From Clostridia bacterium (GTDB taxonomy: Bacteria; Bacillota; Clostridia; Christensenellales; DTU072): 64,000 nt of DNA. Of the stretch, positions 1 through 64,000 are shown piece after piece. Numbering within the stretch: position 1 is the first letter of the stretch; the number at the start of each line of letters is the position of its first letter. The notes under the pieces were generated by a model, which was given only the letters and a program-made list of their open reading frames with translations, did no database searches and was not told where the DNA came from. The stretch is taken from positions 198,944-262,943 of the forward strand of contig JAEDHK010000002.1 of the NCBI GenBank assembly GCA_016297005.1, read 5' to 3'. A program made the translations under genes and the position numbers.

Positions 1-183
1 AGCCTGCGTCATGTTAATGATATAGATACTTGCGCCCGACGTCGCTATTGCCGAAAGAATCAGGCAGCAAGCTACCAGAATCAGTTGTTTTTTATATCGG
101 GAAAACAGCTCTTTCATCAAGCGGGAGAACGTGCCTTTTACGTTCGTCGCCATGCTTTTACCTTTCATTTTGACAGGACCCAT
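1..183 (-). CDS. ABC exporter ATP-binding/permease subunit, N-terminal fragment (gene runs off window start)
   Basis: Own translation of minus strand from ATG 183-181: MGPVKMKGKSMATNVKGTFSRLMKELFSRYKKQLILVACCLILSAIATSGASIYIINMTQA.. This is a basic N-terminus followed by a hydrophobic TM1, as in type-I ABC exporters. The ATG lies 1 nt after the stop (185-187) of the preceding exporter gene, the usual heterodimer-pair layout. Not in ORF track because truncated. Confidence 0.6.
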   Translation of the reverse strand, partial: MGPVKMKGKSMATNVKGTFSRLMKELFSRYKKQLILVACCLILSAIATSGASIYIINMTQA

Positions 184-184
184 A

Positions 185-2002
185 TTATTTGTCCTCCTTG
201 TTTTGCGAACGGTAAACTTCTTGGTATATCTCGTCGGTCTTCAACAGTTCTTCATGCGTGCCGACGGCTTCTATTCTGCCGCCGTCCATAACGACAATTT
301 TGTCGGCATTCCGGACCGACGCGATACGTTGTGCGATAATGATCTTGGTCGTATCGGGGATCTCCTCTGCAAAAGCCTTCCGGATCACAGCGTCCGTCTT
401 CATATCAACGGCGCTCGTCGAGTCGTCCAGGATGAGGATCTTAGGCTTTTTCAATAGCGCTCTTGCTATGCATAGACGCTGTTTTTGCCCACCGGAGACG
501 TTGGCGCCACCCTGTTCGATATACGTATCGTACCCGTCGGGAAAGGATTCGATAAAGGAGTCTGCGCAAGCCAACTTGCAAGCCCTCTTCATCTCTTCGT
601 CGGTGGCTTCTTTGTTGCCCCACCGAAGGTTTTCTTTTATAGTACCGCTGAAAAGGACGTTCTTTTGCAAGACGACGGACACGGCGTTACGAAGCGTCTC
701 TAAGTCGTATTCTTTTACGTTTCTGCCGCCCACGTACACTTCTCCGGCCGTAACGTCGTACAACCGCGGAATAAGCTGAACGAGGGTTGATTTAGAAGAA
801 CCGGTACTCCCCAATATGCCCACCGTTTCTCCGCTCTTGATAGTAAGATTCACGTCGGACAAAACCTCGCGCCTGGCTTTTTCGGAATATTTAAAAGATA
901 CGTTCTTGAATTCGACGGAACCGTCTTCTATTTCACGGACGGGGTTTTCCGGATTTATAATGGTGCTCTTTTCGTCAATAACCTCCGTTATCCTTCGACC
1001 GGATTCGAGAGCAAGGGTCACCATAACGAACATCATGGAGAGCATCATCAGACTCATAAGCGTCTGCATACCGTATTGGATCAGACTGGAAATCTCCCCG
1101 ATCCTGATGGAATCGCCAAGCGGATGCATGACGCCGAGCGCAATCAGCGAACCGACGAAAACGGTGCATAGCATGGCGATATACGTGACCGAAGACATCA
1201 TTGGATCCAAAAAGGCCATGATTTTTTCGGCGTAGGTAAAGTCGTTCTTTAAGTTTTCGCTTGCGGTAGAAAACTTTTCTTTCTCAAATTCTTCCCTCAC
1301 GTATGCCTTGACGACGCGCATACCGCGGACGTTTTCCTGTACAGATTGATTGAGTTTGTCGTATTTTTTGAATATCTTCTTAAAAATCGGCATAACTTTA
1401 CGGAACAACAGAAACCCGAACGTCGCCAAAAGGATCATCAATCCCAACGTAATCAGAGAGATGGTTCTGCTGATCTGGAAAGACAGAATGATAGAAAACG
1501 TAAACATCATCGGCGCGCGGATTCCGCCGCGGATGACCATCATATACGCGTTTTGCACGTTGGTCACGTCCGTCGTAAGACGAGTGACAAGACTGGTGGA
1601 CGAAAAACGGTCGATATTGGCGAAAGAAAAGTCCTGTACCGAATAGTACAGATCGTGACGAAGGTTCTTTCCGAATCCGGCGGCGGCATTGGCGGCCGTT
1701 CTTCCGGCAAGAGCGCCGCAAGAGAGACTGAGCATGGCGAAAACGATCAGGAAAACCCCATGTAAAACGATGGCAAGCAGAACGTCCCCGGAGGCCCATC
1801 CCATAATAAGATCGTTGATCCAGGCCACGATCCCCGAACTGACGGTAGCCGTCTCCGTCGAAAAAGATTGCAAAGTGTTGATCATGCTGGCCGTAACCAA
1901 GGGCAAAACACACTCCAAAAACACCTCGAACGCAATATATATCGGCGACAGGATACTATCTTTTTTATATTCACGAATACTGGCAACCAGCTTTTTTAAC
2001 AT
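185..2002 (-). CDS. ABC exporter ATP-binding/permease protein (type-I, MdlB/YheI-like)
   Basis: ORF 185..2062. TM domain followed by an NBD with Walker A GSTGSSKST, signature VSGGQKQRL and Walker B ILILDDSTSAVD. Start moved to ATG 2002 (MLKKLVASIREY) behind AGGTAGGGAAG; ATG 2062 sits inside the predicted promoter. Confidence 0.9.
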   Translation of the reverse strand: MLKKLVASIREYKKDSILSPIYIAFEVFLECVLPLVTASMINTLQSFSTETATVSSGIVAWINDLIMGWASGDVLLAIVLHGVFLIVFAMLSLSCGALAGRTAANAAAGFGKNLRHDLYYSVQDFSFANIDRFSSTSLVTRLTTDVTNVQNAYMMVIRGGIRAPMMFTFSIILSFQISRTISLITLGLMILLATFGFLLFRKVMPIFKKIFKKYDKLNQSVQENVRGMRVVKAYVREEFEKEKFSTASENLKNDFTYAEKIMAFLDPMMSSVTYIAMLCTVFVGSLIALGVMHPLGDSIRIGEISSLIQYGMQTLMSLMMLSMMFVMVTLALESGRRITEVIDEKSTIINPENPVREIEDGSVEFKNVSFKYSEKARREVLSDVNLTIKSGETVGILGSTGSSKSTLVQLIPRLYDVTAGEVYVGGRNVKEYDLETLRNAVSVVLQKNVLFSGTIKENLRWGNKEATDEEMKRACKLACADSFIESFPDGYDTYIEQGGANVSGGQKQRLCIARALLKKPKILILDDSTSAVDMKTDAVIRKAFAEEIPDTTKIIIAQRIASVRNADKIVVMDGGRIEAVGTHEELLKTDEIYQEVYRSQNKEDK

Positions 2003-2033
2003 ATTCTTCCCTACCTTTTTCAAATAGCGTCTT

Positions 2034-2062
2034 ATTATACCAATTAAATCGTAATTATGCAA
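2034..2062 (-). promoter_or_regulatory. sigma-A type promoter of ABC exporter operon
   Basis: Minus strand TTGCAT (2062-2057), 17-nt spacer, TATAAT (2039-2034). Confidence 0.55.
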
Positions 2063-2459
2063 TTTTTTCCTTTAATGATTGTTAAAATATGCTCTTTGAT
2101 TTAGAGATAAAACCCCGGGACTTCTATGAGATCTTTGTTTTCTTTATATTCCTTATCTGTCGTTATTCGTTCTTTCGCGGTTGCTTTCAATGGCCTCTTT
2201 ATCTGAGATTATTCCCCTTAACGAGAGCATCCCGATTATCCTTATATGCCGAGTTATTCGGATTATGCCGCTCTTAATAAAATCCGATTGTGCTTTCGTA
2301 CGCGTATAACTCGATACAGGGAAATACTTTATTATAGAATAATGCTTTTGACCGCTGTTGAACGGGAATAAAGGATGAGATTATTTAAAAAGGACGCGAG
2401 GAAAGAGTGGTTTTCTGCCGAAAAAAAGCTTTCTTTCCCCGAATAGTTATTTAAAAAAA

Positions 2460-3710
2460 CTATTCTTTAACAACGTAAACGTTATTACCGTTCAGTCCGA
2501 AGCGATTTTTCGGGCGAGAAGATAACAATTCGATCGCGTCCTTGGTCAGGACGTCGTGAGAATAAGCGAGCGGAACGCCCGGGGGATAGAGACCGACTTC
2601 GACGTAAAGACGTCTTCCTTCCGCTTCCGCAAGAGGCACTTCTTCCCACTCTCCGCCAAACGTCAGCAAAGTAGGACGCTTGTTCTCTTTATAATAAGAA
2701 ATATCCGCTTCATTTTCCGCAAGCGCGTCGGATTCGAGCGCGTTTACGGCTTCCGAGAGGTCATTCAGTTCTCTATGGTTATTGGGCGTTATGATGAATA
2801 CAACCTTGTTCCCGGCGCTCATTTCGGCGATGAAGCCGGCTTTTTCAAGGGCGTTTGCTACGGCTTCGCCCGAAAAAGGCGACGTCAGGACAAGACGGGT
2901 CTTGTCATCGCTTGCGGCTACCGAAAAAGGCGCTTTGATTCCGTGGGTAAAATTCTCGATGCTTCGAAAAACTTCTTCGTACAGCGCGGAATATTTTTCC
3001 GGTGCGGAATATGCTTTTTCTATCGAACAGAGGGTAATATACGACGGCGACGTGCCATGCAGAATTTTCCTTGCCAAAGAGCAAGAAGAGACGTCTTCTT
3101 TATCGCGCACGAGAAGAACGCTCCCACCCGTCGTCACGGGCAAGGTTTTGTGCAGACTAAGCACGGTAAAATCGGCGTATTCGGCCGCGGAAACGGGAAA
3201 TCTTTCGGAAAAAACGAAATGACTGCCATGCGCAGCGTCGCAGATCACTTTGATCCCTTTTTTATGCGCGGCGTTACATATTTCTTTCAGCGGCAGGCAG
3301 TTTCCGAAATAATCGGGAGACGTAACGATAACGCTCTTTACCCCTTCGGGAATATCTTCCGCATTGAACTTGTCCACGTGATAAGCGGGCAAGGAAAAGG
3401 CGCGCATAGCGTTATACACGGACGAATGAATGTTGCCGACCAGCAAATATTCTCCTTTGTCTTTATTGGCAAATATCGCTTCCCATAAAGACGTCGTTGC
3501 CCCTTGCGTGGAGATAAAACAAGCTTCCGCCTTATAGACGGAAGCGATCTTTTTTTCAAGCGCGGCAATCGCCCCTTGCGGGTGCAGAAGATTATCGCTG
3601 TAACTGAGCTCGGTCACGTCATACTTGCCCCCTTCGGCCCTGCCGCTGTGTCCGGGCGTATGAAAACGCGCTTTCGCCGCGTTTTTTTCGATATCGGCGA
3701 CCAAACTCAT
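2460..3710 (-). CDS. Orn/Lys/Arg decarboxylase family PLP-dependent enzyme (YaaO/SpeA-like)
   Basis: 416 aa. N-terminal FHTPGHSG motif and SLHKTLP (PLP-lysine motif) typical of the OKR_DC_1 family. Starts 5 nt after the lysS stop. Confidence 0.8.
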   Translation of the reverse strand: MSLVADIEKNAAKARFHTPGHSGRAEGGKYDVTELSYSDNLLHPQGAIAALEKKIASVYKAEACFISTQGATTSLWEAIFANKDKGEYLLVGNIHSSVYNAMRAFSLPAYHVDKFNAEDIPEGVKSVIVTSPDYFGNCLPLKEICNAAHKKGIKVICDAAHGSHFVFSERFPVSAAEYADFTVLSLHKTLPVTTGGSVLLVRDKEDVSSCSLARKILHGTSPSYITLCSIEKAYSAPEKYSALYEEVFRSIENFTHGIKAPFSVAASDDKTRLVLTSPFSGEAVANALEKAGFIAEMSAGNKVVFIITPNNHRELNDLSEAVNALESDALAENEADISYYKENKRPTLLTFGGEWEEVPLAEAEGRRLYVEVGLYPPGVPLAYSHDVLTKDAIELLSSRPKNRFGLNGNNVYVVKE

Positions 3711-3715
3711 TTCTT

Positions 3716-5206
3716 TTACTTACGCGGCTTCATTGTCGGGAACAGAAGCACGTCGCGGATGCTGGAATTATTTGTCAGCATCATGACCATACGGTCGATG
3801 CCGATACCGAGTCCGCCGGTGGGGGGCATGCCGTATTCGAGCGCATTGACGAAATCTTCGTCCATAAACTGCGCCTCGTCGTCGCCTTTGGCTCTTTCGC
3901 GAGCCTGTTGCTCAAATCTGGATCTCTGATCAATGGGATCGTTCAGTTCGCTGAAAGCGTTGCCCATTTCGCTGGCCATCATGAAGCACTCGAAACGTTC
4001 GGTCAGGCGCTTGTCGCTCGGCTTACGCTTCGCGAGCGGGCTGACTTCCACGGGATAGTCGATGATAAAGATAGGCTGGATCAGCTTTTCTTCTACCTTC
4101 TGGTCAAAGACTTCGTACAAAACCTTTCCCCAGGATTCGTCTCCGTCCAGTTCTACGCCGATCTTTTTTGCCTGCGCGATCAGTTCTTCCGTCGTTCCCT
4201 GTCCGAAGTCGATCCCCGTGTACTGCTTTACTGCGTCGATCATGGTCATACGGGGCCACTTCTGACCGAAATGTAAGATTTCTCCCTGATATTCGACGTC
4301 TTCCGTATGCAAAACTTCTTGCGCACAATAACGGAACAGTCCTTCGGTAATGTCCATCATATCGTTGTAATCGGCATACGCCTGATACAGTTCGATGGTG
4401 GTAAATTCGGGATTGTGCTTGATATCCATGCCTTCGTTACGGAAAATACGACCGATCTCGAACACTTTATCGAAACCACCGACGATCAGACGTTTCAGGT
4501 ACAGTTCGGTGGCGATACGCATGTACATATCGATATCGAGAGCATTATGATGCGTGACGAACGGACGGGCGTTGGCGCCGCCGGGGATGCTGTTAAGCAC
4601 CGGCGTTTCCACTTCGATAAATCCGATGCTTTCCATATAGTTACGCACGCAAGAAATAATTTTACTACGCTTCGCGAAAGTGTCCATAACCTCGGGATTG
4701 ACGATCAGGTCGACGTAACGCTGACGATATCTTAAATCGGTATTGGTCAGACCGTGATATTTTTCCGGAAGAGGAAGAAGGGACTTGCTAAGAAGGACGA
4801 TCTTTTGGGCATGAACGGAGATTTCTCCGGTTTGGGTCTTGAACACAAATCCCTCCACGCCGATAATATCGCCGACGTCCCACTTTTTAAAAGCGGCGTA
4901 ATCTTCTTCTCCCACGTCGTCGCGACGGACGTACGCCTGCAACTTCTTTCCCCCGTCCAGAAGATGAGTGAAAGAGGCCTTACCCATGATTCTGCGGGAG
5001 ATCATACGTCCGGCGATCGTAACCGTCTTTCCTTCGTACTTTTCAAAATCGTTCAGGACCTCTTCCGCTTGTACGGTACGGTCGAACTTGGTGATCTCGA
5101 AGGGATCTTTGCCGGCGGCCACAAGGTCGCTCAGCTTCTGCCGACGGATGGCGATCTCGCTCGCATTGTCCTGTTCGACGTTTACTTTTTCGTTAATGTC
5201 TGCCAT
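3716..5206 (-). CDS. lysS: lysine--tRNA ligase (class II)
   Basis: 496 aa. OB-fold N-domain, class II motifs (GRIFRNEGMDIKHNPEFTTIELYQAYAD; GGLGIGIDRMVMMLT). Full-length similarity to bacterial LysS by eye. Confidence 0.97.
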   Translation of the reverse strand: MADINEKVNVEQDNASEIAIRRQKLSDLVAAGKDPFEITKFDRTVQAEEVLNDFEKYEGKTVTIAGRMISRRIMGKASFTHLLDGGKKLQAYVRRDDVGEEDYAAFKKWDVGDIIGVEGFVFKTQTGEISVHAQKIVLLSKSLLPLPEKYHGLTNTDLRYRQRYVDLIVNPEVMDTFAKRSKIISCVRNYMESIGFIEVETPVLNSIPGGANARPFVTHHNALDIDMYMRIATELYLKRLIVGGFDKVFEIGRIFRNEGMDIKHNPEFTTIELYQAYADYNDMMDITEGLFRYCAQEVLHTEDVEYQGEILHFGQKWPRMTMIDAVKQYTGIDFGQGTTEELIAQAKKIGVELDGDESWGKVLYEVFDQKVEEKLIQPIFIIDYPVEVSPLAKRKPSDKRLTERFECFMMASEMGNAFSELNDPIDQRSRFEQQARERAKGDDEAQFMDEDFVNALEYGMPPTGGLGIGIDRMVMMLTNNSSIRDVLLFPTMKPRK

Positions 5207-5218
5207 TTTATTCTTTCC

Positions 5219-5695
5219 TTAGTTTTTGCTGATGGATCTGATAACAAGAATCATATCGCCTGCCGGCGTCTTAGCCACAACGCGATCGCCCTTCTTGTGC
5301 CCGACGAGAGCCTTGCCGATGGGGCTTCGGTCGCTGATTTTATATTTGCGGCTGTCCGCTTCCAGACTGGAAACAATCTGAAGAGTCATTTCTTCGTCTT
5401 CGGCTTCGTCGTAAACGACAACGCTGTTTCCGATGCCGATATACTTGGTGTTGACTTCTTTTTCGTCGATGATCTCGACAAGAGCAAGGGTGTCTTCGAT
5501 ACGGGCGATTTCGGCTTCGTTGGCCACCTGCGCTTCTTTGGCGGCGGAATATTCGGCGTTTTCGCTCAAATCACCGAACTCTTTGGCGTGCTTGATCGCG
5601 TCGGAGATCTCGCTGCGACGAACCGTACGGAGATAGTCCAATTTCTGATTCATTTCGTCAAATTTTTCTTGCGTCAATTTAATAACGGTTTCCAT
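5219..5695 (-). CDS. greA: transcription elongation factor GreA
   Basis: 158 aa. N-terminal coiled-coil with DLSENAEYSAAKE motif, C-terminal globular domain SPIGKALVGHKKGD. Confidence 0.95.
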   Translation of the reverse strand: METVIKLTQEKFDEMNQKLDYLRTVRRSEISDAIKHAKEFGDLSENAEYSAAKEAQVANEAEIARIEDTLALVEIIDEKEVNTKYIGIGNSVVVYDEAEDEEMTLQIVSSLEADSRKYKISDRSPIGKALVGHKKGDRVVAKTPAGDMILVIRSISKN

Positions 5696-5787
5696 GATAC
5701 AAAAATACTCCTTCTTAAAAAAAGTCGGTTACCTTGTGTCTTGTCAAAGTAACCGGCTTCCGTCTTTTTTACTTTGCTATGCGATGA

Positions 5788-6075
5788 TTATTCACCCTTG
5801 AAAGCGAGCAGACCCATGATCCGTGCGCGTTTTATCGCCACGGCCAGGTCGCGTTGGTGCTTTACGCAAACGCCCGACGTTCTCCGCGGAATGATCTTGC
5901 CGTTTTCGGCAATGTAACGGGGACGACGTTCTCCGTTGCGGTCGAAGCTCTTTTCGTTGTTCTTTTCGATGTCTTTAACAAGCGCGATATAGTCCACTTC
6001 GTCAACTTTGTTGACGCAGAAAGGACACACCTTTTTCTTCGGCGCGCGTCTGTATATGTTTTCTCTCTTTTCCAT
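5788..6075 (-). CDS. rpsR: 30S ribosomal protein S18 (with about 16-aa internal insertion)
   Basis: [11 protein letters not shown] ... [32 protein letters not shown] matches the S18 core. Lies in the rpsF-ssb-rpsR order. Confidence 0.9.
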
Positions 6076-6098
6076 AATAAAAAATTTACCTCCAAAAA

Positions 6099-6518
6099 TC
6101 AGAAGGGCAGATCCTCGTCGCCCTCAACAGGTTTGAGATCGGCGATCTTGCCGCGCTTTCCGGTGGACGCAGCCGGCACGGAGACCGCTTCCGGAAGTTC
6201 GTTCAGGTCGTCGTTCTTGGTGCTCAGAAATTGTACTTCGTCCGCAACGATCTCAACCGAATAGCGTTTTTGTCCGTCGCTCGTCTCATAGTTTTTGTTT
6301 TGAATGGAGCCGCACACGCCGACTCTGCTACCTTTACGCAGGTATTTGCCGCAGTTTTCGGCCATGGCTCTCCAACAGATAACGGAGAAGAAGTCGGTCT
6401 CTTTAGAACCGTACCGACGGCTCACAGCTAACGTGAACTTACAATTAACAAGATCGTTCGAGGTGGTAGCTACTTCGGGGTCCTTGGTCAAGTTACCGAT
6501 CATGAATACTCTGTTCAT
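6099..6518 (-). CDS. ssb: single-stranded DNA-binding protein
   Basis: [17 protein letters not shown]-fold start; acidic C-terminal tip DEDLPF. Confidence 0.95.
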
Positions 6519-6532
6519 TTTTTGTTCCTCCG

Positions 6533-6814
6533 TTAAATTTTAGTGATCATTTGACGAATAATTACGTCGCTGATACGCATTTGTCTTTCGATTTCGGCAG
6601 GGACGTCAGCGCCGGCCGTGAACTTAACGTGCACGTAATAGCCTTCCGTCTTCTTATCGATGGCATAAGCGAACTTTCTGGTGCCCCACTTGTCAGTGGC
6701 ATCAACAGTACCGCCCAAAGAAGCGATCAGCTCGTTGTACTTGTCAACTTGCGCCTGCTTCTCTTCATCGCCGAGTCCGTTATCAATGATGTACAGCAAT
6801 TGATATTTACTCAT
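6533..6814 (-). CDS. rpsF: 30S ribosomal protein S6
   Basis: MSKYQLLYII..WGTRKFAYAI..GYYV typical S6; first gene of the rpsF-ssb-rpsR operon; GGAGG RBS. Confidence 0.95.
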   Translation of the reverse strand: MSKYQLLYIIDNGLGDEEKQAQVDKYNELIASLGGTVDATDKWGTRKFAYAIDKKTEGYYVHVKFTAGADVPAEIERQMRISDVIIRQMITKI

Positions 6815-6841
6815 AGAATAGTACCTCCTTTTGGTCTTATG

Positions 6842-6891
6842 GCTACCGCCTTAGTCGGTAGCAAGGAAAATTTTCTCGACTTCTGCCGAGA
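6842..6891 (-). promoter_or_regulatory. structured rpsF 5' leader (possible S6:S18 autoregulatory hairpins)
   Basis: Minus-strand leader has hairpins TCTCGgcagaagtCGAGA (6891-6874) and GCTACCGactaaggCGGTAGC (6862-6842), just upstream of the RBS and downstream of a TATAAT at 6905-6900. Assignment to the known S6:S18 leader class is by analogy only. Confidence 0.35.
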
Positions 6892-6960
6892 ATGGTTTTA
6901 TTATACAATATTTTTTTAAAAAGTAAAGGATTTTTTACTAATATTTATAGAATTTGCTTA

Positions 6961-6995
6961 AAAAATGAAAGAAAGCGGATTTTTGCTCCGCTTTC
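6961..6995 (-). terminator. rho-independent terminator after ABC permease gene
   Basis: Minus strand GAAAGCGGA-7 nt-TCCGCTTTC followed by TTTCATTTTT. Confidence 0.75.
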
Positions 6996-7008
6996 TTGCT
7001 TTCATTTT

Positions 7009-7965
7009 CTATCGTTCTTCACGGAAATACGACGTCCCGAGCGCCGCCGGAGGTTGCGATTCTTTCTTATTGACGATGCTCGTTATGATCAAAATAATGA
7101 TCGTAACAACAAACGGAATTATTTTTAAGAGTTCCTTATACGTGAAGCTGATATTCAGATAGTTCGGCGCAATATACAACGCACCGAAGAGGATGGATCC
7201 GAGGATCCCCCAGTTCGGTCTCCACAAAGAGAAGATAACGAGCGCTATCGCAAGCCATCCCATGGCGTCGATGGAATATTCCCAACTTCCGTTCAGATAG
7301 TCCATAATATAGAACAAGCCGCCGAGACCGGCAATAGCCGCACCCAAAACGCACGCGCAATACTTATATTTTTCTACGTTGATACCGGCCGCATCCGCCG
7401 TCGCCGGGCTCTCTCCGACCGCACGTAAACTGAGACCGACACGGGTTTTCTTTAAGACAATACTTACCACAAGAGAAAGCGCGATCGCAATGTATACCAA
7501 GCAACCATAGGTCAAAAACAGATCGGAAAACCAATTGTTCATATTTAAACCGTCAGCATACGCCGTAAACGCATTGCTGGCATAAATAAACCCGGTTTTA
7601 TCAACCATTGAAATAAAGAAATTCGTGACGCCCGTACCGAACGTCGTGATAGCAAGACCGCTGACGTTCTGATTACAACGGAGCGTAATGGTCAGAAACC
7701 CATATAATAATCCGCCGAACCCGGCAAAAAGCATGGAAAAAATAATACCTATGATCACAGCGGCGAAACCGTTCACTTGCGTAACGTCGGCAAGAGTCTT
7801 CAAATAAACAGACTCCCCTACGCAACCGCCGAGAGCGCCGAGGCACATGATACCGGGGATACCGAGGTTAAGGTGTCCGCTCTTTTCGGTAATGGTTTCT
7901 CCGGTCGATCCAAATAGAAAAACAGTACTGAATCTTATTGCATTATGTATAAACGTAAGAAACAT
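7009..7965 (-). CDS. ABC transporter permease (BMP/nucleoside uptake family, NupQ/YufQ-like)
   Basis: 318 aa polytopic membrane protein in an operon with BMP-family binding protein, ATPase and second permease. Confidence 0.85.
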   Translation of the reverse strand: MFLTFIHNAIRFSTVFLFGSTGETITEKSGHLNLGIPGIMCLGALGGCVGESVYLKTLADVTQVNGFAAVIIGIIFSMLFAGFGGLLYGFLTITLRCNQNVSGLAITTFGTGVTNFFISMVDKTGFIYASNAFTAYADGLNMNNWFSDLFLTYGCLVYIAIALSLVVSIVLKKTRVGLSLRAVGESPATADAAGINVEKYKYCACVLGAAIAGLGGLFYIMDYLNGSWEYSIDAMGWLAIALVIFSLWRPNWGILGSILFGALYIAPNYLNISFTYKELLKIIPFVVTIIILIITSIVNKKESQPPAALGTSYFREER

Positions 7966-7967
7966 AT

Positions 7968-9086
7968 TTACTTCGCACCTCCCTCTCTGACTGCTTTGAT
8001 CTTGTCTTTCTTCAATTTGATGACTACTTTATAGCGCACGAAGAATTCGCTCGCAATAACCAAAAGGAAGAATATACCGACAATAACGCCGTTGAACGCC
8101 TCGCTGTCGCCGATATTGAACGTACTCGCCGCCTGAGAAGACCCTCTTTGCATAAATACGACCAAAAACGTCACAAAAATCATAATGATGGGGTTGAATT
8201 GAGACAACCATGAAACAAGGATTGCAGTAAAACCTCTGCCTCCGACCAGATCCGCATTCAACGTCGGGGTCGGGCTCCCGCCTACGAGCAAAAAGCCTGC
8301 AATACCGCATATCGCGCCGGAAAGAATCATCGTACGAATGATTACCTTCTTAACGTTGATGCCGACGTACTTTGCCGTATTAACGCTTTCGCCAACCACG
8401 TCCAATTCGTATCCGTGCTTGCTGAAACGCAAATACACGAACACGATAGCCGTCAATACGGTCACTATAACGACGTTAATGATGTATTTTTGTCCCAATA
8501 TAGAAGAAAAACTGCCGTATTTCAAAATACCTATCTTACTCGATCCGTCAGGAGCCCATTGGTTAATGGTAAACAATACAAGATGGGTTGCAATATAGTT
8601 CATCATGAGCGTAAACAAAGTTTCGTTCGTATTCCATTTGGCTTTGAGAAGCGCCGGAATAACGCCCCAAATCGCGCCGAAAACCAAACTTACCAAAAGC
8701 ATAATGATGATCAGCAGGCTTCCTGCGACCTTCCCGCCTAAATACCAGATAACGATAGCGCTGGCAAACGCCCCCATAAGCGTCTGCCCCTCGGCGCCGA
8801 TATTCCAAAACTTCATCTTAAACGCAGGCGTTACGGCGAGAGAAACGCACAACAACATGGCCCAACTCTGCAATAAAGAATATATCCTCGTTCCATGAAA
8901 AGCGCCCTTGATCATTTCACTGTAAAACCCGCCGAAATGTTGTCCTTTTGTCAGTATTAAGCAAACTAAGCCGCTGACCAAAAACGCAATCAGTACGGCT
9001 ACGGCGCGTATAAGCCACATTTTCCATGCCGGCATGTCCGCTCTTTTCATAATATGGATAAACGGCTCTCTTTTCTTCGTATGCAT
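7968..9086 (-). CDS. ABC transporter permease (BMP/nucleoside uptake family, NupP/YufP-like)
   Basis: 372 aa polytopic membrane protein. 1-nt overlap with the upstream ATPase gene, 2-nt gap to the next permease. Confidence 0.85.
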   Translation of the reverse strand: MHTKKREPFIHIMKRADMPAWKMWLIRAVAVLIAFLVSGLVCLILTKGQHFGGFYSEMIKGAFHGTRIYSLLQSWAMLLCVSLAVTPAFKMKFWNIGAEGQTLMGAFASAIVIWYLGGKVAGSLLIIIMLLVSLVFGAIWGVIPALLKAKWNTNETLFTLMMNYIATHLVLFTINQWAPDGSSKIGILKYGSFSSILGQKYIINVVIVTVLTAIVFVYLRFSKHGYELDVVGESVNTAKYVGINVKKVIIRTMILSGAICGIAGFLLVGGSPTPTLNADLVGGRGFTAILVSWLSQFNPIIMIFVTFLVVFMQRGSSQAASTFNIGDSEAFNGVIVGIFFLLVIASEFFVRYKVVIKLKKDKIKAVREGGAK

Positions 9087-10960
9087 TATGCATTTACCTC
9101 CGTTTCATCTTCTTCGTTACTTAATTTTGTCATAAGAAGACCGATCTCGTCCTTCTTTGCCGTTCTGCCGTCGACGATACCGCTGATCTTGCCTCCGCAA
9201 AGAACCAGAATGCGGTCGCACAGTTCGAGCAAGACGTCCAAATCCTCGCCGACGTATACGACGGCGACGTTCTTCTCTTTCTGCTGATTGAGCAGGTTAT
9301 AAATAAGATAAGAAGAGTTAATGTCCAATCCTCTGACCGGATAAGCCGCCATAAGAACCTTCGGCGAGGAAGAAATTTCTCGCCCGACAAGAACCTTCTG
9401 GACGTTACCGCCGGAAAGACGACGTACCGGCGTTTGATCGCTGGGAGTAACCACTTCCAATTCGTCGATAATATGGTCGGCAAGATTCTTCGGTCTCTTT
9501 CTGTTAACGAAAATGGATTTTCCTTTCCGGTAGCTGCGGAGCATCATATTGTCGACGATGCTCATGTTGCCGACAAGACCCATATTCAGACGGTCTTCGG
9601 GAACGAAAGACAGCTTAATACCCAGTTCCTGGATCTGACGGGGCGTCTTATGACGGAGATTAATCACTTCGTCCTCGTAGAACAGAATCTGTTCGTCGTT
9701 GACAAGTTTGACGATCTCTTTCTTTTTCTTTCCTTTCAAATCTACTTTGCTTCCGTCCGGATAATGGAAAAACCCTTCTTCCGCCATCTTTTTGATCTTC
9801 TTCAGATCCTTATGGAAGAACGTGACCGGTTTGTTCTTCTTGGGATTGTGGAAAATAATGTCGCCACTCTCCACTTTCTGCAATCCGGCGATGCCTTCGA
9901 GCAGTTCTTTCTGTCCGTTGCCGGAAATACCGGCGATACCGAGGATCTCTCCTCCGTTGATGGTAAAAGATACGTCGTCGATGGCTTTTTGCCCCTCTTT
10001 ATTGCGGACGGTCATATGCTCGATAATGAGACGCGGCTTGGGATCGACGGGCGTTTTTCTGTCGATATTGAGTTCGACCTTCTTTCCTACCATCATGTCG
10101 GTCAGTTCTTGTTCGTTGGTTTCCGCCGTGTTGACGGTGGCAATATGCTCGCCTTTACGAAGAACGGCGACCCTGTCCGAGATTTCCATAACTTCGTTCA
10201 GTTTGTGCGTGATAATAACGACGGCTTTTCCGTCCTCTCTCATCTTACGTAAAACGTCAAACAGTTTTCTGATCTCCTGAGGAGTAAGAACGGCGGTCGG
10301 CTCGTCCAAAATAAGAATGTCCGCCCCTTTGTACAATACTTTTATGATTTCGACAGTCTGTTTTTCGCTGACGGACATGTCGTATATTTTCTTTTTTAAA
10401 TCAATTTCAAAACCGTATTTATCGGCAATTTTTTGCAGATTTTCGGCTCTTTTGCGCGCCAAATGGTTGAATTTTATTATCTTCCCCAATTTTACAAAAG
10501 GAAGCGAAATCAGTTTCCGATAATATCCGGCGAAAGCCTTGTCGTACTTTTTCTTGCTGTCGCCGTCTGCGGTGATCATGACCGATTCCAGATTGATCTC
10601 CGCCTTTTTGGCTTCTTCTTTGATGCTGAACGTCGGCATCTTTTCGCCGAGCAAAATATTGTCGGCGGCAGTAAACAGATCGATCAACTTAAAATGCTGA
10701 TGAATCATCCCGATCTTTAAGTCGAACGCATCTTTGGGAGAGCGAATTACAACTTCTTGTCCGTTGGCATATATTTTCCCTTCGTCGGGATAATAAATGC
10801 CGGAAATCATATTCATTAAGGTCGTCTTTCCGCTTCCGTTCTCCCCTAAAATGGAAAGAACCTCGCCCCGCTTGATGTCGAGATTAACGTCTTTGTTCGC
10901 CGTGACCTCGCCAAATCTTTTAGTGATGCCCTTTAATTCAATAGCAACGCTTTTTTCCAC
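9086..10960 (-). CDS. ABC transporter ATP-binding protein, duplicated NBD (nucleoside/sugar-type), with two Lys-rich insertions
   Basis: GTG start. NBD1 Walker A GENGSGKTT and Walker B ILILDEPTAVL. NBD2 signature LSGGNVQK. 624 aa versus about 500-520 aa typical for this family. Confidence 0.9.
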   Translation of the reverse strand: MEKSVAIELKGITKRFGEVTANKDVNLDIKRGEVLSILGENGSGKTTLMNMISGIYYPDEGKIYANGQEVVIRSPKDAFDLKIGMIHQHFKLIDLFTAADNILLGEKMPTFSIKEEAKKAEINLESVMITADGDSKKKYDKAFAGYYRKLISLPFVKLGKIIKFNHLARKRAENLQKIADKYGFEIDLKKKIYDMSVSEKQTVEIIKVLYKGADILILDEPTAVLTPQEIRKLFDVLRKMREDGKAVVIITHKLNEVMEISDRVAVLRKGEHIATVNTAETNEQELTDMMVGKKVELNIDRKTPVDPKPRLIIEHMTVRNKEGQKAIDDVSFTINGGEILGIAGISGNGQKELLEGIAGLQKVESGDIIFHNPKKNKPVTFFHKDLKKIKKMAEEGFFHYPDGSKVDLKGKKKKEIVKLVNDEQILFYEDEVINLRHKTPRQIQELGIKLSFVPEDRLNMGLVGNMSIVDNMMLRSYRKGKSIFVNRKRPKNLADHIIDELEVVTPSDQTPVRRLSGGNVQKVLVGREISSSPKVLMAAYPVRGLDINSSYLIYNLLNQQKEKNVAVVYVGEDLDVLLELCDRILVLCGGKISGIVDGRTAKKDEIGLLMTKLSNEEDETEVNA

Positions 10961-10990
10961 GTTGTTACCTCCGGATAATTAATTATAATA

Positions 10991-11028
10991 AAAAAGATTA
11001 GGACGGAACCGCAAGCGGCTCCGTCCTA
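10991..11028 (-). terminator. intra-operon hairpin/partial terminator between binding-protein and ATPase genes
   Basis: Minus strand TAGGACGGAGCCGcttgCGGTTCCGTCCTA followed by ATCTTTTTT. This placement is typical for differential expression of the binding protein. Confidence 0.6.
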
Positions 11029-11049
11029 TGAACAAATCAATTCGCTCGA

Positions 11050-12279
11050 TTAGAACTTGGTATCGAGAAGCGTGATACCGTCGATCGTGAGATCGAAGTA
11101 AGGAGCGGAACGATACAGACTCTCTGCGAAGTAGCCGTTGATGATTGCTTGCGTGTCTTTGGTAAAGTTCGCGTCGGAGTCGACGTCGGCATTGTAGCTG
11201 GTCAATTTAGAACCGTTAACAGTGAAGTTGTTGGTGTCGAAAACTTTGATTTCTCCGGAAACGAGTTTAGCCTTGACTTCTTCGAGCTTAGCAGCGGTGC
11301 CTTCGGCCGCAACAGTCGTATTCAGTTCGGTAATTTCAACGGAACCTTCGGCAAAACCGCCAACCCAGTCAAAGCCGACAGCGGTAACACCGTTGATAGT
11401 GCAGCTAATGAGATGAGTGAAGTAAGGCGCCCAGTTGATTCTGGAACCGATCAGATAAGTGTTCGGGCATTGTGCTTTCGTGCTAAGGTTGTAAGTAACG
11501 TTGGGGATCTTGGCTTCTTCGCAAGCGGAGGGAGCACCCATGGAGTCGGCATGCTGGCTGATCAGAACGCAGCCGTTTTTAATCAGCTTGTTGGCAGCTT
11601 CCCTTTCAGCGGTTTCATCATACCAGGAACCGGTAAAGGTAACTTCCATGGTAACCTGGGGAACGATAGACTTAACGCCAAGGAAGAAAGAAGTGTAACC
11701 GGACACAACTTCGGCATAGGTATATGCTCCGACGTAACCGATCTTCGCAGCTTTTCCTTCCTCAACGAGTTCGGCAAGCTTCATACCGGCGGCAACACCG
11801 GCGAGGTAACGACCTTCATAGATGTTGGCGAAAGCGTTGTAGAAGTTGGGAACGAGTTCGGTATGAGCAGTCGTTCCGGTAGCATGAGCGAAACGAACAT
11901 TGGGATATTCTTTCGCAGCTTTGAGGATGTAGGGTTCGTGACCGAAGCTATCCGCAAAGATGATATTGCAGCCGTCTTCGACGAGCTCAACAGCCGTGTT
12001 GTAGCAAGCGTCGGATTCTTCAATGTTGCTCTTTACAACGAGTTGAACTCCCATGTTTTGGCAAGCAGCTTCAGCGGCATCGATGAAGTTTTTATCATAG
12101 GTGCTATGGCTATCATGCAACGTAATGAGGCCCATTTTGATATTGGATTTCGCGATGGGAGCAAATCCGGCGAACGTTTCCTCTTCAGCAGGTTCTTTGT
12201 TGCAAGCAGTGAAACAAGCAATGCAGCCGACTGCAAGGATCAGAGCAAGAACGATTACGAATACTTTCTTCATTTTCAT
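11050..12279 (-). CDS. BMP family ABC transporter substrate-binding lipoprotein (PnrA/Med-like, purine nucleoside binding)
   Basis: Signal peptide with lipobox (ACFTAC). BMP-family body (GYVGAYTYAEVVSGYTSF..). 409 aa. Confidence 0.88.
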   Translation of the reverse strand: MKMKKVFVIVLALILAVGCIACFTACNKEPAEEETFAGFAPIAKSNIKMGLITLHDSHSTYDKNFIDAAEAACQNMGVQLVVKSNIEESDACYNTAVELVEDGCNIIFADSFGHEPYILKAAKEYPNVRFAHATGTTAHTELVPNFYNAFANIYEGRYLAGVAAGMKLAELVEEGKAAKIGYVGAYTYAEVVSGYTSFFLGVKSIVPQVTMEVTFTGSWYDETAEREAANKLIKNGCVLISQHADSMGAPSACEEAKIPNVTYNLSTKAQCPNTYLIGSRINWAPYFTHLISCTINGVTAVGFDWVGGFAEGSVEITELNTTVAAEGTAAKLEEVKAKLVSGEIKVFDTNNFTVNGSKLTSYNADVDSDANFTKDTQAIINGYFAESLYRSAPYFDLTIDGITLLDTKF

Positions 12280-12328
12280 TTTGTTTTAACCTCCGTTTTA
12301 TTTTTATAAAAATGAAAGACTGAATGAA

Positions 12329-12898
12329 TCACGCAAAAATAACTTCTTTATCCGTCATTTTTGCGATTTTTGCAAGGGATTCTACCCGGATTCCCTCCTC
12401 GCGGAGCTTCTCTCCACCGTCCTGAAACGCCTTTTCGATGACGATGCCGCATCCTACGAGGGTAGCGCCGGCTTGACCGATCAGGTCGATCAGACCTCTG
12501 AGCGCTTCTCCGGTGGCCAAAAAGTCGTCGATGATAAGCACCTTGTCGTCCGCCGTCAAATACTCCTTAGAAACAGAAATGTCATATACTTTTCCGTGCG
12601 TATATGACATTACTTTGCTTGTATAAACTTGGTTAGACTGATTTGAGGTATGACTTTTTTTCGCGAAGAGCAAGGGCACGTTCATTTCATACGCGGTAAA
12701 ACAGGCTACCGCTATGCCGGATGCTTCTATCGTGAGAACCTTGGTGATATTCTCTCCCGAAAAGAGCCCGGCGAACTCCTTCCCGATCTCGTGCATGAGA
12801 CCGGTATCGATCAGGTGGTTCAGAAAATTATCGACTTTCAGAATATTCCCGGGAAAAACTTTGCCTTCCTTAAGAATTTTTTCTTTCAGTAATTCCAT
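12329..12898 (-). CDS. xpt: xanthine phosphoribosyltransferase
   Basis: MELLKEKILKEGKV..ILKVDNFLNH start and PRPP motif VLIIDDFLATGEA. 189 aa. Confidence 0.93.
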   Translation of the reverse strand: MELLKEKILKEGKVFPGNILKVDNFLNHLIDTGLMHEIGKEFAGLFSGENITKVLTIEASGIAVACFTAYEMNVPLLFAKKSHTSNQSNQVYTSKVMSYTHGKVYDISVSKEYLTADDKVLIIDDFLATGEALRGLIDLIGQAGATLVGCGIVIEKAFQDGGEKLREEGIRVESLAKIAKMTDKEVIFA

Positions 12899-12930
12899 GC
12901 CGTTTCCTTATCGTGAAAAAGTATACTTCA

Positions 12931-12959
12931 AGTATAAGAAATGAAAATTTTATTGTCAA
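12931..12959 (-). promoter_or_regulatory. sigma-A promoter of xpt-nucleoside transporter operon with overlapping 15-bp palindrome
   Basis: Minus strand TTGACA (12959-12954), 17 nt, TATACT (12936-12931). Perfect palindrome TATACTT-C-AAGTATA at 12922-12936 overlaps the -10. No purine-riboswitch sequence in the short leader. Confidence 0.7.
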
Positions 12960-13194
12960 ACAAATAACGCTATAATTATTCTTAGTTTTACTCTTTTTTT
13001 ACGATCCTGAAAAAAACGGCTTTCCGGAGGCTCTTTTGCCCCTTTTTTCCGCTCACGCGTACGCGCGTTAATATTTACTGTACACACGCGCGGGCGGTGG
13101 AGCGACCGTACAATAGATCCACGCCGACCGGAAGCGGTATTTTCTCTTTTGTTTCCAGATCCGACGTCTCCGACTTCCTGCGGTAAAACGTACG

Positions 13195-14028
13195 TTATTT
13201 ACTTCCTAACCCATTAAAATAGTTTTCTGACAGAACGCAGATACTCCCGTTTGCAACGTGAGCGCTGTGATCGGCGCCCTTATAAATGCTCATCTTGCTT
13301 CCGGCGATGTGTTCGTGCAGATAGACTACGTCGGACAGATACATAATGTCGTACTCCCCGGCGACGATGTAGGTCGGCGCGGTAATGCGGGCAAGATACT
13401 CTTCGTTAAAGTCCGGTTGCTCCAACATAAGGTCGTTGAGCTTGTCTTTTTTGATCAGGTTGCTGAATTTGACCCACAACGTCATTTTCGGCTTAAAGGT
13501 CTTCGGATTGGAATTGGAACCTATCGAGACGAGAGCTCCGATACTGTCGGGATAATTGGCCGCGAGCGCGATCCCCACCATTCCGCCGTCGCTATGCCCG
13601 ATGATATAAGGCTTGTCGAGAGATTTTTGACAGATAAATTCATAGACGTCCTTCGCCATCAGCTCGTAAGAAATAACGCCGGGATCGGAACTCTTACCCT
13701 GGCACCTGTCGGCTATACAATAAACGGTATAGTCTTCGGCAAAGTACCGCGCGACATGCGATAAAGATTCCGCGTTGCCGCCGTTTCCGTGAATCAGTAC
13801 CATCGACTTCGATCCGTGCCCGTATCTGAGATAATGCATGGTCATTTCCGAAAGAGTCGCGTATCCTTCCTCCTCCGGCGCAAGATCGATATCTTCCGTC
13901 GGCGTCATATCGATCAGATCGTACTTCTTTGACTGAATCCGGATCACGATATAATTAAGCGAAATAAGTATGCCTATCAATAAAATTACTGCGCCGACGA
14001 CGATAAGCGCGATCACGCCTTTTTTCAT
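13195..14028 (-). CDS. membrane-anchored alpha/beta hydrolase
   Basis: N-terminal TM helix; HGNGGN oxyanion-type motif; nucleophile elbow GHSDGG. Start set to ATG 14028 (MKKGVIAL) behind GGGAGG. Confidence 0.8.
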   Translation of the reverse strand: MKKGVIALIVVGAVILLIGILISLNYIVIRIQSKKYDLIDMTPTEDIDLAPEEEGYATLSEMTMHYLRYGHGSKSMVLIHGNGGNAESLSHVARYFAEDYTVYCIADRCQGKSSDPGVISYELMAKDVYEFICQKSLDKPYIIGHSDGGMVGIALAANYPDSIGALVSIGSNSNPKTFKPKMTLWVKFSNLIKKDKLNDLMLEQPDFNEEYLARITAPTYIVAGEYDIMYLSDVVYLHEHIAGSKMSIYKGADHSAHVANGSICVLSENYFNGLGSK

Positions 14029-14186
14029 AATTCCTCCCGTTCCGGCCACCGGATAATACCATTATATCAAATTAGCCGCCTTTTTCAATGCGAAATTTCT
14101 CTCTTTTTGTCGTATTCGGAAAACGTATTGATTTTATTCTCCGTCAATGGTATAGTTAAAGCAACAAAAATCAGGAGAAACCAATT

Positions 14187-14630
14187 ATGAAGAAAAAGAT
14201 CACGCTTATCGGCACGATGATAGTCCTCGCGCTCGTTTGCGCCATGTTCCTTACCGCTTGCGGACCTGCGTCCGATCCGGATAAGGCGAAAGAAAACCTG
14301 AATGACGAGGGATACAGCGCCGCCGTATACGACGGAGATAACGTCATCGTCAGAGTCGCTTTGGCCGCCGCCGACGTCAGCAACGTAGATAAAGTCCTCA
14401 TTGCCAGCAAGTATTCCGACGACTCTTTTGAATTCCTTTCGGTCCTGTACTTCGACAGTTCCAAGGACGCCAACGCCGCCGTAGAAAAAGCAAAAGAATA
14501 TGCAAAAAATCAGCAGAAAGAGCAAGAAGAAGAGCAGAAAAAGACAGACGGCGAAATCGAATGGACTTTCGGCAAGAGCGGAAAAATGATCTGGTTCGGC
14601 ACCAAAGCCGCCGTTAAGGCAGCTCGCTGA
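14187..14630 (+). CDS. small lipoprotein of unknown function
   Basis: MKKKITLIGTMIVLALVCAMFLTAC lipobox signal, then a Lys/Glu-rich region. Preferred over the antisense ORF 14085..14525. Confidence 0.65.
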   Translation: MKKKITLIGTMIVLALVCAMFLTACGPASDPDKAKENLNDEGYSAAVYDGDNVIVRVALAAADVSNVDKVLIASKYSDDSFEFLSVLYFDSSKDANAAVEKAKEYAKNQQKEQEEEQKKTDGEIEWTFGKSGKMIWFGTKAAVKAAR

Positions 14631-14722
14631 GTTACGTTTTATTAAAACAAAAACGCGGCCTTTAAAAGGCAGTTTTCATTGAGATATTTTAAGAATGATA
14701 AAAAGAGCAGCAAAAACCGAGG

Positions 14723-14748
14723 CGCGCCCCAAATAAGGGCGCGTTTTT
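14723..14748 (+). terminator. bidirectional rho-independent terminator (lipoprotein gene / malQ)
   Basis: CGCGCCC-7 nt-GGGCGCG followed by TTTTT; A-tract upstream serves the convergent malQ. Confidence 0.75.
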
Positions 14749-14775
14749 CTCGTTATGAACGCCTTACAATCGTCT

Positions 14776-16281
14776 TTACCTTCCGTATCTTGTGACGACG
14801 GAGCGAATAAAGACGTGATCGACGTCGTTGAGCGCATTGTAATTGGTACGATATCTCCAACATCCGTCCGGCAGTCCGGGCGTATTCATACGGGTATCGC
14901 TGCCATATCCGCACAGATCCTGCATCGGAACGATGGCGATATCGGCGCAAGAAGCCATGATATCTCGAATAAAGGTGCGCGTCGCGGGGCACTTGCCGGC
15001 GCCGCTCGCCCAGCCGTATTCGTACGGGCAACCGACGAAATTCAGCGCTTCTTGTTGCGTAACGCCGTCCAGACTGAGCAACCACCCAAGCGTCGTATCG
15101 TTATCGTGCGTTGCCGTATACGCCACGCATTCGTGCGGATAATTATAAGGAAGATGTATATTCGTCTTATCTCCGTCGAACCCGAACTGAATAACGCGCA
15201 TACCGGGAATGCCGGTCTCTTTCAGAAGCCGACGAACGTCGTCGTCAATGATACCAAGATCCTCGGCAATGATTTTCAGGCCGGGGATCTCTTTATACAA
15301 CACGTCGAAAAGTTCTTTCCCCGGGCCCTTTTTCCACTTCCCTTCTTTAGCCGTTTTTGCGTCGGCAGGCACCGCCCAATAATTAGCGAATCCGCGGAAG
15401 TGGTCGATACGAATAATATCGTACAAGCGATGAAGATGCTTGATCCGACGCGTCCACCAGGCGTAATTATCTTTTTTCATAGCCGCATAGTCGTAAAGAG
15501 GATTGCCCCATAACTGCCCATCCGCACTGAAATAGTCCGGCGGAACCCCCGCGACTTCGGTCGGCTTGTAGTCTTTATCGAGCAAAAAGGCTTTCGGGTC
15601 GGCCCATACGTCCACGCTGTCGTGCGACACGTATACCGGCACGTCGCCGAAAACTTCTATTCCCACGTCCGCCGCATACTGTTTGATCCTCGCCCATTGC
15701 GTAAAGAAAAGATACTGTTCAAAGAGATAATATCCGAATTCTTTCGGATAAAAAACGCGCACTTTGGCCGCCGTATCGGGCGCGTGCTTTTTCCATTGTT
15801 CTTCCCACGTCGTCCACGCCGCCTGGTCATGAACCTCTTTCAACACCATAAACGCGGCGTAGTCGTTCAACCAATCGGCGTTCTCTTTGGCAAAGGCCTC
15901 CACCTTGTCCGTCAGTTCCGGAGTCAGACGAGAATAAGCTATGCGTAAAAGTCGACTCTTGTTGTTCCTTGCCGCCGTATAGTCGGTCAGATAATATGCT
16001 TCCTTACATTCCGCCGAACAAAGCTCTTCCGCTCTCAAAAGCCCTTCGGGAAGTCGTTCGAGGTCGATATACAAGAAGTTCCCCGCATAGGCCGAGATGC
16101 CGCTGTAAGGAGAATTCCCCCATCCGAGAGAGGTAATAGGCAGCGTCTGCCATATTTTAAACCCCATCCCGGCGAATTCGGACAAAAAGGCCTCCGCATT
16201 ACACGAAAACCCACCGATCCCGTATTTACCGGGAAAGGATGAAACGTTCAGTAAAACACCCGCTTTACGTTTGCTATTCAT
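14776..16281 (-). CDS. malQ: 4-alpha-glucanotransferase (amylomaltase, GH77)
   Basis: 501 aa. GVLLNVSSFPGKYGIGGF start, IRIDHFRGF, EDLG, ATHDN motifs of GH77. Confidence 0.93.
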   Translation of the reverse strand: MNSKRKAGVLLNVSSFPGKYGIGGFSCNAEAFLSEFAGMGFKIWQTLPITSLGWGNSPYSGISAYAGNFLYIDLERLPEGLLRAEELCSAECKEAYYLTDYTAARNNKSRLLRIAYSRLTPELTDKVEAFAKENADWLNDYAAFMVLKEVHDQAAWTTWEEQWKKHAPDTAAKVRVFYPKEFGYYLFEQYLFFTQWARIKQYAADVGIEVFGDVPVYVSHDSVDVWADPKAFLLDKDYKPTEVAGVPPDYFSADGQLWGNPLYDYAAMKKDNYAWWTRRIKHLHRLYDIIRIDHFRGFANYWAVPADAKTAKEGKWKKGPGKELFDVLYKEIPGLKIIAEDLGIIDDDVRRLLKETGIPGMRVIQFGFDGDKTNIHLPYNYPHECVAYTATHDNDTTLGWLLSLDGVTQQEALNFVGCPYEYGWASGAGKCPATRTFIRDIMASCADIAIVPMQDLCGYGSDTRMNTPGLPDGCWRYRTNYNALNDVDHVFIRSVVTRYGR

Positions 16282-16421
16282 TTGTTTACTCCTATTTAAT
16301 TTCCTTGCCTTTTTATCATAGCATCATTTGTATCGGTGTTCAAGAGTCAATTCTTGTCAGGACTTCCCTTCGTCCGTACTTTTATTAAGAAAACAATCTT
16401 CTGAAAAAAGATTTTCCTCTA

Positions 16422-16450
16422 TTGATAAGAACGCCGAATCATGGTATACT
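16422..16450 (+). promoter_or_regulatory. sigma-A promoter (extended -10) of oxidoreductase gene
   Basis: TTGATA (16422-16427), 17 nt, TGgTATACT (16442-16450). Confidence 0.6.
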
Positions 16451-16473
16451 TTATCTTCGGAGGTAGTTTTGTC

Positions 16474-17685
16474 ATGAAAAAACTGAAGATAGGTATTATC
16501 GGTCTCGGCGGCAGAGGTTACTCCATGAGCGCCATCCTCAACAACATGAAAGACGTGGAGATCCTGGCCGTATGCGATTCTTACAAGGATCGCGCCGAAC
16601 AAGGCGGGAAGCTGATGAAAAAACATAATCCCCTCGTAACAACCGATTATCACGACGTCCTGAGAAACGAAGAGATCGATGCCGTTATGATCTTTACTTC
16701 TTGGGAAGAACATATTCCTCTCGCCATCGAAGCTATGCGCGCCGGAAAAAACGTCGGTCTGGAAGTCGCCGGAGCTTATCGCTTGCAGGACTGCTTCGAT
16801 CTGGTAAAAACGGCCGAAGAAACGGGCAAACAATGTATGATGTTAGAAAACTGCTGTTACGGCCGCTTCGAATTGATGGTAAAACGCCTCGTAGACGAAG
16901 GAAAACTGGGTACGATCGTTCATTGCGAGGGCGGCTACTGCCACGATCTTCGCGAAGAGATCGCTTTCGGCGACAAAAACCGCCACTATCGCCTGCGTAA
17001 TTATCTTAGCCGCAACTGCGAAAACTACCCCACGCACGAACTCGGGCCCATCGCCAAAATTCTCAGAATCAATAACGGAAATCGCATGGTCTCGCTGACC
17101 TCGACCGCATCCAAAGCCTGCGGTCTGCACGAATACTTCCTCAAAAAACGTCCGGACCAAACAGATTTAGTTAACGCCGAAGTCAAGCAAGGCGACGTCA
17201 TCACAACGACGATCAAGTGCGAGAACGGCGAAACTATCGTCCTTACCCTCAATACCACGCTCCCCGGCATCTATTCCCGTAAGTTCACCGTCAACGGCAC
17301 CCAAGGAATGTACAGAGAAGACGGCGACGTTCTGGTCATGGAAGGCGCTCGTCCGCGCGGCCATATCCGCGGCGAATTTAAGATGACCGGAAAAAGGCAT
17401 GTCCGCAGATATGATCACCCTCTCTGGCGAGCCTATCGAAAAGATCGCAAAAAAGGCGGTCACGGCGGTATCGATTACCTGGTGCTCCGCGCTTTCGTTA
17501 CGGGCCTGCTCGAAAACAGACGCCTGCCCATCGACGTTTACGACACGGCGGCCTGGATGGCGGTCACTCCCCTGTCCGAAGAATCTATCAAGAATAATTC
17601 CGCCCCCGTCGATTTTCCCGATTTCACGCACGGGATGTACAAAAATCGCACGGAAAAGAACGGCGGAATTTATGATTTAAGTTAA
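16474..17685 (+). CDS. Gfo/Idh/MocA-fold NAD-binding protein, GH109-like (possible NAD-dependent glycosidase)
   Basis: MKKLKIGIIGLGGRG Rossmann start behind GGAGG. MLENCCYGRFEL, HCEGGYCHDLR and NYPTHELGP resemble GH109 alpha-N-acetylgalactosaminidase motifs as remembered. Track start 16441 lies in the promoter. Confidence 0.75.
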   Translation: MKKLKIGIIGLGGRGYSMSAILNNMKDVEILAVCDSYKDRAEQGGKLMKKHNPLVTTDYHDVLRNEEIDAVMIFTSWEEHIPLAIEAMRAGKNVGLEVAGAYRLQDCFDLVKTAEETGKQCMMLENCCYGRFELMVKRLVDEGKLGTIVHCEGGYCHDLREEIAFGDKNRHYRLRNYLSRNCENYPTHELGPIAKILRINNGNRMVSLTSTASKACGLHEYFLKKRPDQTDLVNAEVKQGDVITTTIKCENGETIVLTLNTTLPGIYSRKFTVNGTQGMYREDGDVLVMEGARPRGHIRGEFKMTGKRHVRRYDHPLWRAYRKDRKKGGHGGIDYLVLRAFVTGLLENRRLPIDVYDTAAWMAVTPLSEESIKNNSAPVDFPDFTHGMYKNRTEKNGGIYDLS

Positions 17686-17711
17686 AAATAACCTAAAAGA
17701 ATCAAAAATTA

Positions 17712-17741
17712 TTGCATAATTGCGCCGGGCGGTGGTATACT
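17712..17741 (+). promoter_or_regulatory. ssrA promoter
   Basis: TTGCAT (17712-17717), 18 nt, TATACT (17736-17741), 18 nt upstream of the mature 5' end. Confidence 0.6.
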
Positions 17742-17759
17742 ACTCAACGTAATCCTTAT

Positions 17760-18108
17760 GGGGGTGTTTCAGATTCGACTTGCCCGCGGAGGGATGGTAA
17801 GCATGCCGGTTCCCCGTTACCGTAAAAAACAGGAAAAAAAATAAACGACAATCAAAAAGTCAATTACGCTTACGCCGCTTAGTGCGTAGCCGTCGTGACC
17901 GCAACGCCCACGGGTGCGGGAGCGGCGTGTCCTTACGTGGGGAACCGAGTTCGGGTTTGGTACGCCCCGAAAACGGAACGCAGTACCTCAGGAATGGCCG
18001 AGCGCGTTTGTACGCAACGCCGGACGACAATTAAATGCAAACTGAGCATGATAGAAAGCCGTCTTTTAACGAGTAAGGACCGGGGTGCAAGTCCCCGCAT
18101 CTCCACCA
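17760..18108 (+). ncRNA. ssrA: transfer-messenger RNA (tmRNA)
   Basis: 5' GGGGGTGTTTCAGATTCGAC; 3' GGACCGGGGTGCAAGTCCCCGCATCTCCACCA (T-arm, acceptor with G3:U pair, encoded CCA). Internal tag frame 17844-17882: AAC GAC AAT CAA AAA GTC AAT TAC GCT TAC GCC GCT TAG = NDNQKVNYAYAA*. Resume codon not determinable by eye. Confidence 0.93.
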
Positions 18109-18118
18109 CTTTTTCAGC

Positions 18119-18149
18119 AAGACACTACGTAGTAGTGTCTTGTTTTTTT
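18119..18149 (+). terminator. rho-independent terminator directly after tmRNA
   Basis: AAGACACTA-5 nt-TAGTGTCTT then G + TTTTTTT. Confidence 0.8.
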
Positions 18150-18282
18150 ATTTTCGTCATCGAACGTTATGCTCGCATAAAAGTGAGAGTGCCGAAAAAT
18201 AAAAAACAAAAAAGGCTATAAAGCCTTGCTGAAAAAGTGGTGGGTCTCCAGTTGATGTGCTTCATGACGAACGGCAACCGAA

Positions 18283-18311
18283 GGTTGGCGTAGGTCCCGC
18301 CATCTCCACCA
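18283..18311 (+). repeat. degenerate second copy of the tmRNA 3' end (T-arm + acceptor strand + CCA), att-like
   Basis: GGTTGGCGTAGGTCCCGCCATCTCCACCA versus the genuine GGACCGGGGTGCAAGTCCCCGCATCTCCACCA. The last 11 nt are identical. No matching 5' acceptor strand, so not a tRNA. Confidence 0.7.
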
Positions 18312-18314
18312 AAA

Positions 18315-18349
18315 AGGACTTATCCGCACAACCTGATAAGTCCTTTTTT
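18315..18349 (+). terminator. rho-independent terminator after the duplicated tmRNA end
   Basis: AGGACTTATC-10 nt-GATAAGTCCT followed by TTTTT. Confidence 0.8.
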
Positions 18350-18560
18350 ATATCAAATTCGCTTGTCTGATCTGATTATCATTCGAGCAGAGGGCGAGTT
18401 ATCATACGACCGAAGGGCGTCTTAAAATAACAAATCCTTATCGAAGTCGAACGATACTTTGTGCAACGCGTATTACTATCAGACGATAACGTAATTTGCG
18501 TATATTTTAACATCGCCCCGGAAAGTACTCCGCTCGAAGTTCTTACCCGGATATTTGTAA

Positions 18561-18589
18561 TTGCGACAATAAAGTAATTATGCTATAAT
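18561..18589 (+). promoter_or_regulatory. sigma-A promoter upstream of SDR gene (about 160-nt leader)
   Basis: TTGCGA (18561-18566), 17 nt, TATAAT (18584-18589). Confidence 0.5.
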
Positions 18590-18749
18590 AAAAGTACAGC
18601 GGCCGAGAAATTCAGTAAAGAAAATGTTTTTTTAAGAAAGATTGCTTGAAAACTCGGTAAAGCGTGCCGATCGCGGCCGGATCAAAGATAAAAATTACGG
18701 TTTTGATTTTTCAAAAGCGCAATAATATAAAAATGTAGGAAGGTAAAAC

Positions 18750-19553
18750 ATGGACAGATTGAAAGGCAAAGTAGCGGTTGTTACCGGCTCCACAAGCGGA
18801 ATCGGTATAGGTATTGCAAGACTGTTTGCGGCAGAAGGCGCAAAGGTGGTTATTTGCGGCAGAAGACAGGAGAAAGGACAAGCTGTCGTGGAGCGTATTC
18901 TAAAAGAAGGCGGCGAGGCGTACTATCACTATATGGATATTACCGCAACGGACAGCATCGAAAAACTTTTTTCGGATACCGTCGAAAAATACGGAAAAAT
19001 CGACGTGTTGGTAAATAATGCGGCAAACGTCGCGTTGAAAGACGGACGCGTTGACGAACTTACCCTTGAAATGTGGGACAGCATTTTTCAGAGCGATATG
19101 CGCGGCACTTTTTATGCGACAAAAACGGTTTTGCCTTATTTGCAGAAGAACGAAAACGGCGGTTCTATCATCAATATCGGTTCTATGGCGTCGTGTAGCG
19201 GCGATTTAAGTTCTACCGCTTACGCCTGTGCAAAAGCCGGCGTGGACAAACTCACGCAGTACACCGCGTTACAATACGGCAAACGGAATATCCGTTGCAA
19301 CTGCGTACGCCCCGGCTTAATCGTTACCCCCGAAAACGACGCTCACGTTCCGCAAGTACTCAAAGACATCTTTACAAGCAACATTATGGTTAATCGCTAT
19401 GGCTGTCCCGAGGATATCGGATATATGTGCGTATATCTTGCTTCCGACGAAAGCGCGTACGTTACCGGGCAAATAATCAACGTGGACGGCGGACTTAATT
19501 CTCACGTGCCCACTGTCGCACAGTTCCGTCAGCTCAATTCTCGCACCTGGTAA
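18750..19553 (+). CDS. SDR family oxidoreductase
   Basis: TGSTSGIGIGIA cofactor motif, NNAA, catalytic YACAKAG (YxxxK). 267 aa. Confidence 0.9.
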   Translation: MDRLKGKVAVVTGSTSGIGIGIARLFAAEGAKVVICGRRQEKGQAVVERILKEGGEAYYHYMDITATDSIEKLFSDTVEKYGKIDVLVNNAANVALKDGRVDELTLEMWDSIFQSDMRGTFYATKTVLPYLQKNENGGSIINIGSMASCSGDLSSTAYACAKAGVDKLTQYTALQYGKRNIRCNCVRPGLIVTPENDAHVPQVLKDIFTSNIMVNRYGCPEDIGYMCVYLASDESAYVTGQIINVDGGLNSHVPTVAQFRQLNSRTW

Positions 19554-19787
19554 AACGGAACGCCCGACGGAAAATACAGAATCGGACTCTTGCCGTGAAC
19601 AACAACTGATCCAGGCTCTTTTACGACGACATATCCGACTAAAAACCCTCTTCCTTCGAGCTCTGATAACGTTACGCGTCGCAACTTATACCCGTTATCA
19701 TCGAGGTTATATTTATAATAAGATCGTTTTTAAAGACTATGGGAAAAATATCGGCGCAACTTTTTGTTTGAACGACGCAAGAATCAG

Positions 19788-19815
19788 ATCCGCACCCGTC
19801 CGGTGCGGATTTTTT
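19788..19815 (+). terminator. rho-independent terminator about 235 nt downstream of SDR gene
   Basis: ATCCGCACC-5 nt-GGTGCGGAT followed by TTTTT. Confidence 0.8.
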
Positions 19816-19928
19816 GTTAGCAAGTCCGCCATGATAATGACCGCATTTTATAATGAAGCAAGACGTCGGCTTTTTTAAGAAAATTCTTTTCGATCTCTGA
19901 TAAAAGTCTGAATTTTTCCTTTATGCTC

Positions 19929-19975
19929 TTGACAAATATTTTAGAATGATTATAATAAATTTAGAAACATTCTAA
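19929..19975 (+). promoter_or_regulatory. promoter with two Fur-family 7-1-7 operator boxes
   Basis: TTGACA (19929-19934), 16 nt, TATAAT (19951-19956). Box 1 TTAGAAT-G-ATTATAA (19941-19955) overlaps the -10. Box 2 TTAGAAA-C-ATTCTAA (19961-19975) lies just downstream. Each is one mismatch from a perfect inverted repeat and resembles the PerR/Fur consensus TTATAATnATTATAA. Confidence 0.65.
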
Positions 19976-19990
19976 TTTTGGTTTATTGAA

Positions 19991-20362
19991 ATGACAAAAT
20001 ACGAAAGAGCAATTTACGAAATAGTTACTTTCAGTCGCGAGCATCTTACCGCAAGCGAGGTATATAAGCGATTGAAGAGTACTATGCCGAAAATTGCGCA
20101 GGCAACGGTTTATAACAACCTGAATAAACTTGTTGAGGCGGGACTTATACGGAAAATTTCTATCGAGGGGATGCCGGATAGATACGACGCCGTTTATAAG
20201 CACGACCATCTGGTGTGTAATCAATGCGGAAAGTTGACGGACGTTTCGTTCGCCGATATCAGTTCGTCTTTGAAAAAACAGATCGGTCAGAATTTTTTAT
20301 TTTACGATTTAAAGGTATATTACGTATGTCCCGATTGTCGGAAAAAACGTGGTGATCAATAA
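19991..20362 (+). CDS. Fur family transcriptional regulator (Zur/PerR/Fur type not resolved)
   Basis: 123 aa. Winged-helix N-domain, HDH motif, two CxxC pairs (CNQCG, CPDCR). Confidence 0.88.
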   Translation: MTKYERAIYEIVTFSREHLTASEVYKRLKSTMPKIAQATVYNNLNKLVEAGLIRKISIEGMPDRYDAVYKHDHLVCNQCGKLTDVSFADISSSLKKQIGQNFLFYDLKVYYVCPDCRKKRGDQ

Positions 20363-20423
20363 GTCGGTAGCGGAAAATACGGGTTAAAAAAACCGTAAAT
20401 ATATTTAATAAAGGAGATTTTTT

Positions 20424-20990
20424 ATGAGAAGTATTACGAAGTTAGATTTACAGTACGCGCACAGATTTTACGGATTTAAAGGCGAAGCTCAGTATTTGCA
20501 CGGGCATACCGGCGAGTTGACGATTGAAGTGGAAGACAGCGTAGAACCGGGAGTGAATATGGTTTTCCCTTGCAATGAAATACAAAAAACGGCTTGGTCG
20601 GTTTTAAAAAACTTTGATCACGCTCTGATTCTCAGAGAGGATGATCCGCTACTTCCCGCTATTTTGAACGTGTATGAAAAACAAGGCATTAAAAACGGGG
20701 CTCCTACCAACAAGATGAAAGGCCCTGCTTTTAAAACCGAACTTGCCACTGCATATCCCGATTGTCGCCTGGTCGTCACAAAAGAAACCATGACTGTTGA
20801 GGGAATGATTAAAATCGTATACGACCTACTTAAGGATAAGCTCAATATCGCTAAAATTACTTTTACCAGCGGTGTGAACGCCGCCTCCTGCGAATTTGAG
20901 ACGAAAAATAAGATCGACCGTTGCCCTCTGTGCGGTATCGCCCTGTCTCCGGAAGGCGTATGTCCGAAATGCGGTTATCGTAAAAACTGA
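20424..20990 (+). CDS. 6-pyruvoyl-tetrahydropterin synthase/QueD-like protein with C-terminal zinc-ribbon tail
   Basis: YAHRF...YLHGHTGELTIEV...NFDHALIL aligns with the PTPS/QueD His triad and DH motif. The position of the QueD catalytic Cys (CxxxHGH) is Ala here. C-terminus CPLCG..CPKCG. Confidence 0.7.
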   Translation: MRSITKLDLQYAHRFYGFKGEAQYLHGHTGELTIEVEDSVEPGVNMVFPCNEIQKTAWSVLKNFDHALILREDDPLLPAILNVYEKQGIKNGAPTNKMKGPAFKTELATAYPDCRLVVTKETMTVEGMIKIVYDLLKDKLNIAKITFTSGVNAASCEFETKNKIDRCPLCGIALSPEGVCPKCGYRKN

Positions 20991-21159
20991 TTTCTTCAAA
21001 AGGCAGTTTTTTTAAGAGGTCTTACGCTGAAAAGGGATTCGTCTTGACGAAAAATGGAAAATACCGATTTTCGTCGCACCGTCCCCGAACCTGTCGAGGT
21101 TGCTCTTCGATTATTTCTCTTTTGAGGAAAACGTTCTTTTAGCCTTTTTACTTGATAAG

Positions 21160-21196
21160 AGAAAAACAGATATGGCGCGGTATTCCCGCGCCATAT
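21160..21196 (-). terminator. rho-independent terminator of NhaC-family transporter gene
   Basis: Hairpin ATATGGCGCGG-5 nt-CCGCGCCATAT; on the minus strand it is followed by CTGTTTTTCT. Confidence 0.75.
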
Positions 21197-21243
21197 TCTA
21201 CTATACGGATTTCTGTTCAGAAGTCGCTTTGCGACTCTTTTGA

Positions 21244-22995
21244 CTACTCGTCATTTTTGCGAAGCGCTTCTATCTCGTTATCTACTTCGTTGCTGCCCTG
21301 GATCGTATCTTCGATGGGACGGGCGGAGGGCTTTTGGGACAATTTGGCAAAGAAGCCGCCGATCGCGTTGTCCATCTTATCAACGATGCCCTTTCTGTCC
21401 ATAAAGAAGAGACCGACGAGGCAAGCGGCAAGTAAGCCGAATCCGAAGGCAAGGGTAATGCCGGCGGACGCGCCGTAAGAAGAGCCGATATCCGTCGCGG
21501 TGATGAAACCAACGATCAGATAAGTAATGCCGGAAATGAGCGCGACGATGGTCGCGTACGGGAACTGCGTCTTAACGTGGTCGATGTGGTTGCATTGCGC
21601 GCCGGAAGAAGCCATGATGGTGGTATCGGAGATCGGGCTGACGTGGTCGCCATACACGGCGCCGGCAAGAACGGCGGACATAGTGAGGAAGAACAAGCCC
21701 TCGTTGGTGGTGGCCGACATAACGGCGGTGGAGATCGGGATCAACACGCCGAAGGTACCCCAGGACGTTCCCGTTGCGAAAGAAATGAAGCAAGCGAGAA
21801 TAAAGAACACGAACGGAATGATACCGAGCGCCATGCTGTCGGCCGTGATGTTGGCTTGAACAAAGGCTTTTGCGTTGAGCGTTCCGTCAAGAATGGCTTT
21901 TCCGGTTTCGTCAACGCCTTCGCCTTTTGCCCCCATGATTGCACCAAGCGTCCAGGCAAAGGTCAGAATCAATATGGCCGGAACCATGGACTTGAAGCCC
22001 TCGGCGATGGAGCTCATGAAGTTCTTGAACGTGATGGCTCTGGTGCAGACATAGAAGATAAAGGTAATAACGAGCGCGACGAAAGAGCCGAACGCAAGCG
22101 CGGATCCGGCGTCGCAGTTACTGAAAGCTTCCAAAACACCTTCCGATTGCAGTTCGGTACCGATAACGCCGGTATCCCAGTTATAGAAATAACCGTTGAA
22201 GATCATGGCGCCCACGCAACAAGCGATGAGGGTAACGATGGGGAAGACGAGGTTGATGACCTTGCCTCTTACGTTTCCTTCCGCTTTAACGTCTTCGGTA
22301 GGCAGGTCGGTTTCTCCCGCGTTGAGGTCTCCGGTCGTTTGCGCAATCTTTTCGTTACGCTTCATCTTGAAGAAATCCAATTTCAAAAGGACGCTGACCA
22401 CCATGAATCCGATGGTGAGGAGCGCGTACATGTTGAACGGGATGGTCTTGATGAAAGTGACGATACCGTTATCGCCGGCATATCCGGCAACGGCCGCCGC
22501 CCAAGAAGAAATGGGAGCGATAATACAGATAGGAGCCGCCGTCGCGTCGATAAGGTAAGCGAGCTTGGCATGGCTGATCTTGTGCTTATCGGTGACGGGA
22601 CGCATCGCGCTGCCGACGGTAAGGCAGTTAAAATAGTCGTCGACGAAGATAAGAGTGCCGAGTCCAACGGTGGCGAGTTCTGCGCCGGCCTTGGTCTTGA
22701 TCTTTGCGGAAGCCCATTCGCCGTAAGCCTTACTGCCGCCCGTCTTGACCATGAGTACAGCGAAGATGCCGAGGATGACCAAAAAGATCAGGATGCCGCC
22801 GTTACCGCCGAGCTGATTGCCCATGGTGATAAACAAGTTACTGAGCGCTTCCGCCGGGTTTCCGCCCGCAAGGAACATCGCGCCGGTAAAGATACCGACG
22901 AACAAGCTCAGGTATACTTGCTTCGTGATAAGAGCGAGTACGATAGCGACGATCGCGGGCACGAATGCCCAGAACGTACCTACAAAATATTCCAT
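21244..22995 (-). CDS. NhaC-family (Na+/H+ antiporter-like) transporter, probable lysine transporter given the L-box
   Basis: Polytopic membrane protein with NhaC-like repeats. Start set to ATG 22995 (MEYFVGTFW) behind AAGGAGG; the track start 23040 falls inside the riboswitch terminator hairpin. Confidence 0.85.
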   Translation of the reverse strand: MEYFVGTFWAFVPAIVAIVLALITKQVYLSLFVGIFTGAMFLAGGNPAEALSNLFITMGNQLGGNGGILIFLVILGIFAVLMVKTGGSKAYGEWASAKIKTKAGAELATVGLGTLIFVDDYFNCLTVGSAMRPVTDKHKISHAKLAYLIDATAAPICIIAPISSWAAAVAGYAGDNGIVTFIKTIPFNMYALLTIGFMVVSVLLKLDFFKMKRNEKIAQTTGDLNAGETDLPTEDVKAEGNVRGKVINLVFPIVTLIACCVGAMIFNGYFYNWDTGVIGTELQSEGVLEAFSNCDAGSALAFGSFVALVITFIFYVCTRAITFKNFMSSIAEGFKSMVPAILILTFAWTLGAIMGAKGEGVDETGKAILDGTLNAKAFVQANITADSMALGIIPFVFFILACFISFATGTSWGTFGVLIPISTAVMSATTNEGLFFLTMSAVLAGAVYGDHVSPISDTTIMASSGAQCNHIDHVKTQFPYATIVALISGITYLIVGFITATDIGSSYGASAGITLAFGFGLLAACLVGLFFMDRKGIVDKMDNAIGGFFAKLSQKPSARPIEDTIQGSNEVDNEIEALRKNDE

Positions 22996-23011
22996 ATTAC
23001 CCTCCTTAGGT

Positions 23012-23047
23012 AAATAAAAATGCCGTAGAAATGGAAACACTACGGCA
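23012..23047 (-). terminator. expression-platform terminator of the lysine riboswitch
   Basis: Minus strand TGCCGTAG-11 nt-CTACGGCA followed by TTTTTATTT, located between aptamer and RBS. Confidence 0.8.
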
Positions 23048-23080
23048 AAAACGACTCCTAAAAAAGAAAAGGGTTTTTAC

Positions 23081-23243
23081 AATAGCTCTCCACAATTACT
23101 TGTGACAGTCCAGGACGTTTTCCGTCATGGCCCAGCGGATACTGCTTCGGTCGAGCGTGAACCCGCTTCGGCGATATTGCCTTTCTTCTGCGCGAGCGAC
23201 CGCCCTTTTCGCAGAGTACTTATCAATTTCGCGCCTCTATCGT
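23081..23243 (-). promoter_or_regulatory. lysine riboswitch (L-box) aptamer
   Basis: Minus strand GATAGAGGCGCGAAATTGATAAGTACTCTGCGAAAAGGGCGG..AGAAAGGCAATATCGCCGAAGCGGG..CCGCTGGGCC..CCTGGACTGTCACAAGTAATTGTGGAGAGCTATT. It contains the conserved L-box blocks AGAGGCGC, AGTA, GAAAGG, TCGCCGAAG, CTGG, CTGTCA and GGAGAGCTAT in the canonical order. Confidence 0.85.
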
Positions 23244-23250
23244 GTGCATG

Positions 23251-23279
23251 ATGGTAGCACATTTCTGTCGATATGTCAA
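23251..23279 (-). promoter_or_regulatory. sigma-A promoter of L-box/transporter transcript
   Basis: Minus strand TTGACA (23279-23274), 17 nt, TACCAT (23256-23251). Confidence 0.6.
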
Positions 23280-23318
23280 TGATTTCTGCGTTTTTGTTAT
23301 TTTTCTCTCAATTTTATC

Positions 23319-25502
23319 TTACCTTTTCAGATAAAGTGGAATGCCCGACGTCATTTCGTACCTCTTCCCTTCCATTTCGACCGCCACCTTGCTGTCGCCG
23401 GTATAAGAAAGAATGTATTTTTCATTTCCCTCTTCTTTGGTATATTCTACGTCGATCCTGACGTTCGGACGGATCAAAGAACACTTTAAACGGGTCAATC
23501 CGCCGTATAAAGCCGGTCGTATGACGACAGAGCGGAACCCCGGCGTATAGCGTATGCCCGCCACGCCGTAAAAGAGGTATTTTACGGGCGAGCCGAACAT
23601 GGGATGATTCTGTGATTTCCTCCCGTCCCAGTATTCCCAAAGCGTCGTTGCGCCGCGGTTTTTCATATAGCCGAAACTACCCGGCTGTTCGGAACAAAGC
23701 AGGCGCGTCGCTTCCTCTTCCATTCCGTTCTCGAACAGGTACCGGTACAGATATTCTATACCGATGATACCCACGTCCATATAACCTCGCTTTACGTATG
23801 CTTCGGCCGCTTTTTTCCCTTCTTCTTTGGGGATCAAACCGAGATCGGCCATAAAAAAGTCCGCGCCTTGTACGCCTTTCTGACAGGAAGGCTTTTTGAC
23901 GTCCCAATAGACTCTCCTGACGGCGTCCGCGCAGGCTTTTTCCGTCTCTTCATAGGCGTATTCTTTTCCGCAGGCGGTTGCCATTTCTTTATATTGCCGC
24001 AAGGCGGTAATAAAGAGACAGGTATTGACGAACGGTTGCGCGATGACCGTTTTTTCTAACGTGCACCAATCGCCCAGGCACCAACCGCCCTTCCTTTCGC
24101 GCACGATCAGATCACGGTATTCTCCCTCTCCCATGCACTCGGTAAGAATATGCTTTATCCACTTTTCCATCGCCGGCAAAAGCGAAGAAATATATTCTTC
24201 TTCGCCAAACACGGTATAGTATTTATAGGGCGCGAAAATAATGGCGCCGCCCCAACCGCCGGGGCCGCCGCCACCGCCCATCAGCGGCGCCGTATGTTGT
24301 ACGTGTCCCGTCTTTTCGTCCTGACAATCGACGATGTCAGCGATCCACTTCCGGTAAAAGGATCTGCTCTCAAAACACAATAACGCCGTCTCGGTCGTAA
24401 GCTGACCGTCGGCGGTGTACCCTAACTTTTCCCGATGCGGACAATCGGACGGGATCCCGCCGTGCATGTTGTTGAGTTGGGTCAGCTTGTAGGCGTTAAA
24501 AAACCAGTTCAGGACTTCGTTATCACTCTCGAACGAGGCCGTTTCTTTAAACGGAACGTGGACGACGCACGCGACGCATTCGTCGATCTTTCCGAAAACG
24601 GAGAAATAGCGGAATCCGCTCCAACGGAAGGTCGGGTGCGCTACGATACCCGGCTTCAAACCGAAGTATTCTTCTTTTTGTTTTTGTTCTCTTCCGCCGA
24701 CGGCGGTAAAATCCAATCGCCTTTCTCCGCGCAAACTTTCCGCCTGGCATACGATTATCCGTCCTTTGCCGCGGACTTCCACCCAGCCCGTAATATTCTT
24801 CCCCACGTCGTAAACGGCGTATCGTCCGAACTTAAATAAAAGTCTGGGTTCGATCCGCTCGCATACGGTATCGGATAAGACGTCCTGAAAATAAAGCGGG
24901 CTCCCGAAGTCTGCCCGCTCGATGGGACTTTGCCACTTTCTGTCGTCAAATCCTGGCAAAAACCATTCTTTTTTGTATTTTCGGTAATCGACTTTCTCCC
25001 CGAAATAAACGTTACTTTCCACAATATGCGACGGCGCATACCGAAGCGTTTTGTCCGAAACGATTTCCTCTTTTCCCGTTTTCAACGTAAAGCAAAGATA
25101 GAGTTCTTCGGAAAAATTAACCTTCCCTTCGGCCGTTTTTTTGCGTTGCGTCAGCCACCCTCCGGCAAGGAATACGACCAGGACGTTTTCGCCCTCGTTC
25201 ATAAGTTCGGTTACGTCGTAACGACAGACGTATATCCGATGTTTGGTTTCTTCTCCCGGCAAAGGATAATTATAATGAGAAAAATCCCGATGAAAGTAGT
25301 CGGAGAATACGGGCGTGAAATAGTCGTCCGAAACTCGTTTTCCGTTGAGATAGACTTCAAAATATCCCAATCCGCAAATGATCAATTCCGCTTTGCCCGG
25401 TTTATCGACCGAAAAAGTTTTTCGCACAACGGGCAGACCTTTTTTTCTCTCCGGATAGACCGTCCAACGGGCCTTTCTCCCGAACGTTTCTTCAAAAGTC
25501 AT
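23319..25502 (-). CDS. alpha-L-rhamnosidase family glycoside hydrolase (GH78)
   Basis: 727 aa. N-terminal rhamnosidase-type domain (LIICGLGYFEVYLNGKRV) and DCPHREKLGYTADG resembling the GH78 DCPQRDERLGWTGD block. Confidence 0.85.
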   Translation of the reverse strand: MTFEETFGRKARWTVYPERKKGLPVVRKTFSVDKPGKAELIICGLGYFEVYLNGKRVSDDYFTPVFSDYFHRDFSHYNYPLPGEETKHRIYVCRYDVTELMNEGENVLVVFLAGGWLTQRKKTAEGKVNFSEELYLCFTLKTGKEEIVSDKTLRYAPSHIVESNVYFGEKVDYRKYKKEWFLPGFDDRKWQSPIERADFGSPLYFQDVLSDTVCERIEPRLLFKFGRYAVYDVGKNITGWVEVRGKGRIIVCQAESLRGERRLDFTAVGGREQKQKEEYFGLKPGIVAHPTFRWSGFRYFSVFGKIDECVACVVHVPFKETASFESDNEVLNWFFNAYKLTQLNNMHGGIPSDCPHREKLGYTADGQLTTETALLCFESRSFYRKWIADIVDCQDEKTGHVQHTAPLMGGGGGPGGWGGAIIFAPYKYYTVFGEEEYISSLLPAMEKWIKHILTECMGEGEYRDLIVRERKGGWCLGDWCTLEKTVIAQPFVNTCLFITALRQYKEMATACGKEYAYEETEKACADAVRRVYWDVKKPSCQKGVQGADFFMADLGLIPKEEGKKAAEAYVKRGYMDVGIIGIEYLYRYLFENGMEEEATRLLCSEQPGSFGYMKNRGATTLWEYWDGRKSQNHPMFGSPVKYLFYGVAGIRYTPGFRSVVIRPALYGGLTRLKCSLIRPNVRIDVEYTKEEGNEKYILSYTGDSKVAVEMEGKRYEMTSGIPLYLKR

Positions 25503-25511
25503 ATTCTCCTC

Positions 25512-26234
25512 CTACTTTTTGAAAAACTCTTTCATTCTCGGCAAAAGAGGTTCTTCTCCCGTCAATTTGTTCAACAATTTGCCGAAAACAGCTATGATCG
25601 GCGCATTGATAAGGGCTGTCACGACGGTGCCGGCGCCGATAAAGTGATAAGACGTAGCATAAATTTTGCTCCAATCGAACTCTCCTGCGTCGAGGTTGAT
25701 ACAAAAAGCAAGCAGGAGCGACAGCGCAAGGGATCCCATATCGTAACAGAGCTTTGTCTTTGCCACCGGAAAGCGGAATCTATCCGCTACCTCGGCCACA
25801 AACAACTCGTACGCCTGTAAGGGCAGATAGGTACGGAAAAAGCAGGCGACGCCCAGGGCCGTAATACAGTCGCCCACGATCAGAAAGACCCACCTCGTCC
25901 ATATTTCGACAAAGGGTTCTTCCCCGAGCAAAAACAACCAAAGATCGAGCACCAGACCATATACGACGGCCACGACGAAAGAAAAGAGGTACCTGAACCG
26001 CACTCTCCGGACGACGGCGCAAAGGGCAAGGATCAAGAACCCCTGAAAGATATACTCCATCGTGCCCACGGTGCACCCGGTCCAATACGGCGCGATCGCC
26101 TCTTGCAAAATAAAGGGCGGAGCGGCGATCATTGATATGCCCAGATCGGCCTTACTGCAAAGAGCGACGCCGAGAGAAACGAAAAGCACGCCGAATATCC
26201 AATACAATTCTCCCCATCGAAGAGGCTTTTTCAT
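25512..26234 (-). CDS. YczE/DUF6198-like integral membrane protein
   Basis: MKKPLRWGELYWIFGVLFVSLGVAL.. with about 6 TM segments. ATGA overlap with the upstream TraX-like gene. Confidence 0.6.
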   Translation of the reverse strand: MKKPLRWGELYWIFGVLFVSLGVALCSKADLGISMIAAPPFILQEAIAPYWTGCTVGTMEYIFQGFLILALCAVVRRVRFRYLFSFVVAVVYGLVLDLWLFLLGEEPFVEIWTRWVFLIVGDCITALGVACFFRTYLPLQAYELFVAEVADRFRFPVAKTKLCYDMGSLALSLLLAFCINLDAGEFDWSKIYATSYHFIGAGTVVTALINAPIIAVFGKLLNKLTGEEPLLPRMKEFFKK

Positions 26235-27001
26235 CCCTTCCCTCCCATGCATAAAAGATAAATTCCGTACAGCAAAACGAGATGCGACGGATAAAAAAAG
26301 TAAAAAAAGTACTTCATGCGCATTTTTCCGCGGCTTTCATTGTACAATGCCATTATCGGCACGGCAAGCAATCCCCATGCCTCCACCGTCCATAATTTAC
26401 CCATGAACACCGCAACGAGCATAATACCGAGCGCAAAAAAGAAAAGCCTGAGCCACTTTTTCTTCGTTAAGTACACGAGCCAGGGCAGAAGAACTCCGCC
26501 GAAATAATAATCGATATGGACGATCAGACTTATTTCGTACACCAAAAAGGCGTACCCGAAGAAAAGAGCGAACCCCAACGCGGCGCCGTCGATTCTCTTT
26601 GCTTTGCAAGCGGAAACAAAGTTACGCCATAAATAAATAAGCGCGATCGCAAAGCTGAACGAAAGAAAAACGTTCAGCATGTTATCTTTCATAATGTAAT
26701 AATAGACCAGGTGGAACAGCAGTCCCATCAACGTCATTACGCCGAGATAGCGGGCGCGATTTTTCGTATAGCGGCATCCTTCGGCAATAAAAAAGGCAAA
26801 TATCGGAAAGGCCAGCCGTCCGACGCATCGCATCCACATCGCCGACGAAATATTGGGGAAAAAGAGTAAACCGACGTGATCGACGATCATAAATAGAGCG
26901 GCCAATATCTTCAATTGATTTCCGCTCAAAAATCCCTCTTTCGTTCCGTTTCTTTCCCCTGTCATATTTTGATTGTAACCTCTTCCGCAAAAAAAGTCCA
27001 C
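26231..27001 (-). CDS. TraX family membrane protein
   Basis: NQLKILAALFMIVDHVG motif and multi-TM body typical of the TraX family. No conjugation genes nearby. Start uncertain (27001 or 26965). Confidence 0.7.
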   Translation of the reverse strand: MDFFCGRGYNQNMTGERNGTKEGFLSGNQLKILAALFMIVDHVGLLFFPNISSAMWMRCVGRLAFPIFAFFIAEGCRYTKNRARYLGVMTLMGLLFHLVYYYIMKDNMLNVFLSFSFAIALIYLWRNFVSACKAKRIDGAALGFALFFGYAFLVYEISLIVHIDYYFGGVLLPWLVYLTKKKWLRLFFFALGIMLVAVFMGKLWTVEAWGLLAVPIMALYNESRGKMRMKYFFYFFYPSHLVLLYGIYLLCMGGKG

Positions 27002-27028
27002 GGTTTGTAATTTTTTAATCGGAAATTT

Positions 27029-27057
27029 TTGACTTCCCTCCCGGACAGATTTATAAT
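27029..27057 (+). promoter_or_regulatory. sigma-A promoter of DUF4234/DUF2752 pair
   Basis: TTGACT (27029-27034), 17 nt, TATAAT (27052-27057). Confidence 0.6.
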
Positions 27058-27093
27058 AGATCCGGTTGAATACTGACTGATAAGGAGAAAAAT

Positions 27094-27474
27094 ATGGAAA
27101 AAAGAAATATTGCCACGCTGATCATTCTTTCCATCGTTACCTGCGGCATTTACGCGCTGTATTGGTTTGTTGTGACCACCAACGATATAGAAAACGCCCT
27201 CGGGTCCAAAAGCGACGGCACCTGTAAAAGCGGCGGCGCCGCCCTGCTTCTGTCCATCGTTACTTGCGGTATTTATACCTTTTATTGGTACTACAAAGAA
27301 GCGGAACGCATCGAAACGCTCAATAACGAACGCGGATTGCGCAGTTCTACCGAAGGATGGGTCTACATCCTGTTGTGCTTTATCGGCCTCGAAATCGTCG
27401 CTATGGCTATCATGCAGGATCAGCTGAACCGCATCGTTGACGCGCCCGTCGTGAACGTCGCCGATGTCGAATAA
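27094..27474 (+). CDS. DUF4234-like small membrane protein
   Basis: Internal duplication of the IVTCGIY.(L/F)YW(F/Y) TM motif (residues about 13-25 and 54-66). Confidence 0.7.
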   Translation: MEKRNIATLIILSIVTCGIYALYWFVVTTNDIENALGSKSDGTCKSGGAALLLSIVTCGIYTFYWYYKEAERIETLNNERGLRSSTEGWVYILLCFIGLEIVAMAIMQDQLNRIVDAPVVNVADVE

Positions 27475-27916
27475 TCAAACGAAGAAAGCGAGAAAAAACC
27501 GCAAGAAAGCGCTGACCGTTCTGTTGCTCCTTGCGGTTTTTGCCATTTATTCCTTACTTGCGACGCATTATTTGGGACACGCCTGCCCGATTAACCTCGT
27601 TTTCGGCGTTCCCTGTCCCGGATGCGGACTGACAAGAGCCGTTCTTTGTATCTTTCACGGAGACTTTTCCGGTGCGTTTTCGACGCACCCGCTCGTCTTT
27701 ACTTTACCTGTCATTGCCGTTCTCCTGATCGTTGCATTCTTTTCTGAACGTTTTTGCGCTTCAAAAGTCTACTCCGCGCTATGTATCTCCTTTTCTCTCC
27801 TCTTCGTCGTCGTCTTCGTCTATCGCATGATCGTCCGTTTTCCGACCGAGGAGCCGATGACCTTTAATGAAAACTCCCTTCTTTTCTTTTTGATAAGACT
27901 CTTTGAAAACAACTGA
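27464..27916 (+). CDS. DUF2752-like membrane protein
   Basis: GVPCPGCGLTRA motif followed by TM helices. 11-nt overlap with the upstream gene. Confidence 0.7.
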   Translation: MSNNQTKKARKNRKKALTVLLLLAVFAIYSLLATHYLGHACPINLVFGVPCPGCGLTRAVLCIFHGDFSGAFSTHPLVFTLPVIAVLLIVAFFSERFCASKVYSALCISFSLLFVVVFVYRMIVRFPTEEPMTFNENSLLFFLIRLFENN

Positions 27917-28146
27917 CCTCAACTATTTTACAAAAAAATAATGGTGCAACCATGAATTGACAAAATATACTTTTGGAATACCTTTTAGAATGAAATGGTA
28001 TGCTAAAACAGAAAAGAGAAGCAACTCATGACGTGCGAAAAAACGCTTCCGGTTATCGTCCCTATACGAAGGCGGGGGACGACGCCGTTTCTGTAAAGGA
28101 CTCTTAAAAGGGATTGTCCTTGCTTGTTCTCCGGGACAGAAAACCG

Positions 28147-30492
28147 TTACGAAAATCTTTTTTCGAGTATCTCGGCCATCTCGCGGGCGTCTTTACTGTA
28201 CAACGCGCCGATCTGCTCGGCGAATTCGGCCGTAACGACGGCGCCACCGACCATAACGGTGACCTCGGGGTGCGTCTCGCGCAAAAGCGCGGTCGTCTCC
28301 GTCATACTGTCGAGAGTGGTCGTCATAAGAGCGCTCAAACCGACCACTTCGGGCTTATACCGTTCCACCGCGGCGAGGACTTCTTCTTTAGAGACGTCTT
28401 TTCCGAGGTCGACGATACGATAGCCGTAGTTTCCGACGACCGCTTTTACGATATTTTTTCCGATGTCGTGGACGTCGCCCTTGACGGTAGCGAGAACGAC
28501 GGTCGCTTTATAAGAGCCCCCTTCGGGGATAAAACGATTTTTTAAGAATTCGAGGACGGCTTTGGCCGCTTCGCTTCCGGCGATCAGTTGCGGCAGAAAG
28601 ACTTTTCCGTCCGCATACAACGAGCCCAATCTGTTCAGACCGCCGATGACGTCTTCATCGATAATGGCGGCGAAATTATTTTCGTCGGCTTTTTCTTTGA
28701 CTTGCGCCATGGCTTCGCCGACCAGACCGCGCACGATGGCGGCAGACAGATCGAGTTTTACTTCTTTCTTTTCCACTTCCACGCCCTGGCAAGCGGCGAT
28801 ATACTTTTCGCAAGAGGGATCGTTGCCGGTCAGAAGGTCGTACGCCGCCGCGTCGAACCCCGCTTTCAGCGTGGGATTGATGATCGCACTCGTCGTGCCG
28901 GCTTCCAAGGCCATGGTGTAAAAAGTAGAATTGATGATCGGCCTGTTGGGCAGTCCGAAACTGACGTTGCTAAGGCCCAGCGTCGTTTTGACTCCGATCT
29001 CTTGACGAAGTCTTTTTAAGACGTCCAGCGTGATGAGCGCATTGTTTTTATCCACGCTGACGGCCATAGTGAGCGGATCGAACAGAAATCTTTCTTTTTC
29101 GATTCCATACTTTTCCGCTTCGGAAAGGATACGCTTTGCGATTGCGATTCTGCCGTCGGCCGTTTCGGGAATGCCGTCTTCGTCCAGGCACAAAGCGACG
29201 ACGTAGGATCCGTATTTTTTAGCGACGGGAAAAACGGCTTTCATACTTTCCATACTGCCGTTGACCGAATTGATCAGACATCTTCCGCACGCGATCCGCA
29301 CCGCTTTTTTCAATGCGTCGGCCTTGGCCGTGTCTATACACAGCGGCAGATCGACGATTCCCTGTATCTTCCGCACCGCTTGCGGCAACATCTCCGTTTC
29401 GTTAATGCCGGCGACGCCAAGGTTGACGTCGAGCACGTCCGCGCCTTCCTGCTTTTCGGCCATGCAAACGGAAAGCATATAGTCGAAGTCCGAGTTCAGG
29501 ATCGCTTGCTTCAAGGTGGGCTTTCCGGTGGGATTCAGTCTCTCCCCGATCACGACGCTGTCCGTTCCGAACGCGACGACGCGCGAGGCCGAACAGAGAG
29601 CATCTGGGACGGTATTGTGTTTCGAAACAGGTAAGTTTTCGGTCTTTTTTACCGTTTTTTCTATATATTCCGGAGTAGTACCGCAACAACCGCCGAGGAT
29701 GTTTACGCCCGAGGCGCAAGCTTCTTTCATGACGTCGGAAAAGGCTTCCGCGTCGGTGTCGTAGATCGTCTTTCCGTTTTCCAACCGCGGCAGACCGGCG
29801 TTCGGTTCTACAAAAACGGGAACGTAAGCGCAGGATACGAGTCTGCGGGCGTTATCCAGCATATCCCGGGGACCGGTGCCGCAATTAATCCCAACGGCGT
29901 CGGCGCCGAGCGCCTGCATGGTAACGGCATAACTTTCTATGCTCGTTCCGGTGAACGTCCTGCCGCCCTTCTCGAACGTCATACTGCATAAAATGGGCAA
30001 GTCGGTGTTCTCTTTGAACGCCAGAAAGGCCGCGCGCATTTCCTGCAAATCGCTGATCGTCTCTATAATAACGCCGTCGACGGGAAGACCGGCCACGATT
30101 CTTGCCTGTTCCGCAAACAGGTCGTAGGCCTCTTCAAAAGTAGTGCTGCCGTTGGGTTCGAGTAAGGCTCCGGTCGGGCCGCAATCGTACACGACGTATT
30201 TTCCGTACTCGTCGGCGACCGAACGGGCAATCCCGACGGCGGCTTCGATGATATCGGAAAGAGAATAATTGCTTAAATCCGCCTTACGGGAGTTACAACC
30301 GAAAGTATCGGTAAGAACGGCGTCGGCGCCGGCCTCGAAAAAGGACCGATGCACAGCGGCTACCGCCTGCGGTTCGGTCAAAGGGTATAATTCGGGATGG
30401 GCGTCGGCAAGCCCCATGGCAAGGAAGGAAGAACCGCTTCCTCCGTCTAAATAAAACCTGCCTTTCAGCGCCTCTTTCAATGGTTTTTTCAT
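28147..30492 (-). CDS. metH: methionine synthase, short form (homocysteine S-methyltransferase + pterin-binding + B12-binding domains)
   Basis: 781 aa. GGCCGTTPEYI (Zn/Hcy domain), pterin-binding region, B12 motif DVHDIGKNIV. No C-terminal reactivation domain. Confidence 0.9.
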   Translation of the reverse strand: MKKPLKEALKGRFYLDGGSGSSFLAMGLADAHPELYPLTEPQAVAAVHRSFFEAGADAVLTDTFGCNSRKADLSNYSLSDIIEAAVGIARSVADEYGKYVVYDCGPTGALLEPNGSTTFEEAYDLFAEQARIVAGLPVDGVIIETISDLQEMRAAFLAFKENTDLPILCSMTFEKGGRTFTGTSIESYAVTMQALGADAVGINCGTGPRDMLDNARRLVSCAYVPVFVEPNAGLPRLENGKTIYDTDAEAFSDVMKEACASGVNILGGCCGTTPEYIEKTVKKTENLPVSKHNTVPDALCSASRVVAFGTDSVVIGERLNPTGKPTLKQAILNSDFDYMLSVCMAEKQEGADVLDVNLGVAGINETEMLPQAVRKIQGIVDLPLCIDTAKADALKKAVRIACGRCLINSVNGSMESMKAVFPVAKKYGSYVVALCLDEDGIPETADGRIAIAKRILSEAEKYGIEKERFLFDPLTMAVSVDKNNALITLDVLKRLRQEIGVKTTLGLSNVSFGLPNRPIINSTFYTMALEAGTTSAIINPTLKAGFDAAAYDLLTGNDPSCEKYIAACQGVEVEKKEVKLDLSAAIVRGLVGEAMAQVKEKADENNFAAIIDEDVIGGLNRLGSLYADGKVFLPQLIAGSEAAKAVLEFLKNRFIPEGGSYKATVVLATVKGDVHDIGKNIVKAVVGNYGYRIVDLGKDVSKEEVLAAVERYKPEVVGLSALMTTTLDSMTETTALLRETHPEVTVMVGGAVVTAEFAEQIGALYSKDAREMAEILEKRFS

Positions 30493-31325
30493 TAAATCAG
30501 ATCCTCGATCCCCGCCCGGACGTATTCGGCGGTATGGATATTATTCATAGTGTATAAATGAATGGATTTTACGCCCTCTCTGACCAGTCCGCGGATCTGT
30601 CTGACGGCATAATCCAATCCTGCTTTACATAGAGCGACTTCGTTATTTTCGTATTTGGAAAGCATTTTTGCCGCTTTTGACGGAATCCTTGCTCCGGAAA
30701 GTTGAACCATCCTGACAATTTGTTTTGCGGACGTTATGGGCATAATACCGGCAGAAAGGGTGGCGGTAACGCCTGCGGCGGTCGCCATGTCGCGCATATG
30801 GAGAAAATCTTTGTTATCAAAGAAAAGCTGGCTCAAAAAGGTTTTGACGCCGAGATCGTTTTTCATTTTCATCACTTGAATATCCCGGTCGAAAGAAGGG
30901 CTTTCCACGTGCCCTTCGGGATAGCAGGCGCCGTAAATATCGAACTCTCCGAAGGCGTTGATCTGTTCTATCAGATCGGTGGCGTGAACGAGATCGTTCA
31001 CTTTCTTTTCGGCGGTCAGATCGCCGCGCAACGCAAGGATGGACTTTATGCCGGCCTTTTTCATTTCTTCAAGCGACAGGTTTATGCTTTCGCGGGTCTG
31101 TCCCGCGCAAGTCAGGTGCGCCACGGCCGGGATCCCGTATGTATTTTGCAGATATTGACAAACCTCGGTAGTCAATCCCTTTTTCGCCTGTCCGGCGCTG
31201 TACGTCACGCTGATAAAATCAGGTGCGACTTTGCTCATTCCGACGAGACAGCCGTAGATCTTTTCGATGCCGTCCGATATCTTAGGTGGAAAAATTTCCA
31301 AAGAAAAATCTAAATTTTTTGACAT
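30492..31325 (-). CDS. metF: methylenetetrahydrofolate reductase
   Basis: MSKNLDFSLEIFPPK start (ATG 31325, GAGG upstream); LRGD motif region. Track N-terminal extension to 31499 overlaps tcdA and is rejected. Confidence 0.9.
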   Translation of the reverse strand: MSKNLDFSLEIFPPKISDGIEKIYGCLVGMSKVAPDFISVTYSAGQAKKGLTTEVCQYLQNTYGIPAVAHLTCAGQTRESINLSLEEMKKAGIKSILALRGDLTAEKKVNDLVHATDLIEQINAFGEFDIYGACYPEGHVESPSFDRDIQVMKMKNDLGVKTFLSQLFFDNKDFLHMRDMATAAGVTATLSAGIMPITSAKQIVRMVQLSGARIPSKAAKMLSKYENNEVALCKAGLDYAVRQIRGLVREGVKSIHLYTMNNIHTAEYVRAGIEDLI

Positions 31326-31990
31326 AAATCCGTTATTACCTCGCTTGCTGCTATCATTCCGGCCGTTGCCGGTACAAAGGCCGTGCTGCCTATTTTTCCT
31401 CCGAAAGAACGAGGAAGTTCTTTGGAAAAAACTGTTTTTACTCCTTTCGTAACGCCTTCTTTTCTCAAACGGGAGCGTACCGCCCGCGCAAGAGGACATA
31501 TTTCCGTTTTGGAGATATCGGCGACGATCAACTTATCCGGGCGCATTTTATTGCCCGTGCCCATGACCGAAACGACAGGGACTCCTGCGCGTACGGCGCG
31601 TAAGATAACGTCCGTTTTTGCCGGCACGTCGTCAATGGCGTCGACCACGTAGTCGTATTCTTCGATCGGAACTTTCTCTTGCGTCGTTTCGTCGTAAAAA
31701 AGCGGGTAGGTCCTGACGTTAACGGAACTATTTACTTCCGTCGCCCTTTTTTTCGCCGCTTCGCACTTACTTAAACCGAGTGTTTTTTCGGTGGCGATAA
31801 GCTGTCTGTTGAGATCGGTCTCGGACACTTTGTCTCCGTCCACGACGCCGACGGTACCGACGCCCGAACGCACGAGCGCTTCGAAAACGTAGCTACCCAC
31901 GCCGCCCACGCCGAAGAGCAAGACTTTCGATTGCGATAATTTCCGCAACCCCTCCTCTCCGAGCAGGAGTCTGATCCTTTCGTATCTCAT
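31310..31990 (-). CDS. tcdA: tRNA threonylcarbamoyladenosine dehydratase (ThiF/HesA family)
   Basis: LFGVGGVGSYVFEALVRSGVG..VDGDKVSETDLNRQ nucleotide-binding motif. 226 aa. Confidence 0.85.
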   Translation of the reverse strand: MRYERIRLLLGEEGLRKLSQSKVLLFGVGGVGSYVFEALVRSGVGTVGVVDGDKVSETDLNRQLIATEKTLGLSKCEAAKKRATEVNSSVNVRTYPLFYDETTQEKVPIEEYDYVVDAIDDVPAKTDVILRAVRAGVPVVSVMGTGNKMRPDKLIVADISKTEICPLARAVRSRLRKEGVTKGVKTVFSKELPRSFGGKIGSTAFVPATAGMIAASEVITDLCQKI

Positions 31991-32562
31991 TATTTAAACA
32001 GGACGTTGAAGTCGATGGGGTTATGCTTATAGAGGGCGTAAATAAGGCGCGCCGCCTTGTCGCCCGCAACTTGTTCAAGCCAGGTTTCCACCGCAGGAAC
32101 GTCGGTCAGCACCGCAAGTGCGGCCAGTACGGCCCACACAAGAACCATCCAGAACGCACCGAACAAAATAGCTCCCAAAACGCGGTTGACGATGTTCCGG
32201 ACGCCGCCGATAGTCGATTTTTTATCCTTCGGCTCAAAGAGTTTACGCACAATAAAAAGGAGGATCAAACGAACCAATTCCACAACGATAAACAGGATGA
32301 CGTAATAGATCCAGGTCGCCACGTTGATTTTGGCGAGAATCTGAGCGAACTGCGCAAAGTATGCGTTGCCGCGGCCGATCCACGAAGCGACGAGCGGGAT
32401 CGACGCAATCATTCCTCCGAACGTTATACAAAACCATACGGCGATCAGGTGTTTAACGATCCCGCCGGTACAGAATTTGAGCGTTTTTCCGAAGCCAAGC
32501 AAATAGCCGAATAGGATCGAAACCACGAGGCCTACAATGAAAATAATGCTATAAGTGTCCAT
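31990..32562 (-). CDS. CvpA-like integral membrane protein
   Basis: 190 aa, 4-5 TM helices, N-terminal pattern similar to CvpA. First gene of the cvpA-tcdA-metF-metH string (1-, 16- and 1-nt overlaps). Confidence 0.5.
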   Translation of the reverse strand: MDTYSIIFIVGLVVSILFGYLLGFGKTLKFCTGGIVKHLIAVWFCITFGGMIASIPLVASWIGRGNAYFAQFAQILAKINVATWIYYVILFIVVELVRLILLFIVRKLFEPKDKKSTIGGVRNIVNRVLGAILFGAFWMVLVWAVLAALAVLTDVPAVETWLEQVAGDKAARLIYALYKHNPIDFNVLFK

Positions 32563-32591
32563 AACTTACCTCTCCTGTCGGTTTGCTTTTC

Positions 32592-32620
32592 AGTATAACA
32601 TATGAAAAATCGTTTTTCAA
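32592..32620 (-). promoter_or_regulatory. sigma-A promoter of cvpA-tcdA-metF-metH operon
   Basis: Minus strand TTGAAA (32620-32615), 17 nt, TATACT (32597-32592). Short unstructured leader. Confidence 0.6.
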
Positions 32621-32662
32621 ATGCTTTTCCGCATTTTTCTGTTTCCGACGAAAGATTACGTT

Positions 32663-33784
32663 TTAAGAATCTTCGGCAATCGGGACGTCGACTCTTTTTT
32701 CGGGTACTTTTCGTCTTAAAAATTTCGCCCGCAAAAGGTCCTGGATCACCGCCGTGATCGGCACACCGAGAAAAAGCCCCCAAAAACCGAACAGTCCGCC
32801 CCAGACAGGCACGGAAACGGCAATCCAGAATCCGCTCAGTCCGACGTACTTACCCACGATAACCGGATACGTGGTAAAAGATTCGATCTGTTGCAGAACA
32901 AAGACGGCGACAACGAAAACAAGGCACTTGACGGGGCTGACGGAAAAGACGAGAACGCAACACAGCGCGCCGCCAATATATGCGCCGACGATGGGAACGA
33001 GGTTTGAAAGTCCTATCACGAAGCCGATCAACGCGGGATACGGCACGCGGAGCAAGCTCATAACGAGATAACAAGCCGCTCCCAGAATAAAAGCTTCCGT
33101 TACCTGTCCTCCCAGATAGCGTGAAAACTTATGAAGGATTTTCTTTAAAAAAGAAAACACCTTTTCCGCTTTTTCCGTAGGCATCGCAAGCAGGACGGTG
33201 TGTCTGAATTGTCTTTTTACTCCGTCGCGACAAGCAAGCAGCAGCAAACCGATAAACGCGCCGAAAAGCACGTTATACGTACCGGTAAAGATATCGGATA
33301 CCTGTTCTACCATCGCCGGGACGTATTCGGAAAACCGTTCTGTCAGATAGGCATAAACTTTTCTTCCCAGGTCGAACAAAAGACTGAAAAAAGCGTTCGA
33401 TCGGGCAAGCTCGTTCCTCGACGACGGAGAAGACAATTTTTCCGCGATATCCTTGACGCTTTCTATGCTTTGCGGCAGGATCATCGTGACGAGCAACGTC
33501 AGCGCGCCGCCGACGAGGATCAACGTACACAGGTAAGACAGAATCTTTTTCGGCTTTTCTTTTCTGATTTTTCCGAACGCTTTATTACAGAAAAAGTCGT
33601 ACGGAACGGAAAGGATCATAAAAAACAAAACCCCGAAAAAGACCGGTTTTGATACGGTAAAAAGTTTATCGAAAAATCCGGAAACCACCGAAAAATCGAA
33701 AACGACGAAAAGAGCGAGCGTCAAAAAGGCCAGTTTAATAAGATAATCGGCATACTTTTTCTTCATACTCTTAGTATACGACAA
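32663..33784 (-). CDS. AI-2E family transporter (PerM/UPF0118)
   Basis: 373 aa, 8 TM pattern, C-terminal GLFGFWGLFLGVPI block typical of the family. Confidence 0.85.
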   Translation of the reverse strand: MSYTKSMKKKYADYLIKLAFLTLALFVVFDFSVVSGFFDKLFTVSKPVFFGVLFFMILSVPYDFFCNKAFGKIRKEKPKKILSYLCTLILVGGALTLLVTMILPQSIESVKDIAEKLSSPSSRNELARSNAFFSLLFDLGRKVYAYLTERFSEYVPAMVEQVSDIFTGTYNVLFGAFIGLLLLACRDGVKRQFRHTVLLAMPTEKAEKVFSFLKKILHKFSRYLGGQVTEAFILGAACYLVMSLLRVPYPALIGFVIGLSNLVPIVGAYIGGALCCVLVFSVSPVKCLVFVVAVFVLQQIESFTTYPVIVGKYVGLSGFWIAVSVPVWGGLFGFWGLFLGVPITAVIQDLLRAKFLRRKVPEKRVDVPIAEDS

Positions 33785-33851
33785 AATTCGTCCTAAATTC
33801 CCGTTTCAAACTCTTTTTAAACGGGTACAATCAAGAGCGGGTGAGAACTGT

Positions 33852-34817
33852 ATGAGAACGAAAAATCATTTTTGCGTGGGAGAGGGTCCGGACGGATTTT
33901 TAAAGGCGTTGTCCGGTTTCTATCCGGCCGGACGGGTCGCCGTCCTTTGTCGGAACCTGCTTGAGGGACAAAGGGTGGCGGCCCCTCTTCTTCGCAAATA
34001 CAAAGTAAATCTTCTTTCTCTTGAAGAGAAAGAGAACCGAAAAGAGGACGTCCGGTTCGTCGTCGGCGTCGGCGGTCCAGAAATCGCCGATCAGACGCGA
34101 GCCTTTGCCGGCGACGTTCCGTTCGCCTTTTACGCCGGCCGCGCCGACTATCGCTTTCTGAACTCTTTCGACGGTACGGGCCGGTTGTCCGAGTTCGCCT
34201 ATCTCGATCTGTCGTCCGCAAGAACGGACGCAGGGACGATCGCAGTATACTCTTCTTTGTTCTGTCTCTGGTGCGAGTGTCGTTTGCGTCTGTTCGAAAA
34301 AAGCTATCTTCCTTTTCTCGATAAAGAATTACTCGCCTATTGCGAAAGCATGGAGCGCGTTCTTGGCGGGAAGTGCGACAAAGAAGAATTTTTGTCGGAA
34401 GCATTACGCCTTATCGCATTGTCGAGCGGACGCCTGAAAAACGAAAAGGGACTGTACGTTATGGCGGCGACCGCCGATCTTACGCCCGAAAAACAGTTTG
34501 TCGGCGCTTATTTTACACTTGCGATGACGTTTAACTTTACAAAAATCCCTTTCAGTGATATCCTGTATTTGTCGGAAGAAGACGCCTGCTTCGAATACGA
34601 CGAAGAGGTCCTTCCGGACAAAGAAAAAATGAAGAGCTTCGCCCGTCGCATGAAAGCGATGACGGCCTTGCCGGAAGTCAGTCCGAAAGAGATCCTTTCT
34701 CTTCTCTCTTCCGCCCGTTCGTCCGATTTGCCTTTACTGTCCCGCGCCGCGCACCGAGGTCTCTTCGAAGGATCGGAAAATGAAAAATTTACAAGAGATC
34801 GGCGTGTTTTTGTTTGA
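33852..34817 (+). CDS. hypothetical protein (possibly a degenerate dehydroquinate-synthase/Fe-ADH-like fold)
   Basis: 321 aa. FVVGVGGPEIADQTRAFA is reminiscent of the GGGSxxD nucleotide loop, but no metal-binding His pattern was seen. 38-nt overlap with the HAD gene. Confidence 0.45.
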   Translation: MRTKNHFCVGEGPDGFLKALSGFYPAGRVAVLCRNLLEGQRVAAPLLRKYKVNLLSLEEKENRKEDVRFVVGVGGPEIADQTRAFAGDVPFAFYAGRADYRFLNSFDGTGRLSEFAYLDLSSARTDAGTIAVYSSLFCLWCECRLRLFEKSYLPFLDKELLAYCESMERVLGGKCDKEEFLSEALRLIALSSGRLKNEKGLYVMAATADLTPEKQFVGAYFTLAMTFNFTKIPFSDILYLSEEDACFEYDEEVLPDKEKMKSFARRMKAMTALPEVSPKEILSLLSSARSSDLPLLSRAAHRGLFEGSENEKFTRDRRVFV

Positions 34818-35556
34818 CATGGACGGCACCCTGAACATGGGCGAACAACCGATTGACGGCGCGATGGAAACGTTGCGCATTCTCAACGCCAAAGGAAAAA
34901 AAGTTTACTTCGTTACCAATAACAGCTCCAAAGCCCGCGTTGACTATCAAAAGAAGATAAAACGCCTCGGTTACGACGCTGACTTAGACCAGATCGTGAC
35001 GTCCGGCATGGCGACCGCTTCTTACCTGAACAAGAACTTTCCGGGCAAAAAAATATATGTTTTAGGAACAGAAACGCTGAAATCCGAACTGAAAGACTAT
35101 CACGTTATTATTACCGAAGAAGAAGACGCCGACGTCATGGTGCTTGCTTTCGATACCGAGCTTACATACAAAAAGTTATGGAAAGCGACCAATATCGTCG
35201 CCGCAAACAAGCCTTATATCGCCACCCATCCCGATTTCGTCTGTCCGTCCGATCACGGCAATATGCCCGACGTGGGCGCCTATATAGCGTTGGTAGAAAA
35301 AGTGACCGGGCGTTTGCCCGACGTTATCGTCGGCAAGCCGTACGCTCCCATGGCCGAATTTACCGCCGATTTTTGCGGGGTAAGTTACGATAAAATGGCC
35401 TTTGTGGGCGACAGACTTTACACCGACATAAAATTCGCCGTCAACAACGGCATGACGGGTATCCTCGTCATGACGGGAGAAACAACGAAAGAAATGCTCG
35501 CTTCCAGCGACGTCCGTCCCGATTTCGTTCTGGACAGCGTTAACGATTTAAGATAG
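34780..35556 (+). CDS. HAD-IIA family hydrolase (NagD-like phosphatase)
   Basis: FLFDMDGTL motif I, YFVTNNSS motif II, GDRLYTDI motif IV. Confidence 0.88.
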   Translation: MKNLQEIGVFLFDMDGTLNMGEQPIDGAMETLRILNAKGKKVYFVTNNSSKARVDYQKKIKRLGYDADLDQIVTSGMATASYLNKNFPGKKIYVLGTETLKSELKDYHVIITEEEDADVMVLAFDTELTYKKLWKATNIVAANKPYIATHPDFVCPSDHGNMPDVGAYIALVEKVTGRLPDVIVGKPYAPMAEFTADFCGVSYDKMAFVGDRLYTDIKFAVNNGMTGILVMTGETTKEMLASSDVRPDFVLDSVNDLR

Positions 35557-35597
35557 CTAAAAAATCGCCTTATAAGGCGTTATTATCGGGAGGACTC

Positions 35598-36524
35598 ATG
35601 AAAAAAACCATCGTCTTACTTCTGCTCGTCTGTTTTTGCGTTCTTTGCCTCTCCGCTTGCTCGCCCTCGAAAGATCCGAAAGACTATTTTACGGACGAAG
35701 AGATTGCCGAGCTCGACAAAGTGGAATACACGGCCAAAGGCACCGTAATCGCCTATGGCGGCGGATTCGATCAAAACGACGATCAACGTATGATCATCGT
35801 TCGCAAATCGATAGAAATTTGCGGCAAAGAACAGCCGAAAATGCTCTTTATGACGTCCGGACACGGCGACAAAATTGATGGCAACGAAAATTTTATTCGC
35901 CATTACACCGACGCCGGCTGCATCGTGAAAACGTTGCAACCGTCCTTGGAAAGCAAAGAAGCGATGATAGAAAAAATCGGCGAAGCCGATATCATATACG
36001 AAACGGGCGGTAACCTCAACGGCCTGACGCAGATATGGGGCAAGGCCGGCGTTTTCGCCGAGATGAGAAAGGCCTATGAAAGAGGCGCCGTCCTCGTCGG
36101 CGTCAGCACGGGCGCAATGTGCTGGGCGGAAATGGGCTATGATAATTCTTCGGAAGAAGAAACCATCCGCGTCATCACGGACTTTCCGTTCATCGGAAAA
36201 GAAGCCGAATACGATTATTATTATGCGACCGGCATATTGCCCTTCTGCATATGTCCCCACTTCGACAACATAGCGTATAGGCATTTCGGAAGAAAGGCGA
36301 AAAAACTCGACGTGCCGTCCCTCGCCATAGAAAACGGCGCCGCCGTCATCTACCATGCCGGAAAATACGAAGTCATGGTCGATCCCACCACGCCCAAAAG
36401 AAAATGTTATCTTTACTTCCCGGAAAAAGGAATCAAAAAGGTCGACGTAACGGAAGACGCCTCGCTCGTAGGTTACGTTGACGCCTACCGCCGCTTAAAC
36501 GGCTATAAAGCGCATGACGAATAA
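35598..36524 (+). CDS. peptidase S51/peptidase E-like lipoprotein (class I glutamine amidotransferase-like fold)
   Basis: Lipobox LCLSAC. ETGGNLNGL and GVSTGAMCW resemble the S51 GGN/SAG motifs. Confidence 0.7.
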   Translation: MKKTIVLLLLVCFCVLCLSACSPSKDPKDYFTDEEIAELDKVEYTAKGTVIAYGGGFDQNDDQRMIIVRKSIEICGKEQPKMLFMTSGHGDKIDGNENFIRHYTDAGCIVKTLQPSLESKEAMIEKIGEADIIYETGGNLNGLTQIWGKAGVFAEMRKAYERGAVLVGVSTGAMCWAEMGYDNSSEEETIRVITDFPFIGKEAEYDYYYATGILPFCICPHFDNIAYRHFGRKAKKLDVPSLAIENGAAVIYHAGKYEVMVDPTTPKRKCYLYFPEKGIKKVDVTEDASLVGYVDAYRRLNGYKAHDE

Positions 36525-36553
36525 AAAATTCACTTCCCTTTTAGGGAAGTGAA
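36521..36553 (-). terminator. rho-independent terminator (hairpin A of repeated module)
   Basis: TTCACTTCCC-5 nt-GGGAAGTGAA; followed on the minus strand by TTTTTTAT. Confidence 0.7.
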
Positions 36554-36568
36554 AAGTTACTTTTCAGA

Positions 36569-36599
36569 CCCGATGTTTCATGTGAAACGTCGGGTTTTT
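36569..36599 (+). terminator. rho-independent terminator (hairpin B of repeated module)
   Basis: CCCGATGTTTCA-tg-TGAAACGTCGGG followed by TTTTT. Confidence 0.75.
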
Positions 36600-36615
36600 C
36601 AGTTTTTGTGATCCA

Positions 36616-37104
36616 TTAAAGGAACTTTCTCATTTCAATGGCGTTCCGTTCGAGCATATCAAGCGTTTCTTCCGCCAGCGGACATTCGGCGCCTTCTTTA
36701 TGCAATTTATTGACGATCTTGGTAATGGAAATAACTCCCATATCAATTCCTTGTAGCATAATAGAGGCCAACTTTGAAGACGATTTATCCGTCAGCGCGT
36801 TCAGCGTGGCCGATAAATGCATCATTCCTTTTGCCATCGGCGACAATTCTTTCAAGTCATATCCGTTTTCGGCGGCATAGCTTTCTACACGCGCACACAG
36901 ATCGGAATATTCTTTATCCTGCCGGAGCAAGACTTCACGAAAGGCGCCGTCCTCGGACATAGGCCGGAGCGTCTCCACGCTGTCCTTGCCCGCCATGAGA
37001 TTCCGATATATTTCCCGAACTTCCTCTTTGCAGAGCCTTCTTTCTTCTTCGCATACGGTCGTGCCGCAAAAACACTCTCTTTTTGTTTTGTTGTTTTCGT
37101 TCAT
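36616..37104 (-). CDS. hypothetical helical protein with Cys-rich N-terminus
   Basis: Start set to ATG 37104 (MNENNKTKRECFCGTTVCEE) behind GGAGG. No recognised family. Confidence 0.55.
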   Translation of the reverse strand: MNENNKTKRECFCGTTVCEEERRLCKEEVREIYRNLMAGKDSVETLRPMSEDGAFREVLLRQDKEYSDLCARVESYAAENGYDLKELSPMAKGMMHLSATLNALTDKSSSKLASIMLQGIDMGVISITKIVNKLHKEGAECPLAEETLDMLERNAIEMRKFL

Positions 37105-37468
37105 ATTTCCTCCGTTCATGATTATTTTTTACCTTTTGAAACTTTTTATACGCTTTCCGGCGTATTTTTTCGCCAGCGATCGAGAAAATGCGACGGAGAG
37201 AGTTTTTTAAAAGAATGGCCAGAACGCCGAATCCGGTCAAAAAGCACAACGCCGTATAATAGGGCATCCTGCCGTGGAAAAAGGCGTCCGACAAAAGAAA
37301 AAATACTCCTCCGCACAATATCACGGACAAGAAATCGCAAACGAAAAGCATCCCTCGTCCTTTCAGGACGAAAGTAGACGCGCGCAAAACCTCGCACAAG
37401 AAACAGGCGGCCGTGCCGCCGATAAAAAACAGCAATGCCGTAAACGGCTGATCTATCGTCGTAAACAA
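36935..37468 (-). CDS. yabQ: spore cortex biosynthesis protein YabQ-like membrane protein (C-terminal about 70 aa doubtful)
   Basis: Immediately follows yabP. N-terminal 100 aa has 3-4 TM helices as in YabQ. The basic low-complexity tail overlaps the next gene by 170 nt. Confidence 0.55.
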   Translation of the reverse strand: MFTTIDQPFTALLFFIGGTAACFLCEVLRASTFVLKGRGMLFVCDFLSVILCGGVFFLLSDAFFHGRMPYYTALCFLTGFGVLAILLKNSLRRIFSIAGEKIRRKAYKKFQKVKNNHERRKYERKQQNKKRVFLRHDRMRRRKKALQRGSSGNISESHGGQGQRGDAPAYVRGRRLS

Positions 37469-37717
37469 CTATTTAAACAGTTTCTTCAGGATGGAAGAGG
37501 GTTCGATCTTTTCTTTATATTCCAAAGAACGGATTCTGCCCGAAAAAGACACCTTTCCGCTGCCCGCCGCCATGTCTTTCAGCGCAAAATCTCCGCCGCG
37601 CATTTCGAGCAAGCCGCCTTCCAGCTTCAACAAAACGTATTTCTGATCAAAACTTTCCACAGAAACCACACCGCTTACGTCCACGCCGTCTCCCTTGTAC
37701 GTCAATGTATGTTCCAT
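37469..37717 (-). CDS. yabP: sporulation protein YabP
   Basis: 82 aa. Pattern L.L.G..L.M.G..F....M....GKV.F.G.I..L.Y typical of YabP. GGAGGGG RBS. Confidence 0.75.
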   Translation of the reverse strand: MEHTLTYKGDGVDVSGVVSVESFDQKYVLLKLEGGLLEMRGGDFALKDMAAGSGKVSFSGRIRSLEYKEKIEPSSILKKLFK

Positions 37718-37852
37718 TTTCCCCTCCTCGTCTATCCTATGATTCTTTATTCTTATTTATGACGTAAGCTACCTGCTGTTTTTTTGAGACGGCTCCTTTA
37801 CTTTTTTTAAAAAATATGCTATATTTGAAGAAAAACCTGCGAGGTATAAAAT

Positions 37853-38803
37853 ATGCGTAAATTTATTGCCATCGGCGAAGCCTTGATTGATATGATCCCT
37901 TGCGAAAAAGGGGTTGCGCTGAAAAAGGTCTCTTCTTTTGAAAGAATGTGCGGCGGAGCCCCGACCAACGTGGCCTGTGCCTATGCCATGACGGGCGGAG
38001 ACGCTCGCGTTCTGACCATGCTCGGCAAAGACGCTTTCGGTGACTTTTTGGTCGACACAATGGAAGAAAGAGGTATAAATACCTCTTTGGTGCTACGTAC
38101 GGACAAGGCGAATACTGCGCTCGCGTTCGTCAGTCTGGACAAGAACGGCAACCGCGACTTTTCTTTCTATCGCAAACCGAGCGCCGATATGCTACTCGAT
38201 AAAAACGACCTTAAAGAAGAATGGTTCGACAAAAACATTCTTCATTTCTGCTCGGTCGACCTGGTTGAGTGCCCCATGAAAGGCGCGCACAAACGAGCCA
38301 TCGAAATAACCGAAAAAAAAGGCGGCGTCGTCAGCTTCGATCCCAATCTTCGCTTCCCTCTGTGGGACGATCACGAAGAATTAAAGAAAACCGTCCTTGA
38401 ATTCTGCAAATTTGCCGACATTATCAAAGTCAGCGACGAAGAGATCGAGTTCCTGGCCGGAACGAGCGATCCGGACAAGGCGGCGGCTTTCTTCCTTGCC
38501 CTCGGCGCGAAAGTCGTCTTCGTTACTTTGGGTAAGGCCGGTGCCAACATGTATACGTCCGACAAAAAATCGTCCTTTGGTGGTTATCCGACGACCGCAA
38601 TCGACACCACCGGCGCGGGAGACATCTTTATCGGCACCGCTCTCTCCGCTATGGAAAAACTCGGATGCGACCTCTCCCCGACCGAAGATCAAATGGAAAA
38701 GATTCTGAAAATTGCCTGCTATGCCAGCTCGTTATCCGTTCGTTGCAAGGGCGCGACGTACGATTTGGACGCTCTATATAAGAAATTCCCCGAAATGAGA
38801 TAA
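37853..38803 (+). CDS. PfkB family carbohydrate kinase (fructokinase-like)
   Basis: 316 aa. GGAPTNVA and DTTGAGDIFIG motifs. Confidence 0.88.
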   Translation: MRKFIAIGEALIDMIPCEKGVALKKVSSFERMCGGAPTNVACAYAMTGGDARVLTMLGKDAFGDFLVDTMEERGINTSLVLRTDKANTALAFVSLDKNGNRDFSFYRKPSADMLLDKNDLKEEWFDKNILHFCSVDLVECPMKGAHKRAIEITEKKGGVVSFDPNLRFPLWDDHEELKKTVLEFCKFADIIKVSDEEIEFLAGTSDPDKAAAFFLALGAKVVFVTLGKAGANMYTSDKKSSFGGYPTTAIDTTGAGDIFIGTALSAMEKLGCDLSPTEDQMEKILKIACYASSLSVRCKGATYDLDALYKKFPEMR

Positions 38804-38849
38804 CGTTTTTCGGCGCCGGCGCCGAAGCGTTTCACATGAAACAATTTTT

Positions 38850-38889
38850 TCACTTCCCTATGGGAAGTGATTTTTTATTTATTTTTTTT
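38850..38889 (+). terminator. rho-independent terminator (hairpin A', second copy of repeated module)
   Basis: TCACTTCCC-tat-GGGAAGTGA followed by TTTTTTATTTATTTTTTTT. Confidence 0.8.
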
Positions 38890-38898
38890 CGTGCGGTA

Positions 38899-38927
38899 TT
38901 GACTCTTCTTTGTACAAATGGTATATT
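38899..38927 (+). promoter_or_regulatory. sigma-A promoter (extended -10) giving a near-leaderless GH127 mRNA
   Basis: TTGACT (38899-38904), 17 nt, TGgTATATT (38919-38927). The ATG at 38937 lies only 9 nt after the -10. Confidence 0.55.
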
Positions 38928-38936
38928 TTTACTATC

Positions 38937-40757
38937 ATGAAAAATTATTCTTTTGTTCCTTTTTATAAAACCGTACTGACGGACGGATTCTGGAAAGACA
39001 GACAAAAATTGAACGCCGACGTCAGCATCCCCAACGTGTATAAGCGTTTTAAAGAAACCGATCGGATCGACTGCCTGTATCCGTGGTGGAAACGCCCCCT
39101 CTCCCATTCCGACCTTTTTTACGATAGCGATACGGCTAAATGGCTGGAAGCGGCGGCATACGTCCTCCACGCAAACCGCGCCGACTATCCGGAGTTGGAA
39201 AAGTCGTGCGACGAAGTGATCGAGCTTTTAAAAAAACGTCAGCAATCAAACGGCTATCTCAATTCTTACTTTCAACGCAGACCCTTTTTGCCGAAATTTC
39301 ATTCTCGTCCCGATCACGAATTATACTGCGCGGGGCATATCATGGAGGCGGCCGTCGCCTACTTTCAGGCGACGGGAAAAGACGCCCTGTTAAGCGTGGC
39401 GGAAAAATACGCCGACCACATCCGCGATCGGTTCATGATCAAACAGAATACAGCGTTTTCTACACCCGGTCACGAGGAGATCGAACTTGCGCTTTTCCGC
39501 ATGTACGAAGCAACGGGAAAGGAAAAATACAAAGAGCTGGCGGAATTCTTTTTAAATAAGCGCGGTACGGTCAAAGAAAAAACGTACCGAACGTTTTATG
39601 ACGCTTACGATCAACACGAGATCCCGGTACGAGAGCTGTCTTCCGCCGAAGGACACGCAGTGCGCGCGATGTATTTGTATTGCGGCATGGCCGATATGGC
39701 GCGAATCAGCGGCGACGATGGCATGCTCTCCGCCTGTAAACGCCTATTTGACGACGCTTGTAAAAAAATGTACGTTACCGGCGGAATCGGCAGCGACTAT
39801 AACGGAGAATGTTTTACCATCCCCTATGATCTGCCCAACAGGACCGCCTATTCCGAAAGTTGCGCCGCCATTTCTTTTATGATGTTCTGCCGGCGTATGC
39901 TCCTGCTTGAAAAAGACGGTCGTTACGCCGACGTGATCGAACGAATCATGTATAATAATTTCCTTTCCGGCGTCTCTTTGAACGGAAAAGCCTTTTTCTA
40001 CGAAAATCCGTTGGAAATATGTCGGACCGACCTGACCCGAAGTCGCACCGTCATCAAGCGTCCGCGCCTGCCTCAATGGCAACGACAGGAAGTCTTTAAA
40101 TGCAGTTGTTGTCCGCCTAATATTAACCGCACCGTCGCCTCTATCGGCGATTATATCTTCACGGAAAACGAAACGGAAACCGTCCTACATCAGTACGTTG
40201 CCTGCGAAAGCGACTCTTTGCGCGTAGAAACGAATTATCCCATCGATGGAAAAATCATCGTCCGAGGACAGGGTTACGGAAAAAATCTCTTTTCCGTACG
40301 CGTTCCCGCGTGGTGCAAAGACGCAACCCTTTCTTTAAACGGCAAAAAAGTCGCCGTTTTTCCGGAAAAAGGATACGTTACGTTGAAAGTCGATCCCGAT
40401 TTTACCCTTGAACTAACGCTCGACATGAATCCGTTTTTTATCAAAACCCATCCTCTTTGCCGAGAAAACCGCAACAAGGTCGCTCTGCAACGCGGTCCCG
40501 TCGTTTACTGCCTGGAAGAAAAGGACAACGGAGACATCGTTCCTCTCGCGGTCGTCGGCTCGGGTCCGTTTACGGAAACGGAAAACAACCTGACTCCCCT
40601 GCCCTTTATCGACGTTCAAGGAAAAGAACTTTCCGCAGGCGCCACTTACTATGAAGGGGAATGCGACGCAAAAGAAAGGACTCTTCGCTTCATTCCTTAT
40701 TACGCTTTCGGAAACCGCGGAGAATCGGACATGAAAGTCTGGGTTCCGCTCGCATAA
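38937..40757 (+). CDS. glycoside hydrolase family 127 (beta-L-arabinofuranosidase-like, DUF1680)
   Basis: MKNYSFVPFYKTVLTDGFWKDRQ start. KCSCCPPNINR Cys-rich catalytic block typical of GH127. Track start 38910 lies inside the promoter spacer. Confidence 0.85.
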   Translation: MKNYSFVPFYKTVLTDGFWKDRQKLNADVSIPNVYKRFKETDRIDCLYPWWKRPLSHSDLFYDSDTAKWLEAAAYVLHANRADYPELEKSCDEVIELLKKRQQSNGYLNSYFQRRPFLPKFHSRPDHELYCAGHIMEAAVAYFQATGKDALLSVAEKYADHIRDRFMIKQNTAFSTPGHEEIELALFRMYEATGKEKYKELAEFFLNKRGTVKEKTYRTFYDAYDQHEIPVRELSSAEGHAVRAMYLYCGMADMARISGDDGMLSACKRLFDDACKKMYVTGGIGSDYNGECFTIPYDLPNRTAYSESCAAISFMMFCRRMLLLEKDGRYADVIERIMYNNFLSGVSLNGKAFFYENPLEICRTDLTRSRTVIKRPRLPQWQRQEVFKCSCCPPNINRTVASIGDYIFTENETETVLHQYVACESDSLRVETNYPIDGKIIVRGQGYGKNLFSVRVPAWCKDATLSLNGKKVAVFPEKGYVTLKVDPDFTLELTLDMNPFFIKTHPLCRENRNKVALQRGPVVYCLEEKDNGDIVPLAVVGSGPFTETENNLTPLPFIDVQGKELSAGATYYEGECDAKERTLRFIPYYAFGNRGESDMKVWVPLA

Positions 40758-40980
40758 GCAAGAAGTCTTTTACGACAAACGTTTTGACGAACACTCTTCT
40801 TTCGATTCGGCGGTTTCGCGCCCTCCCGATCGCGTCCGCCTTTCTCGCGTTCCGCCTTATCGGAAACGTTTACGTTCGAAATAATAAGACGTCGGCACAA
40901 TATTGTTCTTGAAATAACGCGCGCACTATGCTACAATAGTATCGTTTACTTCGTATATGTAAGGAGAAATCGGACAAATT

Positions 40981-42648
40981 ATGAAAAAATTTCTGACAAT
41001 TCTGGCTTCTTGCGTTTTGTTTCTCGCCTTTTTAACGGGCGCGACGGCTTGTAACGATAAAGACAAAAACGGCGCTCCCGTCTTTCGCGATAAGACCCTG
41101 GCGGGCGTAGGTATGTCGTACGACGGCGAATCCCCGACGATGGAAAAGTTCGTCACGCTGAACGATATTTATTTTCCGGAAGGCATCTTCGACACACGCT
41201 TGGGCATGTGGATTTATAACGCAAGCACAGACGGTTGGGTCAGAACGAACACGGAACAGGGCAAAGCGCTCTTCGATATGAACAAGCCGACTTTCATATC
41301 CACCCACGGCATGGGCGGCGGCGCGTTCGCCGATATGCCGGAGCTGTATGCCGACGAGTATAACGTGCTCGCTTTCCATTGGGGAACGTACTCCGGCGAG
41401 CCCAACGCCCTTGTCGCGACCATTGCCGACAAGGTGTGGCTTTATGAGCATTACGACAAGAAAGGCGAACTTGTTCGTGGTTCTCGCTGGCAAAGAGTGG
41501 TCTTTAACAATCCGGAAAAAACCGATTGGGATTGGGCCGAATGGGAAGAAGAGGACGTCTGTAACGTTTCCGTTTTGGAAATTTTCTGCGCTTTTTATTA
41601 CGACCTGTTTAAAGATCTTGCCTCTTACGACTCTTCGTCCATCCATCTTTTCGGGCACTCCTACGGCGCAATGGTCTCTATCGGCGCGGCAAACCTTCTT
41701 ATTACCGCCTATAAATGCGGTCTTCTTCCTGCTTATATGCTGCCCGATATGGTCACGTTGCTCGATCCGTTTTTCGTAAACTGTTCCAGCGGCATTATTA
41801 CGTGGCTCGGTAACGACACTCCGCTTGGCGGAAACGTCTGCGAGGTCGCCTATAAGACCGCGCTCGATTGTCAAAAATTAGGCATTACCGTCCGCATGCA
41901 TCGTAGCTGTAAATCCGTCGCCACGCCCGTCACGCTAGGACCAGGACAAAACGAATTTTACTGGGCTTTTATTAACAACGTCGTTTATTCTCACCTCAAT
42001 AACGACGCGATAAAACTCTTTTCCGGAGACGATCAACTGCATAACTACGGTTGGGATTGGTTCACGAGTTATTATGAAGGAAAAATGCTGACGGACGCCG
42101 CCGCGACGAAAACCACCGAACAAGCCCTTTGCTTCGCAATGGATTACGACGCTTCTTTCGCCCGTACCGGTATCAAGTACGACGTCAATCTGAACGGCAC
42201 GAAAGACAGTAACGACGACATCCTGACTTCTTTCTACCGTGAATACAGCGTCAGCGGCGCTACCGATATTCAGTATAAAAATTCCGACACTATAAATAGC
42301 GAATCGCTCGAACAAATCGCAACCCTGACCGGAAAGGCCAAGATCGCCGGTTTCGTCTACTTCGACCGGAACAACAACGGTAAAATGGACGAACGCGTTC
42401 GCGATCATCTTTCCGACGCCAGAGTAACCGTCAAAAACAGCGCCGGCGAAACCATTTTTTCCGGGACAACCGGGATCAACGGTTATTATGAAGTCGAGGT
42501 ATCCGAAGAAGGCAACTATTCCGTTTCCGTAGAACTGCCGTACGGTTATTGCCTGTCCACCGAGAACGCCTCTTTACAGGCTTCCGTCATCATCGTCGAC
42601 GGGTTGCATCAACTCGCTCTCAATAACTTCGGCGCAAAAGTTGCCTGA
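40981..42648 (+). CDS. secreted lipoprotein with lipase-like alpha/beta hydrolase domain and C-terminal SdrD/Cna B-type domain
   Basis: Lipobox FLTGATAC. Nucleophile elbow GHSYGA. C-terminal GFVYFDRNNNGKMDE..GINGYYEVEV B-repeat motif. Confidence 0.7.
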   Translation: MKKFLTILASCVLFLAFLTGATACNDKDKNGAPVFRDKTLAGVGMSYDGESPTMEKFVTLNDIYFPEGIFDTRLGMWIYNASTDGWVRTNTEQGKALFDMNKPTFISTHGMGGGAFADMPELYADEYNVLAFHWGTYSGEPNALVATIADKVWLYEHYDKKGELVRGSRWQRVVFNNPEKTDWDWAEWEEEDVCNVSVLEIFCAFYYDLFKDLASYDSSSIHLFGHSYGAMVSIGAANLLITAYKCGLLPAYMLPDMVTLLDPFFVNCSSGIITWLGNDTPLGGNVCEVAYKTALDCQKLGITVRMHRSCKSVATPVTLGPGQNEFYWAFINNVVYSHLNNDAIKLFSGDDQLHNYGWDWFTSYYEGKMLTDAAATKTTEQALCFAMDYDASFARTGIKYDVNLNGTKDSNDDILTSFYREYSVSGATDIQYKNSDTINSESLEQIATLTGKAKIAGFVYFDRNNNGKMDERVRDHLSDARVTVKNSAGETIFSGTTGINGYYEVEVSEEGNYSVSVELPYGYCLSTENASLQASVIIVDGLHQLALNNFGAKVA

Positions 42649-42650
42649 TT

Positions 42651-43277
42651 ATGCGTATCGCTTTTTCTCGAAAAACCAAGACAGTCGTATCTATTGCGGC
42701 TGTCTTATTATCTCTCCTCCTGATCGCCGTCTGGGGATTCTTGGCCTTTTTGACCGTCAATACGATCGGATCCTATGATTATAACAAGTATTACGGAACG
42801 AAAGCGATAACGTTTTCTTTCGACGACCTGAAAAACGACCTCGTTTACGGCGTCGCTTTTTATGCCGGGTACGGCGATGAACGGGAAAAAGCCGACGCAA
42901 TCAGAGACGTTTATAAAGAAATTTTCGTCTTTGTCGATAAAGAATCGGCGCAAACGGAGAGTTTTTTATCTTATTTCGAGAACGCGAGCGTCACTACCAA
43001 TTTTTGCTCCGAAGATCGCGAAACGCTGGAACAACTGTACAAAAAGAATCGTTTCTTTACCTATATTTTGTTCTCGCCAACGGCAGAGAGAGCCCGGCTG
43101 GCTTCAAAAATGGGCTATAATTGCGCCGTTCCGTATAATGAGATCACTGCGTCGCAAATCGGGGAAGAACACGAAAACAACCGCTATTTCTGCGCGTACG
43201 GCGTTCATTCGGCAGAACAATTTTACGCGTGTAAAAATATGAAAGTCGATTTCGTTTTCGTCTCCGCCTCTTATTGA
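42651..43277 (+). CDS. membrane-anchored hypothetical protein
   Basis: N-terminal TM helix. 2-nt gap after the lipase-like gene. No recognised family. Confidence 0.5.
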   Translation: MRIAFSRKTKTVVSIAAVLLSLLLIAVWGFLAFLTVNTIGSYDYNKYYGTKAITFSFDDLKNDLVYGVAFYAGYGDEREKADAIRDVYKEIFVFVDKESAQTESFLSYFENASVTTNFCSEDRETLEQLYKKNRFFTYILFSPTAERARLASKMGYNCAVPYNEITASQIGEEHENNRYFCAYGVHSAEQFYACKNMKVDFVFVSASY

Positions 43278-43304
43278 TTTTCCGAAATTTATTCCGCAAA
43301 ACGC

Positions 43305-43369
43305 TTGACGCCGCTTCTTAACGGTGCTATTATTTGAACAGACATTCAAATGAATAGCCATTCAAATGA
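43305..43369 (+). promoter_or_regulatory. promoter plus ArsR/SmtB-type operator of metal-efflux operon
   Basis: TTGACG (43305-43310), 17 nt, TATTAT (43328-43333). Palindrome ATTTGAA-cagaca-TTCAAAT (43332-43351) overlaps the -10. CATTCAAATGA is repeated directly at 43343-43353 and 43359-43369. Confidence 0.65.
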
Positions 43370-43393
43370 CAAGTCCCAATCAAGGAGGAAAGA

Positions 43394-43726
43394 ATGCACA
43401 ACCATAACGCCACGCTCGAAACGGTGCGAAAAGGCATGATCGGGGACGGAGAGTTGAACGATCTCGTCGCCCTTTTCAAAGTCTTCGGGGATAAAACGCG
43501 AATGAAGATTCTTTATTCTCTTTTTGAGTCGGAACTATGCGTCTGCGCCATCGGAGAATTATTAAACATGAGCCCGTCGGCTATCAGCCACCAATTAAAA
43601 ACGCTGAAAGAGGCTAAACTTATCGGCAACAGACGAGAAGGCAAGACCATATATTATTTTTTGGCGGACGAACACGTCCGGACCATTATCGCGCAAGGAT
43701 ATAATCATATCACGGAGGAGAGATAA
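43394..43726 (+). CDS. ArsR/SmtB family metalloregulator (CadC/CzrA-like)
   Basis: ELCVCAIGELLNMSPSAISHQLKTLKEAKLI HTH with CVC metal site. 110 aa. Confidence 0.9.
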   Translation: MHNHNATLETVRKGMIGDGELNDLVALFKVFGDKTRMKILYSLFESELCVCAIGELLNMSPSAISHQLKTLKEAKLIGNRREGKTIYYFLADEHVRTIIAQGYNHITEER

Positions 43727-43728
43727 CT

Positions 43729-43950
43729 ATGAAAAAAGTATTCAGAATGGAAGATCTGGACTGCGCTAACTGCGCCCGCAAGATGGAAGACGGCGTGAAG
43801 AAGCTCGACGGCGTAAAAGACGCCAAAGTCAACTTCATTATGCAGAAATTCACTCTTGAAGCCGACGACGACAAGTTCGACGCCGTTTTGCAGGAGGCCG
43901 TAAAATTCTGCAAAAAAATCGAACCGGACTGCCGGATCATTGTTAAATAA
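43729..43950 (+). CDS. stand-alone heavy-metal-associated (HMA) domain protein
   Basis: 73 aa. MEDLDCANCARKMEDGVKKLDGV = HMA fold with CxxC. Resembles the N-terminal domain of CadA-type ATPases, encoded here separately. Confidence 0.8.
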   Translation: MKKVFRMEDLDCANCARKMEDGVKKLDGVKDAKVNFIMQKFTLEADDDKFDAVLQEAVKFCKKIEPDCRIIVK

Positions 43951-43961
43951 GAAGGCGAAAA

Positions 43962-45866
43962 ATGACAAAAAGACAGAAAAAAAATCTCATCCGGTGTATT
44001 GCCGCCGGGACGGTATTGGTCGCGGTCTATCTTGTCGCGCATTTTCTCGATCTGCCTTGGTGGGCGGAACTGACGCTGTTCCTCGTCCCTTATGCCATCG
44101 CCGGGTACGACGTCGTTGTTTCCGCAGTCAGGAATATCTTTCACGGACAGATTCTCGACGAGAAGTTTTTGATGACGATCGCGTCTTTGGGCGCTTTTGC
44201 CGTCGGAGAAAATGCAGAAGCGGCCATCGTTATGCTCTTTTACCAGGTCGGTGAATTGTTTCAGAGCATCGCCGTCGGTAAAAGTCGCAAGTCCATCCGC
44301 GATCTGATGGATATTCGTCCCGAAACGGCGACTGTGGTTTTTGACGGGCAAGAAAAAACGGTGGATCCGGACGAAGTGAACGTCGGCGACCGAATCATCG
44401 TACGTCCGGGCGAGCGCATTCCGCTGGACGGAGTCGTGCTCAGCGGCGGCGCAACCATCAGTACGGCGGCACTGACGGGAGAAAGCCTGCCCGTTTATAA
44501 AAAAGAAGGCGACGCGGTCGTCAGCGGTTGTATCGACCTTGACGGAGTCGTCGTGATAGAGGTTACGGCCGACGCGGAAAGCAGTACGGTTACCAAAGTG
44601 TTGGAACTGGTAGAAAACGCTTCGGAAAAGAAAGCGAGAAGCGAGAACTTCATTACCAAATTTGCAAAAGTATACACGCCGGCCGTCGTGGCGTCCGCCC
44701 TGCTTCTCGCCGTGATTCCTCCCCTCTTTTTGGGAATAAACAGCGGATCCGTCTGGGCAGAATGGATCGAACGGGCGCTTACCTTTTTGGTCGTTTCCTG
44801 TCCTTGCGCCCTCGTTATTTCCGTTCCTCTGTCCTTTTTCGGCGGTATCGGATGCGCGTCGAAACGCGGCGTTTTATTGAAAGGCGCGAGCGATCTCGAA
44901 ACGCTTTCAAAAATACGCACTTTCGTATTCGATAAGACGGGCACGTTGACCGAAGGCACCTTTCACGTAACGGCCGTTCACCCGCATAAAATGAGCGAAG
45001 AAGAGTTGTTGGACGTGGCCGCGCTTGCCGAAAGCTACTCTTCCCATCCCATTGCCGAATCCATTGTTCTCGCGCACGGCGGGCACCTGGATAAAAAACG
45101 CGTCGGCAACGTAACGGAGCGCGCCGGATACGGCGTAGAAGCCGTCGTCGACGGAGAAAAAGTATACGTCGGCAACAGTAAGTTTATGAAAGAGGTTGGC
45201 GCCGAATGCCACGAGTGCGACGATTGCGGACCCTGTCATCATCACGCCGGAACGGTCGTTCATTTAGCGCACGAAAACAAGTGCCTCGGGCATATTACGG
45301 TATCCGATATCATCAAAAAAGAAACCCCAACCGTGATCTCCGAACTTAAAACGCTGGGCATAACGAAGACGGTTATGCTGACGGGCGACCATGAAGAGGC
45401 GGCAAAAGAAATCGCAGCCGAAAGCGGAGTGGACGAGTACGTCGCGGAACTTTTGCCCGCGCAAAAAGTAGAAGCTACCGAAAAATTATTCTCCCCCAAC
45501 AAAAAGCTCGCTTTCGTGGGCGACGGAATCAACGACGCGCCCGTTCTGATGCGCGCCGACGTGGGGATCGCTATGGGTGGAATCGGCAGCGACGCCGCAA
45601 TAGAGGCTGCCGACGTGGTGTTGATGGACGACGATCTGTCCAAATTGCCCCTGTCGATACGTATCTCTCGCAGAACCATGCGGATCGTGCGCGAAAACAT
45701 CGTATTCGCCATCGGCGTCAAGTTGGCGGTGCTGATCCTCGCCGCATTCGGACTTGCTTCGATGTGGCTGGCGGTATTCGCCGACGTAGGCGTTTGCGTT
45801 TTGGCCGTGCTCAACGCAATGCGCGCTTTGCGTCTTCCGAAAAAGTTTTTACCGAAGAAAGCGTAA
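43962..45866 (+). CDS. heavy-metal (Cd/Zn/Co-type) translocating P1B-type ATPase
   Basis: SCPCALVIS (CPC), DKTGTLT, GDGINDAP motifs. 634 aa, lacks a fused HMA domain. Cys/His-rich insert ECHECDDCGPCHHH. Confidence 0.92.
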   Translation: MTKRQKKNLIRCIAAGTVLVAVYLVAHFLDLPWWAELTLFLVPYAIAGYDVVVSAVRNIFHGQILDEKFLMTIASLGAFAVGENAEAAIVMLFYQVGELFQSIAVGKSRKSIRDLMDIRPETATVVFDGQEKTVDPDEVNVGDRIIVRPGERIPLDGVVLSGGATISTAALTGESLPVYKKEGDAVVSGCIDLDGVVVIEVTADAESSTVTKVLELVENASEKKARSENFITKFAKVYTPAVVASALLLAVIPPLFLGINSGSVWAEWIERALTFLVVSCPCALVISVPLSFFGGIGCASKRGVLLKGASDLETLSKIRTFVFDKTGTLTEGTFHVTAVHPHKMSEEELLDVAALAESYSSHPIAESIVLAHGGHLDKKRVGNVTERAGYGVEAVVDGEKVYVGNSKFMKEVGAECHECDDCGPCHHHAGTVVHLAHENKCLGHITVSDIIKKETPTVISELKTLGITKTVMLTGDHEEAAKEIAAESGVDEYVAELLPAQKVEATEKLFSPNKKLAFVGDGINDAPVLMRADVGIAMGGIGSDAAIEAADVVLMDDDLSKLPLSIRISRRTMRIVRENIVFAIGVKLAVLILAAFGLASMWLAVFADVGVCVLAVLNAMRALRLPKKFLPKKA

Positions 45867-45915
45867 ACAAAACGTCGCGTTTATTCTTCTGTTTTCGCCG
45901 AAGTCTTCTCATTGT

Positions 45916-45944
45916 TTGACAAAAAAAGACTTCTCGGCTATAAT
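45916..45944 (+). promoter_or_regulatory. sigma-A promoter of feo operon
   Basis: TTGACA (45916-45921), 17 nt, TATAAT (45939-45944). Confidence 0.7.
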
Positions 45945-45961
45945 GGAGCCGAAATCGCACA

Positions 45962-45981
45962 TATACTTATTCATAAGTATA
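45962..45981 (+). promoter_or_regulatory. 20-bp perfect palindrome (candidate operator) in feo leader
   Basis: TATACTTAT-TC-ATAAGTATA between the -10 and the RBS (AGGAG at 45981). Confidence 0.5.
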
Positions 45982-45990
45982 GGAGAAAAT

Positions 45991-46218
45991 TTGAATACAT
46001 CTTTGGGAAAAATGAAAGCGGGACAGGAAGGCGTGGTAACCAAAGTGAACGGAACCGGAAATCTCCGCTATCGCTTGTTGGATATGGGGCTGATCCCGAA
46101 AACGCGGATCAAGGTAATTCGTTTTGCCCCCATGGGCGACCCGATGGAAATATCCTTACGCGGGTACGAATTGACTCTCCGTAAATCGGACGCCGATATG
46201 ATCGAGGTCGAAATATGA
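45991..46218 (+). CDS. feoA: ferrous iron transport protein A
   Basis: GQEGVVTKVNGTGNLRYRLLDMGLIPKTRIKV SH3-like FeoA core. Start taken as TTG 45991 behind AGGAG (alternative ATG 46012). Track start 45916 is inside the promoter. Confidence 0.85.
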   Translation: MNTSLGKMKAGQEGVVTKVNGTGNLRYRLLDMGLIPKTRIKVIRFAPMGDPMEISLRGYELTLRKSDADMIEVEI

Positions 46219-48203
46219 TTTTTGCGTTGATCGGAAATCAGAATTGCGGTAAGACCACCCTCTTCAATCAACTGACCGGCGCCAACCAACGCGTCGGCAA
46301 TTTTCCCGGCGTTACCGTCGACGGAAAATCGGGCGTCATAAAGGACGCCAAAGATTGCACCGTAGTCGATCTCCCCGGCATATATTCTCTTCGTCCGTAC
46401 TCGGGCGAAGAAGTCGTAACGAGGGATTTTTTATTGAACGGCAAGCCGGACGCCGTCATCAACATCGTAGACGCCACCAACATCGAACGAAATCTGTACC
46501 TTACATTGCAGATATTGGAGTTTCGCATTCCGACCGTCGTCGCCCTCAACATGATGGACGAAGTGATCGCAGGCGGCGGCAGTATCGATACCAATCTGTT
46601 ATCCGAACGCCTGGGCGTACCCGTTCTTCCCATTTCCGCCGTTAAAAACGAGGGCGTCTCCGACCTTGTGCGCGTCTTGAAAGAAACGGCAAAAAAGAAA
46701 ATTCTGCCCTCCGTATACGACTTTTGCGGGCCAGGGCCCATTCATCGTTGCATTCATTCGGTGGCGCATATCGTAGAAGATCACGCCGAAGCCGCCGGAA
46801 TTAATTCTCGCTTTGCCGCAGTCAAGGTCATCGAAGAAGACGAGGACGTCGTCAGGCTTCTTGAACTGGACAAAAACGAACTGGAAACGGTCGAGCACAG
46901 CGTTGTCGAAATGGAGCGCGAGCACGGTATGGATCGTCATGCGGCCGTTGCGGATATGCGATACGCCTTTATCGAAAGAACGTGCGCCGGGGTCGTCGTC
47001 AAACCGCGCGAGAGTAAAGAATACGTCCGTAGCCGAAAAATGGACAAAGTCCTTACTAACCGCTATGCGGCCATACCCATCTTTTTCGGTGTGATGGCGC
47101 TCATTTTTTACCTTACTTTTGACGTGATAGGTTATTATCTCAGCGAATTGATTGCTCTCGGCATCGATAAACTGTGCCTTTTGACGCAAGCCGGACTGGA
47201 AAAACTGCAAACCAATCCCGTTATGATCAGCCTGATCGCCGATGGTATTTTTAAGGGAGTGGGGAGCGTGCTTTCCTTTATCCCATACGTCGTCGTACTG
47301 TTCTTTTTCTTCTCTCTTCTCGAAGACACGGGATATATGGCGCGTATTGCATTCGTGATGGATAAGCCCCTTCGTAAAATCGGTTTGTCGGGAAGAAGCA
47401 TCGTACCCATGCTGATCGGTTTCGGCTGTTCCGTACCCGCCGTTATGAGCGCGCGGACCATGACCGGAAAACGCGATCGCATTATGACGACCATGCTCAT
47501 TCCTTTTATGTCCTGCTCGGCAAAGATCCCGATATACGCCCTCTTTACCGCCGCCTTCTTCCCCCAATACAGAGCGCTCGTTATGATGGCGTTGTACGTA
47601 GGCGGTATCGTCGTAGGCGTCCTGCTTGCGCTTCTTCTGAAAGTTACCGCTTTCCGCGGAAAACCCAATCCGTTCATGATGGAGTTACCAAACTATCGTT
47701 TTCCGTCGCCGAAATCGACGCTTTTGTTGATGTGGGAAAAAGCCAAAGACTTCATCGTCAAGGCTTTTACCATCATCTTCTTCGCCAGCCTGATCATCTG
47801 GTTCTTACAGACTTTCGATATCCGTTTCAATCCGGTCTCCGGAGAATCGGAAAAAAGCATGCTCGCCGCCATCGGCGGCTTTATCGCCCCCGTTTTCAGC
47901 CTCTGCGGCTTTGACAGCTGGCAGGCATCCACGGCGCTGATCGCCGGTTTTACCGCAAAAGAAGCCGTCGTCAGCACGCTCGGAGTGCTGACGGGTGATC
48001 CGTCGTCCATCTTTACCGCGGGATCCGCCATATCCTTTATGGTCTTCACCCTGCTGTATACTCCCTGCGTGGCGGCCGTTACCACTATACGGAAAGAGAC
48101 GAAGAGTGTTCCGTTTACTTTGCTGATCATACTGCTCCAATGCTTGCTCGCGTGGATCTTTTCCACCGTCGTTTATCAGATTATCGTCGCTTGCGGAGGT
48201 TAA
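46215..48203 (+). CDS. feoB: ferrous iron transport protein B
   Basis: G-domain GNQNCGKTTLFN, DLPG, then a polytopic membrane domain. 662 aa. ATGA overlap with feoA. Confidence 0.95.
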   Translation: MIFALIGNQNCGKTTLFNQLTGANQRVGNFPGVTVDGKSGVIKDAKDCTVVDLPGIYSLRPYSGEEVVTRDFLLNGKPDAVINIVDATNIERNLYLTLQILEFRIPTVVALNMMDEVIAGGGSIDTNLLSERLGVPVLPISAVKNEGVSDLVRVLKETAKKKILPSVYDFCGPGPIHRCIHSVAHIVEDHAEAAGINSRFAAVKVIEEDEDVVRLLELDKNELETVEHSVVEMEREHGMDRHAAVADMRYAFIERTCAGVVVKPRESKEYVRSRKMDKVLTNRYAAIPIFFGVMALIFYLTFDVIGYYLSELIALGIDKLCLLTQAGLEKLQTNPVMISLIADGIFKGVGSVLSFIPYVVVLFFFFSLLEDTGYMARIAFVMDKPLRKIGLSGRSIVPMLIGFGCSVPAVMSARTMTGKRDRIMTTMLIPFMSCSAKIPIYALFTAAFFPQYRALVMMALYVGGIVVGVLLALLLKVTAFRGKPNPFMMELPNYRFPSPKSTLLLMWEKAKDFIVKAFTIIFFASLIIWFLQTFDIRFNPVSGESEKSMLAAIGGFIAPVFSLCGFDSWQASTALIAGFTAKEAVVSTLGVLTGDPSSIFTAGSAISFMVFTLLYTPCVAAVTTIRKETKSVPFTLLIILLQCLLAWIFSTVVYQIIVACGG

Positions 48204-48207
48204 CGCT

Positions 48208-48420
48208 ATGAAAGCGGGGGAGATCATCGCCATCGTCATCGTCGCATTTTTCGTCATCCTTGCCGTCGCGCTGATGATCCGCAATCGCAAAAAGGGCAAA
48301 AAGTGTTGCGGCTGTTCCGGCGACTGCTCGGGTTGCGGCTGCAAAGACGATATCGTTTGCAACCGATGCGAGCGAAAAAAAGTCCCCGGCGCAACAGAAG
48401 AAAGACCGCATAAAGATTAA
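48208..48420 (+). CDS. FeoB-associated Cys-rich membrane protein
   Basis: 70 aa. One TM helix then KKCCGCSGDCSGCGC. Immediately downstream of feoB. Confidence 0.8.
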   Translation: MKAGEIIAIVIVAFFVILAVALMIRNRKKGKKCCGCSGDCSGCGCKDDIVCNRCERKKVPGATEERPHKD

Positions 48421-48547
48421 AAATCTTCTATGTTGCGGTTTTTCAGTAAAATGTGTTATACTGAATAACGGTGCTCGACTAACGTCGCAACTTCGTCGTC
48501 GCCGCGCCTGATACAAAACTCTACCTCACTGAAAGGAGAAATAAATA

Positions 48548-49063
48548 ATGTGCATTTTTACCATCGTAACGTACAATAAGCTCGTTAAACTTCGTAGCCG
48601 GGTCGACAATGCCTGGGCGCAGATCGACGTGCAACTCAAAAAGAGATTCGATCTCGTCCCCAATCTTGTCGAAACGGTCAAAGGTTATGCCGGGCATGAA
48701 AAAGACGTCCTGACCAAGGTCACGCAAGCCCGCGCTTCGGTCGGTTCCGCCAAAACACAGGAAGAAGCCATTCAGGCCAACAAAGAGTTGTCCGGCGCAC
48801 TCGCTCGCTTGCTTGTCGTCGCGGAAAGATATCCCGAACTGAAAGCCGATTCTCACTTCCTGAGCTTGCAAAATTCCCTTGCCGAATTGGAAAACAAAAT
48901 CGCATACGCACGGCAATTTTATAACGATACCGTTATGAATTACAACCAGAAGAGAGAACTCTTCCCCGGTAACATTATCGCCAATATTTTCAAGTTCAAA
49001 GAAAGACCTTATTTCAGGATTGACGAAGCCGAGAAAGCTGCGCCCACCGTTTCTTTCTCATGA
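48548..49063 (+). CDS. lemA: LemA family protein (N-terminal TM helix essentially absent)
   Basis: YNKLVKLRSRVDNAWAQIDVQLKKRFDLVPNLVETVKGYA..ARQFYNDTV typical LemA. An in-frame TAA 2 codons upstream of the ATG limits the N-terminus to MCIFTIV. Confidence 0.85.
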   Translation: MCIFTIVTYNKLVKLRSRVDNAWAQIDVQLKKRFDLVPNLVETVKGYAGHEKDVLTKVTQARASVGSAKTQEEAIQANKELSGALARLLVVAERYPELKADSHFLSLQNSLAELENKIAYARQFYNDTVMNYNQKRELFPGNIIANIFKFKERPYFRIDEAEKAAPTVSFS

Positions 49064-51018
49064 AAAAAATAATCGTTTGCGTTTTGCTGGTCGCCGTTCT
49101 GGCGGCCGGTCTTTTTACGTTATCGTCTTGTACGCAAAAAGGCGATCTGTGGATCAACTCCGCAGAGATTTCGGCCGTTCTGGATAAAAACGGGACTTTG
49201 ACCGTAACCGAAACCTGGCACGTAAAAACCTCGTCCGAAGAGGGCTACCGTAACTTATACCGAAAAATAAACCCTTTCGACGAGAAGTTCGGGACCTCGT
49301 GCGATTTCGTCTTTCTGGGCGCGGAAAATCCGGATGACAATCTATCTTATCCGATTGAGTCGGACGTGGAAAACATGGACGGCGATTATGAATATAACGT
49401 ATCTCATTACAAAAACAAGTCCTACGTTATTCAGGACGGCACCGAATATGAGATCGGCGTTATCATTCCTCGTCTCGAAAGCGGAGACGCAACGACCGTT
49501 ACCTTTTCTTACCTTTTTGAAGACTTCGCCGGATCGTACGCCGACGTTGCGGAACTGGATTGGAAGCCCTTTTCTTCTTCTTTTTCCATGTATATTAAAA
49601 ATCTGACCATGACGATCGCCATGCCCGATTCTGTGGACTATTCCGATTGGGAGAACACTTTCGCATGGCTCCATTGCACGGCGGCAAGCGAGCTGACGCT
49701 GCATAAAAACGTCATTACCGTTACGGCGGAAAAGATACCGGCAGGCACCGACGTCGGCGTTCATTCTCTCGTTCCCACCTCCTCTTTTACCAACCTGAAA
49801 AAAACCTCTTCCGCAAATAAAAAGAGCGCGCTCATCGCACAGGAAGACGCCTGGCAGATCGAATATGAAAAACAACAACGTCTCCTTGCCATCCTCGGCC
49901 TCGTTGATATTGTAGCAAGCCTTCTCTTGGTCCTCTTTTCCGTTATTTTGGTCGTGCTCTCTCATTATTTCGGACCGTATAGGAACAAAAACAAAGAGTA
50001 TCTTCGCGAGATCCCGAGTTCCTGGACTGCGGCGGGAATGGGAGAATTCTTTTATCACTATAAAGGCGGCGCGGCGCGTCACACCGGAGCTTTATTGTCC
50101 GCCACCATGCTCGATCTTGCCCGACGAGATTATCTCGATATCCTGCCCGATAAAAAACAGAGCTATCTGATCGGCGTTCGCGCCGTTCCTCAGGCTCAAA
50201 AAGACGACCTGAGAAATTTCGAGTACGAATTAATGGTCCTTTTATCCAAGGTACAGGATTCTTGCGGCGGAGCTTTCTCCATGAAGCAATTCGAGAACTA
50301 CGCGAAAAAGAATATCACTTTCGTCAACAGACAGACGCAGGCATTTCTGAAAAAAGCAAGCGCAGGCTTTAACCGCGCAAAATATGTTTCCTCTTTCTGT
50401 CGTTGGCACGTAGCGGGGATCTTCTTCGGGCTGTTCTGCTTTCTTGCCGCATTCCTTTCGGTCGCCGTTTTCAGTCAGTACTTCGCTTTCCTTTTTTTCG
50501 GCGGCGCCGTCGCGGGTCTGCTTTCCGTCTTCGGTTCGTTTAAAATCCCCAAATTAACGCCCGAGGGAGAAAAGATACACGCGCAAACCATTGCGCTTCG
50601 CGATTATATGCTGGACTTTTCCAACTTAAAAGAGTACGACGTTCCGCAACTTGTTTTGTGGGAAGAATACCTCGTTTATGCCACAATGATGGGCATCAGC
50701 GAAAAGGTAGTCAAAAAGTTAAAGCTTGTCTATAAAGAATTGCAGGATCCGCACTTTACCGATTGGGATTATAGTCGGGGATACTTCTTTACTTATATGT
50801 ATCTTGCTTCTCGTCCTCACGTCGGAGCGCCCGCGTTCGACCTGGGCAAATCTATGCAAACGTCCCTCCGCAACGCGAACGCTTTTTCTCACGCGCAACG
50901 ATTGATGAGTAACGGCGGTAACGGCGGCGGCAACGGCGGCGGATTCGGAGGTCATGGCGGCGGCGGATTCTTCGGCGGCGGCGGGTTCGGAGGCGGCGGT
51001 GGCGGCGGACGCCATTGA
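49060..51018 (+). CDS. DUF2207 domain membrane protein with Gly-rich C-terminus
   Basis: Lipoprotein-like signal (LSSC), extracytoplasmic N-domain, TM helices, C-terminal GGNGGGNGGGFGGHGGGGFFGGGGFGGGGGGG. 4-nt overlap with lemA. Confidence 0.8.
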   Translation: MKKIIVCVLLVAVLAAGLFTLSSCTQKGDLWINSAEISAVLDKNGTLTVTETWHVKTSSEEGYRNLYRKINPFDEKFGTSCDFVFLGAENPDDNLSYPIESDVENMDGDYEYNVSHYKNKSYVIQDGTEYEIGVIIPRLESGDATTVTFSYLFEDFAGSYADVAELDWKPFSSSFSMYIKNLTMTIAMPDSVDYSDWENTFAWLHCTAASELTLHKNVITVTAEKIPAGTDVGVHSLVPTSSFTNLKKTSSANKKSALIAQEDAWQIEYEKQQRLLAILGLVDIVASLLLVLFSVILVVLSHYFGPYRNKNKEYLREIPSSWTAAGMGEFFYHYKGGAARHTGALLSATMLDLARRDYLDILPDKKQSYLIGVRAVPQAQKDDLRNFEYELMVLLSKVQDSCGGAFSMKQFENYAKKNITFVNRQTQAFLKKASAGFNRAKYVSSFCRWHVAGIFFGLFCFLAAFLSVAVFSQYFAFLFFGGAVAGLLSVFGSFKIPKLTPEGEKIHAQTIALRDYMLDFSNLKEYDVPQLVLWEEYLVYATMMGISEKVVKKLKLVYKELQDPHFTDWDYSRGYFFTYMYLASRPHVGAPAFDLGKSMQTSLRNANAFSHAQRLMSNGGNGGGNGGGFGGHGGGGFFGGGGFGGGGGGGRH

Positions 51019-51034
51019 TCGTGCCGTAAGATAA

Positions 51035-51538
51035 ATGAAGGAGGACGCTTTTTCGGTGATCATGCACGAACTCCCGCCCGTATACGACGAGCGGTCGAAA
51101 ATCCTCATTTTAGGTTCTTTCCCTTCGCCGAAATCACGCGAGACGGGATTTTATTACGGTCATCCGCAAAACCGCTTCTGGAAAGTCCTCTCTGCCGTTT
51201 TCAACGAGAAGACGCCGGAAGCCATCGACGAAAAAAAGGCCTTTCTGCACGCGCACTCCATCGCGCTTTGGGACGTGATCGCTTCTTGCGATATCAAAGG
51301 CGCGGGAGACGGTACCATAAAAAACGCCTTGCCGAACGACTTTTCCGTCATCTTTTCGGCAGCGAACATAACCGCGGTCTTTACCACCGGACAAAAGGCC
51401 GCCGGACTGTATAAAAAATTTACCGGAAACGACAGTATCGTTCTGCCGTCGCCCTCTCCGGCAAATTGCGCACTGTCCATAGACGACCTTGTGCGAAAAT
51501 ATGAAATAATAAAACGAGTTTTAACGGAGGAAAAATGA
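51035..51538 (+). CDS. DNA-deoxyinosine (hypoxanthine) glycosylase, UDG superfamily
   Basis: ILILGSFPSPKSRETGFYYGHPQNRFWKVL motif block. Start uncertain (ATG 51035, GTG 51056 or ATG 51062; GGAGG at 51040-51044). Confidence 0.8.
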   Translation: MKEDAFSVIMHELPPVYDERSKILILGSFPSPKSRETGFYYGHPQNRFWKVLSAVFNEKTPEAIDEKKAFLHAHSIALWDVIASCDIKGAGDGTIKNALPNDFSVIFSAANITAVFTTGQKAAGLYKKFTGNDSIVLPSPSPANCALSIDDLVRKYEIIKRVLTEEK

Positions 51539-52467
51539 AAGAGATACGTGACGTAGCCGGCGCAATTTTTATTAAGGACGGCAAAATTTTTGCGGCAAAG
51601 CGCGGAAACAGCAAGTTCCCGTACGTCGCACACAAATACGAATTCGTCGGCGGAAAGCGCGAAGACGGCGAAACGTGCGAAGACGCTCTTATTCGGGAAT
51701 GTCGCGAAGAAATGAACGTCGATATCGCCGTCGTCAGACCTTTTATGACGTTGAGACACGACTATCCGGATTTTTCCATTTATCTGCATACCTTCCTGGC
51801 CGAAATGCTTGGCGAACCGGAAAGAAAGGAACACGAGTCTTTTTCCTGGATCGATATTTCCGGCTTGAAAGAAGAAGAATGGGCCCCCGCGGACGCGTCG
51901 GTCATACGTAAAATACGCTTTAATTACGGCGATCTGACGGAAAAAAAAGTTTCCGGAGAAGATATCTTTAACGGACGCGTCGTGAACGTCAAACGCGACG
52001 TCGTTCTTCTCCCCAACGGAAAGACCTCTTATCGGGAGTTGATCCGACATAAAGGTGCGGCCGGCGTATTGGTTGTGGACGAACGCGAAAACGTTTATCT
52101 TTGCAAACAATACCGTTATCCGATCGGGCGGACGACCTTGGAGATCCCGGCAGGGAAGCGCGACAGCTTAGAAGAAAACTATGAAGACACGGCTATACGG
52201 GAATTGCGCGAAGAACTGGGCGTTATCGACGCGGAGCTGTCTCCGCTCGGAAAGATGCTCCCCGCCGTCGGGTACAGCGACGAAACGATCGCGCTGTATC
52301 TTGCCGAACGTCCCACTTTCGGACAACAGGAATTAGACGAAGACGAGTTTCTGAACGTGGTGGTTCTGCCTTTCAAAGAAGCTCTGAAAATGTGTATGGA
52401 CGGAGTTATCGAAGACTCTAAAACGCTGGTTGCATTACTTAAATACAAGGCGATAAAGAACATATGA
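51535..52467 (+). CDS. double Nudix hydrolase fusion (MutT/NudG-like N-domain + ADP-ribose pyrophosphatase-like C-domain)
   Basis: Two Nudix boxes: GGKREDGETCEDALIRECREEMNV and PAGKRDSLEENYEDTAIRELREELGV. ATGA overlaps with both neighbours. Confidence 0.85.
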   Translation: MKEIRDVAGAIFIKDGKIFAAKRGNSKFPYVAHKYEFVGGKREDGETCEDALIRECREEMNVDIAVVRPFMTLRHDYPDFSIYLHTFLAEMLGEPERKEHESFSWIDISGLKEEEWAPADASVIRKIRFNYGDLTEKKVSGEDIFNGRVVNVKRDVVLLPNGKTSYRELIRHKGAAGVLVVDERENVYLCKQYRYPIGRTTLEIPAGKRDSLEENYEDTAIRELREELGVIDAELSPLGKMLPAVGYSDETIALYLAERPTFGQQELDEDEFLNVVVLPFKEALKMCMDGVIEDSKTLVALLKYKAIKNI

Positions 52468-53783
52468 GAAAAAGACTATTCGCGGTCGTTGCCGCCTTTT
52501 GTACCCTGTGCCTGCTCCTTTGCGCTTGTTCTAAAAAAGAAGAGCAGGCTCCCCCGGCGCCTTCTTCTATCGTTTACCGAACGATATCTTTTCCGACGGC
52601 CGAAGGGATCGGCGCCGCCGTCTCCTCTTTAGAAAACAACGCCGTTAAAGAAAACGGACCCGATTATGACGAGGTTCATCCGATGTCCGAAGAGGTCGTT
52701 TATGTCACGCTTGCCGACGGAAGCACCGTCGTTACGGACAAAAACGGCAACCCGTACCCGGATGGGTATGCCGAAGTGTCGGGCGATACCCTGCATATTA
52801 TAAAGGCCGGGACGTACGAACTGGTCGGCTCTCTTTCCGACGGACAGATCATTGTGTCAACGGACGATCGGGTACAACTTCTTTTCCGCGGCGTTACCAT
52901 CTCTTGCAGCGATCGTCCGGCAATCGAGATATACGGAACGGGCAAAAAGGTTCTGACGCTCGCAAGAGGCTCCGTCAACCGCCTTTCCGACGGTCCCGAA
53001 CGTTCGGAAGCAACCAAGGACGGCGTTATCCGCGCCGCTCACGCCGTGACCATCGACGGAAAAGGTTCTCTCGAGATTTCGGCAAAGTTCGGCGCCGCAA
53101 TCATTGCCGACGCCATCAAAGTTATCGACAGTACTCTTACCGTATCGGAAGCGAAAACTCACGCCCTTTGCAGCGGAACGTTTTTGCTGCTTTCTCATGC
53201 GAACGTAACCCTTAATTGTCAAGAATCTTCTCTCCTTGCCACCGACGAAGTAATCCTGTCCGGCGCGACTCTCTCCGCTCGCGGCGCTATCGGCGCCCGG
53301 GACTTTTTTGCCGACGGGACGACGATCAATCTGATTTCCCGAGAGGACGGCATATGCGCGTCGCGCCTGATTTCGGCGCAAAACTCCTCCTTGTTCATCG
53401 ACGCGGAAGGCGACGGTTTGCGCGCGACGGGAGAGGACGCGGCGTCCTTAGACGGTATCGTTCGCCTTTACGAATGCACGACTGTCGTTTCGGACGGCGA
53501 CGACGGGATCCGGGCGCGTTATTTCTCCTTTTCCGGCGGCAACCTGATTTGCGTCGGCATGGGAACGCAACTCTGCGTTACGGAAGGCGCGGTTTGTTCC
53601 CGGGATATATCGGAGTTTCTGTTCCCGGACGGTATTTCTTCCGGAGCTGATCTGCAACTGGGCGAAACGAATGTAACGTTAAAAAGAAGCGGAAGGATCG
53701 TCGTTTACGTCGGACCGATCTATGAACAAATGGATCTGCGCGTCGACGAAAAAGTTGTTTTTACTTTGGCTAATGTAGAGTAA
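52464..53783 (+). CDS. lipoprotein with Cthe_2159-like carbohydrate-binding/beta-helix domain
   Basis: Lipobox LLLCAC. GTYELVGSLSDGQIIV and repeated G..I..A motif pattern as in DUF4353/Cthe_2159 proteins. Confidence 0.65.
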   Translation: MRKRLFAVVAAFCTLCLLLCACSKKEEQAPPAPSSIVYRTISFPTAEGIGAAVSSLENNAVKENGPDYDEVHPMSEEVVYVTLADGSTVVTDKNGNPYPDGYAEVSGDTLHIIKAGTYELVGSLSDGQIIVSTDDRVQLLFRGVTISCSDRPAIEIYGTGKKVLTLARGSVNRLSDGPERSEATKDGVIRAAHAVTIDGKGSLEISAKFGAAIIADAIKVIDSTLTVSEAKTHALCSGTFLLLSHANVTLNCQESSLLATDEVILSGATLSARGAIGARDFFADGTTINLISREDGICASRLISAQNSSLFIDAEGDGLRATGEDAASLDGIVRLYECTTVVSDGDDGIRARYFSFSGGNLICVGMGTQLCVTEGAVCSRDISEFLFPDGISSGADLQLGETNVTLKRSGRIVVYVGPIYEQMDLRVDEKVVFTLANVE

Positions 53784-53881
53784 TCAGTTCTTTTTTATCC
53801 AAGGAACTTGATTTTTCGACCGGTTTTTTGGTATACTAGTCATAAAAAAATAAAAATGATCTGCAAAAGAGAGGTTCCATT

Positions 53882-54424
53882 ATGATGTATGAAGATATCG
53901 AATCCGTTCTGATCGATCGGAACGCCATTCAGACGCGTATTAAAGAAATAGCCGCTCAGATTGAAAAAGACTATCGGGGCGAAAGCGTCGTTATGATCTG
54001 CATCCTGCGCGGCGCGTCCGTTTTTTTCTGCGATCTGGTCAGAGAGCTCGACCTGGACGTTCGGTTTGAATTCATGTCCGTATCGAGCTACGGCTCGGGT
54101 ACGACCAGCAGCGGAGAGGTCCGCATCGTTAAAGATATCAACGCTCCGCTGGCCGGCCGGAACGTCATCATTGTCGAAGATATCATCGACAGCGGAAACA
54201 CTCTTTCTTACTTAAAGAGACTTTTAGACCAAAGAAACCCGAAGAGCCTGAAAATATGCGCTTTGCTCGACAAGCCTTCTCGCAGAAAGGTAGAACTCCA
54301 AGGCGATTACGTCGGCTTTACCGTAGAAGATAAGTTTTTGGTCGGTTATGGTCTCGATTACGCCGAAAAATACAGAAACTTGAAAGATATCGGCGTTTTA
54401 AAACCGGAAATTTATCAAAATTAA
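53882..54424 (+). CDS. hpt: hypoxanthine phosphoribosyltransferase
   Basis: PRPP motif VIIVEDIIDSGNTL. 180 aa. Confidence 0.93.
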   Translation: MMYEDIESVLIDRNAIQTRIKEIAAQIEKDYRGESVVMICILRGASVFFCDLVRELDLDVRFEFMSVSSYGSGTTSSGEVRIVKDINAPLAGRNVIIVEDIIDSGNTLSYLKRLLDQRNPKSLKICALLDKPSRRKVELQGDYVGFTVEDKFLVGYGLDYAEKYRNLKDIGVLKPEIYQN

Positions 54425-54433
54425 AGGACGAAC

Positions 54434-55126
54434 ATGGCTAATAACGAAACGGAAGCCCTTTCCAGAGAAGGGCACAGAAAAAGAGTCAGAGGACAACTGA
54501 TACGGTCGGGTATCTCGACGTTTGCTGACTATCAGATTCTGGAATATCTTCTTTTTTACGGTGTTCCCCGTAAGGATACGAAGGCCATGGCTTATCAACT
54601 GATGGGAAAGTTCGGTAGCTTTACCGGCGTTCTCGACGCCAACATATCGCAATTGATGGAAGTCCCCGGCATCACGTATAACGCGGCCGTTCTTCTGCAC
54701 TCTTTGCCGCAGATTTGCTCTCGTTACGAACTTAAACGTCTTGCCGGAAAAAGAATCTATACCTGCAAACAGCTCGTTCCTTTTATCCGCGCCCTGTCTC
54801 CTCTCGATAAAGAATCTATGACGGTGGTTTGTCTGGACGAAAACAGTAACTTTATATGCAGTATCGACGCGACGGACGTCGGAAAGAAAGAGCGCGTCCT
54901 CATCAATATCAAGGATACCCTTGCCGGAGCCGTGGAAAGCGGCGCAACGCAAGTCATCCTCGCGCATAACCATCCGTCCGGCAACAACGCTCCCTCGCAT
55001 GACGACATCGACTCCACAAAAAGATTGACGCGTCTTTTTATGAATTCTTCCGTTTCCGTGCTCGACCACATCATCGTGACGCCGACGGGCGCTTTCAGCA
55101 TCTTTCATAACAAGGAGATAGAATAA
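54434..55126 (+). CDS. radC: RadC-like JAMM domain protein
   Basis: N-terminal HhH region, C-terminal JAMM motif LAHNHPSGNNAPSHDD. Confidence 0.9.
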   Translation: MANNETEALSREGHRKRVRGQLIRSGISTFADYQILEYLLFYGVPRKDTKAMAYQLMGKFGSFTGVLDANISQLMEVPGITYNAAVLLHSLPQICSRYELKRLAGKRIYTCKQLVPFIRALSPLDKESMTVVCLDENSNFICSIDATDVGKKERVLINIKDTLAGAVESGATQVILAHNHPSGNNAPSHDDIDSTKRLTRLFMNSSVSVLDHIIVTPTGAFSIFHNKEIE

Positions 55127-55132
55127 TTCCGT

Positions 55133-55549
55133 ATGGATTCGTTTTTACCTTTCTCTCAACTAAACATTCCAAAAGACGATCTCCGCCATGCCAGTCCGCT
55201 TTCTCTCAGCTTTGTCGGCGACGGCGTACATACGTTATACATACGCGCCAAAGGCTACCCGCAGGGGCGATATAAAAACAGCGCCATGCACTTTATGGCC
55301 GTCAAAGAGGTTTGCGCCGAACGGCAGGCAGAACTTGCCAGAATAATGGAGCCGATGCTGACGGAGGAAGAGGATTACTTTTTTAAAAAAGCACGTAGCG
55401 CAAAGGTCCATTCCGTACCCGGACATGCGACCACTTATCAATACAATATGGCCACCGCGTTCGAAGCCGTCGTCGGATATCTGTATTTATCCGGTCAGAA
55501 CGACCGCCTCAAACAGTTGATGGACGACCTTTACGGAGGAAAAGAATGA
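55133..55549 (+). CDS. mrnC: mini-ribonuclease 3
   Basis: LSLSFVGDGVHTLYIR catalytic motif. 138 aa. Conserved position before rlmB. Confidence 0.85.
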   Translation: MDSFLPFSQLNIPKDDLRHASPLSLSFVGDGVHTLYIRAKGYPQGRYKNSAMHFMAVKEVCAERQAELARIMEPMLTEEEDYFFKKARSAKVHSVPGHATTYQYNMATAFEAVVGYLYLSGQNDRLKQLMDDLYGGKE

Positions 55550-56274
55550 TTATTCAAGGAAGAAACGCCGTCACGGAAGCGGTAAAGAACGCCGTCACCG
55601 TAGAAAAAGTTCTGGTGCTGAAAGACGCGCCTACACATAACAACTTCAACCTGATTAAACTATGCCGGGAAAACAAAATCACCGTGCAGTTTGTGGAAAA
55701 ACAGGCTCTCGATCGGCTCAGCCCCGACGGACGTCACCAGGGCGTACTGGCCGTCGCGACCGAGTTCGAATACTCGGACGTGGAAGAAGTGTTGGAAAGA
55801 AAGGACAATAAGCCCCTTCTCGTGCTCATCTTGGACGGCATCGAAGATCCGCACAACCTGGGCGCCATTATCCGCGTGGCGGAATGCGCCGGCGTCAACG
55901 GCATTCTGCTTCCGCGCAGACGCTGTTGTCCCGTTACCGACACCGCCGTTAAAGTGAGTTGCGGCGCCTCTCAATACGTTAAGATCGCCAAAGTAAACAA
56001 CGTGAACGAGGCCATACGCGACCTGAAAGAGCGCGGACTCTTTGTTCTGGCCGCAGATATGGGCGGAGCGGATATCTACCGGACCGATCTGACGGGAGAT
56101 ATCGCCATCGTGATCGGCGGAGAAGGAGAGGGCGTACATCAATTGACGTCCAGACTGTGCGACGGAAAAATCGCTCTGCCGCAGTTCGGACAGATCAACT
56201 CGCTCAATGCGTCCGTCGCAACAGGAATCGTCGTATACGAAGCCGTTCGTCAGAGAGAAAACCATGGCAAGTAA
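55546..56274 (+). CDS. rlmB: 23S rRNA (guanosine-2'-O)-methyltransferase RlmB (SpoU/TrmH family)
   Basis: LDGIEDPHNLGAIIRVAECAG, IVIGGEGEGV, NSLNASVATGIVVYE SpoU motifs. Confidence 0.88.
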   Translation: MIIQGRNAVTEAVKNAVTVEKVLVLKDAPTHNNFNLIKLCRENKITVQFVEKQALDRLSPDGRHQGVLAVATEFEYSDVEEVLERKDNKPLLVLILDGIEDPHNLGAIIRVAECAGVNGILLPRRRCCPVTDTAVKVSCGASQYVKIAKVNNVNEAIRDLKERGLFVLAADMGGADIYRTDLTGDIAIVIGGEGEGVHQLTSRLCDGKIALPQFGQINSLNASVATGIVVYEAVRQRENHGK

Positions 56275-56854
56275 TCCGGAAGAGATCGCTTTGATAAAAC
56301 AAGCCGGGACCGGCGATATAGTGGCGACGGAGGCCATTATTGCCCGTTACGGTTGGTTGGTAAGAAGCGTCGTCAGAAAATATTTTACGCCGAACGGCAC
56401 CGAAGAAGACCTCGAACAAGAGGGTACGATGGCTGTTTTTAAGGCCATCAAAGAGTATGATCCGCAAAAAAACGACAGCGTAACGGCTTTTTTGGCCATG
56501 CGTATCGACTCCGCCGTTAAAGACGCTCTCCGAAAGGCCACCCGAAACAAACATCGCACCCTGAACGAAGCGGTCAGTCTTGCCGGCTTTAACGACAATC
56601 TGGACGCGCCGACGCCGACCGAATACGTTTACGATCCCGTTCATAAATACATCGAACGCGAAGGATTGGACTCCTTTTACAATAACATCGCCCGTCTTTG
56701 CTCTGATCTGCACGTACGTGTCCTCCGCTATTACTTCGACGGATACACCTACGAGGAGATCGCGTCGCTGACCGGCATCAATCGCAAAAAAGTGGACAAT
56801 ATCATGTTCACCGTAAAGAAAAAAATAAAGGAAAACAAGAATATCTTTATGTAA
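56264..56854 (+). CDS. sigH: RNA polymerase sigma factor, SigH-like
   Basis: Sigma-70 region 2 (DLEQEGTMAVFKAIKEYD) and region 4 HTH (YTYEEIASLTGINRKKVDN). mrnC-rlmB-sigH synteny as in Bacillus. Start taken at ATG 56264 (MASNPEE). Confidence 0.7.
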   Translation: MASNPEEIALIKQAGTGDIVATEAIIARYGWLVRSVVRKYFTPNGTEEDLEQEGTMAVFKAIKEYDPQKNDSVTAFLAMRIDSAVKDALRKATRNKHRTLNEAVSLAGFNDNLDAPTPTEYVYDPVHKYIEREGLDSFYNNIARLCSDLHVRVLRYYFDGYTYEEIASLTGINRKKVDNIMFTVKKKIKENKNIFM

Positions 56855-56942
56855 AATGGCGATTTAACGCACATAAATTGATAAATAGCTTTTTTAATTG
56901 CAATCAGGAGATTTTTCTTTACATTCAAGAAATTAATATAAA

Positions 56943-56981
56943 AACGACTCCCTCGATAATACGTCGAAGGAGTCGTTTTTT
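56943..56981 (+). terminator. bidirectional terminator between sigH and htpG
   Basis: ACGACTCC-18 nt-GGAGTCGT flanked by AAAAA and TTTTT. Confidence 0.75.
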
Positions 56982-56997
56982 CAAATTTTCTTTTTCC

Positions 56998-58854
56998 TCA
57001 GATCAGTTCGCAAACCAGTTCGGCAAGGCGGGTCGGACTTTCGATAGCCATGCCTTCAATAAGCAGCGCCTGGTTAAATAATACCTCAGTCAGCTTTGCT
57101 GCTTTCTCTTTATCTTCGTCGAACGCCTTTTGTAACTTGTCATAAATGGGGTGATTTCCGTTAATTTCGAGCACTTTTTGCGCTTTTACGCCTTCTGCCG
57201 GAGCGTCGGGGAGCTTATTAAGAACTTTTTCCATCTCCATGGAAACTTCGCCCTTTGTCGAGAAACAAACGGGATGCGTCTTCAAGCGGGAAGAAATTTT
57301 GACTTCGGCCACCTTATTGCCCAGTTTCTCTTTCATAAAGTCAGTCAGCTCTTTGTTTTCGATCGCTGCTTCGGCCTCATCCAACCCAAGATCGCTGCTT
57401 GCTACCGAACGGAATTCTTTTTCGTTGAACGTGCCGAGTACTCTGAGCGCAAATTCGTCGATGTCGTCGGTCAGACAGAGGATATCGAACCCACTGTCGA
57501 GCACTTTTTCGCACTGCGGCAACGCCTTGATGCTCTCGATCGTGGCGCCGGTGGCGTAATAAACGTACTTCTGCCCCTCGCCCATCTTGTCGGAGTACTC
57601 CTGCAACGTGACGAGTTTATCCTCTTTGATCGAGTGGAACAGCACCAGGTCTTTCAGCGTATCTTTGTGCGCACCCCAATTATCATAAATGCCGTATTTA
57701 AGTTGCGTTGCAAATCCTTTATAGAACTTTTCGTACTTTTCGCGGTCGTTTATCAGCAAATCGACTAGTTTATCCTTGATTTTTTTCTCAATATTGGAGG
57801 CTATCTTTTTCAGCCTGTAATTTTGTTGTATTGTTTCACGTGAAACATTTAACGTCAGTTCGCTGTCAACCAACCCTTTTACGAACGAAAAATGGTCCGG
57901 AAGCAGATCTTTGCAACAATCGGTAATGAGTACTCCGTCCGTGTACAGCTTTAAACCTTTCTCAAAATTCTTGGTGTAGTAGTTATATTGCGGATGCGAA
58001 GGGATAAAAAGCAGAGCCTTATACGATACCGCGCCCTCGACCGACGTATGAATGACGGCGATGGGGTCTTCCATGTCATAAAATGTATCTTTATAGAAAG
58101 AATTGTACTCTTCCGGCTTAATTTCCGACTTGTTTTTCTTCCAGAGCGGCACCATAGAATTCAGCGTTTCGGCCTCTTTATACTCCGTTTCTTTGGCGTC
58201 GTCGCCTTCTCCTTCCGTTTTATAATGGGTGGTCTCCATCTTGATGGGATAGCGGATATAGTCGGAATATTTTTTGACCAGTTCTCTGATCTCGTATTCT
58301 TCCAGGTACTTTCCGTACTTTTCTTCTTCGGCGTCCGGGCGGATATGCATAATAATGGTCGTACCGTGGCCCTCTCTCTCGGCGGGCGCGATCTCATAAC
58401 CGGCGCTACCGTTGCTCGTCCACTTGTTAGCCTCATCGCTGCCGTACGCCTTACTGATGACTTCTACCTTATCGCTGACCATAAAGGCCGAATAAAATCC
58501 GACGCCGAATTGTCCGATAATATTGATATCTTCTTTTTGTTCGTTATTTTTCTTAAAGTCCTGCGAGCCGCTCTTTGCTATTACGCCAAGGTTGCTGTCC
58601 ATTTCTTCCGCCGTCATGCCGATACCGTTATCGGTTACGGTAAGGGTCCGCGCCTCTTTGTCCGCCTTGATCTCAATGGCAAAGTCCTCTCGGGCAAGGC
58701 CGCTGATACCGTCGGTCAGACTCTTATAATAGAGCTTGTCGATAGCGTCGCTGGCGTTACTCAGTATCTCACGAATGAAGATCTCTTTATGCGTATAAAT
58801 AGAGTTGATCATCATGTCGAGGATCTTTTGCGATTCTGTTTTAAACTTTTTCAT
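56998..58854 (-). CDS. htpG: molecular chaperone HtpG (Hsp90)
   Basis: IFIREILSNASDAIDK GHKL ATPase motif. Full-length Hsp90 architecture. Start ATG 58854 (MKKFKTES) behind GGAGG. Confidence 0.95.
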   Translation of the reverse strand: MKKFKTESQKILDMMINSIYTHKEIFIREILSNASDAIDKLYYKSLTDGISGLAREDFAIEIKADKEARTLTVTDNGIGMTAEEMDSNLGVIAKSGSQDFKKNNEQKEDINIIGQFGVGFYSAFMVSDKVEVISKAYGSDEANKWTSNGSAGYEIAPAEREGHGTTIIMHIRPDAEEEKYGKYLEEYEIRELVKKYSDYIRYPIKMETTHYKTEGEGDDAKETEYKEAETLNSMVPLWKKNKSEIKPEEYNSFYKDTFYDMEDPIAVIHTSVEGAVSYKALLFIPSHPQYNYYTKNFEKGLKLYTDGVLITDCCKDLLPDHFSFVKGLVDSELTLNVSRETIQQNYRLKKIASNIEKKIKDKLVDLLINDREKYEKFYKGFATQLKYGIYDNWGAHKDTLKDLVLFHSIKEDKLVTLQEYSDKMGEGQKYVYYATGATIESIKALPQCEKVLDSGFDILCLTDDIDEFALRVLGTFNEKEFRSVASSDLGLDEAEAAIENKELTDFMKEKLGNKVAEVKISSRLKTHPVCFSTKGEVSMEMEKVLNKLPDAPAEGVKAQKVLEINGNHPIYDKLQKAFDEDKEKAAKLTEVLFNQALLIEGMAIESPTRLAELVCELI

Positions 58855-58885
58855 CTCTATACCTCCAAACATAATTTGTCGATTT

Positions 58886-58912
58886 TTAGCAGTCTTCGTG
58901 CCTGACTGCTAA
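58886..58912 (-). promoter_or_regulatory. CIRCE-like inverted repeat (HrcA operator variant) upstream of htpG
   Basis: TTAGCAGTC-N9-GACTGCTAA versus canonical CIRCE TTAGCACTC-N9-GAGTGCTAA (one symmetric change per arm). Located between the -10 and the RBS. Confidence 0.7.
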
Positions 58913-58914
58913 TA

Positions 58915-58943
58915 ATTATATACCCCTCTCTTCCGTTTGGCAA
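58915..58943 (-). promoter_or_regulatory. sigma-A promoter of htpG
   Basis: Minus strand TTGCCA (58943-58938), 17 nt, TATAAT (58920-58915). Confidence 0.65.
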
Positions 58944-59114
58944 GTACTTTTTTGATATTCATATTTTTTTATGCTTTCCGTCTCTCCCGATTAAGATATA
59001 CGGCTTGAACACAAAAGTACAAGCTGACCTTGGAGTTGAGCGCCGCCCCACCCGGCATAAAGAATTCGCTTGCAAAAACTGATCTCCTTTCCATGAATTA
59101 TCCAACAAACGATG

Positions 59115-59142
59115 TTGACAAATAAATTTTGTTGGGTATAAT
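59115..59142 (+). promoter_or_regulatory. sigma-A promoter of the four-gene cassette
   Basis: TTGACA (59115-59120), 16 nt, TATAAT (59137-59142). Confidence 0.65.
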
Positions 59143-59159
59143 ATAATTGTGGTGAATGC

Positions 59160-59465
59160 ATGAGTATAATGTCTTCTTTGATCGATAAAGAGAATCTACG
59201 CAATCAAAACATGATCGCGGAATACGAAAAAGAGCTGATTCCTCTCCCGAAAGGGAGCATTAAAACAAAAATCGTCGGAAATCGGATATACTATTATCTG
59301 AATTACAGAGACGGTAAAAAAGTGGTCAGTAAATACGTCGGCAAGGACGAAAGTTCTCTCCAAGAAGTCAAAGACGGACTGGAACGGCGCGCTCACGTCG
59401 AAGCCATGCTGAAAAAACTCAAAGAAGAGCAAAAACAAATAAAAAAACTGGGGGCATTGTTGTGA
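59160..59465 (+). CDS. small hypothetical protein (beta-rich YYYL-motif N-half plus Lys/Glu-rich C-terminal helix), cassette gene 1
   Basis: 101 aa. [32 protein letters not shown] then a charged helix. Stop overlaps the next start (GTGA). Confidence 0.6.
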
Positions 59466-59938
59466 TTTTGTATCATGGGAGCAATATGACCGTAGATATG
59501 CCGAGATTGATCGATCAAAATCGCTATCTCGATTTCGGTTGCGGGTTTTATACCACCACAAACAAAAATCAAGCGGATAATTTCGCACAAAAAGTTGTCG
59601 TCCGCAGAGGCGGCGTCCCCACCGTCAACGTGTATGAATTAGACGAAGGCGCTCTCGCCGATCTGAACGTAAAAAGATTTCTCGCGCCGGACGAACAATG
59701 GCTGGACTTCGTTTCCGCCCACAGAAACGGCACGTACGCGGGAGAAGAGTACGACGTGATCATCGGCGCCGTCGCAAACGACGACGTATACCGCACCCTG
59801 CAAATCTACGCCGGCGGACTTTTAACAAAAAAACAAGCCCTCGAGGCATTAAAGATAAAAAAACTGTTTGATCAATACGTATTCGCGTCCGAAAATGCGC
59901 TTTCCGCGCTGAAATTCGTAAAAGCGGAGGAGATATAA
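59462..59938 (+). CDS. DUF3990-like protein with ADP-ribosyltransferase-like H-Y-E motifs, cassette gene 2
   Basis: 158 aa, GTG start. LYHGS (H5), GFYTT (Y30), GEEYDVIIG (E95/E96). Family recall: DUF3990 proteins start with LYHGS. Confidence 0.7.
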
Positions 59939-59939
59939 T

Positions 59940-60176
59940 ATGGATGAAAAATTTAAAGCCATACTCAGCGTCGCCCTTATTCCGCAAGTCGTTGATCTGA
60001 TCGTAAAGAATGATTCTTTGAACGATGCCGACGCGCTGAACGCTTTCTACAAATCCAAAACGTACGAACTGCTCTCAAAAGAAAACACAAAAATATGGCA
60101 TTTCAGCCCCCTTACCGTTTATTCCATTTGGGAAGAAGAACGGAAAACGGGCAAGCTGATCCTGCCGGAGGAATAA
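59940..60176 (+). CDS. small helical protein (DUF3791-like), cassette gene 3
   Basis: 78 aa. GGAGG RBS. 1-nt gap after gene 2. Confidence 0.6.
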   Translation: MDEKFKAILSVALIPQVVDLIVKNDSLNDADALNAFYKSKTYELLSKENTKIWHFSPLTVYSIWEEERKTGKLILPEE

Positions 60177-60179
60177 ATT

Positions 60180-60386
60180 ATGAGTAAAGAACTCCCCTTC
60201 TACGTATTGTGCATAGAAGAATATAAAAATCAAAAAAACTTATCCGGCAGAGAGGTCATGGATCTATTTATGAAGTACTCCGTCCTTGACTACATTAAGT
60301 CTTTTTACGAAGTACTCCATACAACGGGAAGCAAATATATCGTCGACGATATAGACCTGTATATCAAGTCCCGCCAATCGGTATAA
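60180..60386 (+). CDS. DUF3791-like small protein, cassette gene 4
   Basis: 68 aa. FYVLCIEEYKNQKNLSGREVMDLFMKYSVLDYI..LHTTG pattern as remembered for DUF3791. GGAGGAA RBS. Confidence 0.65.
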   Translation: MSKELPFYVLCIEEYKNQKNLSGREVMDLFMKYSVLDYIKSFYEVLHTTGSKYIVDDIDLYIKSRQSV

Positions 60387-60798
60387 AGAATCTCTCTTTA
60401 TTCTTCCGCTAATATAAATTTCGTCGTTTTACATCTGAAATATTTAAAAATTAAAATGAGAAATCAACTTATTATTATATTCTTTATTGGCTTTTGAGAG
60501 GCTTTCCAAAAGGTTGTATTGCTCTTCGGTAAGATCGGCTTTACCCTTGTTTCTCCGCTTTGGTCTGTGTCTTGTCGAGAACTTTTTTCTTCACTATATC
60601 CGTTTGTTTGGGATTCGACGGGATTTTTATTTATCGTCGCTCTTCCGTTGGCTCGGTCGTAAGATCCGTTCCGGAATCGGCAGCGAGGGTCGTCAGTTAC
60701 TTTCTCCGCCAAGGGAAAACTTTTCTTAATTATTCCGATCGGTGCAATCAACGGAAAAAGACAAAGTCACTTTTTCGTTCGTCTTTCCTTAATTTCCT

Positions 60799-61977
60799 TT
60801 ACAAATTATCGGTAAAGCGTTTGATCTTTTTCAAAGCGGCGGTCAGGTCTTTGATACTGTAAGCGTAGGAGATGCGGACGTTGTACTTTCCGCTGTCGCC
60901 GAAAGCTCCGCCGGGGACAACTGCGACTTTTTCTTTGCGGAAGAGTTCGTTGGCAAATTCTTCTCCCGTCATGTTGAATTTTTTGACGGACGGGAAGGCG
61001 TAAAAGGCGCCTTGCGGCTCGAAGCAGTCCATGCCGGCTTTTTTCAGTTCGTTCAGGAGAAACCGACGACGGAAATCGTACTGTTCTTTCATGCGGGCAA
61101 CTGCGGCAAAACCGTCTTCCAATCCCGATTCCAAGCAGGCGATACCGCAGTATTGCGAGGGGGTGGGGGCGCACATGATGACGTACTGGTGTATCTTATA
61201 CATACAGTAGACGATGGGCTCCGGTCCGCAGACGTACCCCAGCCTCCAACCGGTCATGGCGAAGGCTTTGGAAAAACCGTTGATAACAAGCGTCCGCTCT
61301 TTCATTCCCTCGATCGAGGCGATGGATACGTGGCCTTTTTCGGTGTAGGTCAGTTCGCTGTAAATTTCGTCGGACAAGACGAGGATATTTCTTTTTATAC
61401 AGACTTCGGCGATCTTTTTAAGGTCCTCCTCTTCCAAGATAGCGCCCGTCGGGTTATTGGGGTAAGGAAGTACGAGGACTTTGGTTTTTTCGTTGCACAG
61501 TTTATCGATGTCTTCAGCCTGCACGCGGAAGTTGTTTTCTTCGTAGCAAGGCACGGGTACGGGCTTGCCCCCGGCAAGCAGTACGCAGGGAGAATAAGAG
61601 ACGTACGAGGGCGAAGGGATCAAAACTTCGTCCCCTTTTTCAAGCGTCGTGCGCAAGGTCAGGTCGATGCCTTCGCTCCCGCCGACGGTAACCATGACTT
61701 CTTTTTCCGGCGAATATGGTATACCGTATCTGGAAGAATAGTATTCGGAAATCAGTTTTCGGAGTTTGATCATTCCTTTATTCGCCGAATACTGTGTCAC
61801 GCCTTTTCCGATCATGCGCACGGCGAGATCGCGCCCCTCTTGCGGGGTATCGAAATCGGGCTCACCCACGCCGAGAGAAATTGCGTCGGGGGATTCGGCG
61901 ACGATATCAAAAAACTTTCTGATACCGGACGGTTGCAGTTCGGAAACGGTCTTTCCGATAAAACGGCTATAATCCAT
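60799..61977 (-). CDS. pyridoxal phosphate-dependent aminotransferase (class I/II, aspartate aminotransferase-like)
   Basis: 392 aa. NPTG, SDEIY, and SKAFAMTGWRLGY with the PLP lysine. Confidence 0.9.
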   Translation of the reverse strand: MDYSRFIGKTVSELQPSGIRKFFDIVAESPDAISLGVGEPDFDTPQEGRDLAVRMIGKGVTQYSANKGMIKLRKLISEYYSSRYGIPYSPEKEVMVTVGGSEGIDLTLRTTLEKGDEVLIPSPSYVSYSPCVLLAGGKPVPVPCYEENNFRVQAEDIDKLCNEKTKVLVLPYPNNPTGAILEEEDLKKIAEVCIKRNILVLSDEIYSELTYTEKGHVSIASIEGMKERTLVINGFSKAFAMTGWRLGYVCGPEPIVYCMYKIHQYVIMCAPTPSQYCGIACLESGLEDGFAAVARMKEQYDFRRRFLLNELKKAGMDCFEPQGAFYAFPSVKKFNMTGEEFANELFRKEKVAVVPGGAFGDSGKYNVRISYAYSIKDLTAALKKIKRFTDNL

Positions 61978-61991
61978 ATCTTCCTTTTTTC

Positions 61992-62486
61992 TTATTCCGA
62001 GAGGGGGAGAACTCTGTTTTTGGCGTTAGCGCTTTCGGTAGAAACGCCGTCTTCTTTATATCTCTTCATGATGAAGTGGGTGGCCGTGGAGGTTACGCCC
62101 TCGATGGAAGAGAGTTTTTCTCCGACGAAAGTGGAAATCTCTCGCAGGGTCTTTCCTTCCAAGCGGATGGACAGGTCGTAGGTCCCACTCATAAGGTAAA
62201 CGGCTTTGACTTCTTCGAAAGCGGCGATCCTCTCGGCAAAGGAGTCAAAACCGCTTCTTGCTTGCGGCGTGACCTTAACTTCGATGAGCGCGCTAACGCT
62301 GTCTTCGTCGATAATCTCGGGATTAAGCACGGCGGTATAGCCTAATATGGCGCCTTTTTGTTCCAGTCCGCGCATGGTCGCTTCTACCACATCTTTATCA
62401 GAACCGACCATCACGGCCAATTCTTCGACCGAGTAGCGGGCGTTTTCTTGTAAAAGGGTAAGGATCTTGGTTTCGATGGCAGTCAT
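61992..62486 (-). CDS. Lrp/AsnC family transcriptional regulator
   Basis: N-terminal HTH (ILTLLQENARYSVEELA) and C-terminal RAM/ASNC domain. 164 aa. Confidence 0.88.
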   Translation of the reverse strand: MTAIETKILTLLQENARYSVEELAVMVGSDKDVVEATMRGLEQKGAILGYTAVLNPEIIDEDSVSALIEVKVTPQARSGFDSFAERIAAFEEVKAVYLMSGTYDLSIRLEGKTLREISTFVGEKLSSIEGVTSTATHFIMKRYKEDGVSTESANAKNRVLPLSE

Positions 62487-62504
62487 GATTACCTCCTGAA
62501 TTTT

Positions 62505-63149
62505 TTATTCAAAGTAAAATTCGCTTTCCAACATTGCGCAAAGGCAATGATATACGGGCAAATGCATTTCTTGCACTTTATATGTCTCCGTCTCGGGTAC
62601 GGCGATCGTTACGTCGCTTAACGCACTCAGTTTCGACGGCTTGGCGCCGGTAAGAGAAACCGTGACAAGGCCCATCGCCTTGGCAAGCGTCGCGGCGAGA
62701 ACACAATTCCGGCTGTTTCCCGACGTGGAGATGCACATAAGGACGTCGCCTTGTTTTGCCGCGCCAAAGAGTGACTGTGCCAATGCCGCGTCGGGCGCTG
62801 CGTCGTTCTCGTACGCGGAAATGAGCGAAGAGTTCTCGTTCAGACAAAACACCGGCAGAGCCCTTTCCAGATGCTCGATAAGGTATTCGCCGTCTTCGCC
62901 GAGCAGAGATAATTTATCCCGTTGATCTTCGGTAACAGGCCTGGGCAGACAGAAGCTCTTCCGCAGTTCTCCCACGATATGCCGTGCGTCCGCGTCGCTG
63001 CCTCCGTTACCGCATGTAAATACGGCATGTCCTTCGTATAGGGCGTCGTATAACGTTTTATAGGCTTCCGAAATAAATCCTTTGGCAGCCGAAAGCGCAG
63101 GATAACGATCGATGAGCGTATTTAATATCTTTTCCGTGTTCTGTTTCAT
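62505..63149 (-). CDS. SIS domain protein (GmhA/DiaA-like sugar phosphate isomerase)
   Basis: FTCGNGGSDADARH and ISTSGNSRN SIS motifs. 4-nt overlap with the ROK gene. Confidence 0.85.
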   Translation of the reverse strand: MKQNTEKILNTLIDRYPALSAAKGFISEAYKTLYDALYEGHAVFTCGNGGSDADARHIVGELRKSFCLPRPVTEDQRDKLSLLGEDGEYLIEHLERALPVFCLNENSSLISAYENDAAPDAALAQSLFGAAKQGDVLMCISTSGNSRNCVLAATLAKAMGLVTVSLTGAKPSKLSALSDVTIAVPETETYKVQEMHLPVYHCLCAMLESEFYFE

Positions 63150-64000
63150 TCTGCCTCCATTGCCGCAGAAATCGCGGCATAGTCGCCGATGTTTTCGCTA
63201 AGGAGCGCCGGCTTTATTCGACACACTCCCGCCGCGTACGGGAGAGATTCTTTTTTGATTTCTTTATACATCGCCGGATCGAGCAGATCGTGACTCCGCA
63301 TATATACGCCGCCGATTACGACCGTCTCCGGGTTGAGCACGTCGATCAGTATCGCCAAACCTTTACCTAGGATACGGCCGCTTTTACGGTAGATCGCCCG
63401 GCAGTCTTTATCCCCTTTGCGGGCCAGTTCTGCGATCAGTTTGGCCGTGATATTTTCTTCGTTTCCCGCTGTCTTTAACAGGGCGCATTCAGGCTTTTTT
63501 CGAACAAGTTCTCTACCCAAGTCGGCGATACCGCTACCGCTGCAAAAGCTCTCCCAAGCGCCTTTTTTACCATAATGGACCGGTCCGGAAAGCGACATAC
63601 GTACGTGTCCGACTTCTCCGGCATTGCCGTTGGCTCCCGAATAGAGCTTGCCGTTCAGTACCAGTCCCGCGCCGAGGCCGGTGCCAAAAGTCATAAAGAC
63701 CATGTTCTTCGTACCCTTGCCCGCACCAAATCTCCATTCCGCCAAGGCAGAGGCGTTGGCGTCATTAAGGAGTTTTGCCTTATAACCTGTTTTTTCTTCA
63801 AAAAACCGTACAATCTCGACGTGATCCCAGCCAGGCAGGTTGGGCGGGCCAAGAACGACGCCCGTTTCTTCATCGAGCGGACCGCCGCAACTTATACCGA
63901 TCTTGCCTTCGCCCTGTTTTATAATCATAGGGGCAAGAAGTTCGTAAAGCCTGTTCAATACCCCGTCGGGGTCGTTTTTCGGCGTGGGGAAAGATTCTTT
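63146..64000 (-). CDS. ROK family sugar kinase/regulator, N-terminus beyond window end
   Basis: FGTGLGAGLV..GNAGEVGH ROK signature. The reading frame stays open from 63958 to 64000 (..KESFPTPKNDPDGVLNRLYE), so the TTG in the track is not the start. Confidence 0.85.
   Translation of the reverse strand, partial: KESFPTPKNDPDGVLNRLYELLAPMIIKQGEGKIGISCGGPLDEETGVVLGPPNLPGWDHVEIVRFFEEKTGYKAKLLNDANASALAEWRFGAGKGTKNMVFMTFGTGLGAGLVLNGKLYSGANGNAGEVGHVRMSLSGPVHYGKKGAWESFCSGSGIADLGRELVRKKPECALLKTAGNEENITAKLIAELARKGDKDCRAIYRKSGRILGKGLAILIDVLNPETVVIGGVYMRSHDLLDPAMYKEIKKESLPYAAGVCRIKPALLSENIGDYAAISAAMEAE

Follow-up and report, generated by a model that had tools for sequence, protein, structure and literature searches.

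A four-gene cassette at positions 59096–60390 of the window, the 64,000-nucleotide stretch of DNA from a Clostridia bacterium analyzed here, is best read as a toxin-antitoxin–like or abortive-infection module whose effector has an ADP-ribosyltransferase (ART) fold, for which we infer the roles of the individual genes, the target, and toxicity. We lean toward the view that the locus is an autonomous DUF3990/DUF3791 operon gained by horizontal transfer, a four-gene variant of the PADLOC phage-defense candidate PDC-M13, and that it would work by the mechanism proposed below. Genes 2 to 4 are an already catalogued PDC-M13 candidate; what is new here is gene 1, along with an operator-like repeat that is conserved. 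A sequence-only reading had described the four genes as an uncharacterized cassette. This holds in that none has an assigned biochemical role but not in that DUF3990, DUF3791, and PDC-M13 had all been catalogued before.

Operon architecture and insertion site

The four genes lie on the + strand: gene 1 at 59160–59465 (101 aa, ATG start), gene 2 at 59462–59938 (158 aa, GTG start), gene 3 at 59940–60176 (78 aa), and gene 4 at 60180–60386 (68 aa). When the sequence was read directly, genes 1 and 2 were found to overlap by the 4 nt GTGA (59462–59465), with a 1-nt gap between genes 2 and 3 (59939) and a 3-nt gap between genes 3 and 4 (60177–60179). The ribosome-binding sites are GGAGG ahead of both gene 3 and gene 4, GGGGG for gene 2, and merely GGTG for gene 1. 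Gene 2 does start at the GTG: the DUF3990 model aligns from residue 1, and the alternative ATG, which some gene callers take to give a 150-aa product, falls downstream of the invariant LYHGS motif. All related loci examined share the order, sizes, and overlaps of the four genes, so the layout is beyond chance. Spacing and conservation suggest that the four genes are co-transcribed. A convincing intrinsic terminator was not found after gene 4.

Upstream of gene 1, a −35 hexamer TTGACA (59115–59120, + strand) and a −10 hexamer TATAAT (59137–59142, + strand) are separated by 16 nt and match the consensus at 12/12 positions. The −35 hexamer is kept in homologous cassettes, and the −10 hexamer is invariant in the cassette alignment. 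This is the sole 12/12 promoter match within 58700–61000, a region with 11 promoter-like sites compared to 3.8 ± 2.1 in shuffled sequences. Thus, the sequence-only reading was accurate as to the promoter, the four open reading frames with their overlap and gaps, the strong GGAGG sites of the last two genes, and the housekeeping genes that flank the cassette on the opposite strand.

A repeat search revealed an inverted repeat that brackets the −35 hexamer, with 11-nt arms that are 91% complementary and 18 nt apart. The left arm (TATCCAACAAA, 59099–59109, + strand), a candidate operator half-site, lies upstream of the −35 hexamer, and the right arm (TTTGTTGGGTA, 59128–59138, + strand) extends into the −10 hexamer from its upstream side. 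The CCAAC of the left arm is invariant in the cassette alignment, and the arms change in step between contexts, being TTAACCAAC/GTTGGTTAA (9/9) in locus L103 and ACAACA/TGTTGT in locus L116. The conserved inverted repeat at the promoter and the overlapping or abutting genes are observations that bear on the autoregulated-operon criterion of type II toxin-antitoxin systems.

The DNA similarity to cassettes elsewhere (65 to 69%) is confined to a stretch from 59096/59098 through 60370/60390. We therefore refer to 59096–60390 (+ strand), which comprises the promoter, the operator-like repeat, and the four genes, as the conserved mobile unit. Two of the other cassettes, L111 and L108, have upstream sequence and cassette in common and diverge directly after gene 4. 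In the window, the unit is part of a lineage-specific block (58956–60808) of 1853 bp, to which ~174 bp correspond in the closest relative, L023, whose HtpG is 91% identical at the amino acid level. When the L023 intergenic region was compared to the window with blastn, homology stopped at 58955 and restarted at 60809. In L023, asnC, the aminotransferase gene, and htpG are contiguous, with no match to genes 1 to 4, and the site is thus empty. The cassette is therefore a self-contained unit that is not fixed at one position in relatives.

On either side are htpG (56998–58872, − strand; Pfam HSP90, E = 5e-104) and a class I/II aminotransferase gene (60799–61977, − strand; PF00155). The locus lies outside any defense island, its neighbors being housekeeping genes. 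An AT-rich spacer (60391–60808, 38% G+C) extends from the cassette to the 3′ end of the aminotransferase gene, within the lineage-specific block and outside the mobile unit. The sequence downstream of gene 4 (60387–60798) had been taken for gene debris; this was not supported, as Pfam, Rfam, and DNA or translated comparison with the compared loci revealed no similarity. The same sequence is missing from the nearest relative. Neither flank of the unit within the block (58956–59095 and 60391–60808) resembled the compared loci or any other part of the window, Pfam gave no match for them, and Rfam found no RNA family within 58700–61000. When target-site duplications and terminal repeats were sought around the insertion, only short repeats at chance level turned up, for example 59048–59065/60374–60391 (83% over 18 nt). 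Exact-sequence look-up of gene 2 and htpG returned no record.

The four gene products

Gene 2, the proposed effector or toxin, matches PF13151 (DUF3990) with residues 1–152 aligned to positions 1–152 of the 152-position model (E = 7.4e-51; 172.3 bits, with a cut-off of 32.2). It also has a weak Pfam match to ART-PolyVal (E = 0.011). DUF3990 is placed in the Pfam ART clan (PMC7955679). When the AlphaFold model of gene 2 (pLDDT 87.2, pTM 0.81) was searched with Foldseek, nearly all matches were ART structures. The best one was a cyanophage pre-ejectosome protein (9k3a_B, E = 5.4e-4); cholix toxin (probability 0.96), PARP1, ParT, and exotoxin A were also found, and Arr-2 (probability 0.47) and KptA (probability 0.18) ranked lower. 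The TM-scores were modest, 0.41 to 0.49. An ART fold for gene 2, whose ART-like catalytic motifs the sequence-only reading had noted, is thus supported by both the clan of its family and the structural matches of its model.

In gene 2 homologues at 30 to 40% identity, H5-G-S, G-F-Y30, Q138, and E144 are invariant. H5, in LYHGS on strand 2–7, and Y30, in GFYTT on strand 27–32, fit the NAD+-binding His of strand 1 and Tyr of strand 2 in H-Y-E (diphtheria-toxin-like) ARTs. The invariant Gln138 precedes the C-terminal strand (Q138-Y-V-F), and the invariant E144 is found six residues on, after the strand. Gene 2 thus seems to have Gln where H-Y-E ARTs carry their canonical catalytic Glu, at the start of the C-terminal core strand; Q138 and E144 are placed on the ART catalytic positions by the PARP1 motifs rather than by superposition.

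Genes 3 and 4 encode two small proteins, PDC-M13B and PDC-M13C, which we regard as partners 1 and 2 of the effector. Gene 4 belongs to DUF3791 (PF12668; E = 1.4e-22, 79.9 bits, with a cut-off of 25). Gene 3, matched by the PDC model PDLC04440, has no Pfam match, and hhalign finds no relation between its family and that of gene 4 (probability 0.4). Gene 3 is therefore not a DUF3791 member, and the notion that the two genes are paralogues was dropped. In Bacteroides and Phocaeicola (Bacteroidota), gene 3–like and gene 4–like proteins are fused collinearly: gene 3 aligns with residues 9–82 (E = 2e-10) and gene 4 with residues 83–147 (E = 2e-15) of a 147-aa Bacteroides “DUF3791” protein. This fusion suggests that genes 3 and 4 act together. 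The order of the genes in the module is not constant, being permuted in Clostridium tetani, and the fused Bacteroides protein occupies the upstream, overlapping “antitoxin” position.

Gene 1, a putative regulator, is weakly related to DUF6788. It has no Pfam match above cut-off, and its relatives score 14.5 to 19.3 bits against PF20586 (DUF6788), with a cut-off of 27.2; precomputed tables, which rest on a newer version of the model, list PF20586 for all close gene 1 homologues. The predicted structure (AlphaFold pLDDT 94.7) consists of a helix (residues 3–26), a three-stranded sheet (33–61), and a long helix (64–100). Foldseek against PDB and BFVD gave no match at E ≤ 0.001, the non-significant leads being prefoldin beta subunits (the best) and an integrase arm-domain. 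Since the model has no significant structural neighbor, DNA binding by gene 1 is a guess, and so is the DNA/RNA-binding or antitoxin role suggested for it earlier. The gene 1/DUF6788-like family comprises 1349 representative clusters, nearly all of stand-alone ~100-aa proteins, and has no known function. Three-gene versions of the module, at 54 to 60% identity, lack gene 1. It is thus dispensable and is a clade-specific addition to the module. Gene 1–like genes were detected by tblastn on viral contigs L121 to L123, though the close gene 1 alignment used as a pattern against the viral contigs found nothing.

For all four proteins, neither sequence nor profile searches against the PDB gave anything significant, NCBIfam gave no match, and PHROGs gave weak matches only.

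PDC-M13 membership and distribution of the module

Genes 2, 3, and 4 match the three PDC-M13 components. Gene 2 aligns with PDC-M13A (PDLC04436, E = 2.7e-66) over residues 1–157 and model positions 1–158 of 159; gene 3 matches PDC-M13B (PDLC04440, E = 1.1e-25; PDLC04439, E = 1.5e-25), and gene 4 matches PDC-M13C (PDLC04445, E = 4.3e-33). The genes are contiguous on one strand in the order FAM_00403>>FAM_00080>>FAM_00109, one of the two catalogued orders, the FAM numbers being provisionally mapped through shared matches to PDC-M10 and PDC-M42. In these two systems, DUF3990 is matched with other partner families. The source catalogue lists DUF3990, the gene 3 family, and DUF3791 together as CAS_00120, with the remark “Assign as candidate PDC-M13” (bioRxiv 10.1101/2024.01.29.577857). 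PDC systems were collected by “guilt-by-embedding,” that is, as genes within BREX, DISARM, or type I R-M loci (Payne et al., bioRxiv 10.1101/2024.01.29.577857); all 145 are predictions, which the source authors call untested. Millman et al. 2022 was considered as the origin of the PDC-M names and rejected; DUF3990 is absent from its main text, and its supplement lists a DUF3791 family. The window locus shares with PDC-M13 the full-length A, B, and C models and their order. However, PDC-M13 is a three-gene prediction, whereas the window adds gene 1 and the promoter with its inverted repeat and sits outside R-M, BREX, or DISARM loci.

The identical four-gene architecture was found in at least six other unrelated contexts, and the 1.3-kb unit recurs elsewhere together with its promoter. 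In one of these contexts, the cassette sits on an element that carries genes for a portal protein, an IstB-like protein, and a serine recombinase; it is also present on IMG/VR viral contigs. These contexts and the empty site in L023 show that the unit is mobile. A strain copy at 97% identity retains all four genes.

DUF3990 itself has 3297 homologues and is found on 90 plasmids, one of them 7.6 kb and mobilizable. PDC-M13 had 3324 matches in rumen genomes in one survey (PMC13356809). Modules with DUF3990 occur elsewhere in R-M operons, next to Fic and RhuM genes, in prophage-like elements, and on small plasmids. On a Moraxella osloensis plasmid, overlapping genes for HsdM, DUF3990, an 83-aa protein, DUF3791, and HsdS form a type I R-M operon. 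In a Subdoligranulum plasmid copy, the DUF3990 gene is frameshifted and the gene 1–, 3–, and 4–like open reading frames are intact, a possible instance of toxin decay, although this is a single case that may stem from faulty assembly. A DUF3990-like domain (E = 2e-12) also forms the C-terminal tip of a 1591-aa Cupriavidus Rhs protein, after the DPxGL motifs, and DUF3990 domains have been reported on T6SS Rhs effectors (PMC4524185, PMC10763514, PMC12165300). The protein encoded downstream of the Cupriavidus domain, its putative immunity factor, bears no relation to genes 3 and 4; DUF3791 thus cannot count as a general neutralizer of DUF3990. Overall, the PDC-M13 matches, the embedding of homologues in R-M loci, and the recurrence in unrelated contexts support the earlier proposal of a candidate toxin-antitoxin or defense module.

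Proposed mechanism and alternatives

In the mechanism that we favor, gene 2 would be an NAD+-binding ART-fold effector that, once free, would be harmful to the cell or to an invading element, with a presumed toxicity, enzymatic activity, and target. The two small helical proteins encoded by genes 3 and 4 would work as one unit and keep the effector inactive or tie it to a trigger in an antitoxin- or sensor-like manner. Gene 1, with its coiled-coil/beta-sheet structure, may bind the inverted repeat around the −35 hexamer and autoregulate the operon, as omega does in omega-epsilon-zeta. Upon infection or loss of the element, the partners would be lost and the effector released, which would lead to abortive infection or postsegregational killing. 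The choice of neutralizing partner and the DNA binding of gene 1 are presumptive here, as would be any anti-phage effect. A bolder version, which we put forward tentatively and on balance doubt, is a four-component anti-phage or abortive-infection system in which an H-Y-Q ART-fold enzyme would have a new substrate or chemistry, genes 3 and 4 would be its two-protein partner, and gene 1/DUF6788-like proteins would represent a new class of small operator-binding regulators.

Several known systems resemble parts of this scheme. Omega-epsilon-zeta, in which regulator, neutralizer, and toxin are separate genes, offers an analogy in its small upstream regulator joined to a neutralizer and a toxin in one autoregulated operon; the families are unrelated, zeta being a kinase and omega a ribbon-helix-helix protein, while the DNA binding of gene 1 is putative. 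PrrC sits between hsdM and hsdS, and the homologous three-gene unit is likewise found there; however, PrrC is an anticodon nuclease, unlike gene 2, and the window copy has no R-M neighbors. DarT-DarG is similar in its small ART-fold effector, compact mobile operon, and proposed abortive-infection logic, but DarT is a DUF4433 protein with a catalytic Glu where gene 2 seems to have Gln, and Pfam detected no DUF4433, macrodomain (a DarG-type hydrolase antitoxin), or other enzymatic antitoxin in genes 1 to 4. ParT, a toxin of ~160 aa that ADP-ribosylates Prs, is close to gene 2 in size and is a structural neighbor (6d0i/6d0h, TM 0.42 to 0.46), with a sequence identity of 7 to 8%. It is neutralized by one small partner, ParS (Xre/COG5642-type), whereas the window has two unrelated small partners and gene 1; no HTH_3/Xre or RES match was found by Pfam in genes 1 to 4. 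The Rhs/T6SS toxins Serratia Rhs5 and Enterobacter RhsA carry a toxic tip of the same family as gene 2 (PMC4524185, PMC10763514). Rhs DUF3990 is delivered between cells and paired with an unrelated putative immunity protein, in contrast to gene 2, a stand-alone cytoplasmic protein with DUF3791-type partners.

The roles of the small proteins could be swapped, gene 1 being an antitoxin or chaperone-like neutralizer and genes 3 and 4 regulators or sensors, such as helix-turn-helix–like DNA binders. The 4-nt overlap of genes 1 and 2 is a classic antitoxin-toxin arrangement, the best, non-significant fold matches of gene 1, prefoldin beta subunits, are chaperone-like coiled coils, and gene 1–like proteins make up a large stand-alone family. 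We nonetheless consider the swap unlikely: three-gene versions without gene 1 are common across phyla, so the neutralizer in those loci must be among the gene 3/4 proteins, and in Bacteroides it is the fused gene 3–4 protein that holds the antitoxin position. Alternatively, the module might serve its carrier element rather than protect the host, with the ART-fold protein modifying defense or housekeeping targets of the host as a counter-defense or establishment factor, to the benefit of the phage, plasmid, or island in which it resides. ARTs of polyvalent or ejected phage proteins provide a parallel. The cyanophage protein as top structural match, the ART-PolyVal match, and the homologues on phage or viral contigs and on many plasmids would fit such a factor. 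It would, however, have no need of two obligate small partners, and a homologous module is co-directional inside a type I R-M operon, the criterion that defines PDC-M13; together with the state of the window copy, an operon that stands alone in the chromosome, has a strong promoter to itself, and adjoins no element genes, this makes counter-defense decidedly unlikely.

A non-toxic enzyme, either an Arr-like ART acting on small molecules or antibiotics or a Tpt1/KptA-like RNA 2′-phosphotransferase with the small proteins as accessories, is to our mind highly unlikely. Arr-2 and KptA are among the low-ranking structural matches, and the catalytic Glu of gene 2 seems replaced, a feature shared by some ART-fold enzymes that are not toxins. 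Against this stands the use of DUF3990 as a C-terminal toxin module in Rhs proteins (PMC4524185), which, with the R-M, Fic, RhuM, prophage-like, and small-plasmid contexts, argues for a conflict system and not for metabolism or resistance. We give hardly any weight to the idea that the cassette now has no function in this genome, as a decaying relic or a selfish passenger: even though this is a lone insertion amid housekeeping genes with anonymous AT-rich flanks and one relative has a broken DUF3990 gene, the four open reading frames are intact, the promoter is perfect, the catalytic-type motifs are invariant, and the strain copy at 97% identity keeps all four genes.

Gut and rumen anaerobes very commonly carry DUF3990/DUF3791 modules. 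The locus is a clean 1.3-kb experimental unit, with defined ends and a consensus promoter of its own, and it provides as leads a natural empty site for comparison, fusion evidence for joint action of genes 3 and 4, a candidate operator, and an unusual catalytic-site composition. If active, the module would be a new ART-based immunity or addiction system, and three or four “domain of unknown function” families would gain their first functional assignment.

Operon anatomy and family membership

The cassette comprises four plus-strand ORFs: gene 1 (59160–59465, 101 aa), gene 2 (59462–59938, 158 aa, GTG start), gene 3 (59940–60176, 78 aa), and gene 4 (60180–60386, 68 aa). These ORFs, the junctions described in the sequence-only reading (a GTGA overlap between genes 1 and 2, a 1-nt gap between genes 2 and 3, and a 3-nt gap between genes 3 and 4), and the GGAGG motifs upstream of genes 3 and 4 were all borne out. 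The near-consensus promoter that it had proposed (TTGACA at 59115–59120, a 16-nt spacer, TATAAT at 59137–59142, plus strand) proved to be the sole 12/12 match within 58700–61000, a region in which 11 promoter-like sites were counted, compared with 3.8 ± 2.1 in shuffled sequences. To judge from the alignments, GTG is the correct start of gene 2, since position 1 of the DUF3990 model aligns to residue 1 and an invariant LYHGS motif would be lost if translation began at the downstream ATG, the start picked by some gene callers. Both flanking genes lie on the opposite strand, as had been stated: htpG (HSP90 Pfam match, E = 5e-104) on one side and a class I/II aminotransferase gene, followed by an AsnC-type regulator gene, on the other. 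No convincing intrinsic terminator was found 3′ of gene 4. The description of 60387–60798 as gene debris is unsupported; the segment has no Rfam or Pfam match and no similarity to the loci compared.

The gene 2 product matches DUF3990 over its full length (PF13151, E = 7.4e-51) and, weakly, ART-PolyVal at its N terminus (E = 0.011); gene 4 encodes a DUF3791 protein (E = 1.4e-22). Genes 1 and 3 matched no Pfam family above threshold, the NCBIfam scan of the cassette proteins gave no matches, and the PHROGs scan gave weak ones only. Genes 2, 3, and 4 matched PADLOC library models for the three components of a phage defence candidate, PDC-M13A (E = 2.7e-66), PDC-M13B (E = 1.1e-25), and PDC-M13C (E = 4.3e-33); gene 1 matched nothing there. 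The PDC set consists of 145 untested single- or multigene cassettes predicted from their embedding within BREX, DISARM, or type I restriction-modification (R-M) loci, and its supplementary table lists two orders for PDC-M13 (bioRxiv 10.1101/2024.01.29.577857). The order of genes 2 to 4 in the window is one of them, FAM_00403>>FAM_00080>>FAM_00109. FAM_00403 also heads PDC-M10 and PDC-M42 (bioRxiv 10.1101/2024.01.29.577857), and gene 2 likewise matched the models of both, so FAM_00403 should be the DUF3990 family.

Mobility of the cassette and its insertion site

A look-up of gene 1 homologues (52 to 100% identity) led to 27 further places, and every sufficiently long contig among them has the identical four-gene order and sizes. 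The contexts are mutually unrelated: the htpG/aminotransferase site in near-identical strains, a polysaccharide-synthesis cluster, an element with portal, IstB/DnaA-like, serine recombinase, and integrase genes, a site adjoining a portal fragment, a variable region with RhuM and HTH genes, and a region with AAA_14 and Band_7 genes. DNA similarity between the window and the other cassettes is limited to 59096–60390, from ~20 bp 5′ of the −35 element to the gene 4 stop codon, and at two related loci the sequences part right after gene 4. Among IMG/VR viral contigs, three carry all four genes and two carry genes 2 to 4 without gene 1 (54 to 60% identity). DUF3990 homologues were found on 90 plasmids, mostly beside DUF3791. 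Among these plasmids are a mobilizable one of 7.6 kb from Phocaeicola and larger ones from Bacteroides, in which the neighboring genes are Fic, RhuM, and ORF6N. In the Moraxella osloensis plasmid NZ_CP014236.1 (L112, 3454–7001), a type I R-M operon has overlapping genes for DUF3990, an 83-aa protein, and DUF3791 between its hsdM and hsdS genes, and a transposase between hsdS and hsdR. Occurrence in mobile elements, which had been put forward for checking, is documented by the portal/recombinase element and the viral contigs, and for DUF3990 by the plasmids.

Presence or absence was assessed at 80 htpG loci from species-representative genomes. In the closest, an uncultured Clostridia MAG (L023; 91 and 89% aa identity for htpG and aminotransferase), asnC, the aminotransferase gene, and htpG are contiguous and the cassette is absent. 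It is thus not fixed at this position in all relatives, and the sequence-only reading is not refuted on this point. Homology to the window breaks at 58955, just past an htpG promoter-like site, and at 60809, so that 1853 bp in the window replaces ~174 bp in L023. The cassette is somewhat AT-richer than the window (43.4 versus 48.5% G+C). The cassette site showed neither a transposase or integrase gene nor a target duplication or terminal repeats. An imperfect 18-nt direct repeat (83%), CCACCCGGCATAAAGAAT at 59048–59065, ~30 bp 5′ of the conserved unit, and CCAATCGGTATAAAGAAT at 60374–60391, across the gene 4 stop codon, is probably fortuitous, though it might be a scar of insertion.

Several flanking features were also observed. 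A 75-aa phage-portal fragment lies immediately 5′ of one cassette (L018, 6696–6923), where the recombinase-bearing element represented by L011–L016 has a full portal gene (409 aa; L011, 5702–6931), which suggests that the cassette moved along with a piece of that element. On the IMG/VR contig L119, a WYL/WCX-domain regulator (7518–8489) lies ~570 bp 3′ of a three-gene cassette without gene 1, and a serine-recombinase-like gene lies upstream. In the window, the 58955 boundary falls just outside the htpG control region, where a promoter-like site (58943–58915, minus strand, TTGCCA-17-TATAAT, 11/12) is followed, before the htpG start, by TTAGCAGTC-N9-GACTGCTAA (58886–58912). This motif looks like a CIRCE/HrcA operator, whose consensus is TTAGCACTC-N9-GAGTGCTAA; it differs by one compensatory change in each arm and is conserved in L023.

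Genes 3 and 4 as proposed partners and gene 1 as an accessory

Plasmids of Bacteroides uniformis and Phocaeicola carry, upstream of and overlapping the DUF3990 gene, a gene for a 147- to 149-aa "DUF3791" protein (L020, 3061–3983; L113, 3555–4480). Gene 3 aligns with residues 9 to 82 of the Bacteroides protein (E = 2e-10) and gene 4 with residues 83 to 147 (E = 2e-15). Such a collinear fusion is an argument for physical cooperation between the products of genes 3 and 4. No relation between the two families was detectable. Gene order in Moraxella is that of the window (DUF3990, gene 3-like, gene 4-like), and in Clostridium tetani plasmids it is gene 4-like, DUF3990, gene 3-like. One carrier of the fusion is only 7.6 kb long, a size that suggests an addiction-type role.

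Gene 1 is missing from all three-gene versions and is therefore an accessory component. Its predicted model (pLDDT 94.7) has a helix at residues 3 to 26, three strands within 33 to 61, and a helix at 64 to 100. The structural search gave no significant match; the best nonsignificant ones were prefoldin beta subunits (E = 0.04) and integrase arm-type domains (probability 0.35 to 0.6). The family is large and made up of stand-alone ~100-aa proteins (1349 representative clusters at E <= 1e-3, 323 at E <= 1e-10) with the motif E..RN...Y..EL..LPKGS...K......YYYL.YR.G.KV..Y.G. Similarity to Pfam DUF6788 was below cut-off in our scans and is recorded in precomputed tables. Gene 1 also resembles, marginally (E = 7e-3), the N-terminal ~100 aa of a Roseibium plasmid NTP_transf_8 ("GSU2403 family") nucleotidyltransferase-fold protein (L114, 525–1547) and, more strongly (best E = 1e-5), hypothetical proteins of archaeal Haloarcula plasmids (such as L115, 2818–3183). 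The shared part is the beta-sheet motif LPKGS...YYYL.YR.G.KV..Y.G, a module that may represent a small domain of wide distribution.

An 11-nt inverted repeat, TATCCAACAAA at 59099–59109 and TTTGTTGGGTA at 59128–59138, brackets the −35 element and touches the −10 element. Seven contexts retain it at an unchanged position, and its arms covary (TTAACCAAC/GTTGGTTAA, 9/9, in L103; ACAACA/TGTTGT in L116). As transcription is expected to start downstream of the repeat, action at the level of DNA is most likely; we infer that the gene 1 protein binds it.

Gene 2 as a candidate effector and the role of the module

DUF3990 is assigned to the ADP-ribosyltransferase (ART) clan in Pfam (PMC7955679). An AlphaFold model of gene 2 built from 44 homologues (pLDDT 87.2, pTM 0.81) has Foldseek neighbors in the PDB that are nearly all ARTs: a cyanophage pre-ejectosome protein (E = 5.4e-4, probability 1.00), cholix toxin (probability 0.96), PARP1, the antitoxin-bound ParT toxin, exotoxin A, Arr-2, and KptA, with modest TM-scores of 0.41 to 0.49. 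By clan membership and model, gene 2 has an ART fold, in keeping with the ART-like motifs noted from the sequence. In an alignment with homologues of 30 to 40% identity from C. tetani, Bacteroides, and Moraxella plasmids and Geobacillus phage E3, invariant positions include L3-Y-H5-G-S, D24-F-G-x-G-F-Y30, W80, R88, Q138, and E144. By comparison with the PARP1 motifs LWHGS, GIYFA, and NEYIVY, the gene 2 sequences LYHGS, GFYTT, and [D/N]-Q138-Y-V-F would be the H, Y, and E motifs. As a lead, this mapping would place invariant Gln138 at the catalytic Glu position, with invariant Glu144 six residues further on.

Elsewhere DUF3990 seems to serve as a toxin domain: it is reported as a variable C-terminal domain, of unknown function, in T6SS Rhs effectors (PMC4524185, PMC10763514, PMC12165300). 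The C-terminal domain of a 1591-aa Cupriavidus Rhs protein, located after DPxGL-type motifs, aligns to gene 2 residues 3 to 111 (32% identity, E = 2e-12). Its presumptive immunity protein, 134 aa long and encoded immediately downstream, shows no relation to genes 3 and 4. In Cupriavidus campinensis (L117), two paralogous ~130-aa proteins without a Pfam family follow the Rhs gene (5364–5768 and 5954–6337); they are candidate immunity proteins for the DUF3990-like domain and are unrelated to DUF3791.

The best-supported general scheme, which we hold to be right with somewhat better than even confidence, is a toxin-antitoxin (TA)-like or abortive-infection module. In it, gene 2 would encode an effector with an ART fold, the products of genes 3 and 4 would together form a partner that holds this effector back or sets it off, and gene 1 would be an optional autoregulator; confidence in these individual assignments is lower than in the scheme. 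In the Subdoligranulum variabile plasmid OY725881.1 (L116, 3992–5243), the DUF3990 gene is disrupted by a stop and two or more frameshifts and has HDN in place of HGS, and the gene 1-, 3-, and 4-like ORFs are intact; this is possibly toxin decay but could be an assembly error. Among the rival readings, swapped roles of the components and a counter-defence factor of mobile elements are unlikely, a nontoxic enzyme resembling Arr or Tpt1 is quite improbable, and a relic is highly improbable.

The three-gene core already has a catalogue entry as PDC-M13, and Pfam covers its domains, so its candidacy for a defence or TA role is not new. The searchable literature yielded few mentions of DUF3990, DUF3791, or PDC-M13 and no test of the core. 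New here are the four-gene variant that includes gene 1, the conservation of an operator-like repeat, the fusion evidence for genes 3 and 4, the delimitation of the mobile unit together with an empty site, and the apparent H-Y-Q make-up of the gene 2 catalytic site.
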